Virus record (IMG/VR): IMGVR_UViG_3300030372_001683
Location: 1-35,979 of that record
Source of the DNA: a virus
Taxonomy: Duplodnaviria; Caudoviricetes
Direction: 5' to 3' (one strand)
Length of the DNA: 35,979 nt
Shown: positions 1 to 35,979 of the stretch, piece after piece
How the letters are laid out: every line of letters begins with the position of its first letter
Numbering within the stretch: position 1 is the stretch's first letter
The notes under the pieces: model-generated
Seen by the model: only the letters and a program-made list of their open reading frames with translations
Told to the model about the DNA's origin: nothing
Databases searched by the model: none
Program-made: the position numbers and the translations under genes

Positions 1-397
1 ATGGGATATGGAAAGCCGTAAGGTTGCCAGTATTAACTAATTTAAATCCAGCTGCGCCATTAGTAAAAGTTACTTCTCCATTAGAGGCTATTTTTAAAGG
101 GGCTATTGAAGTGTCATTATTATATATTGCAAAAGCACCTGCTCCACCAGTAGCAGTTCCACCATTAGCAGATGATACCAATAACCATTGGTCTCCGCCA
201 GTTGCAGTTGCGTCAATACCAATCCAAGCTGTATTAGCATTTGAGCCTACAAAATTTGCAACTGATTCTTGAGATGATTCAACAATTTCTGAATATGTAA
301 CACCAGCATTACCCTCAACTTTTAAATCACCAGTAATTGTAATATCGCCATCTATTGTTCCACCACTAGCCATTCCTGTGGTTATACTACTAATCAT
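1..397 (-). CDS. N-terminal part of fibre protein (continues across the window junction into 35979..33302)
   Basis: Hand translation from ATG at 397: MISSITTGMASGGTIDGDITITGDLKVEG...GNLTAFHIP, open to position 1. GGTIDGDITITGDL is typical of fibre repeats. Not in the ORF track. Confidence 0.75.
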   Translation of the reverse strand, partial: MISSITTGMASGGTIDGDITITGDLKVEGNAGVTYSEIVESSQESVANFVGSNANTAWIGIDATATGGDQWLLVSSANGGTATGGAGAFAIYNNDTSIAPLKIASNGEVTFTNGAAGFKLVNTGNLTAFHIP

Positions 398-402
398 GCC
401 TT

Positions 403-747
403 TTAACATTCTACAATCCTAACCGCTCCAGTTGTTGATGAAGTCGAATTATAATTAAAGTAAACTGTATTCCCTAACCCTCTCGGAACTGTTAAAAAAG
501 TAAGGGTGTTTTTAGGAATTAATAAATCATTTGATGCGTTCACATCTGTTGTAGTAGCCGAGAAATTGAAATAAATTTCCACCGCTGAATAAACGCCTAT
601 ATTAGCCGTCATCGTTGCTAATGATTTATGGGTTGTGTTACCCGTACTAGCTGAACTTCCTGCCGTTCCTGCGCTTGATACAGTCCACTCTGCCCCAACT
701 GTAGCATTTAAAGCCTCTTGTACTGAACGCTTATGTAAATCTGCCAT
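403..747 (-). CDS. small virion-associated beta-rich protein
   Basis: 114 aa, Ser/Thr-rich, in the late operon just upstream of the fibre gene. N-terminus LHKRSVQEALN is shared with the neighbouring gene. Confidence 0.6.
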   Translation of the reverse strand: MADLHKRSVQEALNATVGAEWTVSSAGTAGSSASTGNTTHKSLATMTANIGVYSAVEIYFNFSATTTDVNASNDLLIPKNTLTFLTVPRGLGNTVYFNYNSTSSTTGAVRIVEC

Positions 748-758
748 GTTATTGTCTC

Positions 759-1052
759 CTAATCAGTTGACCAAATTCTATGAACTATTGCAAAATCTCC
801 ATTTGCCACAGTTACCGCTGACCATTGTCCGTATATTGTTTGACCTGCTAAAATCGTAACAGATGATAAAGAATCCCATACGTCAGTGTCTACACTTGTA
901 GCGGAAACAACCGCGTCAACCGATAAAGCTGTTATTGCGCAGTAAGTATGAGAATTAATTGTAGCATTTGTTACATAATCATATCCGCCACCTGCGGTAA
1001 TTACGTTTAATGCTTCTTGAGATGAGTATTTATGTAGGTTGGATTTTGCCAT
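759..1052 (-). CDS. small virion-associated protein
   Basis: 97 aa with GAGGAAG RBS. N-terminus LHKYSSQEALN resembles that of 403..747. Confidence 0.6.
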   Translation of the reverse strand: MAKSNLHKYSSQEALNVITAGGGYDYVTNATINSHTYCAITALSVDAVVSATSVDTDVWDSLSSVTILAGQTIYGQWSAVTVANGDFAIVHRIWSTD

Positions 1053-1106
1053 TTTATCTTCCTCTCTAAGCTATGACTAGCGTGAATGAGTTCTAATTAC
1101 ACATTT

Positions 1107-1136
1107 AATTTAAAAATGAAACTTAACTTTTTAAAA
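1107..1136 (-). promoter_or_regulatory. putative late promoter motif, copy 1
   Basis: Intergenic aatttaaaaatgaaacttaactttttaaaa; 23/30 identical to 8890..8919 and similar to 20006..20034. Confidence 0.4.
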
Positions 1137-1139
1137 GTT

Positions 1140-1295
1140 TTATTTCTTTTTTCTTTTCTTTTTAGGTTTTGAAGCGACTATTTTATCACCGCCTAATTTA
1201 TTTTTAATTACTTTATACCCATTATCAACTTCTTTTTGAGCATCTTCTACAGTGAAAGCAATTTTTTTATTATTGTCTTTTTCTAATATAATCAT
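1140..1295 (-). CDS. 51-aa basic protein downstream of capsid gene
   Basis: Hand translation MIILEKDNNKKIAFTVEDAQKEVDNGYKVIKNKLGGDKIVASKPKKKRKKK with AAGGA RBS; below the ORF-track cutoff. Confidence 0.65.
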   Translation of the reverse strand: MIILEKDNNKKIAFTVEDAQKEVDNGYKVIKNKLGGDKIVASKPKKKRKKK

Positions 1296-1317
1296 AATAT
1301 GTTTTCCTTTTTAAGAT

Positions 1318-1343
1318 GTGGGGCAGAGCGCATCATGCCCCAC
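1318..1343 (-). terminator. GC-rich stem-loop after capsid gene (terminator or mRNA stabiliser)
   Basis: gtggggca-N10-tgccccac perfect 8-bp inverted repeat about 20 nt after the capsid stop; no clear U-tract. Confidence 0.5.
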
Positions 1344-1364
1344 TTATTAACAACCATTGTTATT

Positions 1365-2249
1365 TTACGGATTCAATAACTCGATCCCTTTAACATGGTT
1401 AGATGTAGTAATCACAGCACCATAGATGCAGTCAGCAACAACTTTTGTTCCTAGGTAAGAAACATCGTATTCTGATTGCACTCTAATATCCTGTTGAACG
1501 GCAACTGCGATAGCAGATTTATGCACTAGGTAACCAGCATGGTCTCCTGTGCTTGTGCCAGTTCCAATTAGACTAGATGTAAAAACTGGAATGCCGAAAA
1601 GGTTTCCAACTTGTCCAGTAGCCATAACTGCATTATCATTACCAAAACCAACTCCAGCACCTGAGTTATTTGTAACAAAGGCTTTAGAGTTTAGTAAGTC
1701 AGCATAGATAAGTGAGTTAACAAAGAAAGCACATTCATCTTGAGGGATGTCATTAGCCATCAATGTACCTAACGCAGTTTCAACATCTGCATTTGTTAAT
1801 CCGTTATCAGCTGCTAATGATTGAGTAGTGCCGATAGTTCTAAGCAATGCTTCAATCTTAGTGTCAACCGCTTTCGCCAAAGCATATCCCATTGATTGAG
1901 AATACTTAGTAAATAACTGCTCATTACTCTGAATCATAGCAATGTCCTCAAATAGCTTTGCAGCATATTTATGTTGGTCTATTGCCAAGTCGATATCAGT
2001 TTCAACATTAGCTGTATATTCTACAGATGTGTTTGCACTTTTATCAGCAGTCGTTACTTCCTGGATAGTCGGTATGTGAAGGACGTCTCCCTTACCTTGA
2101 ACAAGGCTTGAGTAGTCGTCAAAAAATGGTTTAAAAATGAGATTTTTCTCAAAATACCTATAGACTGAATCGCCCCATAGCTCAGGAACGAATACATCTA
2201 CATCAGATTTTTGAGTTACATCTCCTGTAAATCCATAATAATTAGCCAT
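1365..2249 (-). CDS. major capsid protein (HK97 fold)
   Basis: 294 aa; FVPELW near N-terminus, KGDVLHIP, LAIDQHKY, GYALAKAVD, GNLFGIPV and C-terminal DCIYG are typical of small phage capsids; follows scaffold gene. Confidence 0.85.
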   Translation of the reverse strand: MANYYGFTGDVTQKSDVDVFVPELWGDSVYRYFEKNLIFKPFFDDYSSLVQGKGDVLHIPTIQEVTTADKSANTSVEYTANVETDIDLAIDQHKYAAKLFEDIAMIQSNEQLFTKYSQSMGYALAKAVDTKIEALLRTIGTTQSLAADNGLTNADVETALGTLMANDIPQDECAFFVNSLIYADLLNSKAFVTNNSGAGVGFGNDNAVMATGQVGNLFGIPVFTSSLIGTGTSTGDHAGYLVHKSAIAVAVQQDIRVQSEYDVSYLGTKVVADCIYGAVITTSNHVKGIELLNP

Positions 2250-2259
2250 TTAAAGCTCC

Positions 2260-2832
2260 TTATTTTTTTCTAGTTCGATAACCATCTAAAATAGATTGCC
2301 AGTTACTACGCCTATCTTTTTCACCCATATCTAGCCAATTTTTATTGTCTGGATTTGTTGCACGAGCTGGTGTTCCATCCGTAGGTTTCACCGAATTAGA
2401 TTCGTTATTTAATTTCTTATGAAGAGTCCTAAGCTGTGTGAGGCTTAAATCCCCAAACGCTTCTCTGTCCTCTTCACTAAAGTCAGCTAAAAGTTCCTCA
2501 CGAAATGCAGTAATTTCATTCATCGCGGCTTCAATAACAGGTTCTTGTTCTGTTAATTTAGCTCCTCTTTCTTCCGCAAGTTCTTGCCATTTATTTTGTT
2601 CAGCCATTGTCTTTTCTCTGTCTGAGGCTGCCTTTTTTTCATATTTGGCAAGTTTATCTTCAGCTTCCTGCGCTCTATTTCTGTACTTTTTGCTTTCTGC
2701 AATCAAACTTCCAACTTCGAGCTCAGCTGGTTGTTCTTTTTGGCTTTCAGGAGCCACCTCTTGAGCTGTTGTTTTTTCTACTGGCGGTTGCTCTATGTAG
2801 CCAGTCGCAGTCTGCGTATTATCTTGTGACAT
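2260..2832 (-). CDS. capsid scaffolding protein
   Basis: 190 aa, acidic coiled coil (ESKKYRNRAQEAE), immediately upstream of capsid gene. Confidence 0.7.
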   Translation of the reverse strand: MSQDNTQTATGYIEQPPVEKTTAQEVAPESQKEQPAELEVGSLIAESKKYRNRAQEAEDKLAKYEKKAASDREKTMAEQNKWQELAEERGAKLTEQEPVIEAAMNEITAFREELLADFSEEDREAFGDLSLTQLRTLHKKLNNESNSVKPTDGTPARATNPDNKNWLDMGEKDRRSNWQSILDGYRTRKK

Positions 2833-2852
2833 ACTGTCTCCTTTTTCTGTTA

Positions 2853-3062
2853 TTAAGTAAGTTTTTCAAAAATTATTCCATTATCATTGATAAAAGGTTT
2901 TTTATGGTCTACTATATTTTTAATTATTTGAGTGGGTATTCCTTTGGGATAAGCTGTGCAGATAATATTAACAGAAGCTCTATTGAAATGTTTACATTGA
3001 TTACATATAGGTGCTTCCATATCTAAAAGATCAATATCTGTAAATTTTTCACCTTCAGCCAT
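2853..3062 (-). CDS. small Cys/His protein, putative immunity partner of the MuF toxin
   Basis: 69 aa with CxxCxH...CTAYPKGIP...H..P...DNGIIFE; start overlaps the MuF-ART stop. Confidence 0.5.
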   Translation of the reverse strand: MAEGEKFTDIDLLDMEAPICNQCKHFNRASVNIICTAYPKGIPTQIIKNIVDHKKPFINDNGIIFEKLT

Positions 3063-4237
3063 TATATTTCCTGTAAAGTAACTTCTAAAACTGTGTGTTC
3101 AAATTTATACCCATCACTCATTTTTTCAATTCTTTTAACTTCTTTAGCTTTAACTATTTTAAATTGAGTGTCTGGAGCAAATAGTATTTCATCTTCACGA
3201 ATACCAGTTTTACTTTTAATGTTATTTAATCCGTTTAAAACTGTTCCCGTTTTGCTTTTAACGGTAAAATCTATATTCAAACTACCGTATCCACCGTAAT
3301 TCAAATTAGCATTATTACTGGTGCTCCAAAATGTTTTATTAGAGAACATCCCTCCCTGGTTGTCTTTAAACCAATCTAATATACCCCTGGCTTTTTTTAA
3401 ACCAGTTGTGCCGTACTCACTAAATCCTACGTGCCTATAAACTGTTCCTTTGTAATCAGGAGAAATATCGCAGAATTTTTTTAAATCTTCTATTAATTCT
3501 TTTCCTTCTGTTAGCTTAGCTTTGATTGTGTTTCTTTTTACGTTCATTTTTCCAGCTGTGGTTTTTTCGTAATTCCCTCTTAATATAGGGTTTACTAATT
3601 TATGCTCACCTAAAACGTATTTGGCTGCAGACATTTTTGTTTTGTTGTCTAAAGATTTGTAAAATTTTTCCATCTCAACAGAAGCGTTTTGATAACCCCT
3701 CAAAATTATGTTATTTCTTTTAGGTTTAGGAGCGGTTGCAGGTTCTTCAGTAGTTTTTTTCCTCAATATAGGTTCTTTGGGTTTTTCATCTTTATAATCT
3801 TTAGGGACTATTTGACACCTGCAATTAGATTGACATATAGAGAACCCTGATTTTGGCAACCCTAATGCAGCTATAAAATCAAAAGTTCCTTCCTCTCCAT
3901 GCCTTTCTTCACAATCTATACAAACACTTTTATCTCCTACGCTAACCCACCTAAATTCTTTAACACCTGCTTTTATCCATTTATTTTTCGCTGCTTCATT
4001 TGATGCGTAACCTATTCCATTTTTTACAGTAGATTTTATTGTATTTCTATACCCTCCGAATATTCTTCCGCCTACAGGTTCAGACCTCCATAAATCTTCT
4101 AGTAATTTATCTTTAATATTAGAGTCAGACATTCCAGATGCTTTCATATTATTTATTAAATCAGATAAATCCATAGTAGTTTTAGTGGCGGCACTACTGA
4201 TTTCATTTGATATATAAACTTCTAAAGGACTAGGCAT
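3062..4237 (-). CDS. MuF/SPP1 gp7-like minor head protein with C-terminal ADP-ribosyltransferase domain
   Basis: MuF motif W...D..VCIDC...HG...P......CQSNCRC, a Pro/Lys/Glu linker, then R-S-E ART motifs: VYRHV, FWSTS, REDEILF. Confidence 0.8.
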   Translation of the reverse strand: MPSPLEVYISNEISSAATKTTMDLSDLINNMKASGMSDSNIKDKLLEDLWRSEPVGGRIFGGYRNTIKSTVKNGIGYASNEAAKNKWIKAGVKEFRWVSVGDKSVCIDCEERHGEEGTFDFIAALGLPKSGFSICQSNCRCQIVPKDYKDEKPKEPILRKKTTEEPATAPKPKRNNIILRGYQNASVEMEKFYKSLDNKTKMSAAKYVLGEHKLVNPILRGNYEKTTAGKMNVKRNTIKAKLTEGKELIEDLKKFCDISPDYKGTVYRHVGFSEYGTTGLKKARGILDWFKDNQGGMFSNKTFWSTSNNANLNYGGYGSLNIDFTVKSKTGTVLNGLNNIKSKTGIREDEILFAPDTQFKIVKAKEVKRIEKMSDGYKFEHTVLEVTLQEI

Positions 4238-4685
4238 TATCTATTTCTTGTTTTATTTTTTCAATTATTCTTTTTTCTCCGTCTTCTTCTGCTTTTTTAC
4301 TTATTCCGAACCATTGTCTTTTAGGTAAATTGAGACCGCCTTCTTGATGGAAAGAACCTACTTGAGAAGGTGTGACTTTAGTCCCTGGGTATTTTCTTTT
4401 TTCCCCTGGCGTTAAAATAGCAGATTGACTTGCAGCGGTAGCTTTTTTTCTAAAAACTAAATTTCTCATGTTGCCGCTATCTACTAAAATTTTAGAATGA
4501 CCTTTTTTAGCGATTGTCCCAGGTGAAAGTTTTTGCATCGGACTACCGTCCACACCTAACCCTCTTTCTAACCTTTGATAGTGGTCTTTCCTTATGATTT
4601 TACCAAAATCGTTTATTTCTTTACTTAGGTCTAGTTTTATTTTACCTAAATTAAAATTTTTTGTGACTTTTACTTTTGTATTCAT
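4230..4685 (-). CDS. virion morphogenesis / tail completion protein (Mu gpG / P2 gpS-like)
   Basis: ILVDSGNMR, FHQEGG and LPKRQWFGIS motifs. Confidence 0.7.
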   Translation of the reverse strand: MNTKVKVTKNFNLGKIKLDLSKEINDFGKIIRKDHYQRLERGLGVDGSPMQKLSPGTIAKKGHSKILVDSGNMRNLVFRKKATAASQSAILTPGEKRKYPGTKVTPSQVGSFHQEGGLNLPKRQWFGISKKAEEDGEKRIIEKIKQEIDNA

Positions 4686-4912
4686 AATGATTTTAATATA
4701 TTATCTGCGAAAGTTTCTCCTGCGTTAGCAGCTTTTTCAATTTCATCAATATGTTCTTTTAGAAAAGCATCTCCAAGTGCTAACAGGTAATTCTCAGGGT
4801 TTTTTAACAAGTCATCTACATTTATAGAGGGTAATATATTATCTGCGTTTTCTACCACCACTTCTTCTAATTTATCTAAATTGTTTAAATGGTTATTGAT
4901 TAACTGAGCCAA
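4682..4912 (-). CDS. hypothetical protein
   Basis: 76 aa acidic helical ORF overlapping the portal stop and the next start. Confidence 0.6.
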   Translation of the reverse strand: MAQLINNHLNNLDKLEEVVVENADNILPSINVDDLLKNPENYLLALGDAFLKEHIDEIEKAANAGETFADNILKSL

Positions 4913-6275
4913 GTTTTCTCAATCCTTCAAATACTGGTTGCGTTGCTTGTTGCGTTTCTCTTTCAGCTTCCATCTCTGCAGTTCTATCTTCTTTGACTTC
5001 ATTCATTTTAGCTTCTAGCTCTTCATCACTCATGTCGGGGTTGAAATATAATAATAATTCTTTTTTAGTCATCAACCCTTTAGCCATTTTCCAATCTAAC
5101 CATTCACGCTCTTCCTGTGGAGACATAGGAAATGTAACTTCTCCAAAGTCAACAGAATAGTTTTCATTAAAGCTACCTGCTCCATGCGTTTCTAATATTA
5201 TTCTGTCTATTTCGTATCTTTGCTTTTCCCATTCTCTAAATAAAGGTATATCAGATTCTCTTGATTCAAGGTTCTCAATCTCCAATATCCTTAATGCTTC
5301 ACCCGAGGGTGAGTTGCCTCCCGACTCACCCCATCTTATTCGTAGGTGATTATTTTCTGCGGTTTGGTTAGCAAACGCTTTCACGCTGTCAATCATTTCA
5401 TTTAATCCACCGCTGGGAGATACGTAATCAAAAGTTGCTCCTTCTGGTAATATTAAGGCTGAATCTATACCTGATTTAATAACTGATTGCCCTTCATCTA
5501 TCCCTGTAAAGACTGGCTGACCTAACCTACTGCGAACACTCAAAGCTATTTCAGTCATAGCTATACCAATTTGAACTGCCGCTCTAACTACATCTTGAGA
5601 AGTGCTACTATATTCAACTTTACTAACTGGAACAATTCCATAGGGATTAATCATATCTTCATTTCCTGCTACTGCTATTCTATTTCCCTTTTGCGTAAAT
5701 TTAAAATGCATTCCAGGAATACCTTCTCTATCTTCAGACCAAAAAACAAACATCCTGTCTTTGCTGGTTCCTTTATCTATTTCCCAACTATATCCGTAAG
5801 GCTCTGATTCTCCGTTCAAATAATATTCTTTTACAAATGGTAATATCTCATATTCCAGTCTTTGCATTCTCTCATTATATTTTGTTTTTAGATGGCAATG
5901 ACCTAACAACCAAGCTAATTCACTAAACTGCCTCACCTTATTATCAATCATGTAGCTTATTTCTCTATAATCATCATCCTCTTGACCATTTATTAATCTT
6001 TTAGGCGGGTTTTTATAAAGCATCATTCTGGCTCTGGAAAATCGAGGAACTATCTTTTGCGGAAAGGTCGGTATTTGATTTAGTGACTCACTATTAAACC
6101 ACTGCTCTAAATGGCTGTCCATGTTTTCATTATAGTAGAAATCTAACGCTGTTTTTCTTTCAGCGTGTTTTTGTTCTTCAAATTCCTTTTCTGCCTCTGC
6201 TAATGTTTTTAAAATCACTTGCTCAGACAACTCGGGGATTACTACTTGGTTTACTGTCCTGCCAAAATTATACAT
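4893..6275 (-). CDS. portal protein
   Basis: 460 aa directly after TerL; ALDFYY near N-terminus, NPYGIVP, SGEAL and a charged C-terminus resemble SPP1-type portals. Confidence 0.8.
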   Translation of the reverse strand: MYNFGRTVNQVVIPELSEQVILKTLAEAEKEFEEQKHAERKTALDFYYNENMDSHLEQWFNSESLNQIPTFPQKIVPRFSRARMMLYKNPPKRLINGQEDDDYREISYMIDNKVRQFSELAWLLGHCHLKTKYNERMQRLEYEILPFVKEYYLNGESEPYGYSWEIDKGTSKDRMFVFWSEDREGIPGMHFKFTQKGNRIAVAGNEDMINPYGIVPVSKVEYSSTSQDVVRAAVQIGIAMTEIALSVRSRLGQPVFTGIDEGQSVIKSGIDSALILPEGATFDYVSPSGGLNEMIDSVKAFANQTAENNHLRIRWGESGGNSPSGEALRILEIENLESRESDIPLFREWEKQRYEIDRIILETHGAGSFNENYSVDFGEVTFPMSPQEEREWLDWKMAKGLMTKKELLLYFNPDMSDEELEAKMNEVKEDRTAEMEAERETQQATQPVFEGLRKLGSVNQ

Positions 6276-6278
6276 GTT

Positions 6279-7481
6279 TTACCATCCTTTACTTATACCT
6301 ATTCTTTTAAGAATTGGAAATTTATAACTAATTGCATAAGAACAAGCATCGAGAGCATGTGTTAATTCCATGTCGGTTTTATCCAAGCCCCCCCTTTTAT
6401 CTCTTTGGCACTGTTCTAAATCTTTTATTAAATGAACGCAAGAAGGGTCTACAGACATCCCTACGTTTCCTTCTGCGTCTAACAATTTTCTATTTAAAGC
6501 GTTTAATCTGTCTATATGGCTAGGGTGTGATTTTTTTGCTCGTATGAGAAATCCGTGGTCTCTCAATATCTGATGATCTGAACGTCTTGAGGTAGTGGAT
6601 CGAGCAGAACCAGCTGGATCAGGATAACACTCAATACTTGGAGCAATCGCCTTCATTTTGATTGAAAGCTCTTCTGTGTTGCTATTTTTTAGTCTTAGTT
6701 CATCAAAATAATGTATTGTGCTATCACTGTATTGACAAGCTAAAACCGCTGTCATATAATCAACATTAAAATCAACACCCCACCACAAAGTTTTAGATAA
6801 TTCATTCGCTTGTTTTATGTGTATCTTTCTATCAAAATTGTAAGCAGCTCTATTACCAGTTGTTTCAAATGATGCTTCAAACTCCTGCCTAAATAAAACA
6901 GGATCCATCGTTCTCTTTGCCCTTTCTACTTCATCTGCTGGTACAAAACCGCCTTCAAGAGTTGTAAATTTCCAAGATTCCCAATCTTTTTCTGATTGCC
7001 CCCTACTATATAAATCATACATTACGTCATAACCGCTCGGTGTTCCTATAAATAATACACTTCCTTGCGTTGTGGCTAACATAGGGTAAACAATTTCTTC
7101 CCAAACATGAGGTTTTATATAAGCCATCTCATCCATTACGCACTTTGTTAATTCAACACCCCTTAGGTTATGTTCATTATCTGCTCCCTTAACTGCTAAC
7201 TCTGCTCCATTATCAAACATAACAGACATCTCACTTTCGTTTAGCTTAGCACCAACAAACCCTTGGAACATTTGCCGAAGTACAGGAAACACTATCATCT
7301 TTCCTTGCCTGTAAGTCGGTGTAATGAACCATCTCCTCTCTCCCTGCTGAAATGGGTCTTTCAATAAATACATAAGTGATAACACAGTCTTGCCCCACCT
7401 CCGACCTGCTACAATGACCTTGAACCTTGATTGGTGTTGTAAGATTTCGTTTCTTATTTTGTTTACTTTCCATTTAATCAT
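6279..7481 (-). CDS. terL: terminase large subunit
   Basis: Walker A AGRRWGKT, LRG, Walker B VMDE, GTP motif C, FRQEFEASF, nuclease GVDFN and HALDACSY. Confidence 0.93.
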   Translation of the reverse strand: MIKWKVNKIRNEILQHQSRFKVIVAGRRWGKTVLSLMYLLKDPFQQGERRWFITPTYRQGKMIVFPVLRQMFQGFVGAKLNESEMSVMFDNGAELAVKGADNEHNLRGVELTKCVMDEMAYIKPHVWEEIVYPMLATTQGSVLFIGTPSGYDVMYDLYSRGQSEKDWESWKFTTLEGGFVPADEVERAKRTMDPVLFRQEFEASFETTGNRAAYNFDRKIHIKQANELSKTLWWGVDFNVDYMTAVLACQYSDSTIHYFDELRLKNSNTEELSIKMKAIAPSIECYPDPAGSARSTTSRRSDHQILRDHGFLIRAKKSHPSHIDRLNALNRKLLDAEGNVGMSVDPSCVHLIKDLEQCQRDKRGGLDKTDMELTHALDACSYAISYKFPILKRIGISKGW

Positions 7482-8274
7482 ATAAATTTAATTGGTTCTC
7501 AGTAATGCTAACAGGCGGTTCAGCAATCATGTCGCTTTTATCATTTAAATTAATAGTTAGTTCTGAATCGTGCTTTGTAAATAACAAATAAGCACTCGCG
7601 TGGAAATATTCAATATGAGTTAAATTCCACTGCGGATATAATTTTTGATAGTATTTCTTAAGAGCCTTAAAAAAACCTTTCTTGCTATGCCCTTCAATTA
7701 TGACTCCCATTAACCGCTCATAGTTTTCGTAAGACTTCCTGCCATATTTTAAATGAAATATCGAACATTCAGTAATAACGACAAATTTTTTAGCATTATT
7801 AAACATGCCGTCAAGGAAAGACTTATAATCTGATTCTGTTCTAGCTATGGTTAAATTATTAAAATCACTTAGGATTAAATCATACTTATTTTTAAAATTA
7901 TATTTACTTGAATCTACTTTAGTTATGTTATCAGGTTTAAAGTTATTTACCAATAAGTTATAACATTCTTTATCTAAGTCATTTAAAAATGTTTGTTCTT
8001 CCGTGACTTGAAATATTTTCCCAGTGCAACCCAAGCCGCCCAACATGTCCATAAATGTTTTATATTGACCTTTTATTTTATTTTGTATATTGTAAAAGCA
8101 ATGTAACCTCATAGAAAACTCACCATAAAAAAAAGAATAGCTATTTCTATTTTTGTATAAAAATTCATCTATATAACTAACAAGGTTTCCCCATGTCAAT
8201 TTATTAACAGACTTATCAGTAAAGAACTTTATATTACCTTTGTTCTTTTTTAAGGTTATATTAAATTCATTCAT
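7474..8274 (-). CDS. divergent SAM-dependent methyltransferase-like protein
   Basis: FMDMLGGLG (motif I-like), FLNDLD (motif II-like), YDLILSDFNN at the motif IV position without DPPY or PC. Confidence 0.5.
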   Translation of the reverse strand: MNEFNITLKKNKGNIKFFTDKSVNKLTWGNLVSYIDEFLYKNRNSYSFFYGEFSMRLHCFYNIQNKIKGQYKTFMDMLGGLGCTGKIFQVTEEQTFLNDLDKECYNLLVNNFKPDNITKVDSSKYNFKNKYDLILSDFNNLTIARTESDYKSFLDGMFNNAKKFVVITECSIFHLKYGRKSYENYERLMGVIIEGHSKKGFFKALKKYYQKLYPQWNLTHIEYFHASAYLLFTKHDSELTINLNDKSDMIAEPPVSITENQLNLYD

Positions 8275-8590
8275 CTATTACCATTACCTGTATAGGTTCA
8301 CTTTTATTTGTCCTTACTTGGCGTTCTAATGCTTTGCCTTCTAATCTTTCTACTATAAATTGTATTGCTCTTAAATCTCCGCGTTCTGCTAATTGAAATA
8401 ATTTATTTACTATAATCTCCCTACGTTCTTTATCATTAGATTTAGTGAAGCTAACATCTTTTATTAAATCCGTGTAAGCATTTCTCCTGCCTTCAGGATT
8501 CCCTGACGTACCTTTCTCCCAGCGATTACCCAAAGTGTTACCTTTTTTAAACTGCCCATTAGACGCTCTGTTATCGGTTTGTTTATTCAT
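8267..8590 (-). CDS. terminase small subunit-like protein (DUF5681-like)
   Basis: GQFKKGN...GTSGNPEGR and AERGDLRAIQFIVERLEGK; located upstream of TerL. Confidence 0.7.
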   Translation of the reverse strand: MNKQTDNRASNGQFKKGNTLGNRWEKGTSGNPEGRRNAYTDLIKDVSFTKSNDKERREIIVNKLFQLAERGDLRAIQFIVERLEGKALERQVRTNKSEPIQVMVIDE

Positions 8591-8765
8591 CTATTTCTAC
8601 TAATCCCATAGAGATAGGTTTATTTAACATATCCATTAAATCTTTAACCTTATCATTATCTATCTCAAACACGTCAAACTCTATTCTCCAAGAATGAGTT
8701 AGTTTAAGATTTTTTATTCCAACTAGCTCTACGTTTAATGCAGTTGTTTTACTTTCTTTTGCCAC
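8583..8765 (-). CDS. hypothetical protein
   Basis: 60 aa, GTG start, overlaps both neighbours in the packaging operon. Confidence 0.55.
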   Translation of the reverse strand: MAKESKTTALNVELVGIKNLKLTHSWRIEFDVFEIDNDKVKDLMDMLNKPISMGLVEIDE

Positions 8766-8853
8766 GTTTTTTCATGGACTTCTTTTTTGCAGCAGACTTC
8801 TTTTTCTTTGGTCTGCCTCTTTTACTTCCGTATGTTCCTTTACCTGAAGGCAT
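8749..8853 (-). CDS. 34-aa highly basic peptide with AT-hook-like RGRP
   Basis: Hand translation MPSGKGTYGSKRGRPKKKKSAAKKKSMKKRGKRK; AAAGGG upstream; first ORF of the late operon. Confidence 0.7.
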   Translation of the reverse strand: MPSGKGTYGSKRGRPKKKKSAAKKKSMKKRGKRK

Positions 8854-8889
8854 TATATTACCCTTTCTTTTTCAGTTTTAAATGTTACA

Positions 8890-8919
8890 AATTTAAAATT
8901 GAAACACTTACTTTTAAAA
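8890..8919 (-). promoter_or_regulatory. putative late promoter motif, copy 2
   Basis: Lies between a terminator and the first packaging gene; matches 1107..1136. Confidence 0.45.
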
Positions 8920-8935
8920 ATGATTATTTTATAAT

Positions 8936-8965
8936 AAAAAAGCCTCAAATTAATGAGGCTCTTTT
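8936..8965 (-). terminator. rho-independent terminator (possibly bidirectional)
   Basis: agcctca-aattaa-tgaggct stem flanked by aaaaa and ctttt; follows the 8992..9840 stop. Confidence 0.8.
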
Positions 8966-8991
8966 AGGTGATTGACGTACTCTGTTAAGAC

Positions 8992-9840
8992 TTAAGCAAT
9001 CGCAATCGCATCTTTAGATTCGTAATCTCTATAACCATTAGATTTCATTCCCACAACTTCAGCTTTTACTTTTTCTAGCATTCCGTCTTTATCAAAACCA
9101 TTAGTCATATAATGATGTAGTGAGCAATGTGCACTTAGGCTAGAGTAGTTATCTACTTTTTTAAGACCTTCATTAGCGCAGTTGTAAAGAGACCACATGT
9201 TCTTTTCACTAAACACTGAGTGCCTAGCATTCTTCCAGTCTTTGAAAGCAATGTTAGCTGCAGTAGATGTTAACACTCCTCTACCAATTAGCTTACCGAT
9301 GATTCCGTTACCATCGTCATCACTTAGTTCAGTATTCATAAGATTTATCTTATCATTTTCGAACTGTTCAAGCCTGGCAACCATTAACTTACTAGCCATC
9401 TTAGCGTAAGTTATTATGTCCTCCATCATATTAGGAGTGTGCTTACGTGCAAAGATAACTCCGTCCCAGGCGGTCATTCCGTTAGTGCAAACTAATACGT
9501 TGGCACCTGCACCTATAGTAACAGGAGTCCATTTATTATAAGAGTTTACAATCGTTATGCCACCCATCAACATATCCTTAGGCATTACATCAATGTCTAT
9601 GCCTTTAGGAGCTAGAGTCAATTTGGTGTTCAACAAATCGCCATTGCAAGAAACCCTGTGGTCTTCCTTTAGCAATTCGAAGTTAGGCAGTTCGCCTAGG
9701 ACAACTTTTTCAACCTTATTAATCAATTTAACATGACCGATAGGTGAATACGATTTAGTAGCTTCTGGTATTCTAACCATCTTTAAATCGTTCCTATTAA
9801 CATTATGATGTCCTCTTGAGTTTAAGAATGTATTTTTCAT
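8992..9840 (-). CDS. DUF932-family phage protein
   Basis: SYSPIGH and IVNSYNK...IGAGANVLVCTNG...RKHT signature. Confidence 0.75.
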   Translation of the reverse strand: MKNTFLNSRGHHNVNRNDLKMVRIPEATKSYSPIGHVKLINKVEKVVLGELPNFELLKEDHRVSCNGDLLNTKLTLAPKGIDIDVMPKDMLMGGITIVNSYNKWTPVTIGAGANVLVCTNGMTAWDGVIFARKHTPNMMEDIITYAKMASKLMVARLEQFENDKINLMNTELSDDDGNGIIGKLIGRGVLTSTAANIAFKDWKNARHSVFSEKNMWSLYNCANEGLKKVDNYSSLSAHCSLHHYMTNGFDKDGMLEKVKAEVVGMKSNGYRDYESKDAIAIA

Positions 9841-9870
9841 TTCGCTTTTTTCCTTTTGTTTGTTTTTGGT

Positions 9871-10068
9871 TTATTCACTACTTGATAAATATTTACCTAT
9901 GACGTACTTGGCTTTATTTATCAACTTATCTTTAGAATTCGGATCTGACACATGTTGAGCATCTGACAATATTCCCATTGCGTAAGATTTTATTGCCCAA
10001 CCACTTAGACGCGCAGATTTGATTTTATCAACCAAATCATCTATGTCTTTCATTTCTTTTTCTTCCAT
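9871..10068 (-). CDS. hypothetical protein
   Basis: 65 aa with AGGAG RBS. Confidence 0.6.
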   Translation of the reverse strand: MEEKEMKDIDDLVDKIKSARLSGWAIKSYAMGILSDAQHVSDPNSKDKLINKAKYVIGKYLSSSE

Positions 10069-10077
10069 TTTTAACTC

Positions 10078-10227
10078 CTATTTATATCTTCTGTTGATAA
10101 AAGTTTTTTTTGTAGCTCCGCAATCATCACACATAAAATGCTCTTGACTACCTTGATAAAAACCGCTCTTAGTATATTTTCCATATGAACCCATTGAAGA
10201 ATAATTGTGCTTTCTACATTTTTTCAT
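10078..10227 (-). CDS. 49-aa putative zinc-binding protein
   Basis: Hand translation MKKCRKHNYSS...HFMCDDCGATKKTFINRRYK; GAGGA RBS; first gene after the promoter at 10267..10303. Confidence 0.6.
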   Translation of the reverse strand: MKKCRKHNYSSMGSYGKYTKSGFYQGSQEHFMCDDCGATKKTFINRRYK

Positions 10228-10266
10228 GATTTTTCCTCGCTTTTTTTAAAATTCATTGTTGTTCTC

Positions 10267-10303
10267 ATACCTGAAATTACAACGAATAAATTTAAAAACC
10301 AAA
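10267..10303 (-). promoter_or_regulatory. putative early promoter, copy 1
   Basis: Minus strand TTGGTT-N17-TAATTT; 32/37 identical to 19857..19893. Confidence 0.65.
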
Positions 10304-10317
10304 CTGTTTTTTAACTG

Positions 10318-10890
10318 TTAAAATAGTGTTGTTTGAGCCAAATTTGTCATGCCTTCATTACTGCCCGACATAATAAACTCTGCTATTTCATTTGCTTCTT
10401 GCTCTGTGTTATTCAATTTCAAAAAATGATTATAATTATTAACTATGTTATTGACCGCTGTTTTTCTACTATTGAGCCACTTTTCATTTTGCTCATCTTT
10501 TCTTTTGATGTGTCTTTGTTCTTTAACTTCTTCATCACATTTAATAACAACTATCCTAAAGTCAACATCATTTTTTATAATTTCAAATAATGAAGATTTA
10601 AATAACCTATCACCTTCAAATATAATATGCTCAAGACTGTTTCTAGTGGCTTCTAATTTAATGTATTGAATCACTTCTGGCTGCACCGCCATGCTCAATT
10701 TATCAGTTCCTGGGAATATATCTTGCGAATCTCCGTAAATACCCAACACGCTTATCTTATCATTTTTAATCCCCCTTACTAATTTACCCCACATAAATGT
10801 ATCTGATAAATTATTTTCACTAATTATTTTTTTTACTATATAAGACTTTCCAGTCGCTGGTTCGCCTCCTATTGCAGTTACTTTAAGCAT
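10318..10890 (-). CDS. P-loop nucleotide kinase, putative 5-hydroxymethyl-pyrimidine DNA kinase
   Basis: GGEPATGKS Walker A, GTDKLSMAVQP and IIFEGDRL; resembles P-loop kinases of phage thymine hypermodification clusters. Confidence 0.75.
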   Translation of the reverse strand: MLKVTAIGGEPATGKSYIVKKIISENNLSDTFMWGKLVRGIKNDKISVLGIYGDSQDIFPGTDKLSMAVQPEVIQYIKLEATRNSLEHIIFEGDRLFKSSLFEIIKNDVDFRIVVIKCDEEVKEQRHIKRKDEQNEKWLNSRKTAVNNIVNNYNHFLKLNNTEQEANEIAEFIMSGSNEGMTNLAQTTLF

Positions 10891-11146
10891 TTTCTGACTC
10901 CAATTCTCTTTTTATCATTTCAGTTAAAATAGTGTAATTGTCATTAGGTCTGTAAACCACTTCAACTAATTCAGGTTCTCTATCTCTATAATCATTCATC
11001 CTGCCTTTTATATCTTCAATAAGTTCTTTAACAGTGTTTCCGACCGCACTTGTATAACCGAAACCATTTTCTGTTTCATATTTTATTTCAGCATGAAATT
11101 CAAAATCATGGTTCACACTGCTCATTGGTTCATTTTTATTTCCCAT
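10883..11146 (-). CDS. hypothetical protein
   Basis: 87 aa acidic ORF with GAGGAG RBS, overlapping the kinase start. Confidence 0.55.
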   Translation of the reverse strand: MGNKNEPMSSVNHDFEFHAEIKYETENGFGYTSAVGNTVKELIEDIKGRMNDYRDREPELVEVVYRPNDNYTILTEMIKRELESENA

Positions 11147-11289
11147 AATATCTCCTCTTTTATTGAATTTATTTGTATTAAAGCCTTTATTATTTCTCTA
11201 TATGTCATCTCATCTCCACCAGCTTTTAAACATAAATCGCTGAATTCTTCATACGAACAAATGGTTATCATATTTTCTTCTTCAGTCAT
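11122..11289 (-). CDS. 55-aa hypothetical protein
   Basis: Hand translation MTEEENMITICSYEEFSDLCLKAGGDEMTYREIIKAL...; ATGA overlap with upstream ORF. Confidence 0.45.
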   Translation of the reverse strand: MTEEENMITICSYEEFSDLCLKAGGDEMTYREIIKALIQINSIKEEILWEIKMNQ

Positions 11290-11432
11290 TTTTTTCTAGG
11301 GTATTTTTCGTTACAATCTATACAAATCCATATTGAACCAGCTCCCTCTCCATCTTGTCTTGACACTATCGTTACTTCATCATCACAAAGTTCACACGTA
11401 AACCTACCCCCTTTTTTTCTTTTATATAGCAT
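11286..11432 (-). CDS. 48-aa zinc-ribbon protein
   Basis: Hand translation MLYKRKKGGRFTCELCDDEVTIVSRQDGEGAGSIWICIDCNEKYPRKK (two CxxC); coupled to the transferase stop. Confidence 0.55.
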   Translation of the reverse strand: MLYKRKKGGRFTCELCDDEVTIVSRQDGEGAGSIWICIDCNEKYPRKK

Positions 11433-12592
11433 TAAAAAACCTCTATTTGTTTATTCATTTCACACTTATATTTATAAAGATTTTTAAAACAATTCCAACT
11501 ATAATCCATCATCACAACTTGCCCAGTTTCTCTAAACCAATTTTGTTTTAATGGCTTCAAACCCACGTCCCAATGGTTATCTTCTAACCTGAGTTCTTTA
11601 GGCAAATACCTGTTTCTTATAGACCAAAATATTTCAAACTCTTTTCCCCATTGCTTTTCAGCGTGTCTTATTCTATCAACAAACATATCATTATACACAT
11701 TAGGGTATCTTCTATTTTTTCTAAACCACGATTTATAAGTGCACAACGTGGATTCTAAAGTGAAATAATTAACGTCATCAATAAATGGTCTATTTTCCCA
11801 CCTGACTCGAAACCCTCTTAACAAATCAGCTGAAAATTCTTTTAAATATTCGATTAGTTCTGGAGTGTGCATTTTAGTATGGTAACTAGGGTTACTTTTA
11901 TGCATATCCCAATCATCTCTACCAAGGACTTTACACAACCCATTTCTATGGCTTTGGCTCCCACTAATATCTTCTAAAAATAGACTATTACACCTTATGG
12001 GCAATCCCAATATTTTTAAATATTCAAGGTAACTAAATGTACTTAACCTGCCAAACATAAAAAACCTTTCCATAACTTCACCCCAAAGAGTCACGAAATT
12101 TTCATCTATTAAACCAGATGTGCAATCATTAAAATAATCAGATTGGTTTTTACCTACAATTTCTTTATAATTTTTAACCATTTTAACAAGGTGTCCTTTT
12201 TGGTATCTCCTGTCTGTGTCATAACCCAACTTTCGCCAATTTACTGCGTGCCATTTTTCCAACTTATCAATTAAATTATTTTCATCAAAATTAGGAAAAT
12301 GTTTATATATTATATAACTGGTGCAAAGGTTTTGAGTAACTCCGTTTAAATAAGTTAGCCAGAGTTTTTGTTCTTTATCCATTTCAAGTTCATCAAATAA
12401 AAAAGGGAACAAATAATAAACACAACCAGGGTGGCTACTAAATTCTAAATGGAATTCATAAAACCTCGTAAACACTTCTTTCCTGTATTGCGGTAACCTA
12501 AAATCATCCCCTACTTGTAAATTTGAGATTTCATCAAATTCTTTTTTATACAAACCCAATTTGTCTGTTATCACTTTTTTCCTCCCACTCAT
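11432..12592 (-). CDS. amino acid:DNA transferase-like protein (alpha-glutamyl/putrescinyl-thymine pyrophosphorylase clade 2-like)
   Basis: YDTDRRYQKG, FGRLSTFSYLEYL, SHRNGLC, YFTLESTLCTYK and RYPNVY motifs; adjacent to PLP enzyme and near the kinase. Confidence 0.8.
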   Translation of the reverse strand: MSGRKKVITDKLGLYKKEFDEISNLQVGDDFRLPQYRKEVFTRFYEFHLEFSSHPGCVYYLFPFLFDELEMDKEQKLWLTYLNGVTQNLCTSYIIYKHFPNFDENNLIDKLEKWHAVNWRKLGYDTDRRYQKGHLVKMVKNYKEIVGKNQSDYFNDCTSGLIDENFVTLWGEVMERFFMFGRLSTFSYLEYLKILGLPIRCNSLFLEDISGSQSHRNGLCKVLGRDDWDMHKSNPSYHTKMHTPELIEYLKEFSADLLRGFRVRWENRPFIDDVNYFTLESTLCTYKSWFRKNRRYPNVYNDMFVDRIRHAEKQWGKEFEIFWSIRNRYLPKELRLEDNHWDVGLKPLKQNWFRETGQVVMMDYSWNCFKNLYKYKCEMNKQIEVF

Positions 12593-13652
12593 TTTTAATT
12601 ACATTAGGCTCTACTGGAAAATTGCCTAATTCTCTTCTAAAATATTCCATTTCTGTTAAATAAGGCTTTGAACCTACTATCCAAAATAATGTACTAGCTC
12701 TTACTAAATGCGGTAATTTATCTCTTAAATAAGTCATTACTTTACCTTCATAAGTTGGGTGCAATTCAATTCCTTCAAAATCATATTTCATTTGTTGCTG
12801 GTAATCTACGTAACCAGTTGAATGTAAATCATAATAATACAAATTATAAGAACCGCTTTCAATTTCTGGTTTAAAAATATCATTATTAAATTTTTTGTTG
12901 TAATTCAATGTGTTTATTTTACTATTTTCTTTAATCAATTTCAACCTTTCATATATGAACTTTATTTTACTTGGACCAATACCAACTAAGTGCACGTTTA
13001 ATTTTTTCAGAGGTCTGTATTTTGACAAACCATATAAAATAGAAATTGTGCTATTACAACTGCCAGAAGGAACCACTAAATCAGTAACATGTTCAGGTAT
13101 GTTTTGAACTTGATTTCCGCTCAGATTATGGAATTCAATTATTTTATTTATTTTTTCTTCAGGGTCGATTGCTATACCGTAATTAAGTTCATAATAATTT
13201 TTATATTTACCAGCTTTTAATTCTTTTACTTTTCTTTGCAAACAAGGGTTGTAAGCCACTTTAATAAAATAAAAATGGGCATCAAACCAAGTTGCCATTT
13301 TTACCATTTCTTTTTTCATGCAAATGTCAGGTCTTGTAGCTCCTATCACATGCATAGAATCTAACCCGTAATGATAAGCTACGGCAGAACCCATAGGTAA
13401 TTGCGGCGACAAAACACTAGCACCCGATATAACGCCATCTACGCCCCCTCTTTTAACATATTCGTTAGTAAGCCAAATACACTGTCTTAACTTTGCTCCA
13501 TTTATACCTGCGTAACCCAAAGGTGCAAAATAATCTTCTCTTTTTAAATACATATCTCCCCAAAAATGCACTGGTGTCATTTTATATAAATAATCTTCCC
13601 ATTTTACTCTGTTTCTATTTAAACTGCAATCATCAAATATTGTAGACTTCAT
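12546..13652 (-). CDS. PLP-dependent enzyme (fold II, ACC deaminase/D-Cys desulfhydrase-like), putative DNA-amino acid decarboxylase
   Basis: LKREDYFAP...INGAKLRQ (PLP lysine), SPQ, VPSGSCNS, LHPTYEGK, LFWIVG. Confidence 0.8.
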   Translation of the reverse strand: MKSTIFDDCSLNRNRVKWEDYLYKMTPVHFWGDMYLKREDYFAPLGYAGINGAKLRQCIWLTNEYVKRGGVDGVISGASVLSPQLPMGSAVAYHYGLDSMHVIGATRPDICMKKEMVKMATWFDAHFYFIKVAYNPCLQRKVKELKAGKYKNYYELNYGIAIDPEEKINKIIEFHNLSGNQVQNIPEHVTDLVVPSGSCNSTISILYGLSKYRPLKKLNVHLVGIGPSKIKFIYERLKLIKENSKINTLNYNKKFNNDIFKPEIESGSYNLYYYDLHSTGYVDYQQQMKYDFEGIELHPTYEGKVMTYLRDKLPHLVRASTLFWIVGSKPYLTEMEYFRRELGNFPVEPNVIKNEWEEKSDNRQIGFV

Positions 13653-14557
13653 TAGAATTTACCTATAAATTTTTGAGCAACTACTCTTTGGTTTTTTTGT
13701 ATTCTTTTCAGTTCCTGTTCAGGATTTAAACATTTCCACATATTTTCTCTATAATACATCACGAAAGAAAGCCTCACCGCTTCATCTGATTTTTTTATTA
13801 TTTCAGTATTTCCATGAACTTGGTGCACATCAACTAATAATAAATCATTAGTATTTAAATTAATAGCTATTTTATACCTAGGTAAAACAAATAAAACAGG
13901 CTCCATATCTTTTATATATGCTACTAAATTTCCAAACCCTTTAGCGTAATCACCTCTGTCAGTGTGGTAAGCTGTTCTATAATCTTTATTTACAGTCACA
14001 GTTGTGAAAGCAGTGTTCCCTATTCTGTAATTCGGATCTGTTGCCATTATCATTTCTTTTTGTTTTTTATGTCTATAAGGAACGTATTTTTTAAAACCTT
14101 CATCTACGACTTTCATTAATTCCATTCCCTGTTTAAAGTTTTTAGGATTTTGCACGTTGTATGCTGTCCTCCTACAGAAATCATAATGAGCTCCCCTGTC
14201 GAAATAACCAATAATACCGCTCAAATCTTGAACTTGCTCATCCGTCCCAGGTATGTAAACTTGAGTAGTTTTTGATATTGTACCATCTTTGAGAACCCTG
14301 TTCCTACGTTCACCGCCACTAGAAGCACCCCTGTTATTTGTGGGCTGAGCAGCGTTTTTTAAAGAGTGGTAAGCATTTTCTAATATTTTAGGTTCTATAT
14401 AATTTTTTTTAAACACAAAAAGAGGTTGCCCAGTTTTTGTGTACGCTTCGCAATCGTAATCTATAACCTCATCATAATCACTTCTTTTTGAAAAAGTGTT
14501 TATTAAATTATCGGTCTCTGATTCAGTCAAATGGTAATCAGCTATTAATTTTTTCAT
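13652..14557 (-). CDS. TET/JBP-family 2OG-Fe(II) dioxygenase (5-methylpyrimidine oxygenase)
   Basis: FTTVTVNKDYRTAYHTDRGD (HxD), VHGNTEI (distal His), RLSFVMYYRENM (2OG-binding Arg); also NRGASSG and SGIIGYFDR. Confidence 0.88.
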   Translation of the reverse strand: MKKLIADYHLTESETDNLINTFSKRSDYDEVIDYDCEAYTKTGQPLFVFKKNYIEPKILENAYHSLKNAAQPTNNRGASSGGERRNRVLKDGTISKTTQVYIPGTDEQVQDLSGIIGYFDRGAHYDFCRRTAYNVQNPKNFKQGMELMKVVDEGFKKYVPYRHKKQKEMIMATDPNYRIGNTAFTTVTVNKDYRTAYHTDRGDYAKGFGNLVAYIKDMEPVLFVLPRYKIAINLNTNDLLLVDVHQVHGNTEIIKKSDEAVRLSFVMYYRENMWKCLNPEQELKRIQKNQRVVAQKFIGKF

Positions 14558-14756
14558 ATTTTTCCTTTACTATCTGCTTAAGTAAATCAGCATAGACATC
14601 TTGTTTTTCATGTTCACATAACTCTTCTAACATTTTTATCATATTAGCTTTATCACCCTTTTCAAAAGCTATTTGTAAATATTCTATGTCAGTTTCTTTT
14701 ATTTCCCCTTCTTTTTCAGCAGGAGCCATGTCAAATAAAAACAAATCTTCTTCCAT
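14538..14756 (-). CDS. small acidic protein coupled to the dioxygenase
   Basis: 72 aa with GGGAG RBS; overlaps the dioxygenase start by 20 nt. Confidence 0.6.
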   Translation of the reverse strand: MEEDLFLFDMAPAEKEGEIKETDIEYLQIAFEKGDKANMIKMLEELCEHEKQDVYADLLKQIVKEKYEKINS

Positions 14757-14765
14757 TTTATCTCC

Positions 14766-14963
14766 CTATGAATATTTAAACTTCAATCTGTCGTAGTTAC
14801 TGATAATAATATACCACTGCCTTCTGTCTAAAGATGTTCCTTCCCTAGCTCTCGGTTCTAGCATATTAAATTTCCCAGACTCTTGAACCTTTTTATATTC
14901 TTCAAACATTTCTTTTGTTATTTCTTTTAATACTGAATCTCCGTGTGACCAACTTTTTGGCAT
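14766..14963 (-). CDS. hypothetical protein (DUF5049-like)
   Basis: VQESGKFNML...IISNYDRL pattern; AGGAG RBS. Confidence 0.5.
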   Translation of the reverse strand: MPKSWSHGDSVLKEITKEMFEEYKKVQESGKFNMLEPRAREGTSLDRRQWYIIISNYDRLKFKYS

Positions 14964-14980
14964 TATTTTACTCCTTTTTT

Positions 14981-15385
14981 TTAGTTCCCAACTATTTTAT
15001 CTATTTCTTTATTGAATTCGGACATAGGCATTTTCGTATCGTGATAATCTTTTCCCAACTTCCAAAGTTTTTGAAATGTTCCCATCGGCATAGGTTCTTT
15101 TTTTATTTGTTGGTGTTTCTTTTCAGTTTTTTCTATTCTTTTTTGCATCAAAATAGATTCTATAACAACAAATTTAGGCAACCTTCCCGCAAGTTGCCCA
15201 TTAGGAAGTTCACAACTAAACACTATTTCTTTCCAAGCGTTTTTTACAGTAGCTTCTGTGTGCTTCATCAAGACACCGCAAAATTCATTAAATATAAGCT
15301 GGTTATTACTTTTTATTTCCAAAGTTTCTAACAGGTCGTTAACGTAATGTTGTGCTACCTGTGAACTGCATTTCTCTTCGCTCAT
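14981..15385 (-). CDS. hypothetical protein, possible helicase loader
   Basis: 134 aa directly after the initiator gene; function inferred from position only. Confidence 0.4.
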   Translation of the reverse strand: MSEEKCSSQVAQHYVNDLLETLEIKSNNQLIFNEFCGVLMKHTEATVKNAWKEIVFSCELPNGQLAGRLPKFVVIESILMQKRIEKTEKKHQQIKKEPMPMGTFQKLWKLGKDYHDTKMPMSEFNKEIDKIVGN

Positions 15386-16028
15386 TTTTTTCTTTTCCTT
15401 TCAAATTCCATTCTTCAACATTTTTAAACCATTTCCTCAATCTTAAATGATTATTAAATGTTTCTTGCATTTCAAATTTCATTTTAGTATTAGAGCGATT
15501 AGGCTCTGTCCAATATTCTATAAATTCTTCTATATGTTTTTCAAACATCGGTATTTTGTTATATATAAAGTTCGCATCATTATTAACATAATTCCAAAGC
15601 GTTTTTTCCCATTTATCTTTTCTTTTTTCTATATCTTTTTCTTTATCTTTAACTTTATCTTTATCTTTAGGGGTTAGACTAACCCTATTAATATACTTAT
15701 TCAAACCCTTATTTTCCAACCTTTTTATTACTGATAAATGAGGTTTTGAATTTTCTTTTAATAACCCGTATTGATAATCTACAAATGATGGTATAAAATA
15801 TTGGTCATCATCTATAGGTATCATTTTGTTTTTTATTTCAGGCGGTATTTCTTCATATTCACTGATATTGTAACCGATAAAAAATGAAGCAGCTTCCCAA
15901 TCTCCATCAAGAATACCTGCATGGTCACATTTTGTTAATATATAAACCCATAATAATTTAGCCTCTGGTGATAACTTTCTATACCAAGATTTATCCCACA
16001 TTTTTGTATCTATAAATCGCTTAGCCAT
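15339..16028 (-). CDS. phage replication initiator / replisome organiser
   Basis: MAKRFIDTKMW...LSPEAKLLWVYILTKCDHAG N-terminus, KDKDKVKDKEKD linker and FIEYWTEPN...F...RLRKW C-terminal domain. Confidence 0.7.
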   Translation of the reverse strand: MAKRFIDTKMWDKSWYRKLSPEAKLLWVYILTKCDHAGILDGDWEAASFFIGYNISEYEEIPPEIKNKMIPIDDDQYFIPSFVDYQYGLLKENSKPHLSVIKRLENKGLNKYINRVSLTPKDKDKVKDKEKDIEKRKDKWEKTLWNYVNNDANFIYNKIPMFEKHIEEFIEYWTEPNRSNTKMKFEMQETFNNHLRLRKWFKNVEEWNLKGKEKNERREMQFTGSTTLR

Positions 16029-16302
16029 TTTTGTTCTCCTTTTGACATTTTGGACAATTTAGTTTTTCTTTTCCCATGATTGGTATATGGTTTTTTGGAA
16101 AATATTCATAATCCCTGTGATACATTTTTCTATTTTTTTTCCAAGTTAATTTGCAGGGAACGCAGTATTTAATTTGGTCATCTATTTTTATGTGCAACCT
16201 TTCGAATTTAGCTGATTTCTTTTTGTTCTCAATAGAACTTTTTGTTTCCCAACCTCTGCTAGTTGCTTTTAATATGTATTCAATCATCGATATTTTCTTC
16301 AT
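16021..16302 (-). CDS. hypothetical zinc-binding protein
   Basis: CVPC...CPKC in a basic 93-aa ORF. Confidence 0.55.
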   Translation of the reverse strand: MKKISMIEYILKATSRGWETKSSIENKKKSAKFERLHIKIDDQIKYCVPCKLTWKKNRKMYHRDYEYFPKNHIPIMGKEKLNCPKCQKENKNG

Positions 16303-16675
16303 ATTTCCGCAATTTATTTTTTAGTTCCATAATTGTGCTAACTAAATATAAAAAATCTTGGATACTAAACCAGGAGTACCAATTACCTTTAAATTTAGCT
16401 ATCAATAATCCAGTTTTTCCAGGAGGGCAATCATTTTCTATTTGTTTCATCCAAACAGGGATTTGAAGTGTGTTTGTATTCTTGATTTCAATGTGGAAAT
16501 CGTAAAGAGGGTTGGCAGAATCAATGTCAATAATATCTCCTTTAATACTGAGACCACCAGAATTAGGAGTGCGCCTAAAATTAGTGCCAAGATATTTATT
16601 AATAATTTTAACGACTTCAAGTTCGCCTCTCTTTCCTTTAGCTTGACTGTTAATCATTAAATAGTTCCTCCTCAT
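16280..16675 (-). CDS. Hjc-type (PD-D/ExK) Holliday junction resolvase
   Basis: NSQAKGKRGELEV, RRTPNSGG, GDI and HIEIK; true start probably the second Met (MINSQ). Confidence 0.75.
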   Translation of the reverse strand: MRRNYLMINSQAKGKRGELEVVKIINKYLGTNFRRTPNSGGLSIKGDIIDIDSANPLYDFHIEIKNTNTLQIPVWMKQIENDCPPGKTGLLIAKFKGNWYSWFSIQDFLYLVSTIMELKNKLRKYEENIDD

Positions 16676-17141
16676 TTATTATTTCTTGAACCATTTCCTG
16701 ATGTATTTTTCTTACTGCGTACGTATTAGCTTTTAAATGGTCTACGCTGTCTCCCCAGTTAGCTGCAATTTTCATAGCGGCAAATACCTCTATTTTTATA
16801 TCCGTTTCATTTTTAGACTTTGCCATTTGTTTATGTAAAGGGTTAGTATCACCAACTGCTTTTACATCCCAATCAGTTTGCCACCAATTTTCACTATTAT
16901 CATTATCTATTATTTCTAAAATACTTCCTTCAGCATACCTACTTAATTCATCCCACAGTTGTTTGTTAACAAAACAAGTGTGAACAGTATCATTGTAGAT
17001 AACATTATAAGCGTACCATGGTCTCATACTACCATCATTCTTTTTTTGGTCAAAACTTTCTCCGCTAAAACCATCTTTTAATGTGATTTTATATTTTTGA
17101 TTTTTAGCGAATTCTAATTTTGGGTTTCTATTTTCTGACAT
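16650..17141 (-). CDS. hypothetical protein, possible ssDNA-binding protein
   Basis: 163 aa, beta-rich aromatic N-terminus, acidic tail EEELFND, in the replication module. Confidence 0.45.
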   Translation of the reverse strand: MSENRNPKLEFAKNQKYKITLKDGFSGESFDQKKNDGSMRPWYAYNVIYNDTVHTCFVNKQLWDELSRYAEGSILEIIDNDNSENWWQTDWDVKAVGDTNPLHKQMAKSKNETDIKIEVFAAMKIAANWGDSVDHLKANTYAVRKIHQEMVQEIINEEELFND

Positions 17142-17142
17142 G

Positions 17143-17262
17143 TTATATACTCCTTATTATTATATTATATAAAAAACTGATGAACAAACTTGTAACTGCT
17201 ATTATCAAATAAACCTCTACAAATTTTTCTAATGCGTTAAAAAATTTATCTATACGATCCAC
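17143..17262 (-). CDS. 39-aa single-TM membrane peptide
   Basis: AAGGAG RBS, GTG start, hand translation MDRIDKFFNALEKFVEVYLIIAVTSLFISFLYNIIIRSI. Confidence 0.6.
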   Translation of the reverse strand: MDRIDKFFNALEKFVEVYLIIAVTSLFISFLYNIIIRSI

Positions 17263-17288
17263 GTGTTACTCCTTTGGTATGTGTTAAA

Positions 17289-17357
17289 GGGGTGCAAGGA
17301 AAGCGAAATCCGATATGCATACATGACGTTAAGTAGCTACGAAAAACCTCACACCCC
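17289..17357 (-). ncRNA. putative antisense hairpin RNA B
   Basis: Intergenic; GGGGTG/CACCCC plus AGG/CCT stem; shares aggaaagcgaaat (13 nt) and aaaacctc with 19930..19984. Strand is inferred. Confidence 0.5.
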
Positions 17358-17364
17358 ATAATAA

Positions 17365-17649
17365 TTAAGCGTCTAACCAGGCTCTGAATTCCTTAGCATC
17401 TTCGCTAAACATGCTAAGCTGATTTTTATTACCTTCCGCATTGGTGCATTTATATTCTGCATATCTACTGGTTTGACCTTCAGAATTAGTATGAGACTTT
17501 TTTGTTGTCTCAAACCTCATCCCTTGTTTTTTTAAATTACACACTACAGCTGCCAACCTAGTGCAATTAAATTTTTCAATAGCTTCCCAACTAGTAAGTG
17601 AATTACCATTCTGGAAATGCTTTTTTATTTTCGCTGTTTTTGTTATCAT
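17365..17649 (-). CDS. winged helix-turn-helix protein (HTH_39-like)
   Basis: SLTSWEAIEKFNCTRLAAVVCNLKKQG...YAEY. Confidence 0.75.
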   Translation of the reverse strand: MITKTAKIKKHFQNGNSLTSWEAIEKFNCTRLAAVVCNLKKQGMRFETTKKSHTNSEGQTSRYAEYKCTNAEGNKNQLSMFSEDAKEFRAWLDA

Positions 17650-17810
17650 ATCTTTTTAATCTCCTTATTTAATTGTTCTGCTTGAATTAACAAAGATTCA
17701 ATAATTTTTTTATTTTCTTCTAATATGTTTATACAATTACTGATACTCCTAAGTGCCTCAGATTCTTTTTCGTGAATTTCTTTTATCTCTTTTTTGCTAA
17801 ATGCTATCAT
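17646..17810 (-). CDS. 54-aa coiled-coil hypothetical protein
   Basis: Hand translation MIAFSKKEIKEIHEKESEALRSISNCINILEENKK...; GAGGA RBS; ATGA overlap with the HTH gene. Confidence 0.5.
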   Translation of the reverse strand: MIAFSKKEIKEIHEKESEALRSISNCINILEENKKIIESLLIQAEQLNKEIKKI

Positions 17811-17815
17811 TTTAT

Positions 17816-18070
17816 TTAATCCTCTTCATAAATTGAAAATTCATCTACTATTTTTTTACCCATTTTTAAATCAACTTGCTCAAAAGCATCCATCTCTGTA
17901 ATTATTTTATCCAACCTGTTGCTAATAGCGTCTAATTCAGCCTTAACAATCGTGTAATCGTTTAAATCTTCTGCTTCAGTGTGAATGTATAGGCTTCTAA
18001 TAAAGCTAGATAATTTAAGGTATTCTTCTTTTAACCTTTCGTATTCAATGTTACTAGGTAAGGCAATCAT
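17816..18070 (-). CDS. hypothetical protein
   Basis: 84 aa helical ORF in the early operon. Confidence 0.55.
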   Translation of the reverse strand: MIALPSNIEYERLKEEYLKLSSFIRSLYIHTEAEDLNDYTIVKAELDAISNRLDKIITEMDAFEQVDLKMGKKIVDEFSIYEED

Positions 18071-18506
18071 ATTTTACCCCTTCATTTAATTTGTTTAAGA
18101 TCCCGTAATTCCAACCCAGCTCCAAGCATCTTTTACGACCTAGTTTTTTTAAATAGTATTTTAATGCTAACTGGTCTATTACATACGGAGCGTGTAACCT
18201 GGTGTTCTCGTCTAGATGTTCCACACTTTCTTTACAATCAGTTAAATTGAATATTAACTTAATTTGTTTATATGTAGGTCTTAATCCAATGTTCGGATAC
18301 AAATTATACCGACTTTTTATTGTAAAATTATTACGACCTACATGCCCACTCATTTCGAAATGCTCTATGTAGTGCACCCTTTTTCCTGGATAATCATAAG
18401 TAGAAGTGTAACTAATTAATCTAATTCCGTGCCTGATTTCCCAATTACCGTCGACCTCTGTCCATAAGATTTTAGATTTAGCTGATGGTCTGAAATATTC
18501 GCTCAT
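18054..18506 (-). CDS. hypothetical protein
   Basis: 150 aa, GGAG RBS, overlaps both neighbours. Confidence 0.55.
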   Translation of the reverse strand: MSEYFRPSAKSKILWTEVDGNWEIRHGIRLISYTSTYDYPGKRVHYIEHFEMSGHVGRNNFTIKSRYNLYPNIGLRPTYKQIKLIFNLTDCKESVEHLDENTRLHAPYVIDQLALKYYLKKLGRKRCLELGWNYGILNKLNEGVKYDCLT

Positions 18507-18814
18507 ATTTTTTCTATCTCCAAATTCATTATGTGTTGATTTTCTTCTTGTAATTTTAAGTGTTTTTTACAACATAATCTGTTTTTCATTCTATTGCCAT
18601 AAGGCACACGAGAATTCTGAACGTCCAACACTTGCTTAGCAAAATCAAAACTTATTTTAGCAACTGCTTTATTATTACATTTACCCAAAGTTAAAAAGTT
18701 TTTGTGTTCACATTTCATCCTATTTGCCCCCCTGTTTATGTTCCCAAATGGTTTTGTATTTATATGTTGTTCGCGGTTCTTTTCCATTAATTGTACCATA
18801 TTTAAATAGTTCAT
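18503..18814 (-). CDS. hypothetical Cys/His protein (true start probably MKCEHK near 18718)
   Basis: C..H...C...CCKKH pattern; the 5' part of the long ORF overlaps the upstream gene. Confidence 0.5.
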   Translation of the reverse strand: MNYLNMVQLMEKNREQHINTKPFGNINRGANRMKCEHKNFLTLGKCNNKAVAKISFDFAKQVLDVQNSRVPYGNRMKNRLCCKKHLKLQEENQHIMNLEIEKI

Positions 18815-19187
18815 TAAGCAATTCTTTTTTTACTTCAGGATTACCTTTTGATATCTTATCAATTTTATCATTTGTGGTAATCTCATCAGCAGTTTCTATT
18901 TTTACAACAGTTGGGGAATCTTCATTCATTTGATAAATAGTGGTTTCACAAACCATATTTTTACCATTAAAGGTATCTTTGCGAAAATGTAAGCAATATA
19001 TTTTTTCATTTCGATCGAGAAAACTTGGCATCATACCATAGCCACTAAACATCACTTTTTTCTTTTTACCTTTTTCAACAATCCAACCACCGCTAAGTTT
19101 GTCAGCCTCAGTTATTCTATACATTTGCTCAACATCATAAGAATCATTATCACTTACAATTAAATTTAAGTTTTTTAACTCCTGCAT
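18720..19187 (-). CDS. hypothetical early protein
   Basis: 155 aa; initiation region AAAGCGAAAAGGGAATAAAATG. Confidence 0.6.
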   Translation of the reverse strand: MQELKNLNLIVSDNDSYDVEQMYRITEADKLSGGWIVEKGKKKKVMFSGYGMMPSFLDRNEKIYCLHFRKDTFNGKNMVCETTIYQMNEDSPTVVKIETADEITTNDKIDKISKGNPEVKKELLNELFKYGTINGKEPRTTYKYKTIWEHKQGGK

Positions 19188-19210
19188 TTTATTCCCTTTT
19201 CGCTTTTTTA

Positions 19211-19417
19211 TTAATACGCTTGAGATTTGAGTTCTTTGTACATTTCATCTCTTTCAGTTTTTGAATTGTACCATAACTCACCCATTTTTTTCCTATTCAT
19301 TAATGTTATTTCATAATAGATTCCGTATTCAAACCAAACGTCGCTTCCTTCAGAATTTTTTTTCCAAGTTCCTGTTTCTATTTTTTCAACAACCCTACTT
19401 TTTAAAATTGGCTTCAT
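19211..19417 (-). CDS. hypothetical early protein
   Basis: 68 aa with GAGGA RBS. Confidence 0.55.
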   Translation of the reverse strand: MKPILKSRVVEKIETGTWKKNSEGSDVWFEYGIYYEITLMNRKKMGELWYNSKTERDEMYKELKSQAY

Positions 19418-19464
19418 TTTATTTCCTCACATATAGTGCAATTTTTATCTTTACAACTATTCAT

Positions 19465-19821
19465 TTACGCGTCCACGTATTTTTGTTTAGCTACGTGTTC
19501 CATTTTTAAGTGCCAAATTCTAGCTTCTACTGCATAAGCAGTTCTTCCTGGAAGCATTGACATTAATTCAGGAATGTCACATTCTTTAGCATTTTTGAGA
19601 ATGATTTCCTCTTCCGCAGGTGTCCATCTTTTTCGCTTGTGAACAGGAGTGTTTGTCGGGGTAGTTTTTAAGGCTTCTATTTTAGCCTCTTTTTCAGCGT
19701 CTATTTTTATAGTAGCTTTTATTAAACAGGTGCTGCAAGTTATTTCAGGAACCTCTTTAGGTACGTACTCACCGCCGTAGCAGTTATTGACCTCGTGGTT
19801 TTTACATTTTAATAATTTCAT
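19465..19821 (-). CDS. Myb/SANT-like HTH protein with N-terminal Cys cluster
   Basis: KRWTPAEEEIIL...LPGRTAYAVEARIWHL matches the Myb/SANT pattern; C..H...C...CSTC at N-terminus; first gene after the early promoter. Confidence 0.65.
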   Translation of the reverse strand: MKLLKCKNHEVNNCYGGEYVPKEVPEITCSTCLIKATIKIDAEKEAKIEALKTTPTNTPVHKRKRWTPAEEEIILKNAKECDIPELMSMLPGRTAYAVEARIWHLKMEHVAKQKYVDA

Positions 19822-19856
19822 CGCTTTTTTTCCTTTCGCTTATTTTGAAAAAACTG

Positions 19857-19893
19857 ATACATAAACTTACAATGAATAAATTTAAGAACCAAA
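19857..19893 (-). promoter_or_regulatory. putative early promoter, copy 2
   Basis: Minus strand TTGGTT-N17-TAAGTT; near-duplicate of 10267..10303. Confidence 0.65.
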
Positions 19894-19929
19894 TACTATT
19901 TTTAGGGTAATTAAAGGGTTAAAATTATA

Positions 19930-19984
19930 AGGGGGAGGAAAGCGAAATATGAGAAATGAAAGGAAACCCATAAAACCTCCCCCT
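19930..19984 (-). ncRNA. putative antisense hairpin RNA A
   Basis: Perfect 9-bp stem agggggagg/cctccccct closing a 37-nt loop that is pyrimidine-rich on the minus strand (UUUCCUUUCAUUUC...CAUAUUUCGCUUU). Strand is inferred. Confidence 0.55.
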
Positions 19985-20005
19985 CTTTAACCAAGAAAGA
20001 GCTAT

Positions 20006-20034
20006 AATTTAAAACAGAACAACCTTTTTTAAAA
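20006..20034 (-). promoter_or_regulatory. putative late promoter motif, copy 3 (upstream of hairpin RNA A)
   Basis: aatttaaaa..gaa.......ttttaaaa; similar to 1107..1136 and 8890..8919 but one base shorter. Confidence 0.3.
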
Positions 20035-20035
20035 A

Positions 20036-21034
20036 TTATAATTCTTCTATAAAAGAAAGGCTGGTAGACCAATAGCGATTAGCAACTTGAGTAAATGACG
20101 GCTCATTTTTTAATCTACAATAAAGCCAACCATCGTCTCCACTATTTTCAGTATTATCTAATTGTAATAACAGGGGAAACATTCCTCCGTTGGTCATAAA
20201 TATTAATCTATTTAATATTGATTCATCAGTTCTTGAAACACCCATATCGTATAAATTACTAGGAAAAGCATCAGTATCTGCTAAATAGCTAAAGTTCATA
20301 TCTATTTGTTGCCTACCAGTTTTAAATGCTTTTTCAGATGTTTGGTCAAAAGCTCCAGTTGCTGTCCAAGAACTATTGGTTAAATGAGTTGCGTGAGCAT
20401 ATTTTTGACCACCTAATGACTCATTAATTTTTAATCCATCATAGCTAAAACTTCTTTTAATATTCATATCAGGAGAACTTGGAAAAGTATAAGCAACGCC
20501 CCATAATATACACCCTATTTTTATATCAGCATCATAATTTGCAGCATTTGAGGCTAGGTGTATTCTTTGGTATCTGTTGTCGGTGTTTTGCGTGTAAGTT
20601 ACTATTGACCAACCATCAGCTCCTGGGTGTCTAAATCCAGAACCAGCATCAGCGGCATTATAGACTTCTGTCAGTGTTGGGTTTTTGTCACTATTAAAAG
20701 TACTAGAGTCATCTGTTTGAATTTCAAATTTTACATCAGATGTATGAAAATTGTGTCCTAAAAAAGCAACAAACAAAGTTTCTCCTAATAAGTCATTATC
20801 TGTATCAATGTTGGTATCTATTGCAATGTATTGACTGGCTGATGCCCCATTACCGCCAATAGTTATTGCGTTATTTGGTTTATTATCAAATAATTGAATA
20901 ACATCTGTAGCGGTTGCACTACTTCCGTTCCAAGTGCCTGTTATTTGGTCTGTTCCTGTAATTGTTCCATTTTCTAATAATGGATTTATCATATCTACAT
21001 ATATTTTTGGTCTTGCTATTCTTTGGTAAGCCAT
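20036..21034 (-). CDS. tail tip / distal tail component
   Basis: 332 aa beta-rich, last gene of the tail operon, ends SLSFIEEL. Confidence 0.6.
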   Translation of the reverse strand: MAYQRIARPKIYVDMINPLLENGTITGTDQITGTWNGSSATATDVIQLFDNKPNNAITIGGNGASASQYIAIDTNIDTDNDLLGETLFVAFLGHNFHTSDVKFEIQTDDSSTFNSDKNPTLTEVYNAADAGSGFRHPGADGWSIVTYTQNTDNRYQRIHLASNAANYDADIKIGCILWGVAYTFPSSPDMNIKRSFSYDGLKINESLGGQKYAHATHLTNSSWTATGAFDQTSEKAFKTGRQQIDMNFSYLADTDAFPSNLYDMGVSRTDESILNRLIFMTNGGMFPLLLQLDNTENSGDDGWLYCRLKNEPSFTQVANRYWSTSLSFIEEL

Positions 21035-21037
21035 AAA

Positions 21038-24025
21038 TTAACCTATTTCCCTTGCTTTAATTTTTATTTTACCCGCAGACCTCACTAATTCAACAACCAT
21101 ATAATAGTTGCTCCAATCACTTGCGAAAGGTTCTACGGGCATATTGTCAAATTTAATTACATCACCAACCTCTAATAAATACCCTTTTTGCATATTTACG
21201 ACATTGCAACTTATTATTTTTTTAGTGTCTCCATTTGCTTGGCTATAATATGAATAAAAATCCGATTGTTTATCATTTGCTGGAGTTGTTGCTGGGGCTA
21301 GTGTTAATGCGTCTAAATTAATTGTTGATACATTTTCTTTTGATTTAATATTATATTTTGTTCTAGGCGTTGAATTAACTGCGGTTGTTTGCGTTAAATA
21401 ATTTTCTTTTGCAGGGTGTCTATTTGTATTAATTACCGCCTTAGTGACTATTTCATTTATTGATGTAGTGCTTATATTTAATGAGCTAATATCTTCTTTT
21501 TTAAGCGTAGCAACAACATCAGATGCTTGTAAAGCATTATTAGAACCAGTTCCATGAATCCATATATATTTAGAAACTCCAGTTGCTGATACTTTATGAA
21601 TAAACCCAAATTCATATTGGAGTTTTTCAAGATATTTAATTAGCGGAATTTCTTCGTGTTGCCAATGCCTAATAACCCAAGAGCCTCTATCTGCGTGTAA
21701 TGTTGAATAGTTATCAGGTTCTATTGTAGGCATACCAGCATATCTTATTAATAAATCCCTATGGGCTTGATGACCTAATGTAATTGCTGAATTATCCCAA
21801 CTGGCAGTTAATCCGTCTGCTCCACTATATAATTTTTTAACATCTTTTAATCGTTTCATTCCTTCCGCTGTTGTATTAAAAGTGGGAACTTTTAAAGTGG
21901 TTAGAAATCGTATATCATAAACTTTTAAAACTCCATAAATTCCAACATTCGTTCCACCCGTAACATCCCCATGTCTCGTTGCAGACCTTTCAAACCTTAT
22001 CCAAAAACCATCGTCATATTTATATTGAATTAAATCGTCTAACATATTGCGACTAGCGGTGCGTTCCGATATTGTTACTTTTGTTCCTGAACTAAAAGCG
22101 TTTAAATCAGAATAAAGTCCGTTAGTAAAAGTTGGACCATTGCTAGTTCCTGCTGCGGTAGCCTTAATTACGCTTCCCCCATGCCTACCATTATCAGTAA
22201 TTTTAAAAGTATTAGCTGAAAAACCATCAGCACCTGATGTGTCACTATTTTGAACCGCATAAAAATCAGTCATTGTCCATCGCACTTCGCAAGTTAGGTT
22301 GTTTGAACCGCTTCCTGAAGAATAAAAAAAATCATCAAACCCTGGAATATTAAAATGAGTGTCAACATCCCATTGGTTAACTGTGTTTTGAGATTGAGTG
22401 TCAGCGGTAGGGTATTCATAATCAAATTGAGCATAGGTTGACGGAGTTGTTGTACTATCTTGGTCGGCTATTCCATCAAAAGCGTTCCCAATTTGATACG
22501 AACTATCCCAGCCTGTTGCCCTAACAACTGTATCTATGGGTTTGAATTTAAAATGCCTTGTTAAATCCCATTTAGTTCTAGCTACATACCCGTCTCCATA
22601 AGCTACAGCATCATTTGAATTAGCAAGGGGTAAAAAAGCATCTACGGATTCTTCATAATAATGGAGGGTTGTATCAGTAGAACCAATGTCTTTATGTAAT
22701 AAACATTCATAGTTCCAACCCCAAATATCAACTTCTACTGGAAAGACTAATTGCCCCATAGCCTCTGCATAGGCTTCTGAAGTGTAGCCACTAGAATTTG
22801 CAGTATAGGCTCCATAAACAATGGGAAATTTTCTTCCAGTTTCTGACTGAATATCGGGAACAACTTTATTGTCCCATGGCGATTTTTGAACGATTGATAA
22901 ATTAATACTTGAATCATCGTGAGATATATTCGTTAATCTACCATGGTACAATTGCAAACAATCTGTAATATTATTTAATTCATTTAATTGAGAATAAACT
23001 TTAACAGTTCTATTATAATAATTATTAGAGCCTCCAAATAACTCTTTAGATATATCATTTCCTTGATATTTAGAATTAATTATTTTTAGCGATAGGTTTC
23101 CAACTTTAGATTTAGATTTTAAAACATCAATGCTATCTCTTATGCTAGGATTAGATTTGACTATTCCATGATAAAATATATCATCAACTGTTGTGTCTCT
23201 AAAAGCTATTGGTAAAAACCCTTTATATTTTGCACCGCTAATTGTTCCAGTTGCTATATTCCCTGTTAAATCTTGAGCAAAGTTTTCTCCATTATTAAAC
23301 TCCCAATATGCTTTTAAATTTGAAGATTGATTATAGTTTCCTGAATCTTCTTCAAGACTTAAAAAATTTCCACTATTATAAATAGCAGTTAGATTGTTAG
23401 AGTCTAATTGTACATTCCATATTGCAAAATTCTTTAATTTAAATTCTGCAAATCCATCAGGGTCAGGTTTTAAAAATTTACCAAATAAAGTTTTACCACT
23501 ACCTGAATACCCTACTGATTTACTAGCACTCCATGAACTGTCGGCTGCCGATTCTGTTGTTCCACTATTGTTATACAATATTGTAGTGTTAGCTAATGTG
23601 TCAAATGAGCCATCTAAATCGCTTGTAATAGCCACAAAATACCAAGTGTCAGCACTTACCACATTGCCTCTAATTCTTTTATAATCATTGTCATTACCGC
23701 CATCACTTACCAATATTGAAATCTTATCATCTTGGTCTTTATATATGTTAAATCCAGTAAAATAATCAGCGATAGAATTGCTCATAAAAATGTAATCAGG
23801 AATGCTTTCACCTATAACGCTTGATGGAAAGTTTATCCAAAATGCTATTGTAATGTTTGAGGTTATTCCACTTATAGCAGAGCTAGTTGTTCCACAGTCT
23901 ATAAAATCATCTGTTCCGTCAAATTGTAAATATGAATCTTGATTATATAATTGGAATAACCAATTTTCTTTTATGTTGCTTAAATAAGACGCTCCAGTAT
24001 AATTGGCTGATGGACTTAAACTCAT
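21038..24025 (-). CDS. tail tip hub protein with LamG/concanavalin A-like domain
   Basis: 995 aa after the tape measure; LQFDGTDDFI, TIAFWI, WYFVAIT, NFAIWN and LKAYWEFN LamG motifs; C-terminal LEVGDVIKF hub-like motif. Confidence 0.7.
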   Translation of the reverse strand: MSLSPSANYTGASYLSNIKENWLFQLYNQDSYLQFDGTDDFIDCGTTSSAISGITSNITIAFWINFPSSVIGESIPDYIFMSNSIADYFTGFNIYKDQDDKISILVSDGGNDNDYKRIRGNVVSADTWYFVAITSDLDGSFDTLANTTILYNNSGTTESAADSSWSASKSVGYSGSGKTLFGKFLKPDPDGFAEFKLKNFAIWNVQLDSNNLTAIYNSGNFLSLEEDSGNYNQSSNLKAYWEFNNGENFAQDLTGNIATGTISGAKYKGFLPIAFRDTTVDDIFYHGIVKSNPSIRDSIDVLKSKSKVGNLSLKIINSKYQGNDISKELFGGSNNYYNRTVKVYSQLNELNNITDCLQLYHGRLTNISHDDSSINLSIVQKSPWDNKVVPDIQSETGRKFPIVYGAYTANSSGYTSEAYAEAMGQLVFPVEVDIWGWNYECLLHKDIGSTDTTLHYYEESVDAFLPLANSNDAVAYGDGYVARTKWDLTRHFKFKPIDTVVRATGWDSSYQIGNAFDGIADQDSTTTPSTYAQFDYEYPTADTQSQNTVNQWDVDTHFNIPGFDDFFYSSGSGSNNLTCEVRWTMTDFYAVQNSDTSGADGFSANTFKITDNGRHGGSVIKATAAGTSNGPTFTNGLYSDLNAFSSGTKVTISERTASRNMLDDLIQYKYDDGFWIRFERSATRHGDVTGGTNVGIYGVLKVYDIRFLTTLKVPTFNTTAEGMKRLKDVKKLYSGADGLTASWDNSAITLGHQAHRDLLIRYAGMPTIEPDNYSTLHADRGSWVIRHWQHEEIPLIKYLEKLQYEFGFIHKVSATGVSKYIWIHGTGSNNALQASDVVATLKKEDISSLNISTTSINEIVTKAVINTNRHPAKENYLTQTTAVNSTPRTKYNIKSKENVSTINLDALTLAPATTPANDKQSDFYSYYSQANGDTKKIISCNVVNMQKGYLLEVGDVIKFDNMPVEPFASDWSNYYMVVELVRSAGKIKIKAREIG

Positions 24026-25992
24026 GCGAGAACTCTAGCTTTTTCTATTTCAGGAATTAAAGTATCTCTAACAAAAGATTCTTCGCCAATAATATTACCG
24101 CCTATATTGACTGTGACGCCGCCCATATTGTTTGCCAAATTATCTTGTTGAGCTTGATTTAATATTAACTCCCCAGGAGTAAGCATTGCTGGAACTGTGT
24201 CTTGGTCTCCATAACCTTGAACAATACCACCTTTTGCGAATTGTTGCGCTTCAATAATGGCAACTTCAGCTGCTCCTTTAGCAGCAATCAATCCAGCAGC
24301 AACTGGATTCCCTAAAACCTTCGTTACTTCAACCGCTGTGTTAATAATTGCCTCAGCTTTTTTAACATTTTTCATTTTTCTCGCAGCTTGAATGTCTTTT
24401 TGTCTAAACCTTTCTTTAATGTTTGCAATCGCCGATTCTTTTTGTTCTTCGGTCATTTGAGATTGTAAAATCGCTTTAATCTCTGCATTCATTTCATTGT
24501 CTCGCAGTTGTTTTTTATGAGCGTCCAAAGCATTTGCAAATCCAACGGCAGCATCAAAAGTTTGTTTCATTGTTGATATTCTTGCTTTTTCTTCATCCGA
24601 TAACAGCTGTATAGTTTTTTTGCTTTTCGTTAATTTATCCTGTTCGTTTTTATTGTGATCTTCTAAATCTTTTTCTTTTTCTTCTACTTTTAAAACTTTT
24701 ATTTCTTCTAAATACTCTTCCCAAACTACTTTTGAAGATTCTAAAGCCTCAGCAAGTGTGTCTACATCATCTTCCCCTGGGATTATAAAATCTAAAATAG
24801 CTGTTTCTTTTAATTTGTCCACCAACGGATCAACCTTAACAACGTCTAGTAAGTTAAATTCTCCTATTTCTTCAAACCCTAAAAGCGAACTAACTTCATT
24901 AATCTTTCCCGTTAAAAAGTTTAGAGGTTTTAATATTCCTTCATTAATTACAGTTGTGAACACCTGTTTTATTCTTTCTCCTACATGAACTATAGCAACA
25001 ACCAAAGGTTCCCAACAAATAAATGCTACTTCTTTTACTAAAAACAAGAACGATTCTAAAACAGTTTTCGCAATAGTTAAAAAATTTGATACTGCTTTTT
25101 TAAACATGTCCGGATACAAATCAAAATAAATTTTTAATGTTTTAGTTATAGCGATTAATAATGATTCTGTGTTGCTTATAATATTTTTAGAAGTTTTTGT
25201 AAAATCTATTTTAGATATTTTTTCTGTTAAATCAGTGGTAAAATTTGTTAAAAACGTAGTCGCGGTTCCTACGCTTGGAGCCAATTTGTCTCCTATTGTT
25301 GTTGCAAGGTTTGAAAGAGCGTTTTGCATTTGGAGAATTTTATCCCTGGTAGTTAGTTGCTCATCTCCCAATTTAGAAACTAGAGTATCGGCAGCAGCTA
25401 ATGCTGCATTTGTAAATGCTTGTTTTCTATCTTGCTCAGTTAATTGAGCAACAGTTTTTCCTATTGAATCTGCATAAGTTTTATTAGCGTCTTCCACTTT
25501 AAACATAATACCTAAATTATCTAACATTAATTTAGATTGCCTACCCAAACCAGTAACCATAGACTCAATACCGAACGCTGTATCTTTACCTAAAGCCGAT
25601 GCTAATCTTTGAGCCTGGTCAAACATTTTTGCCATTTCATCTTCAGACTTAACAATGTCTAATAACATGGCGTTGTTTGCCTGTTGCATTAATTCCATAG
25701 AATCCATCGTTCCATCTGTGGCTTCATTTAAACTTTCAAAAACTGTAGCTGAATTAAGGGTAGATTTAGCTAAATTATCAAACCCTCTTTGCACCCCTTC
25801 CATCCTACTAGAAAGATTTATAGCGGTCTGCATTCCTCCTATTATAGCTCTCGCCCCGAAAAACGCTGCTCCTGCCGCGATCGCAGACTTAGCTACGCTT
25901 TTTATTGAGGTTTCTATTTTATTAAAAGTTCCTTGAGCGTTTTTACCGCCTTTAGTCCCAATTTGAATATTGACTTTTTTATTACTTGCCAT
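24022..25992 (-). CDS. tail tape measure protein
   Basis: 656 aa, Ala-rich helical, GRQSKLMLDNLGI, C-terminal FAKGGIV...DTVPAMLTPGELILN; follows chaperone genes. Confidence 0.85.
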   Translation of the reverse strand: MASNKKVNIQIGTKGGKNAQGTFNKIETSIKSVAKSAIAAGAAFFGARAIIGGMQTAINLSSRMEGVQRGFDNLAKSTLNSATVFESLNEATDGTMDSMELMQQANNAMLLDIVKSEDEMAKMFDQAQRLASALGKDTAFGIESMVTGLGRQSKLMLDNLGIMFKVEDANKTYADSIGKTVAQLTEQDRKQAFTNAALAAADTLVSKLGDEQLTTRDKILQMQNALSNLATTIGDKLAPSVGTATTFLTNFTTDLTEKISKIDFTKTSKNIISNTESLLIAITKTLKIYFDLYPDMFKKAVSNFLTIAKTVLESFLFLVKEVAFICWEPLVVAIVHVGERIKQVFTTVINEGILKPLNFLTGKINEVSSLLGFEEIGEFNLLDVVKVDPLVDKLKETAILDFIIPGEDDVDTLAEALESSKVVWEEYLEEIKVLKVEEKEKDLEDHNKNEQDKLTKSKKTIQLLSDEEKARISTMKQTFDAAVGFANALDAHKKQLRDNEMNAEIKAILQSQMTEEQKESAIANIKERFRQKDIQAARKMKNVKKAEAIINTAVEVTKVLGNPVAAGLIAAKGAAEVAIIEAQQFAKGGIVQGYGDQDTVPAMLTPGELILNQAQQDNLANNMGGVTVNIGGNIIGEESFVRDTLIPEIEKARVLA

Positions 25993-26398
25993 TTTCTTTA
26001 GCCTTGTGTTTTGTAATTTTATTTATTTCTAATTCAATAATGTTAAAACAATCTATTTTCCAAACTTCAACAGAATCTAAATCTTTTGCAAGTGGGACAT
26101 TATAATTTTTAGTTATTTGATAATCACTAATCATTTCCCAACACCAATCAGAAATAAAATCAGAGGGTTCGCAAAAAAAAGGCATTTGATAGTATAAACT
26201 TTGTCCAGCACCAAATCTCTCAGTAGACTTTTCAGATAATATTCTATTGATTTCATCATAAACGTCGTCTTTCGTTTTAAACTCTAACCTCTTTTTAAGA
26301 GTAGGCGACTGAGCGGTATATGGGAGGAGTAAACCAGTATTCGGAATTCCTAAAACAGAAAACCAAATCGCAGTTCTCAGTCGCCAATAGCGTTTCCC
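25982..26398 (-). CDS. tail assembly chaperone, -1 frameshift extension (gpGT-like)
   Basis: The -1 frame is open from the slippery site at 26398 through the 25982..26185 ORF (checked codon by codon). Confidence 0.75.
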   Translation of the reverse strand, partial: GKRYWRLRTAIWFSVLGIPNTGLLLPYTAQSPTLKKRLEFKTKDDVYDEINRILSEKSTERFGAGQSLYYQMPFFCEPSDFISDWCWEMISDYQITKNYNVPLAKDLDSVEVWKIDCFNIIELEINKITKHKAKENGK

Positions 26399-26652
26399 AA
26401 CTCAAACCCCATGTATGAAGCAATTATTTCATTAAGTACTTCATCTTCTTGAAGGGCGGTCAAATTTTTCAACTTTTCCTCCGCTTCTTTTTCTCCTCCA
26501 AAGGCAATTAAAGCAAATTCATCTGCTAAATCGTGTAAATCTCCCAAATTAGATTCTTGACTTGCTTCTTTAACCTTTTTGTATAGGGTTCTACGTTGTT
26601 TTCTATTTATGTCTTTACATTCAAATTGACCATGTTTTGTATCAACTATCAT
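26377..26652 (-). CDS. tail assembly chaperone (gpG-like)
   Basis: 91 aa acidic, between tail tube and tape measure, with G GGA AAC near its end. Confidence 0.75.
   Translation of the reverse strand: MIVDTKHGQFECKDINRKQRRTLYKKVKEASQESNLGDLHDLADEFALIAFGGEKEAEEKLKNLTALQEDEVLNEIIASYMGFELGNAIGD
26392..26398 (-). other. programmed -1 ribosomal frameshift site GGGAAAC
   Basis: X XXY YYZ heptamer correctly phased (TTG GGA AAC). Confidence 0.8.
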
Positions 26653-26671
26653 TTTTACCTCCCAATTATTA

Positions 26672-27664
26672 TTAAGTTGCTATTATTGTTACCAAAGCAC
26701 CAGAATCATCTGCTGTTCCAGTAAAAGGCAATTCAACAAACACCCCACTGTCCGTATTGGCATTTGTGTGACCTGTGTACTTAGCAGTTGGTATATCAAA
26801 ATCTATTGTAGAGCCGTCTCCAAAACTAACATTAGCAGAAGTCCCCACAAGAAAATCTTCAGTAATTATTTGAGCCACGTTGTCATCTAATTTTACGCTC
26901 ATGCTACCAGTAACAGATATTTGCCCACCCCTCATATAAGCACAAGGTTCAGCATCAACGCTATTTACAGTTTCATAGCCCACTCTAGTTGCTGGGTTAG
27001 ATATTGTTAATTGAAAATTATTCATAACAACATCATCTCCGCCAATACTCGAAGTGGTGCAATCAAAAAAACCTTTAGTCCAATTAACTGCAGTAGCATC
27101 AGGTGAAGTTGCTTCAGCTCCAATTACGGGTTGGTACCCACTCCAAAAAGTTCCACTAGCAGTCAATCGACCGCCATTATCTGTAGGACTCATACTCAAA
27201 GTAAGTTCTTGAAGTATGGCACTATGCATTAGCCTGTCGTGAGATGAATCAGGAGAAGAAAGAACCACACAAGCGTATTCTCCCGTACTGGCTCCTTGCT
27301 CATAAGCAACAGTTGCTTGATTTCCTGCCATAGCAAATCCACCTGACGGATTGTCATCTTCACTTACTAATTGCAATAAGGTCTGAAGTAATGCTTCATT
27401 TTCAATTACTAAACCTTCAAAAGACCAAGTAAATGTTCCGCCTTTATATACTTTAATATGGTCAGTTGGTCTTAAAACCCTTTGCCCTGTTCTTTCAACA
27501 TCAGCAGTTTGAAACCCTGCCGACCAATCAATATCATTAACTTCTGTTAATCTCATTTTATAAAGTGTTCCGCTAACATCATTTGTGCTTAACGCATCTG
27601 ATTGAATAGAAACGTAGGCTTCGAATTGCTTCCCACTATATACTGTTTTATCTAAACCAGCCAT
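26672..27664 (-). CDS. major tail tube protein
   Basis: 330 aa acidic, beta-rich; LQELTLSM, FQLTISNP, VTGSMSV and VELPFTG; upstream of chaperones. Confidence 0.75.
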   Translation of the reverse strand: MAGLDKTVYSGKQFEAYVSIQSDALSTNDVSGTLYKMRLTEVNDIDWSAGFQTADVERTGQRVLRPTDHIKVYKGGTFTWSFEGLVIENEALLQTLLQLVSEDDNPSGGFAMAGNQATVAYEQGASTGEYACVVLSSPDSSHDRLMHSAILQELTLSMSPTDNGGRLTASGTFWSGYQPVIGAEATSPDATAVNWTKGFFDCTTSSIGGDDVVMNNFQLTISNPATRVGYETVNSVDAEPCAYMRGGQISVTGSMSVKLDDNVAQIITEDFLVGTSANVSFGDGSTIDFDIPTAKYTGHTNANTDSGVFVELPFTGTADDSGALVTIIAT

Positions 27665-27846
27665 TATTTAGCTCCTTTTTTGTTTTCTGCCTTTACAATG
27701 TAGTTTCCTTCAACTAAATGTTTAGGCGGTTTTTTAAGTTCGACAGCCTCTCCTTTTTCAAGTGCTTCAGCGTTTTTTTGCCCAAGTCCTTGCCAATCAT
27801 TTACGGCTGAAAAAGATTGGATGTTTTTTCCAATTACATATTTCAT
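27664..27846 (-). CDS. hypothetical protein
   Basis: 60 aa coupled on both sides in the tail operon. Confidence 0.55.
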   Translation of the reverse strand: MKYVIGKNIQSFSAVNDWQGLGQKNAEALEKGEAVELKKPPKHLVEGNYIVKAENKKGAK

Positions 27847-28271
27847 GTAACCTCCGTTGATGTGCAGCTAAAATTCATAACTGCGGTGATTAAGTCAGGA
27901 CTATCTTCATCCCTACTGTATTCTATTGAATCAATACTGCCATCGTGCCATTTATAAACACTTGAAGGAGAATAAGTAGCGTTATTATAAACTAACCTTT
28001 TCACCCTTTCGGCGATATTGGACACTTGCTTTATTGAATTTTTTGTATACGCCCCCCCTGTTTTTAACTGGTAAGCAATTTCAATAACATAATTTCTAGA
28101 TTGAAAATTTTGAGCATATTCATTCAAATTGTCTGAAGTAGGTGTCAATAAAAATGATTGATTTCCTTTATGCCCATCTACATAAACAGGCACAGTAAAT
28201 TCATTTACCAACAAACCTTGAACAGCGTCAACCACCCTGTCATAAATAATATTTTCAAACGTAATAGGCAT
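27843..28271 (-). CDS. putative tail terminator / completion protein
   Basis: 142 aa upstream of the tail tube gene; call based on size and synteny. Confidence 0.5.
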   Translation of the reverse strand: MPITFENIIYDRVVDAVQGLLVNEFTVPVYVDGHKGNQSFLLTPTSDNLNEYAQNFQSRNYVIEIAYQLKTGGAYTKNSIKQVSNIAERVKRLVYNNATYSPSSVYKWHDGSIDSIEYSRDEDSPDLITAVMNFSCTSTEVT

Positions 28272-29257
28272 TATCTTCTACTCATGTGCATCCTTTTAAT
28301 TGGAGTCATTCTTTGGTCTAAAACTCCACTAACTTCTAATTCCCATTCATCATTAGTTGTATAAACCCCAGCACTAAAACGAACATACATATCGTGACCA
28401 ATGTCTTGCCAATAACAATCTATAACATCTTCACTAATTTTAGACTGCAATTTTAAACCACTTTCATTTCTTACATAAGTGCTATATTTTACGCTGGTGT
28501 TTGAACTTCCTTCAGTGATTGTGCCTCCGTTACTGATAATAATTTTTATTTTATCCCAATTTGTGCTTGGCGTTCCTTTAATATCTACAATTCCACCTGT
28601 GGTGTTCGTGTTCACAGCAACTGTTCTTAGTATACCTCTTTTTTTATACTCACTTTCACTACTGTAAAGATGAACTTGACCTGTCCTTAGCATGTCTAAC
28701 CAACCAGTTCCCTGGTCATTTATAGCTTGACTTTTTATTTGGTCAGCTTTTTCTAAATCATAAGGTCTTACTAAAGATTCAACCGCCATTACAGCAGTAC
28801 TTCTTACAATTATTTCTGGGTAATCATTTCCCACCGCGTCAGATGTTCCTACTCCTTTGTTTGGATAAACGGGGAAAGGTAAATAACTTCTTATAAAATC
28901 ACTAGCTCTTTTAACCGCCTCTGTTTTTAATGTATCCCAATCCCTACTAGCCTCAAACACTGTACTATTCATTGCAGAGACTGATAAGCCGCCCATAAAA
29001 AATTGTAATCTATCTGAACCACTATCATATTCAAACTCGTTGTTGGCGTTAGGGGTGTCTGTTACGCTAGTTTGCTCTTCTCCGTCTTTGTATAATTGTG
29101 AAACATATCCTGAATTATGTAAGTAATAAAGGTTGGAAGTTCCCGAAGCCACCCAATTACTAGGTAAAACACTTTTCCCGTCATATTGGGCTAAATGTGG
29201 CTCTACAAATAACAGGTCTGTAGTTGTATTGCAATAGCTTGTTTCATACGTACTCAT
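28271..29257 (-). CDS. putative head-tail adaptor / neck protein
   Basis: 328 aa; SYCNTTTDL, AVKRASDFIRSYL, PEIIV and WLDMLRTG recall Mu gp36-like adaptors with extra domains. Confidence 0.5.
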   Translation of the reverse strand: MSTYETSYCNTTTDLLFVEPHLAQYDGKSVLPSNWVASGTSNLYYLHNSGYVSQLYKDGEEQTSVTDTPNANNEFEYDSGSDRLQFFMGGLSVSAMNSTVFEASRDWDTLKTEAVKRASDFIRSYLPFPVYPNKGVGTSDAVGNDYPEIIVRSTAVMAVESLVRPYDLEKADQIKSQAINDQGTGWLDMLRTGQVHLYSSESEYKKRGILRTVAVNTNTTGGIVDIKGTPSTNWDKIKIIISNGGTITEGSSNTSVKYSTYVRNESGLKLQSKISEDVIDCYWQDIGHDMYVRFSAGVYTTNDEWELEVSGVLDQRMTPIKRMHMSRR

Positions 29258-30333
29258 GATTTGCTTTTCCTTTTAAATTTTAAATAATCTGCAGCTTCAT
29301 ATGGATTAAAAAATAGAGTAATTAATCTATTATCATCATCATCGTATTTTGGATTAATAATTGTAACTGGAGCATTAAATATGTTTTTATCATCTAAGCC
29401 AAGTTTATTAGCGTATTCATCCATGTTTTTAAATGATGCTACTTGAATTGCGTGACTGATTAATCCAGAAGCTGGATCTTTTAATACTTGATAACCGCTA
29501 ACATGTGTATGACCTGCAGTTAGTATATGGTCTCTCCAACCAGTTTGCACTGCTCTGCTAATTGCGTGGGCAGTATTCCACATAGAGTTGCCTTTAAATT
29601 GATGCCTGGCATTTACCCGAACACACTTACCATTTGGAAATCTTAAATTCATTCTAGCACCATGTTGTTTATATATAGCTTTTTTATCGCGCATAATAAA
29701 ATCTAAGGGATCTCCATCGCCTGACCAAACATCATGGTTTCCTGCTATTAAATACAACCAATCAACGCTATTTAAAAAATGCTCTGAAATCATCCATGAT
29801 TCTTTAGCCGTTGTTGATTGTTGACCGTGTAAAGCCTTCAATCTTCCTACCCAATTATTTTGAACATCTCCTAAATTACCAGCAAACATTCCTTCCGTTT
29901 CACGAATCAAATTACACAAAGAATATATTTCAGCTAAATTAGTTCCATCATCATCAACGTGGGGATCCCCAAAATGACAAATACCAACAATACCCCTTGT
30001 ATGAATATTAACATCAATTAATTGCCTTTGTTTGTAGGCATCATATTTTTGAATATATCTTTTTTTCCTATATTCAATAATATCATCAATGTTCATTTCC
30101 TCTATTGGCAGGTCTTGAACTGAAAACTCGTTTTTTTCTATGATATACGGATTCAATGTTTTATGACCGCAACTTTTTTCTGAACACATCCATCGCTGAC
30201 GCTTCCTATTATTTTTCCAATACTGCCAACCGTCTTTCCTAATGTTTTCTGTGTTACATTTTGGGCAACCAACAAAATTCCCTTCAGAATCTTGCGCCCT
30301 TTTTTTAGTGACTCCATTAGGTTGTTTTGGCAT
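29254..30333 (-). CDS. calcineurin-like metallophosphoesterase with N-terminal zinc ribbon
   Basis: GDPH, LGD, AGNHD, RH and AGHTH motifs; CPKC...C...C N-terminal ribbon. Confidence 0.85.
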   Translation of the reverse strand: MPKQPNGVTKKRAQDSEGNFVGCPKCNTENIRKDGWQYWKNNRKRQRWMCSEKSCGHKTLNPYIIEKNEFSVQDLPIEEMNIDDIIEYRKKRYIQKYDAYKQRQLIDVNIHTRGIVGICHFGDPHVDDDGTNLAEIYSLCNLIRETEGMFAGNLGDVQNNWVGRLKALHGQQSTTAKESWMISEHFLNSVDWLYLIAGNHDVWSGDGDPLDFIMRDKKAIYKQHGARMNLRFPNGKCVRVNARHQFKGNSMWNTAHAISRAVQTGWRDHILTAGHTHVSGYQVLKDPASGLISHAIQVASFKNMDEYANKLGLDDKNIFNAPVTIINPKYDDDDNRLITLFFNPYEAADYLKFKRKSKS

Positions 30334-30349
30334 TTATAACTCTCCATTT

Positions 30350-30784
30350 TTAATCATCCATCAACTCGAAATGTAATAAATCATCAAAATTGTTATCGCT
30401 AGTAGTTCGAACTTCTTTACCCATCATTACTTTTTTATCAAGACTCGGAGATGACCAGTCACCACCCCAGCGAACATTAACGCCCATCATTGCAGATATA
30501 CCTAAAACAAATCCACCTAGATAGTGCCAATCATCTCTATTCTCCCAGTCTATTTTGCGTGTCTGATAGTTATATGGAGCAATGTCCACCGCCATCCCAC
30601 GACAATGTTTCCCAAACTTGGTCTTTGATTTGCCAATCGCTACAAGTTCATTTTGTCTTTTCTGAGAGCGCATTCCTTCGACAACTGTAATATCAAAGTA
30701 TTTAACTACTTTTTCCAATACAGCTATAAGTCTAGGGTCGACACCATTCAGCCTCTTCATGCTTCTTTTACCAAGTTTGGGCAT
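30350..30784 (-). CDS. endolysin, M15 family (L-Ala-D-Glu peptidase-like)
   Basis: EGMRSQKRQ, KHCRGMAVD, VRWGGDW and DLLHFEL. Confidence 0.88.
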   Translation of the reverse strand: MPKLGKRSMKRLNGVDPRLIAVLEKVVKYFDITVVEGMRSQKRQNELVAIGKSKTKFGKHCRGMAVDIAPYNYQTRKIDWENRDDWHYLGGFVLGISAMMGVNVRWGGDWSSPSLDKKVMMGKEVRTTSDNNFDDLLHFELMDD

Positions 30785-30785
30785 T

Positions 30786-31019
30786 TTAGAATTTCCAAAG
30801 CATTTTTACGATTGCCATTAACACATCCATTGACTGCTTTGCTATTTTTTGTTGCTCTTCTTTACTTAACTTACCATCTGCCATTGCTTTATGATATTCT
30901 TCAGCAACTTCTTTTAATTCTTTTACAACCATTCTGTATTTAGTAGCAACCATTGTTCCCACTGCTCCCAAAATTATTATCATTAAATATGCAAAATTTG
31001 TCCAATTCATCCACTCCAT
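30786..31019 (-). CDS. holin-like membrane protein
   Basis: N-terminal TM helix; immediately upstream of the endolysin. Confidence 0.55.
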   Translation of the reverse strand: MEWMNWTNFAYLMIIILGAVGTMVATKYRMVVKELKEVAEEYHKAMADGKLSKEEQQKIAKQSMDVLMAIVKMLWKF

Positions 31020-31255
31020 TATTTATTCTCCTTTAGTGTTTGTTTAATTTCATTAATGTCTTCCATTATAACATCTAATTTATAAGCAATTAGGTTCCTG
31101 TCAGCTATCAAATCACGCTTATTTGCCTTTAAATCAAGCTCTTTCCTCATTACCTCTACATCATATTGCATAAACCCGAAAGCTAAGATTACGGAGCATA
31201 TTATAGTTGCTATTGCCACTATATTTTCTAGTGATATATTTGTATTAAGTTTCAT
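31019..31255 (-). CDS. single-TM coiled-coil protein (lysis cluster)
   Basis: IVAIATIICSVILAFGFM followed by coiled coil. Confidence 0.55.
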   Translation of the reverse strand: MKLNTNISLENIVAIATIICSVILAFGFMQYDVEVMRKELDLKANKRDLIADRNLIAYKLDVIMEDINEIKQTLKENK

Positions 31256-31545
31256 TTACCACCACCATTAATTCTGCCTTTAATAAATGCTAAATCATCT
31301 GATAATTCACGCCAAAAAATTTCTCTATCTTTATCACTAGAATTAATTCTGTCAATTAATTTAACTGATATATTTTGATTATTATCTAAAACTGATTCCA
31401 TTTTCCGAATGCTTTGTTTTATCGCTTCTAAATCATCACTTTGCTCTTTCTGTGATTGTATAAGGTTGAATATCATAAACCCAAATAGTAGAGCAATAAA
31501 CCCCGCACTGCCTAATTGTAAATATAAATCTGCTAATTCATTCAT
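31252..31545 (-). CDS. holin-like single-TM protein
   Basis: QLGSAGFIALLFGFMIF followed by coiled coil ending KGRING. Confidence 0.55.
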   Translation of the reverse strand: MNELADLYLQLGSAGFIALLFGFMIFNLIQSQKEQSDDLEAIKQSIRKMESVLDNNQNISVKLIDRINSSDKDREIFWRELSDDLAFIKGRINGGGK

Positions 31546-31700
31546 TTTTTAACCTCGTAATGCTCATCCCCTGTGTCTCTATATTCTATAAAACCCCTTT
31601 TTTCATCTCTTTTTTTTTTACATTTTTCACATATCGCTCCGTACATAATGTGAATACTTTTACCGCAATCTATGCACCTGTAAGGAAGTTGCGAGGGCAT
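31542..31700 (-). CDS. 52-aa zinc-ribbon protein
   Basis: Hand translation MPSQLPYRCIDCGKSIHIMYGAICEKCKKKR...; overlaps both neighbours. Confidence 0.55.
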   Translation of the reverse strand: MPSQLPYRCIDCGKSIHIMYGAICEKCKKKRDEKRGFIEYRDTGDEHYEVKK

Positions 31701-31966
31701 TATTTTTTCCTCATTGTCATATCAATATAAACTTTCAAGTCAGATTTAATTTCTGCGTTCCATTTTTTTATCTTACCTAACTCATTCATAATAATATCCA
31801 TACGATGCTGTAAGTTTTCGTGTTTTTCATCAAACCTTTTTAAAGTATCTTCTACCTTTTCTTTTAAGATAAATCTTACTACGCTATATAAAGCGAAAGC
31901 CAATCCAACACTAAGAGCAATTGGAAATCCCAATTCTTGAATTAACTTTATAACATCATCTGCCAT
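31700..31966 (-). CDS. holin-like single-TM protein (YvrJ/BhlA-like start)
   Basis: LIQELGFPIAL TM start followed by coiled coil. Confidence 0.55.
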   Translation of the reverse strand: MADDVIKLIQELGFPIALSVGLAFALYSVVRFILKEKVEDTLKRFDEKHENLQHRMDIIMNELGKIKKWNAEIKSDLKVYIDMTMRKK

Positions 31967-32011
31967 GATTTAACATTTTTATTAATTTAATATAATTTTT
32001 TAAGTCTTTCA

Positions 32012-32338
32012 TTATTTTCGACTCTTTCTTTTTTTCCCCCAACTTAGAGGATTTAGATTCAATTCTTCTTCGTACCATTTTAACTGCTCTTGCATTTTTG
32101 CAATTTTAACTTCTTCATCTTCTATGTGTTTACTGACAAGTTCTTCAATTCTGGCATCAGCAATTCCCATTCCCCTTTCAAGTTCTGCAAGTCTGTTTTC
32201 AATTCGTAAGTAGCCCAACACAATAAAAGCAACTGCAACGATAATTTGCCCAAGCCACTTAATGTTAAGACTAATACGAAAATTATCATCAATTTTTGCC
32301 ATTCCATACGACCTATATGTCTTTGGTTTCTCACTCAT
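32012..32338 (-). CDS. single-TM coiled-coil protein
   Basis: WLGQIIVAVAFIVLGYL, long coiled coil and basic tail. Confidence 0.55.
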   Translation of the reverse strand: MSEKPKTYRSYGMAKIDDNFRISLNIKWLGQIIVAVAFIVLGYLRIENRLAELERGMGIADARIEELVSKHIEDEEVKIAKMQEQLKWYEEELNLNPLSWGKKRKSRK

Positions 32339-32451
32339 ACCTCATGTCCAGCAACGCTCCAACCAGAATCACAAGCTAACAAAACAAAAGCCAAAAAAAA
32401 TATCATTATAAATATTAATATTTTCATTTCGTCTGTATAATTTTTTTTCAT
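32335..32451 (-). CDS. 38-aa mini-lipoprotein
   Basis: Hand translation MKKNYTDEMKILIFIMIFFLAFVLLACDSGWSVAGHEV; lipobox LLAC; ATGA overlaps at both ends. Confidence 0.6.
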   Translation of the reverse strand: MKKNYTDEMKILIFIMIFFLAFVLLACDSGWSVAGHEV

Positions 32452-32723
32452 TTTATTTCTGTAGCTATTCCATTAATTATTTTATGCTTACCGACTTCAA
32501 GATGTTTTATATCATCTTCAGATTCATCAAAAAAAGATGATTGGGCAGTAATAAATGAATCGGTTCTTTTAACTACTACCCCATCACTTGTAACAATGTA
32601 GCTCTTATTCTGTGCATCAAAAGAAACTGTTTCATCTTCACTAAATTTGTAAGTTGAATTTTCTTTAGTCCTGGGTTTAAAAATATAAACCTTACCACCC
32701 TTTGCACATCTACGAATAAGCAT
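32448..32723 (-). CDS. hypothetical protein
   Basis: 91 aa coupled to neighbours. Confidence 0.55.
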   Translation of the reverse strand: MLIRRCAKGGKVYIFKPRTKENSTYKFSEDETVSFDAQNKSYIVTSDGVVVKRTDSFITAQSSFFDESEDDIKHLEVGKHKIINGIATEIK

Positions 32724-32953
32724 TATTTTTCTTTTTCGACCTCTTCAGATTCAAGAGATTCCCTCAGTTTATTGATAAATGCTTCTTTACCAACTTCTAA
32801 TTGATCACGCATAAACTGATTAGTATTAATCTTATTTTGCATATCATTAATATGGTTTATTAGCATTTTTTCATCATCAGTCATCTCATCGATAACATAC
32901 TCTTTTTCATCAAGAGTGAGAACTGCTGGTTTTTCTTTTTCTTTTTTAGCCAT
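32723..32953 (-). CDS. hypothetical coiled-coil protein (fibre-associated)
   Basis: 76 aa with AGGAG RBS. Confidence 0.6.
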   Translation of the reverse strand: MAKKEKEKPAVLTLDEKEYVIDEMTDDEKMLINHINDMQNKINTNQFMRDQLEVGKEAFINKLRESLESEEVEKEK

Positions 32954-32977
32954 TTTGTACTCCTATGTTGTTATTGT

Positions 32978-33301
32978 TTAAAGTGCTTTGAAATCTTTTT
33001 CAAGTTCTTCTAAATCAGCTTGTTCGTCTTGTAATGATTTAATATTAGCTTTTATGCTAGTAATCTCACTAGCAAGACTATTTAAGTCATAAGATTGAAC
33101 TGAATCATCTAATGCTTTACCAGTAGCTGAATCAAATTGCTTTTTAACTAACTGAAGTTCATCGTGTGATTGTTCAGCTTCAGCTGCTCTCACTATTTTA
33201 CCGTCATCATCTTTAACTTCTGAAACAGCTGGAGAATCAACAACTTTAGTTTTTTTCACAGACCAACTTTTAGCAGTTTTCATTGCTTTATAGTTTTTCA
33301 T
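32978..33301 (-). CDS. hypothetical coiled-coil protein following the fibre gene
   Basis: 107 aa directly after the fibre stop. Confidence 0.6.
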   Translation of the reverse strand: MKNYKAMKTAKSWSVKKTKVVDSPAVSEVKDDDGKIVRAAEAEQSHDELQLVKKQFDSATGKALDDSVQSYDLNSLASEITSIKANIKSLQDEQADLEELEKDFKAL

Positions 33302-35979
33302 TTATTTGTCCTCTAATTGTTCTTTGAGTTGTTTTACTTCAGCAGATAACTCTTGAACTGCTTTAATTAATGGCATTACAAATTTGCCATAAGCTAATCT
33401 TTGTTTAGTATTTACACCTTGTTCCCATCCACTAAATTCAACATCCATTTCATCTATTACTTCTTTAACTTCTTGAGCAATTAATCCATCCCAAGTCTTT
33501 CCACTTGATTTTTTAGATGGTTTTTTAATTTTAAATTCTTTTGGGTATTCAGAAGTTGGTTTTGTTTCATATGTAATAGGTCTAAGTTTGTTAATAAACT
33601 CTAATCCAAGTTTTGTATCTTTAATATTTTTCTTAGTTCTAACATCAGATGTAACAGTTATATCTCCACCATCTAAATCATATGTCATTGAATTAGTATT
33701 ATTACCAATTTCTACTACATTATCACTTGCGGTATTTAAACTAAGTCCTGAACCAATTACAATACAACCATCCCTGTCATTAGCATCTACATCCGCATCG
33801 TATCCAATGATAACATTATTAGCCCCAGTAGTTAATAAATTCCCAGCACTTGAACCGACTGCCGTATTGTTATCACCATCGGTAATTGCATATAAAGAAT
33901 GATAACCAATAGCTGTATTATTATTAGCGTTTTGACCATCAGCATCTGCTGACCTCATTGCTTGGTGTCCTAAAGCTGTATTATGAGTCCCATCATCTAA
34001 AAACCTTCCTGATTCATAACCTACATAAGTATTCCAAACTGCTTTTGTAGTAGCATCATCAGCTTCTGCTCCAGCTTTATATCCAATAAATGTCCCAACT
34101 GCAGAAGTCAAATCTTTACCAGCTTGATACCCGATAAAAACTGAACCATCTGCATCATCGTGATTTAATATATGTCCCGCTTGGTATCCAATTAATATAC
34201 ATTCATCTCCAGATGTCATTGCCTCACCAGCTTCTTGCCCTAGCAAAACATTAAGATTACCAGTTGTCATATATCTCCCTGCATATACTCCCATAGCTAC
34301 ATTATGACTACCAGCTGTAATAGCAGCTAAAGTATCTCTACCTACAGCAGTATTAAATTGTGCCGTATCACTATTACCACTACTTCCCCTCATAGAAAAC
34401 ATACCGATGGCAGTATTTGAACCATTAGCTCCAACACCCATTGTTAAATATTGCATAGCATAATTACCAATAGCCATGTTATAAACATTGCCACCAGTTG
34501 TTTGAGAGGCTAAAGCACTTGTACCAATAGATATATTATGACTAGCTGTAGTGTTTGCTCCACTTGAGTCAGAACCAATAGCAATGTTATTACCACAAGT
34601 TGTCATTGCATCTCCCGCAGTTGAACCTAATACTGTATTATGATCACCTTCGGTTAATGCTTTTAATGTATCATGTCCTACTGCCGTATTATTTAACGCT
34701 CCATTTAAAGCCCCACTCATAGCGGTCGCACCTATTGCAACATTTGAATTACTAGCAGCTGTTACCCAAGTACCTCCTCCAGCACTATCTCCTATAAAAA
34801 TATTTTGTTGACCACTAATAGAACCAGTTCCATCCATAGCTAATGAACCTATAGCAATACATCTGTCTAATTCTCCAGTTCCACCTTGACCAGATGCGTT
34901 TCCAACAAAAACATTATGATCTGCATTTGAATTATTAATATATCTTCCTGCATCATCTCCAATAACGACATTATTATTTTCACCACTATCAGCGGTATAT
35001 AATGCTCTTCTTCCAATGGCAACATTATTTGAGTTATTAGTCCAACTATACCCAGAATGGTATCCTATGGCTACATTATAATTACCCGATGCCATATTAA
35101 TCATAGCACCTCGACCAATAGCAGTATTCTGAGAATGACTGCCTCCACTAGCTCCATATAATGCACTATCTCCTACAGCAGTATTTCCACTACCAGTTAC
35201 ATTATGGAATAAAGCATTTGCACCTACTGAAACATTAACAAGGTTACTTCCGTTTTCCTTATTACTAGCTCTATAACCTATTGCTGTACTATATCCATTA
35301 TTTGTACCGCTTTCCATTGCCTCATAACCCACAATAGTATTATGTGAGCCAGTTGTTATAGCTAATCCAGCTTCAAATCCAACAGCCGTATTTTGACCTC
35401 CATCTTCAATTGCATATAAACTTCTATATCCTACAGCAGTATTGTTACTATTTGAATCGCCACTAGCTCCATTTCCCGATTGCCTACCAACATAAGTATT
35501 GTAAGTACCAGTCACATTATAAAATCCAGCACTAGCACCTAAATAAGTATTGCCAGTATCCTCATTATTAGTATCTGAAACTTGAGAATATCCAGCTGCT
35601 CTTCCAACTGCCGTTGTAAAATTACCAACAGTTTCTGCTACTAATGAATCTTGACCTATAGCAGTATTATATTGACCTATTGTAATAGCATAGTTGGCAT
35701 TAGAACCAATTCCTACATTCCAACTTCCTGTAGTAAGACCTCTTGATGAATTAGTTCCTATACTAACATTAAAACTACCACCATTTAATCCTTGATTGGC
35801 TACATCCCAACCCATAAGAACATTATAATTTGAACCTGATTGAACAGTTCCGCCTGTTCCACGCCCAAAAATAGTATTCCCAGTTCCGCCATCATTATTA
35901 GCTAAACTAATTTTAGAGTTGTTATCAAGAACCATAGTTGTGGTATTTGCATTATTAACAGAAAAAATTAATTTACCAT
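33302..35979 (-). CDS. fibre protein with YadA-like beta-roll repeats and C-terminal intramolecular chaperone (peptidase S74)
   Basis: Many NTAVG/NVAIG repeats; TSDVRTKKNI, GLEFINKLRPITY, GLIAQEV and LIKAVQEL; frame is open to the window end. Confidence 0.9.
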   Translation of the reverse strand, partial: GKLIFSVNNANTTTMVLDNNSKISLANNDGGTGNTIFGRGTGGTVQSGSNYNVLMGWDVANQGLNGGSFNVSIGTNSSRGLTTGSWNVGIGSNANYAITIGQYNTAIGQDSLVAETVGNFTTAVGRAAGYSQVSDTNNEDTGNTYLGASAGFYNVTGTYNTYVGRQSGNGASGDSNSNNTAVGYRSLYAIEDGGQNTAVGFEAGLAITTGSHNTIVGYEAMESGTNNGYSTAIGYRASNKENGSNLVNVSVGANALFHNVTGSGNTAVGDSALYGASGGSHSQNTAIGRGAMINMASGNYNVAIGYHSGYSWTNNSNNVAIGRRALYTADSGENNNVVIGDDAGRYINNSNADHNVFVGNASGQGGTGELDRCIAIGSLAMDGTGSISGQQNIFIGDSAGGGTWVTAASNSNVAIGATAMSGALNGALNNTAVGHDTLKALTEGDHNTVLGSTAGDAMTTCGNNIAIGSDSSGANTTASHNISIGTSALASQTTGGNVYNMAIGNYAMQYLTMGVGANGSNTAIGMFSMRGSSGNSDTAQFNTAVGRDTLAAITAGSHNVAMGVYAGRYMTTGNLNVLLGQEAGEAMTSGDECILIGYQAGHILNHDDADGSVFIGYQAGKDLTSAVGTFIGYKAGAEADDATTKAVWNTYVGYESGRFLDDGTHNTALGHQAMRSADADGQNANNNTAIGYHSLYAITDGDNNTAVGSSAGNLLTTGANNVIIGYDADVDANDRDGCIVIGSGLSLNTASDNVVEIGNNTNSMTYDLDGGDITVTSDVRTKKNIKDTKLGLEFINKLRPITYETKPTSEYPKEFKIKKPSKKSSGKTWDGLIAQEVKEVIDEMDVEFSGWEQGVNTKQRLAYGKFVMPLIKAVQELSAEVKQLKEQLEDK

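Follow-up and report, generated by a model that had tools for sequence, protein, structure and literature searches.

The window analysed here, a viral DNA of 35,979 nucleotides, carries on its minus strand a unit of five genes which, in our main reading (probability about 0.55), modifies a subset of thymines after host-driven replication, with a 72-residue protein that would bind and activate a TET/JBP dioxygenase and with serine as the amino acid attached to the oxidised base. The pathway in outline is quite probable; that its final product is exactly 5-NeOmdU we put slightly below an even chance. The design with four enzymes has already been published, and taken alone the locus adds a further compact case of it. 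The new point is the 72-residue remnant of an activator, which is predicted to bind the dioxygenase. Its gene lies inside the region covered by the initial annotation and was overlooked there, as was a methyltransferase-fold gene at 7474-8274.

We suggest a route in which each chemical step is modelled on characterised relatives. The ribbon-helix-helix dimer of the 72-residue protein would bind the C-terminal extension of the dioxygenase and likely activate it, and the dioxygenase would oxidise T to 5-hmU in DNA, after host-driven replication. The kinase would add one phosphate to give 5-phosphomethyl-U; the initial annotation had this step as a pyrophosphorylation, which has to be corrected, since a single phosphate is what the characterised kinases transfer. 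The transferase would then exchange the phosphate for an amino acid, giving O-seryl-T if this is serine joined by its side-chain oxygen, the most likely case, and the PLP enzyme would remove CO2 to leave a base of the 5-(2-aminoethoxy)methyl-uracil type (5-NeOmdU-like). Serine is a prediction: with no radical SAM isomerase in the genome, the PLP decarboxylase would need a free alpha-amine, which in ViI comes from the side-chain linkage of serine. The modification likely protects the DNA from host nucleases, and it possibly has a role in packaging.

Enzymes of the cassette and the genome around them

The dioxygenase (301 residues, 13652-14557, minus strand) matches the Pfam Tet_JBP profile PF12851 (E 3.5e-19; 69.1 bits, cut-off 34.9). 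The iron ligands H198, D200 and H248 (HxD...H) and R262, the 2-oxoglutarate arginine, are invariant in 22 of 22 homologues, in agreement with its first description as a TET/JBP enzyme with these motifs, that is, an Fe(II)/2-oxoglutarate 5-methylpyrimidine dioxygenase. Its last conserved cysteine is followed by a C-terminal extension of 25 residues. The enzyme is 35% identical to L059, which is 5mYOX179 as judged by eye; all the proteins tested by O'Toole et al. were compared with the window enzyme and its relatives by eye only. By its similarity to a C1 member, its extension and the lack of a neighbouring C5 methylase, it is classed as clade C1-type. According to O'Toole et al. (2026, PMC13229309), T in DNA is oxidised by phage members of this group, which occur in association with P-loop kinases and transferases; the extension is a mark of the ParB-dependent subclass, and only 6% of the phage dioxygenases surveyed pair with a C5 methylase, a pairing that the initial annotation had called usual. 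In the same study, clade C1 enzymes alone gave 0.5-1% 5-hmU, 5mYOX179 with ParB176 gave about 3%, ParB-less clade C1 enzymes were inactive alone for a reason left unexplained, and enzymes of the group oxidised 5mC in vitro about as well as T. For the window enzyme the likely substrate is T in DNA, as suggested by the gene context, and the product 5-hmU. Because the C1 enzymes alone formed so little 5-hmU, a co-expression of the four enzyme genes may fail without the fifth, 72-residue gene. A scan of prokaryote genomes gave 13 loci, among them one close relative (L171, 62%), the sequence of which ends upstream of the gene.

The PLP-dependent enzyme (368 residues, 12546-13652, minus strand) is a homologue of ViI gp226, with 41.6% identity over 380 columns (E 9e-98), and its K54 aligns with the Schiff-base lysine K92 of gp226, so that its first identification is well founded. 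It had no Pfam match and no match in a sequence search of solved structures, and its matches to the D-cysteine desulfhydrase family were weak. It likely decarboxylates the amino acid on the base, by analogy with gp226. The amino acid:DNA transferase (386 residues, 11432-12592, minus strand), also as first proposed, is 29.8% identical to ViI gp247 (E 6e-26); at the catalytic position C284 is invariant and E280 is kept. Against Pfam it gave only a sub-cut-off match to aGPT-Pplase3 (E 3.5e-4) and none to ADDT, the cut-off of which is exceeded by its relative Bane2 gp3. A profile of 35 transferase homologues found gp247 at 5e-56 and did not match M6 gp51. In the tree the transferase sits with Bane2 gp3 in a well-supported group of its own, apart from gp247 (support 0.997); a grouping with gp247 lacks support (0.13), and among characterised proteins gp247 is the closest to it in sequence. 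Many ligands are used within the family, and we infer serine or another side-chain nucleophile as the substrate.

The P-loop kinase (190 residues, 10318-10890, minus strand) is probably of the 5-hmU DNA kinase type. It shares motifs with M6 gp54 and ViI gp243 (the invariant G9, G14, K15, G50, Y52, D63, E92 and G93), and its Pfam match, to Ploopntkinase3, is below the cut-off (E 0.003), while its relative in L035 is above it (E 3.6e-10). In a search with a profile of 59 kinases of the window type, gp54 and gp243 ranked first and second of 263 control segments, with weak values (E 0.002 and 0.02). All four enzyme frames are intact in an open reading frame analysis of the 36-kb genome, and the cassette forms a co-oriented, overlapping minus-strand run as first described, except that the transferase and the kinase are linked by three small overlapping frames (10883-11432, minus strand) of 48 residues with two CxxC (11286-11432), 55 residues (11122-11289) and 87 residues (10883-11146). 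We assign no role to them; the two that were scanned had no family match. The 87-residue gene is also present in L013/L014, away from the cassette.

The absence of a nucleotide-level route was confirmed. Family profile searches found no thymidylate synthase, dCMP deaminase, polymerase, C5 methylase or glycosyltransferase among the 55 minus-strand frames, the longest plus-strand frame being at most 139 residues. By tblastn, the M6 hydroxymethylase, polymerase, dCMP deaminase and radical SAM enzyme and the ViI polymerase had no match in the genome, nor did family searches find a radical SAM isomerase like M6 gp53. In the controls gp226 found its homologue and the M6 gp54 kinase found nothing, so that the pairwise search misses remote relatives. 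Genes occupy 93.7% of the contig, with a largest gap of 312 bp, and a single tail-spike gene is open at both contig ends, which indicates a circularly permuted genome; the join between the ends was not closed by contigs of public runs. With both ends in one spike gene, in the same gene order as in L094, there is little room for extra genes. The counts of short words gave no target motif: GATC occurs 40 times against 175 expected, and palindrome avoidance hits T-free and T-containing sites alike. Since T-containing palindromes are still avoided, any protection would be partial.

A predicted 72-residue partner of the dioxygenase

The small gene (14538-14756, minus strand) overlaps the start of the dioxygenase gene. 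We regard its ribbon-helix-helix product, by profile comparison, as a homologue of the C-terminal dimerisation domain of dioxygenase-linked ParB-like activators that lacks the nucleotide-binding domain. The profile of its family matched ParB with probabilities of 92.4% and 96.1%, over the C-terminal 53-55 columns only; 40 column-shuffled controls reached at most 0.74% and six other neighbouring gene families stayed below 0.3%. The window's own protein scored weakly against the ParB-tail profile (E 0.15), yet ranked first of 630 segments, and the homology therefore rests on the family. The ParB nucleotide-binding profile PF02195, which detected 17 ParBs in related loci, found nothing in the 55 frames or the 630 six-frame segments of the window. 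In a fold search ribbon-helix-helix proteins dominated, including the DNA-binding regulators NikR, Arc and PutA; the best Z of 5.2 (rmsd 1.7, 45 aligned residues) is middling for a small domain. An Atlas search gave a best score of 0.84, which we take as a lead only.

The gene marks one clade of dioxygenases. It is present in 26 of the 26 non-redundant members of this clade, among 70 non-redundant sequences in all, and the clade includes the cultured phage P12024L. Its relatives are nearly all short (23 of 24 have at most 112 residues), and in them it stays overlapped with the start of the dioxygenase gene, although the enzymes encoded downstream vary. A fused copy of the domain in the longer, partner-less dioxygenases of large phages was considered and rejected (probability below 0.1%).

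In the model, a dimer of the small protein docks on the C-terminal extension of the dioxygenase with a score of 0.82, against 0.02 for the best of three controls. Of the solved pairs, 116 of 157 came up to the mark for this score, and of the mismatched pairs 2 of 215; these figures apply only roughly to this complex of three chains with its own alignments. At least 63% of the contacts agree between runs, the pLDDT of the partner is at least 78, and the strongest contacts involve dioxygenase residues 283-298. The interface residues are no more conserved than the remainder (0.72 vs 0.71). The 72-residue protein is thus predicted to bind the dioxygenase and may, as a prediction, activate it; whether it is required for activity we consider evenly balanced. 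O'Toole et al. (2026, PMC13229309) had reasonable confidence in their own model only in the ParB C-termini being near the enzyme, and they detected no stable ParB-dioxygenase complex. ParB176 without its nucleotide-binding domain had 0% activity, and the tail alone did not activate 5mYOX176. It is about an even question whether a free-standing ParB tail, the activator part alone, activates thymine dioxygenases throughout the clade. If this is true, nature can do without the CTPase fold, and all that the published inactive enzymes with no ParB lacked was an overlooked small partner.

Other readings and the methyltransferase-fold gene

It is possible, although somewhat unlikely, that the chemistry is the same and the dioxygenase works alone, the small protein being a vestige of ParB or a repressor of the operon. 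Its fold does resemble that of NikR, Arc and PutA. However, the strand that presumably corresponds to the DNA-contacting strand of such regulators has Glu25 as an invariant residue; 21 of 22 rows are free of basic residues in it, the remaining one having a Lys, whereas ParB tails carry Lys or Arg there. The gene is kept in every non-redundant member of the clade, and the complex model, with its large distance from the controls, places the protein on the enzyme. For a dioxygenase acting alone speak the failure of the ParB tail with 5mYOX176 and the variable insertion, which is shorter in this clade (26-40 residues) than in the ParB-linked set sampled (47-49) and which can confer ParB independence (O'Toole et al. 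2026, PMC13229309). The 5mC activity of the characterised relatives in vitro also allows a reading with 5-methylcytosine as the substrate of the dioxygenase. The methyl group would come from a host methylase or the 7474-8274 protein, and 5-hmC would be the base that the later enzymes extend. A 5-hmC kinase route was raised by Burke et al. (2021), and the clade relative L009 has a C5 methylase-like gene upstream. We consider this highly improbable: the genome has no C5 methylase, 5-hmU is the substrate of the characterised kinases and transferases, supplying clade C1 enzymes with active methylases did not make them act on 5mC, and GGCC and CCGG are nearly absent (0 and 2 on both strands). That the cassette is inactive or unused, or that the contig lacks a stretch encoding a nucleotide-level hydroxymethylase, is extremely improbable. 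Up to the matching point, the spike gene of L094 has about 80 residues more, and the contig join is not closed, but the ends leave little room, as described above, and the cassette frames are all intact, with 85-92% protein identity in L001/L002.

A different end product is quite unlikely, with either another amino acid (threonine, cysteine or a diamino acid) or methylation of the amine by the 7474-8274 protein to give an N-methylated, choline-like side chain. This protein (minus strand, between the terminase genes) has a class I SAM methyltransferase fold, with an Atlas score of 0.96 to methyltransferase clusters. Its model is of low confidence (pLDDT 66), with weak Foldseek matches to SAM methyltransferases; the best (E 3e-5) is a DNA adenine methylase and others are tRNA and peptide methylases, so the substrate is not fixed. 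PF00145, which the L009 methylase does match, other Pfam families, PHROG and NCBIfam gave no match. Pro-Cys motifs characterise C5 methylases and double-proline motifs DNA amino-methylases; in the alignment the 7474-8274 protein has neither, and the Pro-Cys motif is missing from six homologues. Cultured phage records gave no match and a protein search only 5 relatives, and a homologue occupies the same site in L027/L040. A pairwise similarity to the M6 hydroxymethylase gp58 (E 0.02) was rejected in view of the SAM methyltransferase fold. Among loci with both terminase genes visible, 2 of the 5 that have this transferase type carry the methyltransferase between terS and terL, and none of the 15 that have other cassettes does; these rows are not independent. 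This count, the missing motifs and the grouping of the transferase with Bane2 gp3 favour another product. Against it, the PLP enzyme is a close homologue of gp226, the methyltransferase is missing from L035, which carries the full set of four enzymes, and present in L027, where the sequence covered includes no PLP gene, and L092 has a 56% methyltransferase homologue with no cassette genes nearby. The 7474-8274 protein is a weak tailoring candidate, with an uncertain link to the pathway. A tail activator throughout the clade together with serine addition, decarboxylation and N-methylation by this protein, yielding an undescribed choline-like thymine, is a very slim prospect.

Comparison with known systems

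Serine-based tailoring of thymine by a five-gene unit with a small activator remains our preferred reading, and its parts can be compared with several systems. The set of four enzymes is also present in L001 and L002 (85-92% identity), L035 (37-62%), L009 and L011, the last two having the PLP gene upstream; L027 and L034 have close transferases and no PLP gene within the locus sequence covered. The ViI 5-NeOmdU pathway (gp67/gp243 kinases, gp247 serine:DNA transferase, gp226 PLP decarboxylase; PMC8989533) has homologues of the window's transferase and decarboxylase, and probably of its kinase, with the catalytic residues kept, and like the window it lacks a radical SAM isomerase, which the M6-type 5-NedU pathway possesses (gp53). 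In ViI, however, 5-hmdU is made at the nucleotide level, with an own polymerase and a genome of 157 kb (PMC8989533), whereas the 36-kb genome of the window has no polymerase, and 5-hmU would form there on the DNA itself. By the text and the legend of Fig. 2 (sequences 22-25) of Lee et al. (2022, PMC8989533), TET_JBP replaces the dUMP hydroxymethylase in metavirome clusters, which appears to be the same design, and the same inference was drawn there. The post-replicative logic of the initial annotation holds, through the missing pre-replicative route, the grouping with phage T dioxygenases and the ViI-type enzymes, and is less new than was assumed. Similar gene associations were described in the annotation as predicted computationally; O'Toole et al. 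(2026, PMC13229309) have shown the first step. In agreement with the annotation, we did not find the whole route from a TET/JBP dioxygenase reconstituted in the literature. Downstream products were not characterised by O'Toole et al., and their 12 supplementary files do not contain the term "PLP". A polymerase-free route of five genes would turn thymines in any DNA into an amine-bearing base, which would be useful for labelling.

The cultured Mycobacteriophage Bane2 (gp1-gp4) and Rhodococcus phage Tonitrus (genes 1-5) combine a ParB-like protein, a TET/JBP enzyme, a transferase and a kinase in cassettes that adjoin the genome start or the terminase. Bane2 gp3 is 39% identical to the window transferase, and the ParB-like gp1 (265 residues) is longer than the 72-residue protein. 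No PLP homologue was found for Bane2, there being no Mycobacterium phage among the 348 records. The ParB-dependent clade C1 systems (5mYOX176/ParB176; PMC13229309) resemble the window in enzyme group, C-terminal extension, absence of a C5 methylase, kinase and transferase neighbours and a partner overlapping the dioxygenase start. They differ in the partner, since O'Toole et al. report that both ParB domains are required and the window has the C-terminal ribbon-helix-helix domain only. The small partner bears on how ParB activates dioxygenases, a question left open in that study (PMC13229309), and on why ParB-less clade C1 members showed no activity. In Nonlabens (Persicivirga) phage P12024L (gp25-gp27), a 71-residue gene annotated as hypothetical overlaps a TET/JBP gene of the same clade, as in the window, and a TET-associated glycosyltransferase follows where the window has a kinase and a transferase. 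A natural partner cut down to the dimerisation domain, with a predicted interface on the essential C-terminal extension, can be tested with the 72-residue protein and with the cultured P12024L.

The cassette and its genome

The four genes to which the initial annotation had assigned a post-replicative modification of thymine are all present and intact in the window, on the minus strand. The dioxygenase (13652-14557) scores above the Tet_JBP cut-off and keeps H198, D200, H248 and R262. Because Pfam serves the PLP enzyme (12546-13652), the transferase (11432-12592) and the kinase (10318-10890) poorly, these three were compared directly with their characterised counterparts in phages ViI and M6. 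With the ViI decarboxylase gp226 the PLP enzyme shares 41.6% identity, and it retains the Schiff-base lysine. For the transferase, identity to ViI gp247 is 29.8%, and its catalytic position holds Glu280 and Cys284; mutation at the matching position abolished the activity of gp247 and of M6 gp51 according to Lee et al. (PMC8989533). Direct scores for the kinase were weak, and ten invariant columns are common to it, M6 gp54 and ViI gp243. The 541 bp between the transferase and kinase genes are filled by three small ORFs with overlapping starts and stops.

Neither among the 55 ORFs nor by tblastn did we detect a hydroxymethylase, dCMP deaminase, polymerase, C5 methylase, glycosyltransferase or radical SAM enzyme in the window, and the initial annotation had likewise found none of the first five. 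Its reading of the pathway was right in outline, although such a pathway is already in print. The PHROG labels 'terminase small subunit' and 'queuine tRNA-ribosyltransferase' on two window genes look like mislabels.

The window is one contig of 35,979 bases with a coding share of 93.7% and a largest gap of 312 bp. Every assigned gene lies on the minus strand, including those for terminase, capsid, tail, endolysin and a RusA-like nuclease. Because a single tail-spike gene is open at both contig ends and the gene order is that of the relative L094, the window is a circularly permuted, nearly complete tailed-phage genome whose join is not closed; counted up to the point at which the two match, the spike of L094 has about 80 more residues. 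Public marine and seawater runs from four studies contain near-identical pieces, and the window may itself come from one of these. Palindromes of 4 and 6 bases are strongly avoided over both strands of the whole window (GGCC 0, CCGG 2, AAGCTT 0; GATC 40 against 175 expected), pointing to heavy restriction pressure.

Three other minus-strand reading frames were recorded. At 3062-4237 a MuF-like minor head protein carries a fused ADP-ribosyltransferase domain that scores above the Pfam cut-off, and its C-terminal part appears different in the relative L093 (466 aa). An uncalled, very basic 35-codon ORF upstream of terS (about 8746-8853) is possibly a small DNA-binding protein; its stretch 8809-8844 has matches in many unrelated public-run contigs and in L002, L091, L113 and L158. 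Between the endolysin and head-tail genes, 29254-30333 encodes a protein resembling phosphoesterases (PHROG 'DNA repair exonuclease') that carries a zinc-binding domain at its N-terminus.

A small, predicted ParB-like partner of the dioxygenase

The gene of a 72-aa protein (14538-14756, minus strand) shares 20 bases with the start of the dioxygenase gene. For 153 loci, the window among them, the upstream gene was assigned to a class; duplicates, the methyltransferase loci and the references from ViI and M6 were excluded. A dioxygenase is held by 151 of them, with a full ParB upstream in 78, a small gene in 32, a small gene near a contig edge in 5, none in 21 and a cut gene in 15. These counts carry a bias, since a single locus served to seed the ParB set and only 80 out of 531 relatives were retained. 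The small upstream genes of L063, L064, L102 and L165 are probably ParBs cut by the contig edge. When dioxygenases >90% alike were removed, 70 were left, and all 26 with a small partner formed one clade (FastTree support 0.998), to which the cultured phage P12024L belongs.

A profile of 22 small proteins matched the last 53-55 columns of ParBs with a probability of 92.4% (six ParBs) or 96.1% (56 tails), compared with at most 0.74% for 40 shuffled controls and below 0.3% for six neighbouring gene families. The copy in the window has diverged, with an E of 0.15, and ranked first of 630 segments. The ParB nucleotide-binding domain was absent from all 630 six-frame window segments, while the same profile found 17 in related loci. 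The small partner might be taken for a broken gene; this was rejected, since its profile retrieved 24 proteins from 1.84 billion representatives, 23 of them no longer than 112 aa, and the short form is therefore the rule. The 72-aa protein was modelled as a strand-free monomer of two helices, and ribbon-helix-helix proteins filled the list of a fold search with middling scores (best Z 5.2, rmsd 1.7, 45 aligned). A literature search of incomplete coverage returned no paper joining ribbon-helix-helix, dioxygenase, phage and 5hmU.

A complex model of one dioxygenase and two copies of the small protein scored 0.82, and the best control 0.02. Solved complexes reached the mark in 116 of 157 cases and mismatched pairs in 2 of 215, counts that are only roughly valid here because the alignments were self-supplied and the job had three chains. 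At least 63% of contacts agreed between runs, with a partner pLDDT of at least 78. On the partner side the predicted interface comprises residues 27-33 and 40-57. The best modelled contacts fell on dioxygenase residues 283-298, in the C-terminal extension, which runs for 25 residues after the last conserved cysteine. O'Toole et al. (PMC13229309) describe such an extension as the mark of the ParB-dependent subclass, and report that it is essential and lies close to the ParB C-termini in their model. The model thus favours, without demonstrating it, binding of the small protein to the extension. Three findings speak against it: the interface residues are not unusually conserved, and in the work reported by O'Toole et al. 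(PMC13229309) no stable ParB-dioxygenase complex was caught and the ParB176 tail alone gave no activation.

The window dioxygenase is 35% identical to the enzyme of L059, which by eye comparison is 5mYOX179. With ParB176 that enzyme is reported to yield about 3% 5-hmU, and with two further ParBs no 5-hmU at all (O'Toole et al., PMC13229309). The large-phage dioxygenases of L016 and L067-L089 are longer (430-460 aa) and lack both ParB and small partner; they have an insertion of 110-121 residues and a tail of 65-77 residues, mostly ending in a short acidic-aromatic motif.

Likely product and variable downstream enzymes

Because the window has no isomerase, the decarboxylase would need a free alpha-amine, which in ViI results from attaching serine via its hydroxyl, as described by Lee et al. 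(PMC8989533). Serine linked in the same manner would then be decarboxylated by the PLP enzyme to a 5-NeOmdU-type base. Since, in addition, the PLP enzyme and the transferase are both closer to those of ViI than to those of M6, such a base is our best guess for the end product, at a little under even odds; the transferase stands in a group of its own, and its tie to gp247 lacks tree support.

Between loci, the small partner and dioxygenase are constant and the enzymes downstream vary. PLP enzyme, transferase and kinase occur together in the window, L001, L002 and L035, with the PLP gene upstream in L009 and L011, and transferase and kinase in L027, L034 and L040. An amidotransferase-like protein joins transferase and kinase in L023, L024, L026, L028, L031, L033 and L036, and a TET-associated glycosyltransferase is found in L005, L019, L020, L025, L030 and L039. 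This arrangement fits a fixed module making 5-hmU and a variable module decorating it. In L037 (6554-7249) and L038 (2302-3072) an FkbM-family methyltransferase directly follows the dioxygenase, with no kinase or glycosyltransferase in view; O-methylation of 5-hmU is possible there. L014, L029 and L032 have a kinase alone, with no transferase within the available DNA, and 5-phosphomethyl-U is a possible end product.

Between terS and terL, on the minus strand, lies a class I SAM methyltransferase-fold gene of a rare family (7474-8274). Its product is not recognisable as a C5 methylase, and the earlier claim that the genome has none therefore stands in the narrow sense. Homologues occupy the same site in L027 and L040 (46%) and in the close relatives L091, L093 and L094. 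Among 20 loci of the small-partner clade with both terminase genes in view, the methyltransferase occurs in 2 of 5 with the window's transferase type and in none of the 15 others. L035 has all four enzymes and no methyltransferase, and L092 has a homologue and no cassette. That the product tailors the modified base is possible, if weakly supported.

Relation to known systems

The kinase, transferase and decarboxylase steps were established by Lee et al. (PMC8989533), who found that the kinases add one phosphate only and described contigs with TET_JBP in place of dUMP hydroxymethylase. A 2026 paper (PMC13458397) reports that the transferases take varied ligands. In the work of Burke et al. (PMC8256090), clade C1 enzymes showed no activity on 5mC, and kinases and transferases were noted as their neighbours. 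As reported by O'Toole et al. (PMC13229309), phage clade C1 and C2 enzymes oxidise T in DNA. ParB-like activators, kinases and transferases are associated with clade C1, whose members on their own produced 0.5-1% 5-hmU; with ParB the yield rose to as much as about 35%, which took both domains of ParB, and some members without ParB were inactive. We found no reconstitution of the whole dioxygenase-started route in the literature searched, the coverage of which was incomplete.

The four-enzyme interpretation is already published in kind, and the addition here is a miniature ParB-derived partner that is predicted to bind the enzyme. A genome note (PMC11955845) lists for phage Tonitrus a cassette of this design, with ParB-like, TET/JBP, transferase and kinase genes. 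Genes gp1-gp4 of Mycobacterium phage Bane2 (L170, 1-3462), annotated as regulator, hypothetical, hypothetical and small terminase, have family matches to ParB-like (weak), TET/JBP, amino acid:DNA transferase and 5-hmU kinase proteins, and fit the dioxygenase-cassette design too. In L021 (8921-11048) and L022 the small partner and dioxygenase precede another transferase, a flavin-dependent enzyme and a kinase, a set that resembles that of PaMx11 but differs in having a dioxygenase as the starting enzyme.

Follow-up and report, generated by a model that had tools for sequence, protein, structure and literature searches.

Early-gene shut-off in phages that depend on the host polymerase is, to our knowledge, known for few models, and the phage antisense repressors that we know to have been described (C4, CI and sar) all come from temperate phages, each with one operon as its target. 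C4 is processed from a longer transcript by RNase P and controls the antirepressor operon of a temperate phage, and sar is encoded opposite its target. The C4 RNA of P1 and P7, a short phage RNA with a folded structure, exposes two single-stranded boxes: one over the ribosome-binding site and, upstream, one for specificity; a few changed bases separate the P1 specificity from that of P7, as described in the accessible part of PMC5320573. According to the available portions of PMC4825925 and PMC10111431, the CI RNA of P4 (seqA/seqC; IsrK-like) is a phage RNA that arises by processing and pairs with early transcripts in their 5' region, and the available text of PMC12197685 presents sar of P22 as a phage RNA blocking translation initiation of a phage message.

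The window analyzed here is the whole 35,979-nt stretch of a Caudoviricetes record (IMGVR_UViG_3300030372_001683), in which a preliminary description had reported two hairpins, with correct sequences and coordinates. Hairpin A (17289..17357, minus strand) consists of an outer stem of 11 bp, a U bulge of 3 nt, an inner stem, a loop and a 3' bulge of 9 nt, and hairpin B (19930..19984, minus strand) has the same architecture. They have in common a 13-mer (17297-17309 and 19936-19948), which has no further copy on either strand of the window (some 13-mer was shared in 1 of 2000 shuffles), as well as the stretch AAAACCTC, found at 17343 and 19972. The shared sequence had been taken for the loop; it is not a terminal loop, and nine of its nucleotides (UUUCGCUUU) form the 3' internal bulge, with the flanking A and CCU paired. 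This seed bulge is predicted to be unpaired on the minus strand in both A (17300..17308; 0.77-1.0) and B (19939..19947; 0.97-1.0). The loop of A (17322..17329, minus strand) reads ACGUCAUG and is kept in 11 of 12 aligned A hairpins; an additional anti-Shine-Dalgarno/anti-AUG segment formerly placed on A belongs to the loop of B (19954..19966, minus strand). This loop of B is a second box, complementary to GAAAGGAAA / GAAAUGAAA at the starts 19821 and 9840.

Hairpin A sits within the early operon, flanked by a HTH_39 gene on one side and on the other by a 39-codon hydrophobic gene (17143..17262, minus strand), which follows it directly, is conserved in relatives and has no Pfam match; homologues of A occupy the equivalent place in relatives. 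Hairpin B is located about 50 nt past the last tail gene and about 40 nt ahead of the first early promoter, with a U-rich tail after it on the coding strand only. We identified no promoter or processing site for either hairpin RNA. We also rejected a divergent promoter that would read hairpin B in reverse, no -10-like hexamer being visible by eye at the expected place.

The minus-strand folds of A and B reach -23.1 and -22.6 kcal/mol (z -2.7 and -2.6), and those of the plus strand are weaker (-17.2 and -16.5 kcal/mol). In an alignment of 16 distinct hairpins, 216 of 224 cells were paired, with changes on both sides at 8 of the 14 pairs; slid controls were 38-61% paired. Since there were 23 G-U cells and a single A-C cell, the strand of the hairpins is the coding (minus) strand, and these changes, together with the compensatory ones, support both the strand and the structure previously proposed. 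Both hairpins are thus, on comparative evidence, conserved folded elements predicted on the coding strand of a large group of marine phages (866 terminase clusters at E<=1e-100). A model built from A and the window-type B misses the other hairpins that follow the last tail gene, at what we call position B (best E 0.12 and 0.83); they are considered kin on the grounds of position and architecture. Some of the position-B hairpins of relatives fold with a side hairpin.

The distribution of the element was assessed by several searches. A metagenome scan returned 68 loci, of which 17 were kept as homologues, having the extended stem or the A-type loop and 29-36% GC; the other 51 were dropped, as their model scores did not exceed 31 bits, where the true ones reached 43-73. 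Among viral sequences, the second-box pattern gave 13 loci (8 homologues and 5 chance matches). The pattern scan of genome contigs produced 33 matches, none with the extended outer stem or a match to a window protein; these were taken as chance, and the scan provided no clue to the host. L024 and L025, with a loosely similar fold, no shared protein and no tag on that strand, were also discarded. Cultured phages showed no DNA match, and their best terminase match was 42%. No description of the hairpin/tag element was found in the literature searched, and the sequence words were absent from six supplementary files of PMC10690425, whose files 1, 2 and 4, lying outside the search, may hold an unnamed candidate.

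The motif complementary to the seed, AAGCGA, had been claimed to mark the initiation regions of four early genes, and its enrichment at starts was borne out for exactly those four: it occurs in 4 of 26 early start regions and in none of the 35 others. There are 13 minus-strand sites, five of them within 35 nt before a start (such zones make up 6.1% of the genome; binomial P 7e-4). Pairing with the common 9-nt bulge ranked the four start regions 1-4 among 61, one of the 61 windows (that of the small gene after hairpin A) being set 4 nt off, and with a modest margin between the fourth (-9.2 kcal/mol) and the fifth (-8.9 kcal/mol). When all of the coding strand is considered, the four sites take ranks 1, 2, 6 and 13, and coding-internal sites pair no worse than some of the named targets.

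All four target leaders are on the minus strand. The best site genome-wide is the leader of a DUF932 gene (9839..9856), a 10-nt perfect complement overlapping the AUG; the leader of a 49-aa gene (10227..10245) pairs with two G-U, and that of a 155-aa gene (19187..19207) carries the AAGCGA tag. The leader of the first early gene (19821..19841), which encodes 118 aa with a weak D5-like/Myb-like match, has two AAGCGA copies around the Shine-Dalgarno. As a separate observation, the tag is kept ahead of differing genes in L003, L002 and L052: the 19821 leader precedes a different gene in L052 and L034, the 19187-type leader heads different genes in L003 and L002, and the 10227-type leader heads a different, 94-codon gene in L003.

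The target operons had been attributed to a duplicated early promoter. The 67-nt duplicate is real (10264-10330 and 19854-19920; 73%) and holds a TTGGTT-17-TAA(G/T)TT consensus; its identity as a promoter is a prediction from that consensus. Predicted P1 (TTGGTT-17-TAAGTT; 19864..19892, minus strand) is kept in L022, L042 and L052, and predicted P2 (TTGGTT-17-TAATTT) lies at 10274..10302 on the same strand. A third copy near 17160-17230 was rejected, its position falling inside the 39-codon gene.

The covariation of hairpin and leader motif, proposed earlier as a check, was found in relatives. At position B they have hairpins with other seeds, and the tag that fits the seed stands at the 5' ends of their early messages, in many cases behind two or three different promoters as far as 7 kb off. 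Eight seed/tag states each match their own partner: UUUCGCUU/AAGCGAAA in the window, L022, L042 and L052; AUAAUCAC/GUGAUUAU in G001, L018, L008, L007, L091, L090 and L079; GAUAUUCAC/GUGAAUAUC in L094; GUUAAUCAUCG/CGAUGAUUAAC in L068; UUAUCGUCA/UGAUGAUAA, with one G-U, in L098; UCAAUCAUC/GAUGAUUGA in L133, where the match at the second promoter is perfect over 15 nt; UAAUCAUCA/UGAUGAUUA in L139, whose hairpin is otherwise nearly equal to that of L079; and the state of L137, in which both boxes differ and both match. With one representative per state, 2 of 40,320 permutations reach the diagonal, a count that is not a clean P value because the representatives and box lists were picked after the data were seen and the loci are related. 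G001, L068 and L133 have three leaders each, and the best site of L094 is its second leader, 5.1 kb away. That seed and tag change together even where 5-7 kb separate the promoter from the hairpin speaks for an action in trans; with the eight matched states, this co-change supports the antisense pairing with early leaders first suggested for the window.

With a two-box query, a promoter leader was one of the five best sites in each of 10 loci and the very best in 7. In a seed scan with 13 nt, the leaders of the window and L098 were missing from the top 7; the window seed there included 4 paired bases. Unmatched changes were seen in the first leader of L007 (two mismatches) and in that of L141 (one extra base), the second leader of L141 being a match. 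No hairpin was found in L142-L145, three of which come without flanking DNA.

The second box reads CUUCUUGUU in most relatives and is the apical loop in the lineage of the window; it faces the Shine-Dalgarno, in co-linear order. The loop of B shows one matched change, in L052, and one unmatched, in L022. By prediction and covariation, the position-B hairpins thus present two single-stranded boxes, one for the ribosome-binding site and an upstream one for specificity. Hairpin A does not display this pair, as its loop has no conserved target in 12 loci. In most relatives the sole site for the A bulge is codons 4-7 of one gene, where the protein sequence could explain the match; L008 has no start-region site for it besides one weak one, L098 has a changed bulge and an unchanged only candidate site, and L097 has lost most of the hairpin. 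The case is strong for the hairpin at position B and weaker for hairpin A.

Several other explanations were weighed against antisense pairing in trans. Late transcripts that run past hairpin B into the first early gene might fold the 3' strand of the hairpin back onto the leader within one molecule, silencing that gene alone; in each of 14 loci, B precedes the first early start by 74-119 nt. Nested read-through folds do pair the bulge with the leader in two of eight loci (L068, 0.32; L098, 0.67), but the probability is at most 0.008 in the other six, the window included (nested folds, pseudoknots left out), tags located 1-7 kb away at other promoters vary along with the seed and often match better, and the window sites at 9840 and 10227 are 10 kb from B. 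We regard such a switch in cis as quite unlikely. Trans pairing with another outcome, be it premature termination, decay or protection of the 5' end of the message, is unlikely too. It would suit the first box, which in most relatives begins at the predicted +1, which is 6 nt downstream of the -10 hexamer, and thereby well before the ribosome footprint, and P4 CI works by termination, as the part of PMC4825925 at hand indicates. However, the second box covers the Shine-Dalgarno, all window tags lie 5-20 nt before the AUG (two of them at internal genes with no visible promoter), and a simple scan detected no terminator-like site in the target leaders.

Covariation alone cannot tell RNA pairing from a shared DNA site, and the tag could be an operator bound by a phage protein, with the hairpin copy as an extra, inverted operator. 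The GTGATTATCA tag is almost a palindrome and overlaps +1, there is the weak DNA-binding-domain match of the first early gene, and 12 of 20 boxes match at position -3 as well; yet the match falls to 1 of 20 at position -2, the tag of the window is strand-biased and not palindromic, and the copy invariably occupies unpaired bases of an RNA fold that covaries. Mismatches also lean towards RNA, with G-U 5, A-C 0 and other 7 among 180 cells in the first box and G-U 16 against A-C 3 in the second, counts that are biased by our own selection and by Shine-Dalgarno conservation. Eight specificity changes would, moreover, each require an altered protein, and an operator seems very improbable. Least credible is a role of plus-strand hairpins as decoys displaying the tag itself to an RNA-binding repressor: the plus-strand sigma-70-like matches ahead of both hairpins (17135-17163 and 19845-19873) are at chance level (66 found, 64.7 expected), the 23 G-U pairs would become A-C mismatches, and the plus-strand folds were weaker in 4 of 4 distinct hairpins tested.

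Antisense pairing in trans brings the hairpins close to C4, since the two-box pairing and the seed states of the relatives follow its logic. No Rfam family matches the hairpins, in agreement with the lack of sequence likeness to P1 C4 or P4 CI noted before: the C4 family (RF01695) gave one unrelated match elsewhere in the window (E 0.55) and none at the gathering score in six loci of relatives, and isrK gave none. C4 has three stem-loops (P1-P3), whereas the window hairpins are one stem-loop with an asymmetric internal loop; C4 serves one antirepressor operon, whereas here there are leaders of several early operons and two paralogous RNAs. No integrase was found in the six records searched, and none of 60 ORFs matched a repressor or antirepressor family; most target genes lack a known family, and a plasmid-like state is possible. 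Like P4 CI, hairpin A sits in an early operon before a small gene, and one tag copy (19187) may lie upstream of it in the same operon, a CI-like arrangement. CI, in contrast, pairs with flanking sites (seqA, seqC) in its own transcript and leads to termination, whereas the targets here lie behind separate promoters and over ribosome-binding sites, the best ones up to 10 kb away. Unlike sar, which acts on one antirepressor message, the hairpins carry short seeds for several messages, and they are encoded elsewhere, on the same strand as their targets.

We thus consider it likely, from sequence comparison and fold modelling, that the hairpins are candidate trans-acting two-box antisense RNAs that damp early translation, with C4-like logic but distinct from C4. 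The hairpin RNAs would pair in trans with the 5' regions of their own early messages, probably blocking ribosome loading, while G-C stems may hold the seeds open. Hairpin B could be the 3' end of the late structural transcript or be cut from it, and would accumulate late, turning early translation down; hairpin A, made from the early operon, may provide feedback with the same seed. In the lineage of the window, one seed appears to serve both RNAs, and internal ribosome-binding sites would have acquired the tag. With less confidence, the numerous seed states may represent specificity groups between related phages.

More speculatively, the system might serve integrase-less marine phages as an off switch made of RNA only and acting for all their early promoters, its at least eight states driven by conflict between relatives: a resident RNA would silence incomers with the same tag, and escape would need the tag at every early promoter and the seed to change together. 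Throughout a large group of marine phages, the seed and the tag that the leaders have in common co-vary, at as many as three promoters simultaneously. In these natural pairs of seed and tag, orthogonal partners are already at hand, and a comparison of own with foreign pairs would bear on the mutual silencing of related phages. If the conflict reading is true, antisense-defined immunity groups would be readable from sequence alone.

The window (35,979 bases, 33.6% GC) is an entire virus record, and all its genes lie on the minus strand. Genes for head and terminase occupy 1-8.8 kb, the early and DNA-metabolism genes 9.0-19.8 kb (DUF932, Tet/JBP, aGPT-Pplase3, RusA-like nuclease, HTH_39), and the genes for tail and lysis the part from 20 kb onward. 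Its relatives are phages from marine metagenomes (with 866 terminase clusters matching at E<=1e-100); we found no close cultured phage. Searches of the window and of five related records, four with a completeness of 90% or more, turned up no tyrosine integrase. Tet/JBP and aGPT-Pplase3 are base-modification genes, and form with two unknown families a cluster at 11432-14557 and 10318-10890 (minus), whose place is taken in many relatives by an amidoligase operon or other enzymes. A minor head protein (3062-4237, minus) has a C-terminal ADP-ribosyltransferase-like domain (PF03496, E 9e-6). The tail-assembly-chaperone pair (26398-26303 and 25982-26652, minus) has a GGGAAAC slippery site at 26398 directly followed by a conserved hairpin; the -1 frame, open for 136 codons, leads into the ORF that ends at 25982, an ordinary programmed frameshift kept in relatives.

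Rechecking the window reproduced the coordinates and sequences of the two intergenic hairpins, A (17289..17357, minus) and B (19930..19984, minus). Both fold the same way on the coding strand, with a G-C stem on the outside, a U bulge of 3 nt, a looped inner stem and, on the 3' side, a 9-nt bulge, UUUCGCUUU, predicted to be unpaired. The preliminary description placed the shared segment in the loop rather than in this bulge; it also assigned to A (17289) an anti-Shine-Dalgarno segment that is the loop of B (19930). The 13-mer common to A and B has no further copy in the window.

A metagenome pattern scan returned 68 loci, of which 17 were true homologues, and protein scans supplied additional ones (designated L or G plus a number). 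Across 16 distinct hairpins, 216 of 224 alignment cells were paired, against 38-61% in slid-alignment controls, the alignment and structure being fitted by us; both sides had changed in 8 of 14 pairs. The cells include 23 G-U and 1 A-C, which fixes the coding strand and supports the minus-strand origin first proposed. A always comes after the HTH_39 gene. B is always found after the last tail gene and ahead of the first early promoter, and a U-rich tail is present on its coding strand but not on the other. A model built from A and window-type B recovered all A copies (43-73 bits) and missed the other position-B hairpins, so that the case for their kinship with the window's B is one of position, stem and bulge layout. 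A CTTCTTG box lies just outside the stem, 5' of hairpin B, in the window (19990-20000), L022, L042 and L052, and within the hairpin in other lineages; the outside box may be a relic, or the RNA may extend further 5'. In some relatives the early operon has another intergenic hairpin closed by G-C pairs, before the HTH_39 gene (L094:9225-9330, L091:9109-9208).

AAGCGA occurs 13 times on the window's coding strand, five times within 35 nt upstream of a start (P 7e-4), and these sites fall at the four early genes named in the preliminary description (starts 9840, 10227, 19187 and 19821). Its start enrichment ranks 22 among 2,546 hexamers, those above it being mostly Shine-Dalgarno, AUG or A-tract words. 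By pairing with the bulge, the four starts rank 1-4 among 61 start regions, the fifth trailing the fourth by 0.3 kcal/mol, and their sites rank 1, 2, 6 and 13 over the whole coding strand. In L003, L002 and L052, AAGCGA leaders precede other genes than in the window; the tag follows start sites rather than genes.

Beyond the window's lineage, the position-B hairpin has a similar outer stem and a different 3' strand, and the early leaders start with the complement of that strand, 6 nt past the -10 hexamer. Hairpin and leader motif thus differ in matching ways, the covariation that the preliminary description had proposed to look for. Besides the window's own, the seed/tag states (hairpin bulge/leader motif) were AUAAUCAC/GUGAUUAU in seven loci, GAUAUUCAC/GUGAAUAUC in L094, GUUAAUCAUCG/CGAUGAUUAAC in L068, UUAUCGUCA/UGAUGAUAA in L098, UCAAUCAUC/GAUGAUUGA in L133, and UAAUCAUCA/UGAUGAUUA in L139; L137 has a two-box variant. 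When each state was represented by one locus, the loci being chosen by us and mutually related, 2 of 40,320 permutations attained the diagonal. A second box, CUUCUUGUU, opposes the downstream Shine-Dalgarno AACAAGGAG in co-linear order; in L137 both are altered together. Queried with both boxes over about 230-760 bins per locus, a promoter leader was among the top five in 10 of 10 loci and top in seven.

Co-change extends beyond the promoter adjoining the hairpin: L094 has its best site in a leader 5.1 kb off whose promoter spacer differs from that of the first promoter, the second leader of L133 matches perfectly over 15 nt, and G001, L068 and L133 have three tagged leaders each. In a five-protein tree of 13 loci, L094, L098 and L068 fall on different branches, L068 adjoining the window's lineage. 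The second leader of L068 carries its own B tag and two copies of AAAAGCGAA, and is a plausible bridge. In a more distant phage, AAAAGCGAAAAAA precedes the Shine-Dalgarno of two genes (L142:6881 and 7132); the record does not include its hairpin region. Early promoters of all lineages have ACCCTT(T)A-type short direct repeats upstream (window 19893-19925; L004:11135-11150; other first and second promoters), and many share (C/G)TATTG directly past the -35; these are possibly protein-binding sites or origin repeats.

The first leaders of L007 and L141 match imperfectly, as does the loop of L022. The bulge of A is conserved, and in most relatives its sole site spans codons 4-7 of an early gene of 102 aa, with a matching change in L094 and a mismatching one in L098. 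No conserved target for A's loop, ACGUCAUG, was found among 12 loci. In L097 (370-400) most of A is missing, together with most of the small gene that follows. The 102-aa gene (L094:8298-8606, L004:12676-12984, also L007, L018, L090, L091 and L098) is absent from the window. Its product resembles a histone fold by eye and has no Pfam match; CBFD_NFYB_HMF occurs in 12-33% of members of its Atlas neighbours at 0.85, so that this identity is a lead only.

The same complementarity could serve in cis, a read-through RNA folding the hairpin onto the adjoining leader; read-through folding favoured this in two of eight loci, but not in the window. The tag could also be recognized as DNA, the preliminary description's own alternative of a protein-bound operator. 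Positions 0-8 of 20 promoter boxes, listed by pattern, gave 168 Watson-Crick, 5 G-U, 0 A-C and 7 other cells, which weakly favours RNA over DNA recognition. The fold, strand, complementarity and co-change at several leaders are established, and, as judged from sequence, the hairpins form a real and conserved system that is very probably one of antisense RNAs.

An Rfam scan gave no match. C4 of P1/P7 has three stem-loops and is cleaved by RNase P, with loop b' targeting the ribosome-binding site and a' giving specificity (PMC5320573), and appears alongside c4-a1b1 (PMC2864571); P4 CI pairs with seqA and seqC, leading to termination (PMC4825925, PMC10111431); and P22 sar blocks ant translation (PMC12197685). 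The hairpin system would work in the manner of C4 without being a member. We found no published account of the element in the literature searched, which included part of the supplementary data of PMC10690425.

In the proposed antisense system, B would build up late, as the end of the late transcript or a piece cleaved out of it, whereas the early operon would give rise to A. The exposed seed would serve both for pairing, and B would also use the second box, so that the ribosome-binding site is masked. The simplest purpose is timing control. A bolder reading is that specificity between related phages has been selected for, as suggested by how many seed states there are when each one calls for changes in the hairpin and at up to three promoters.
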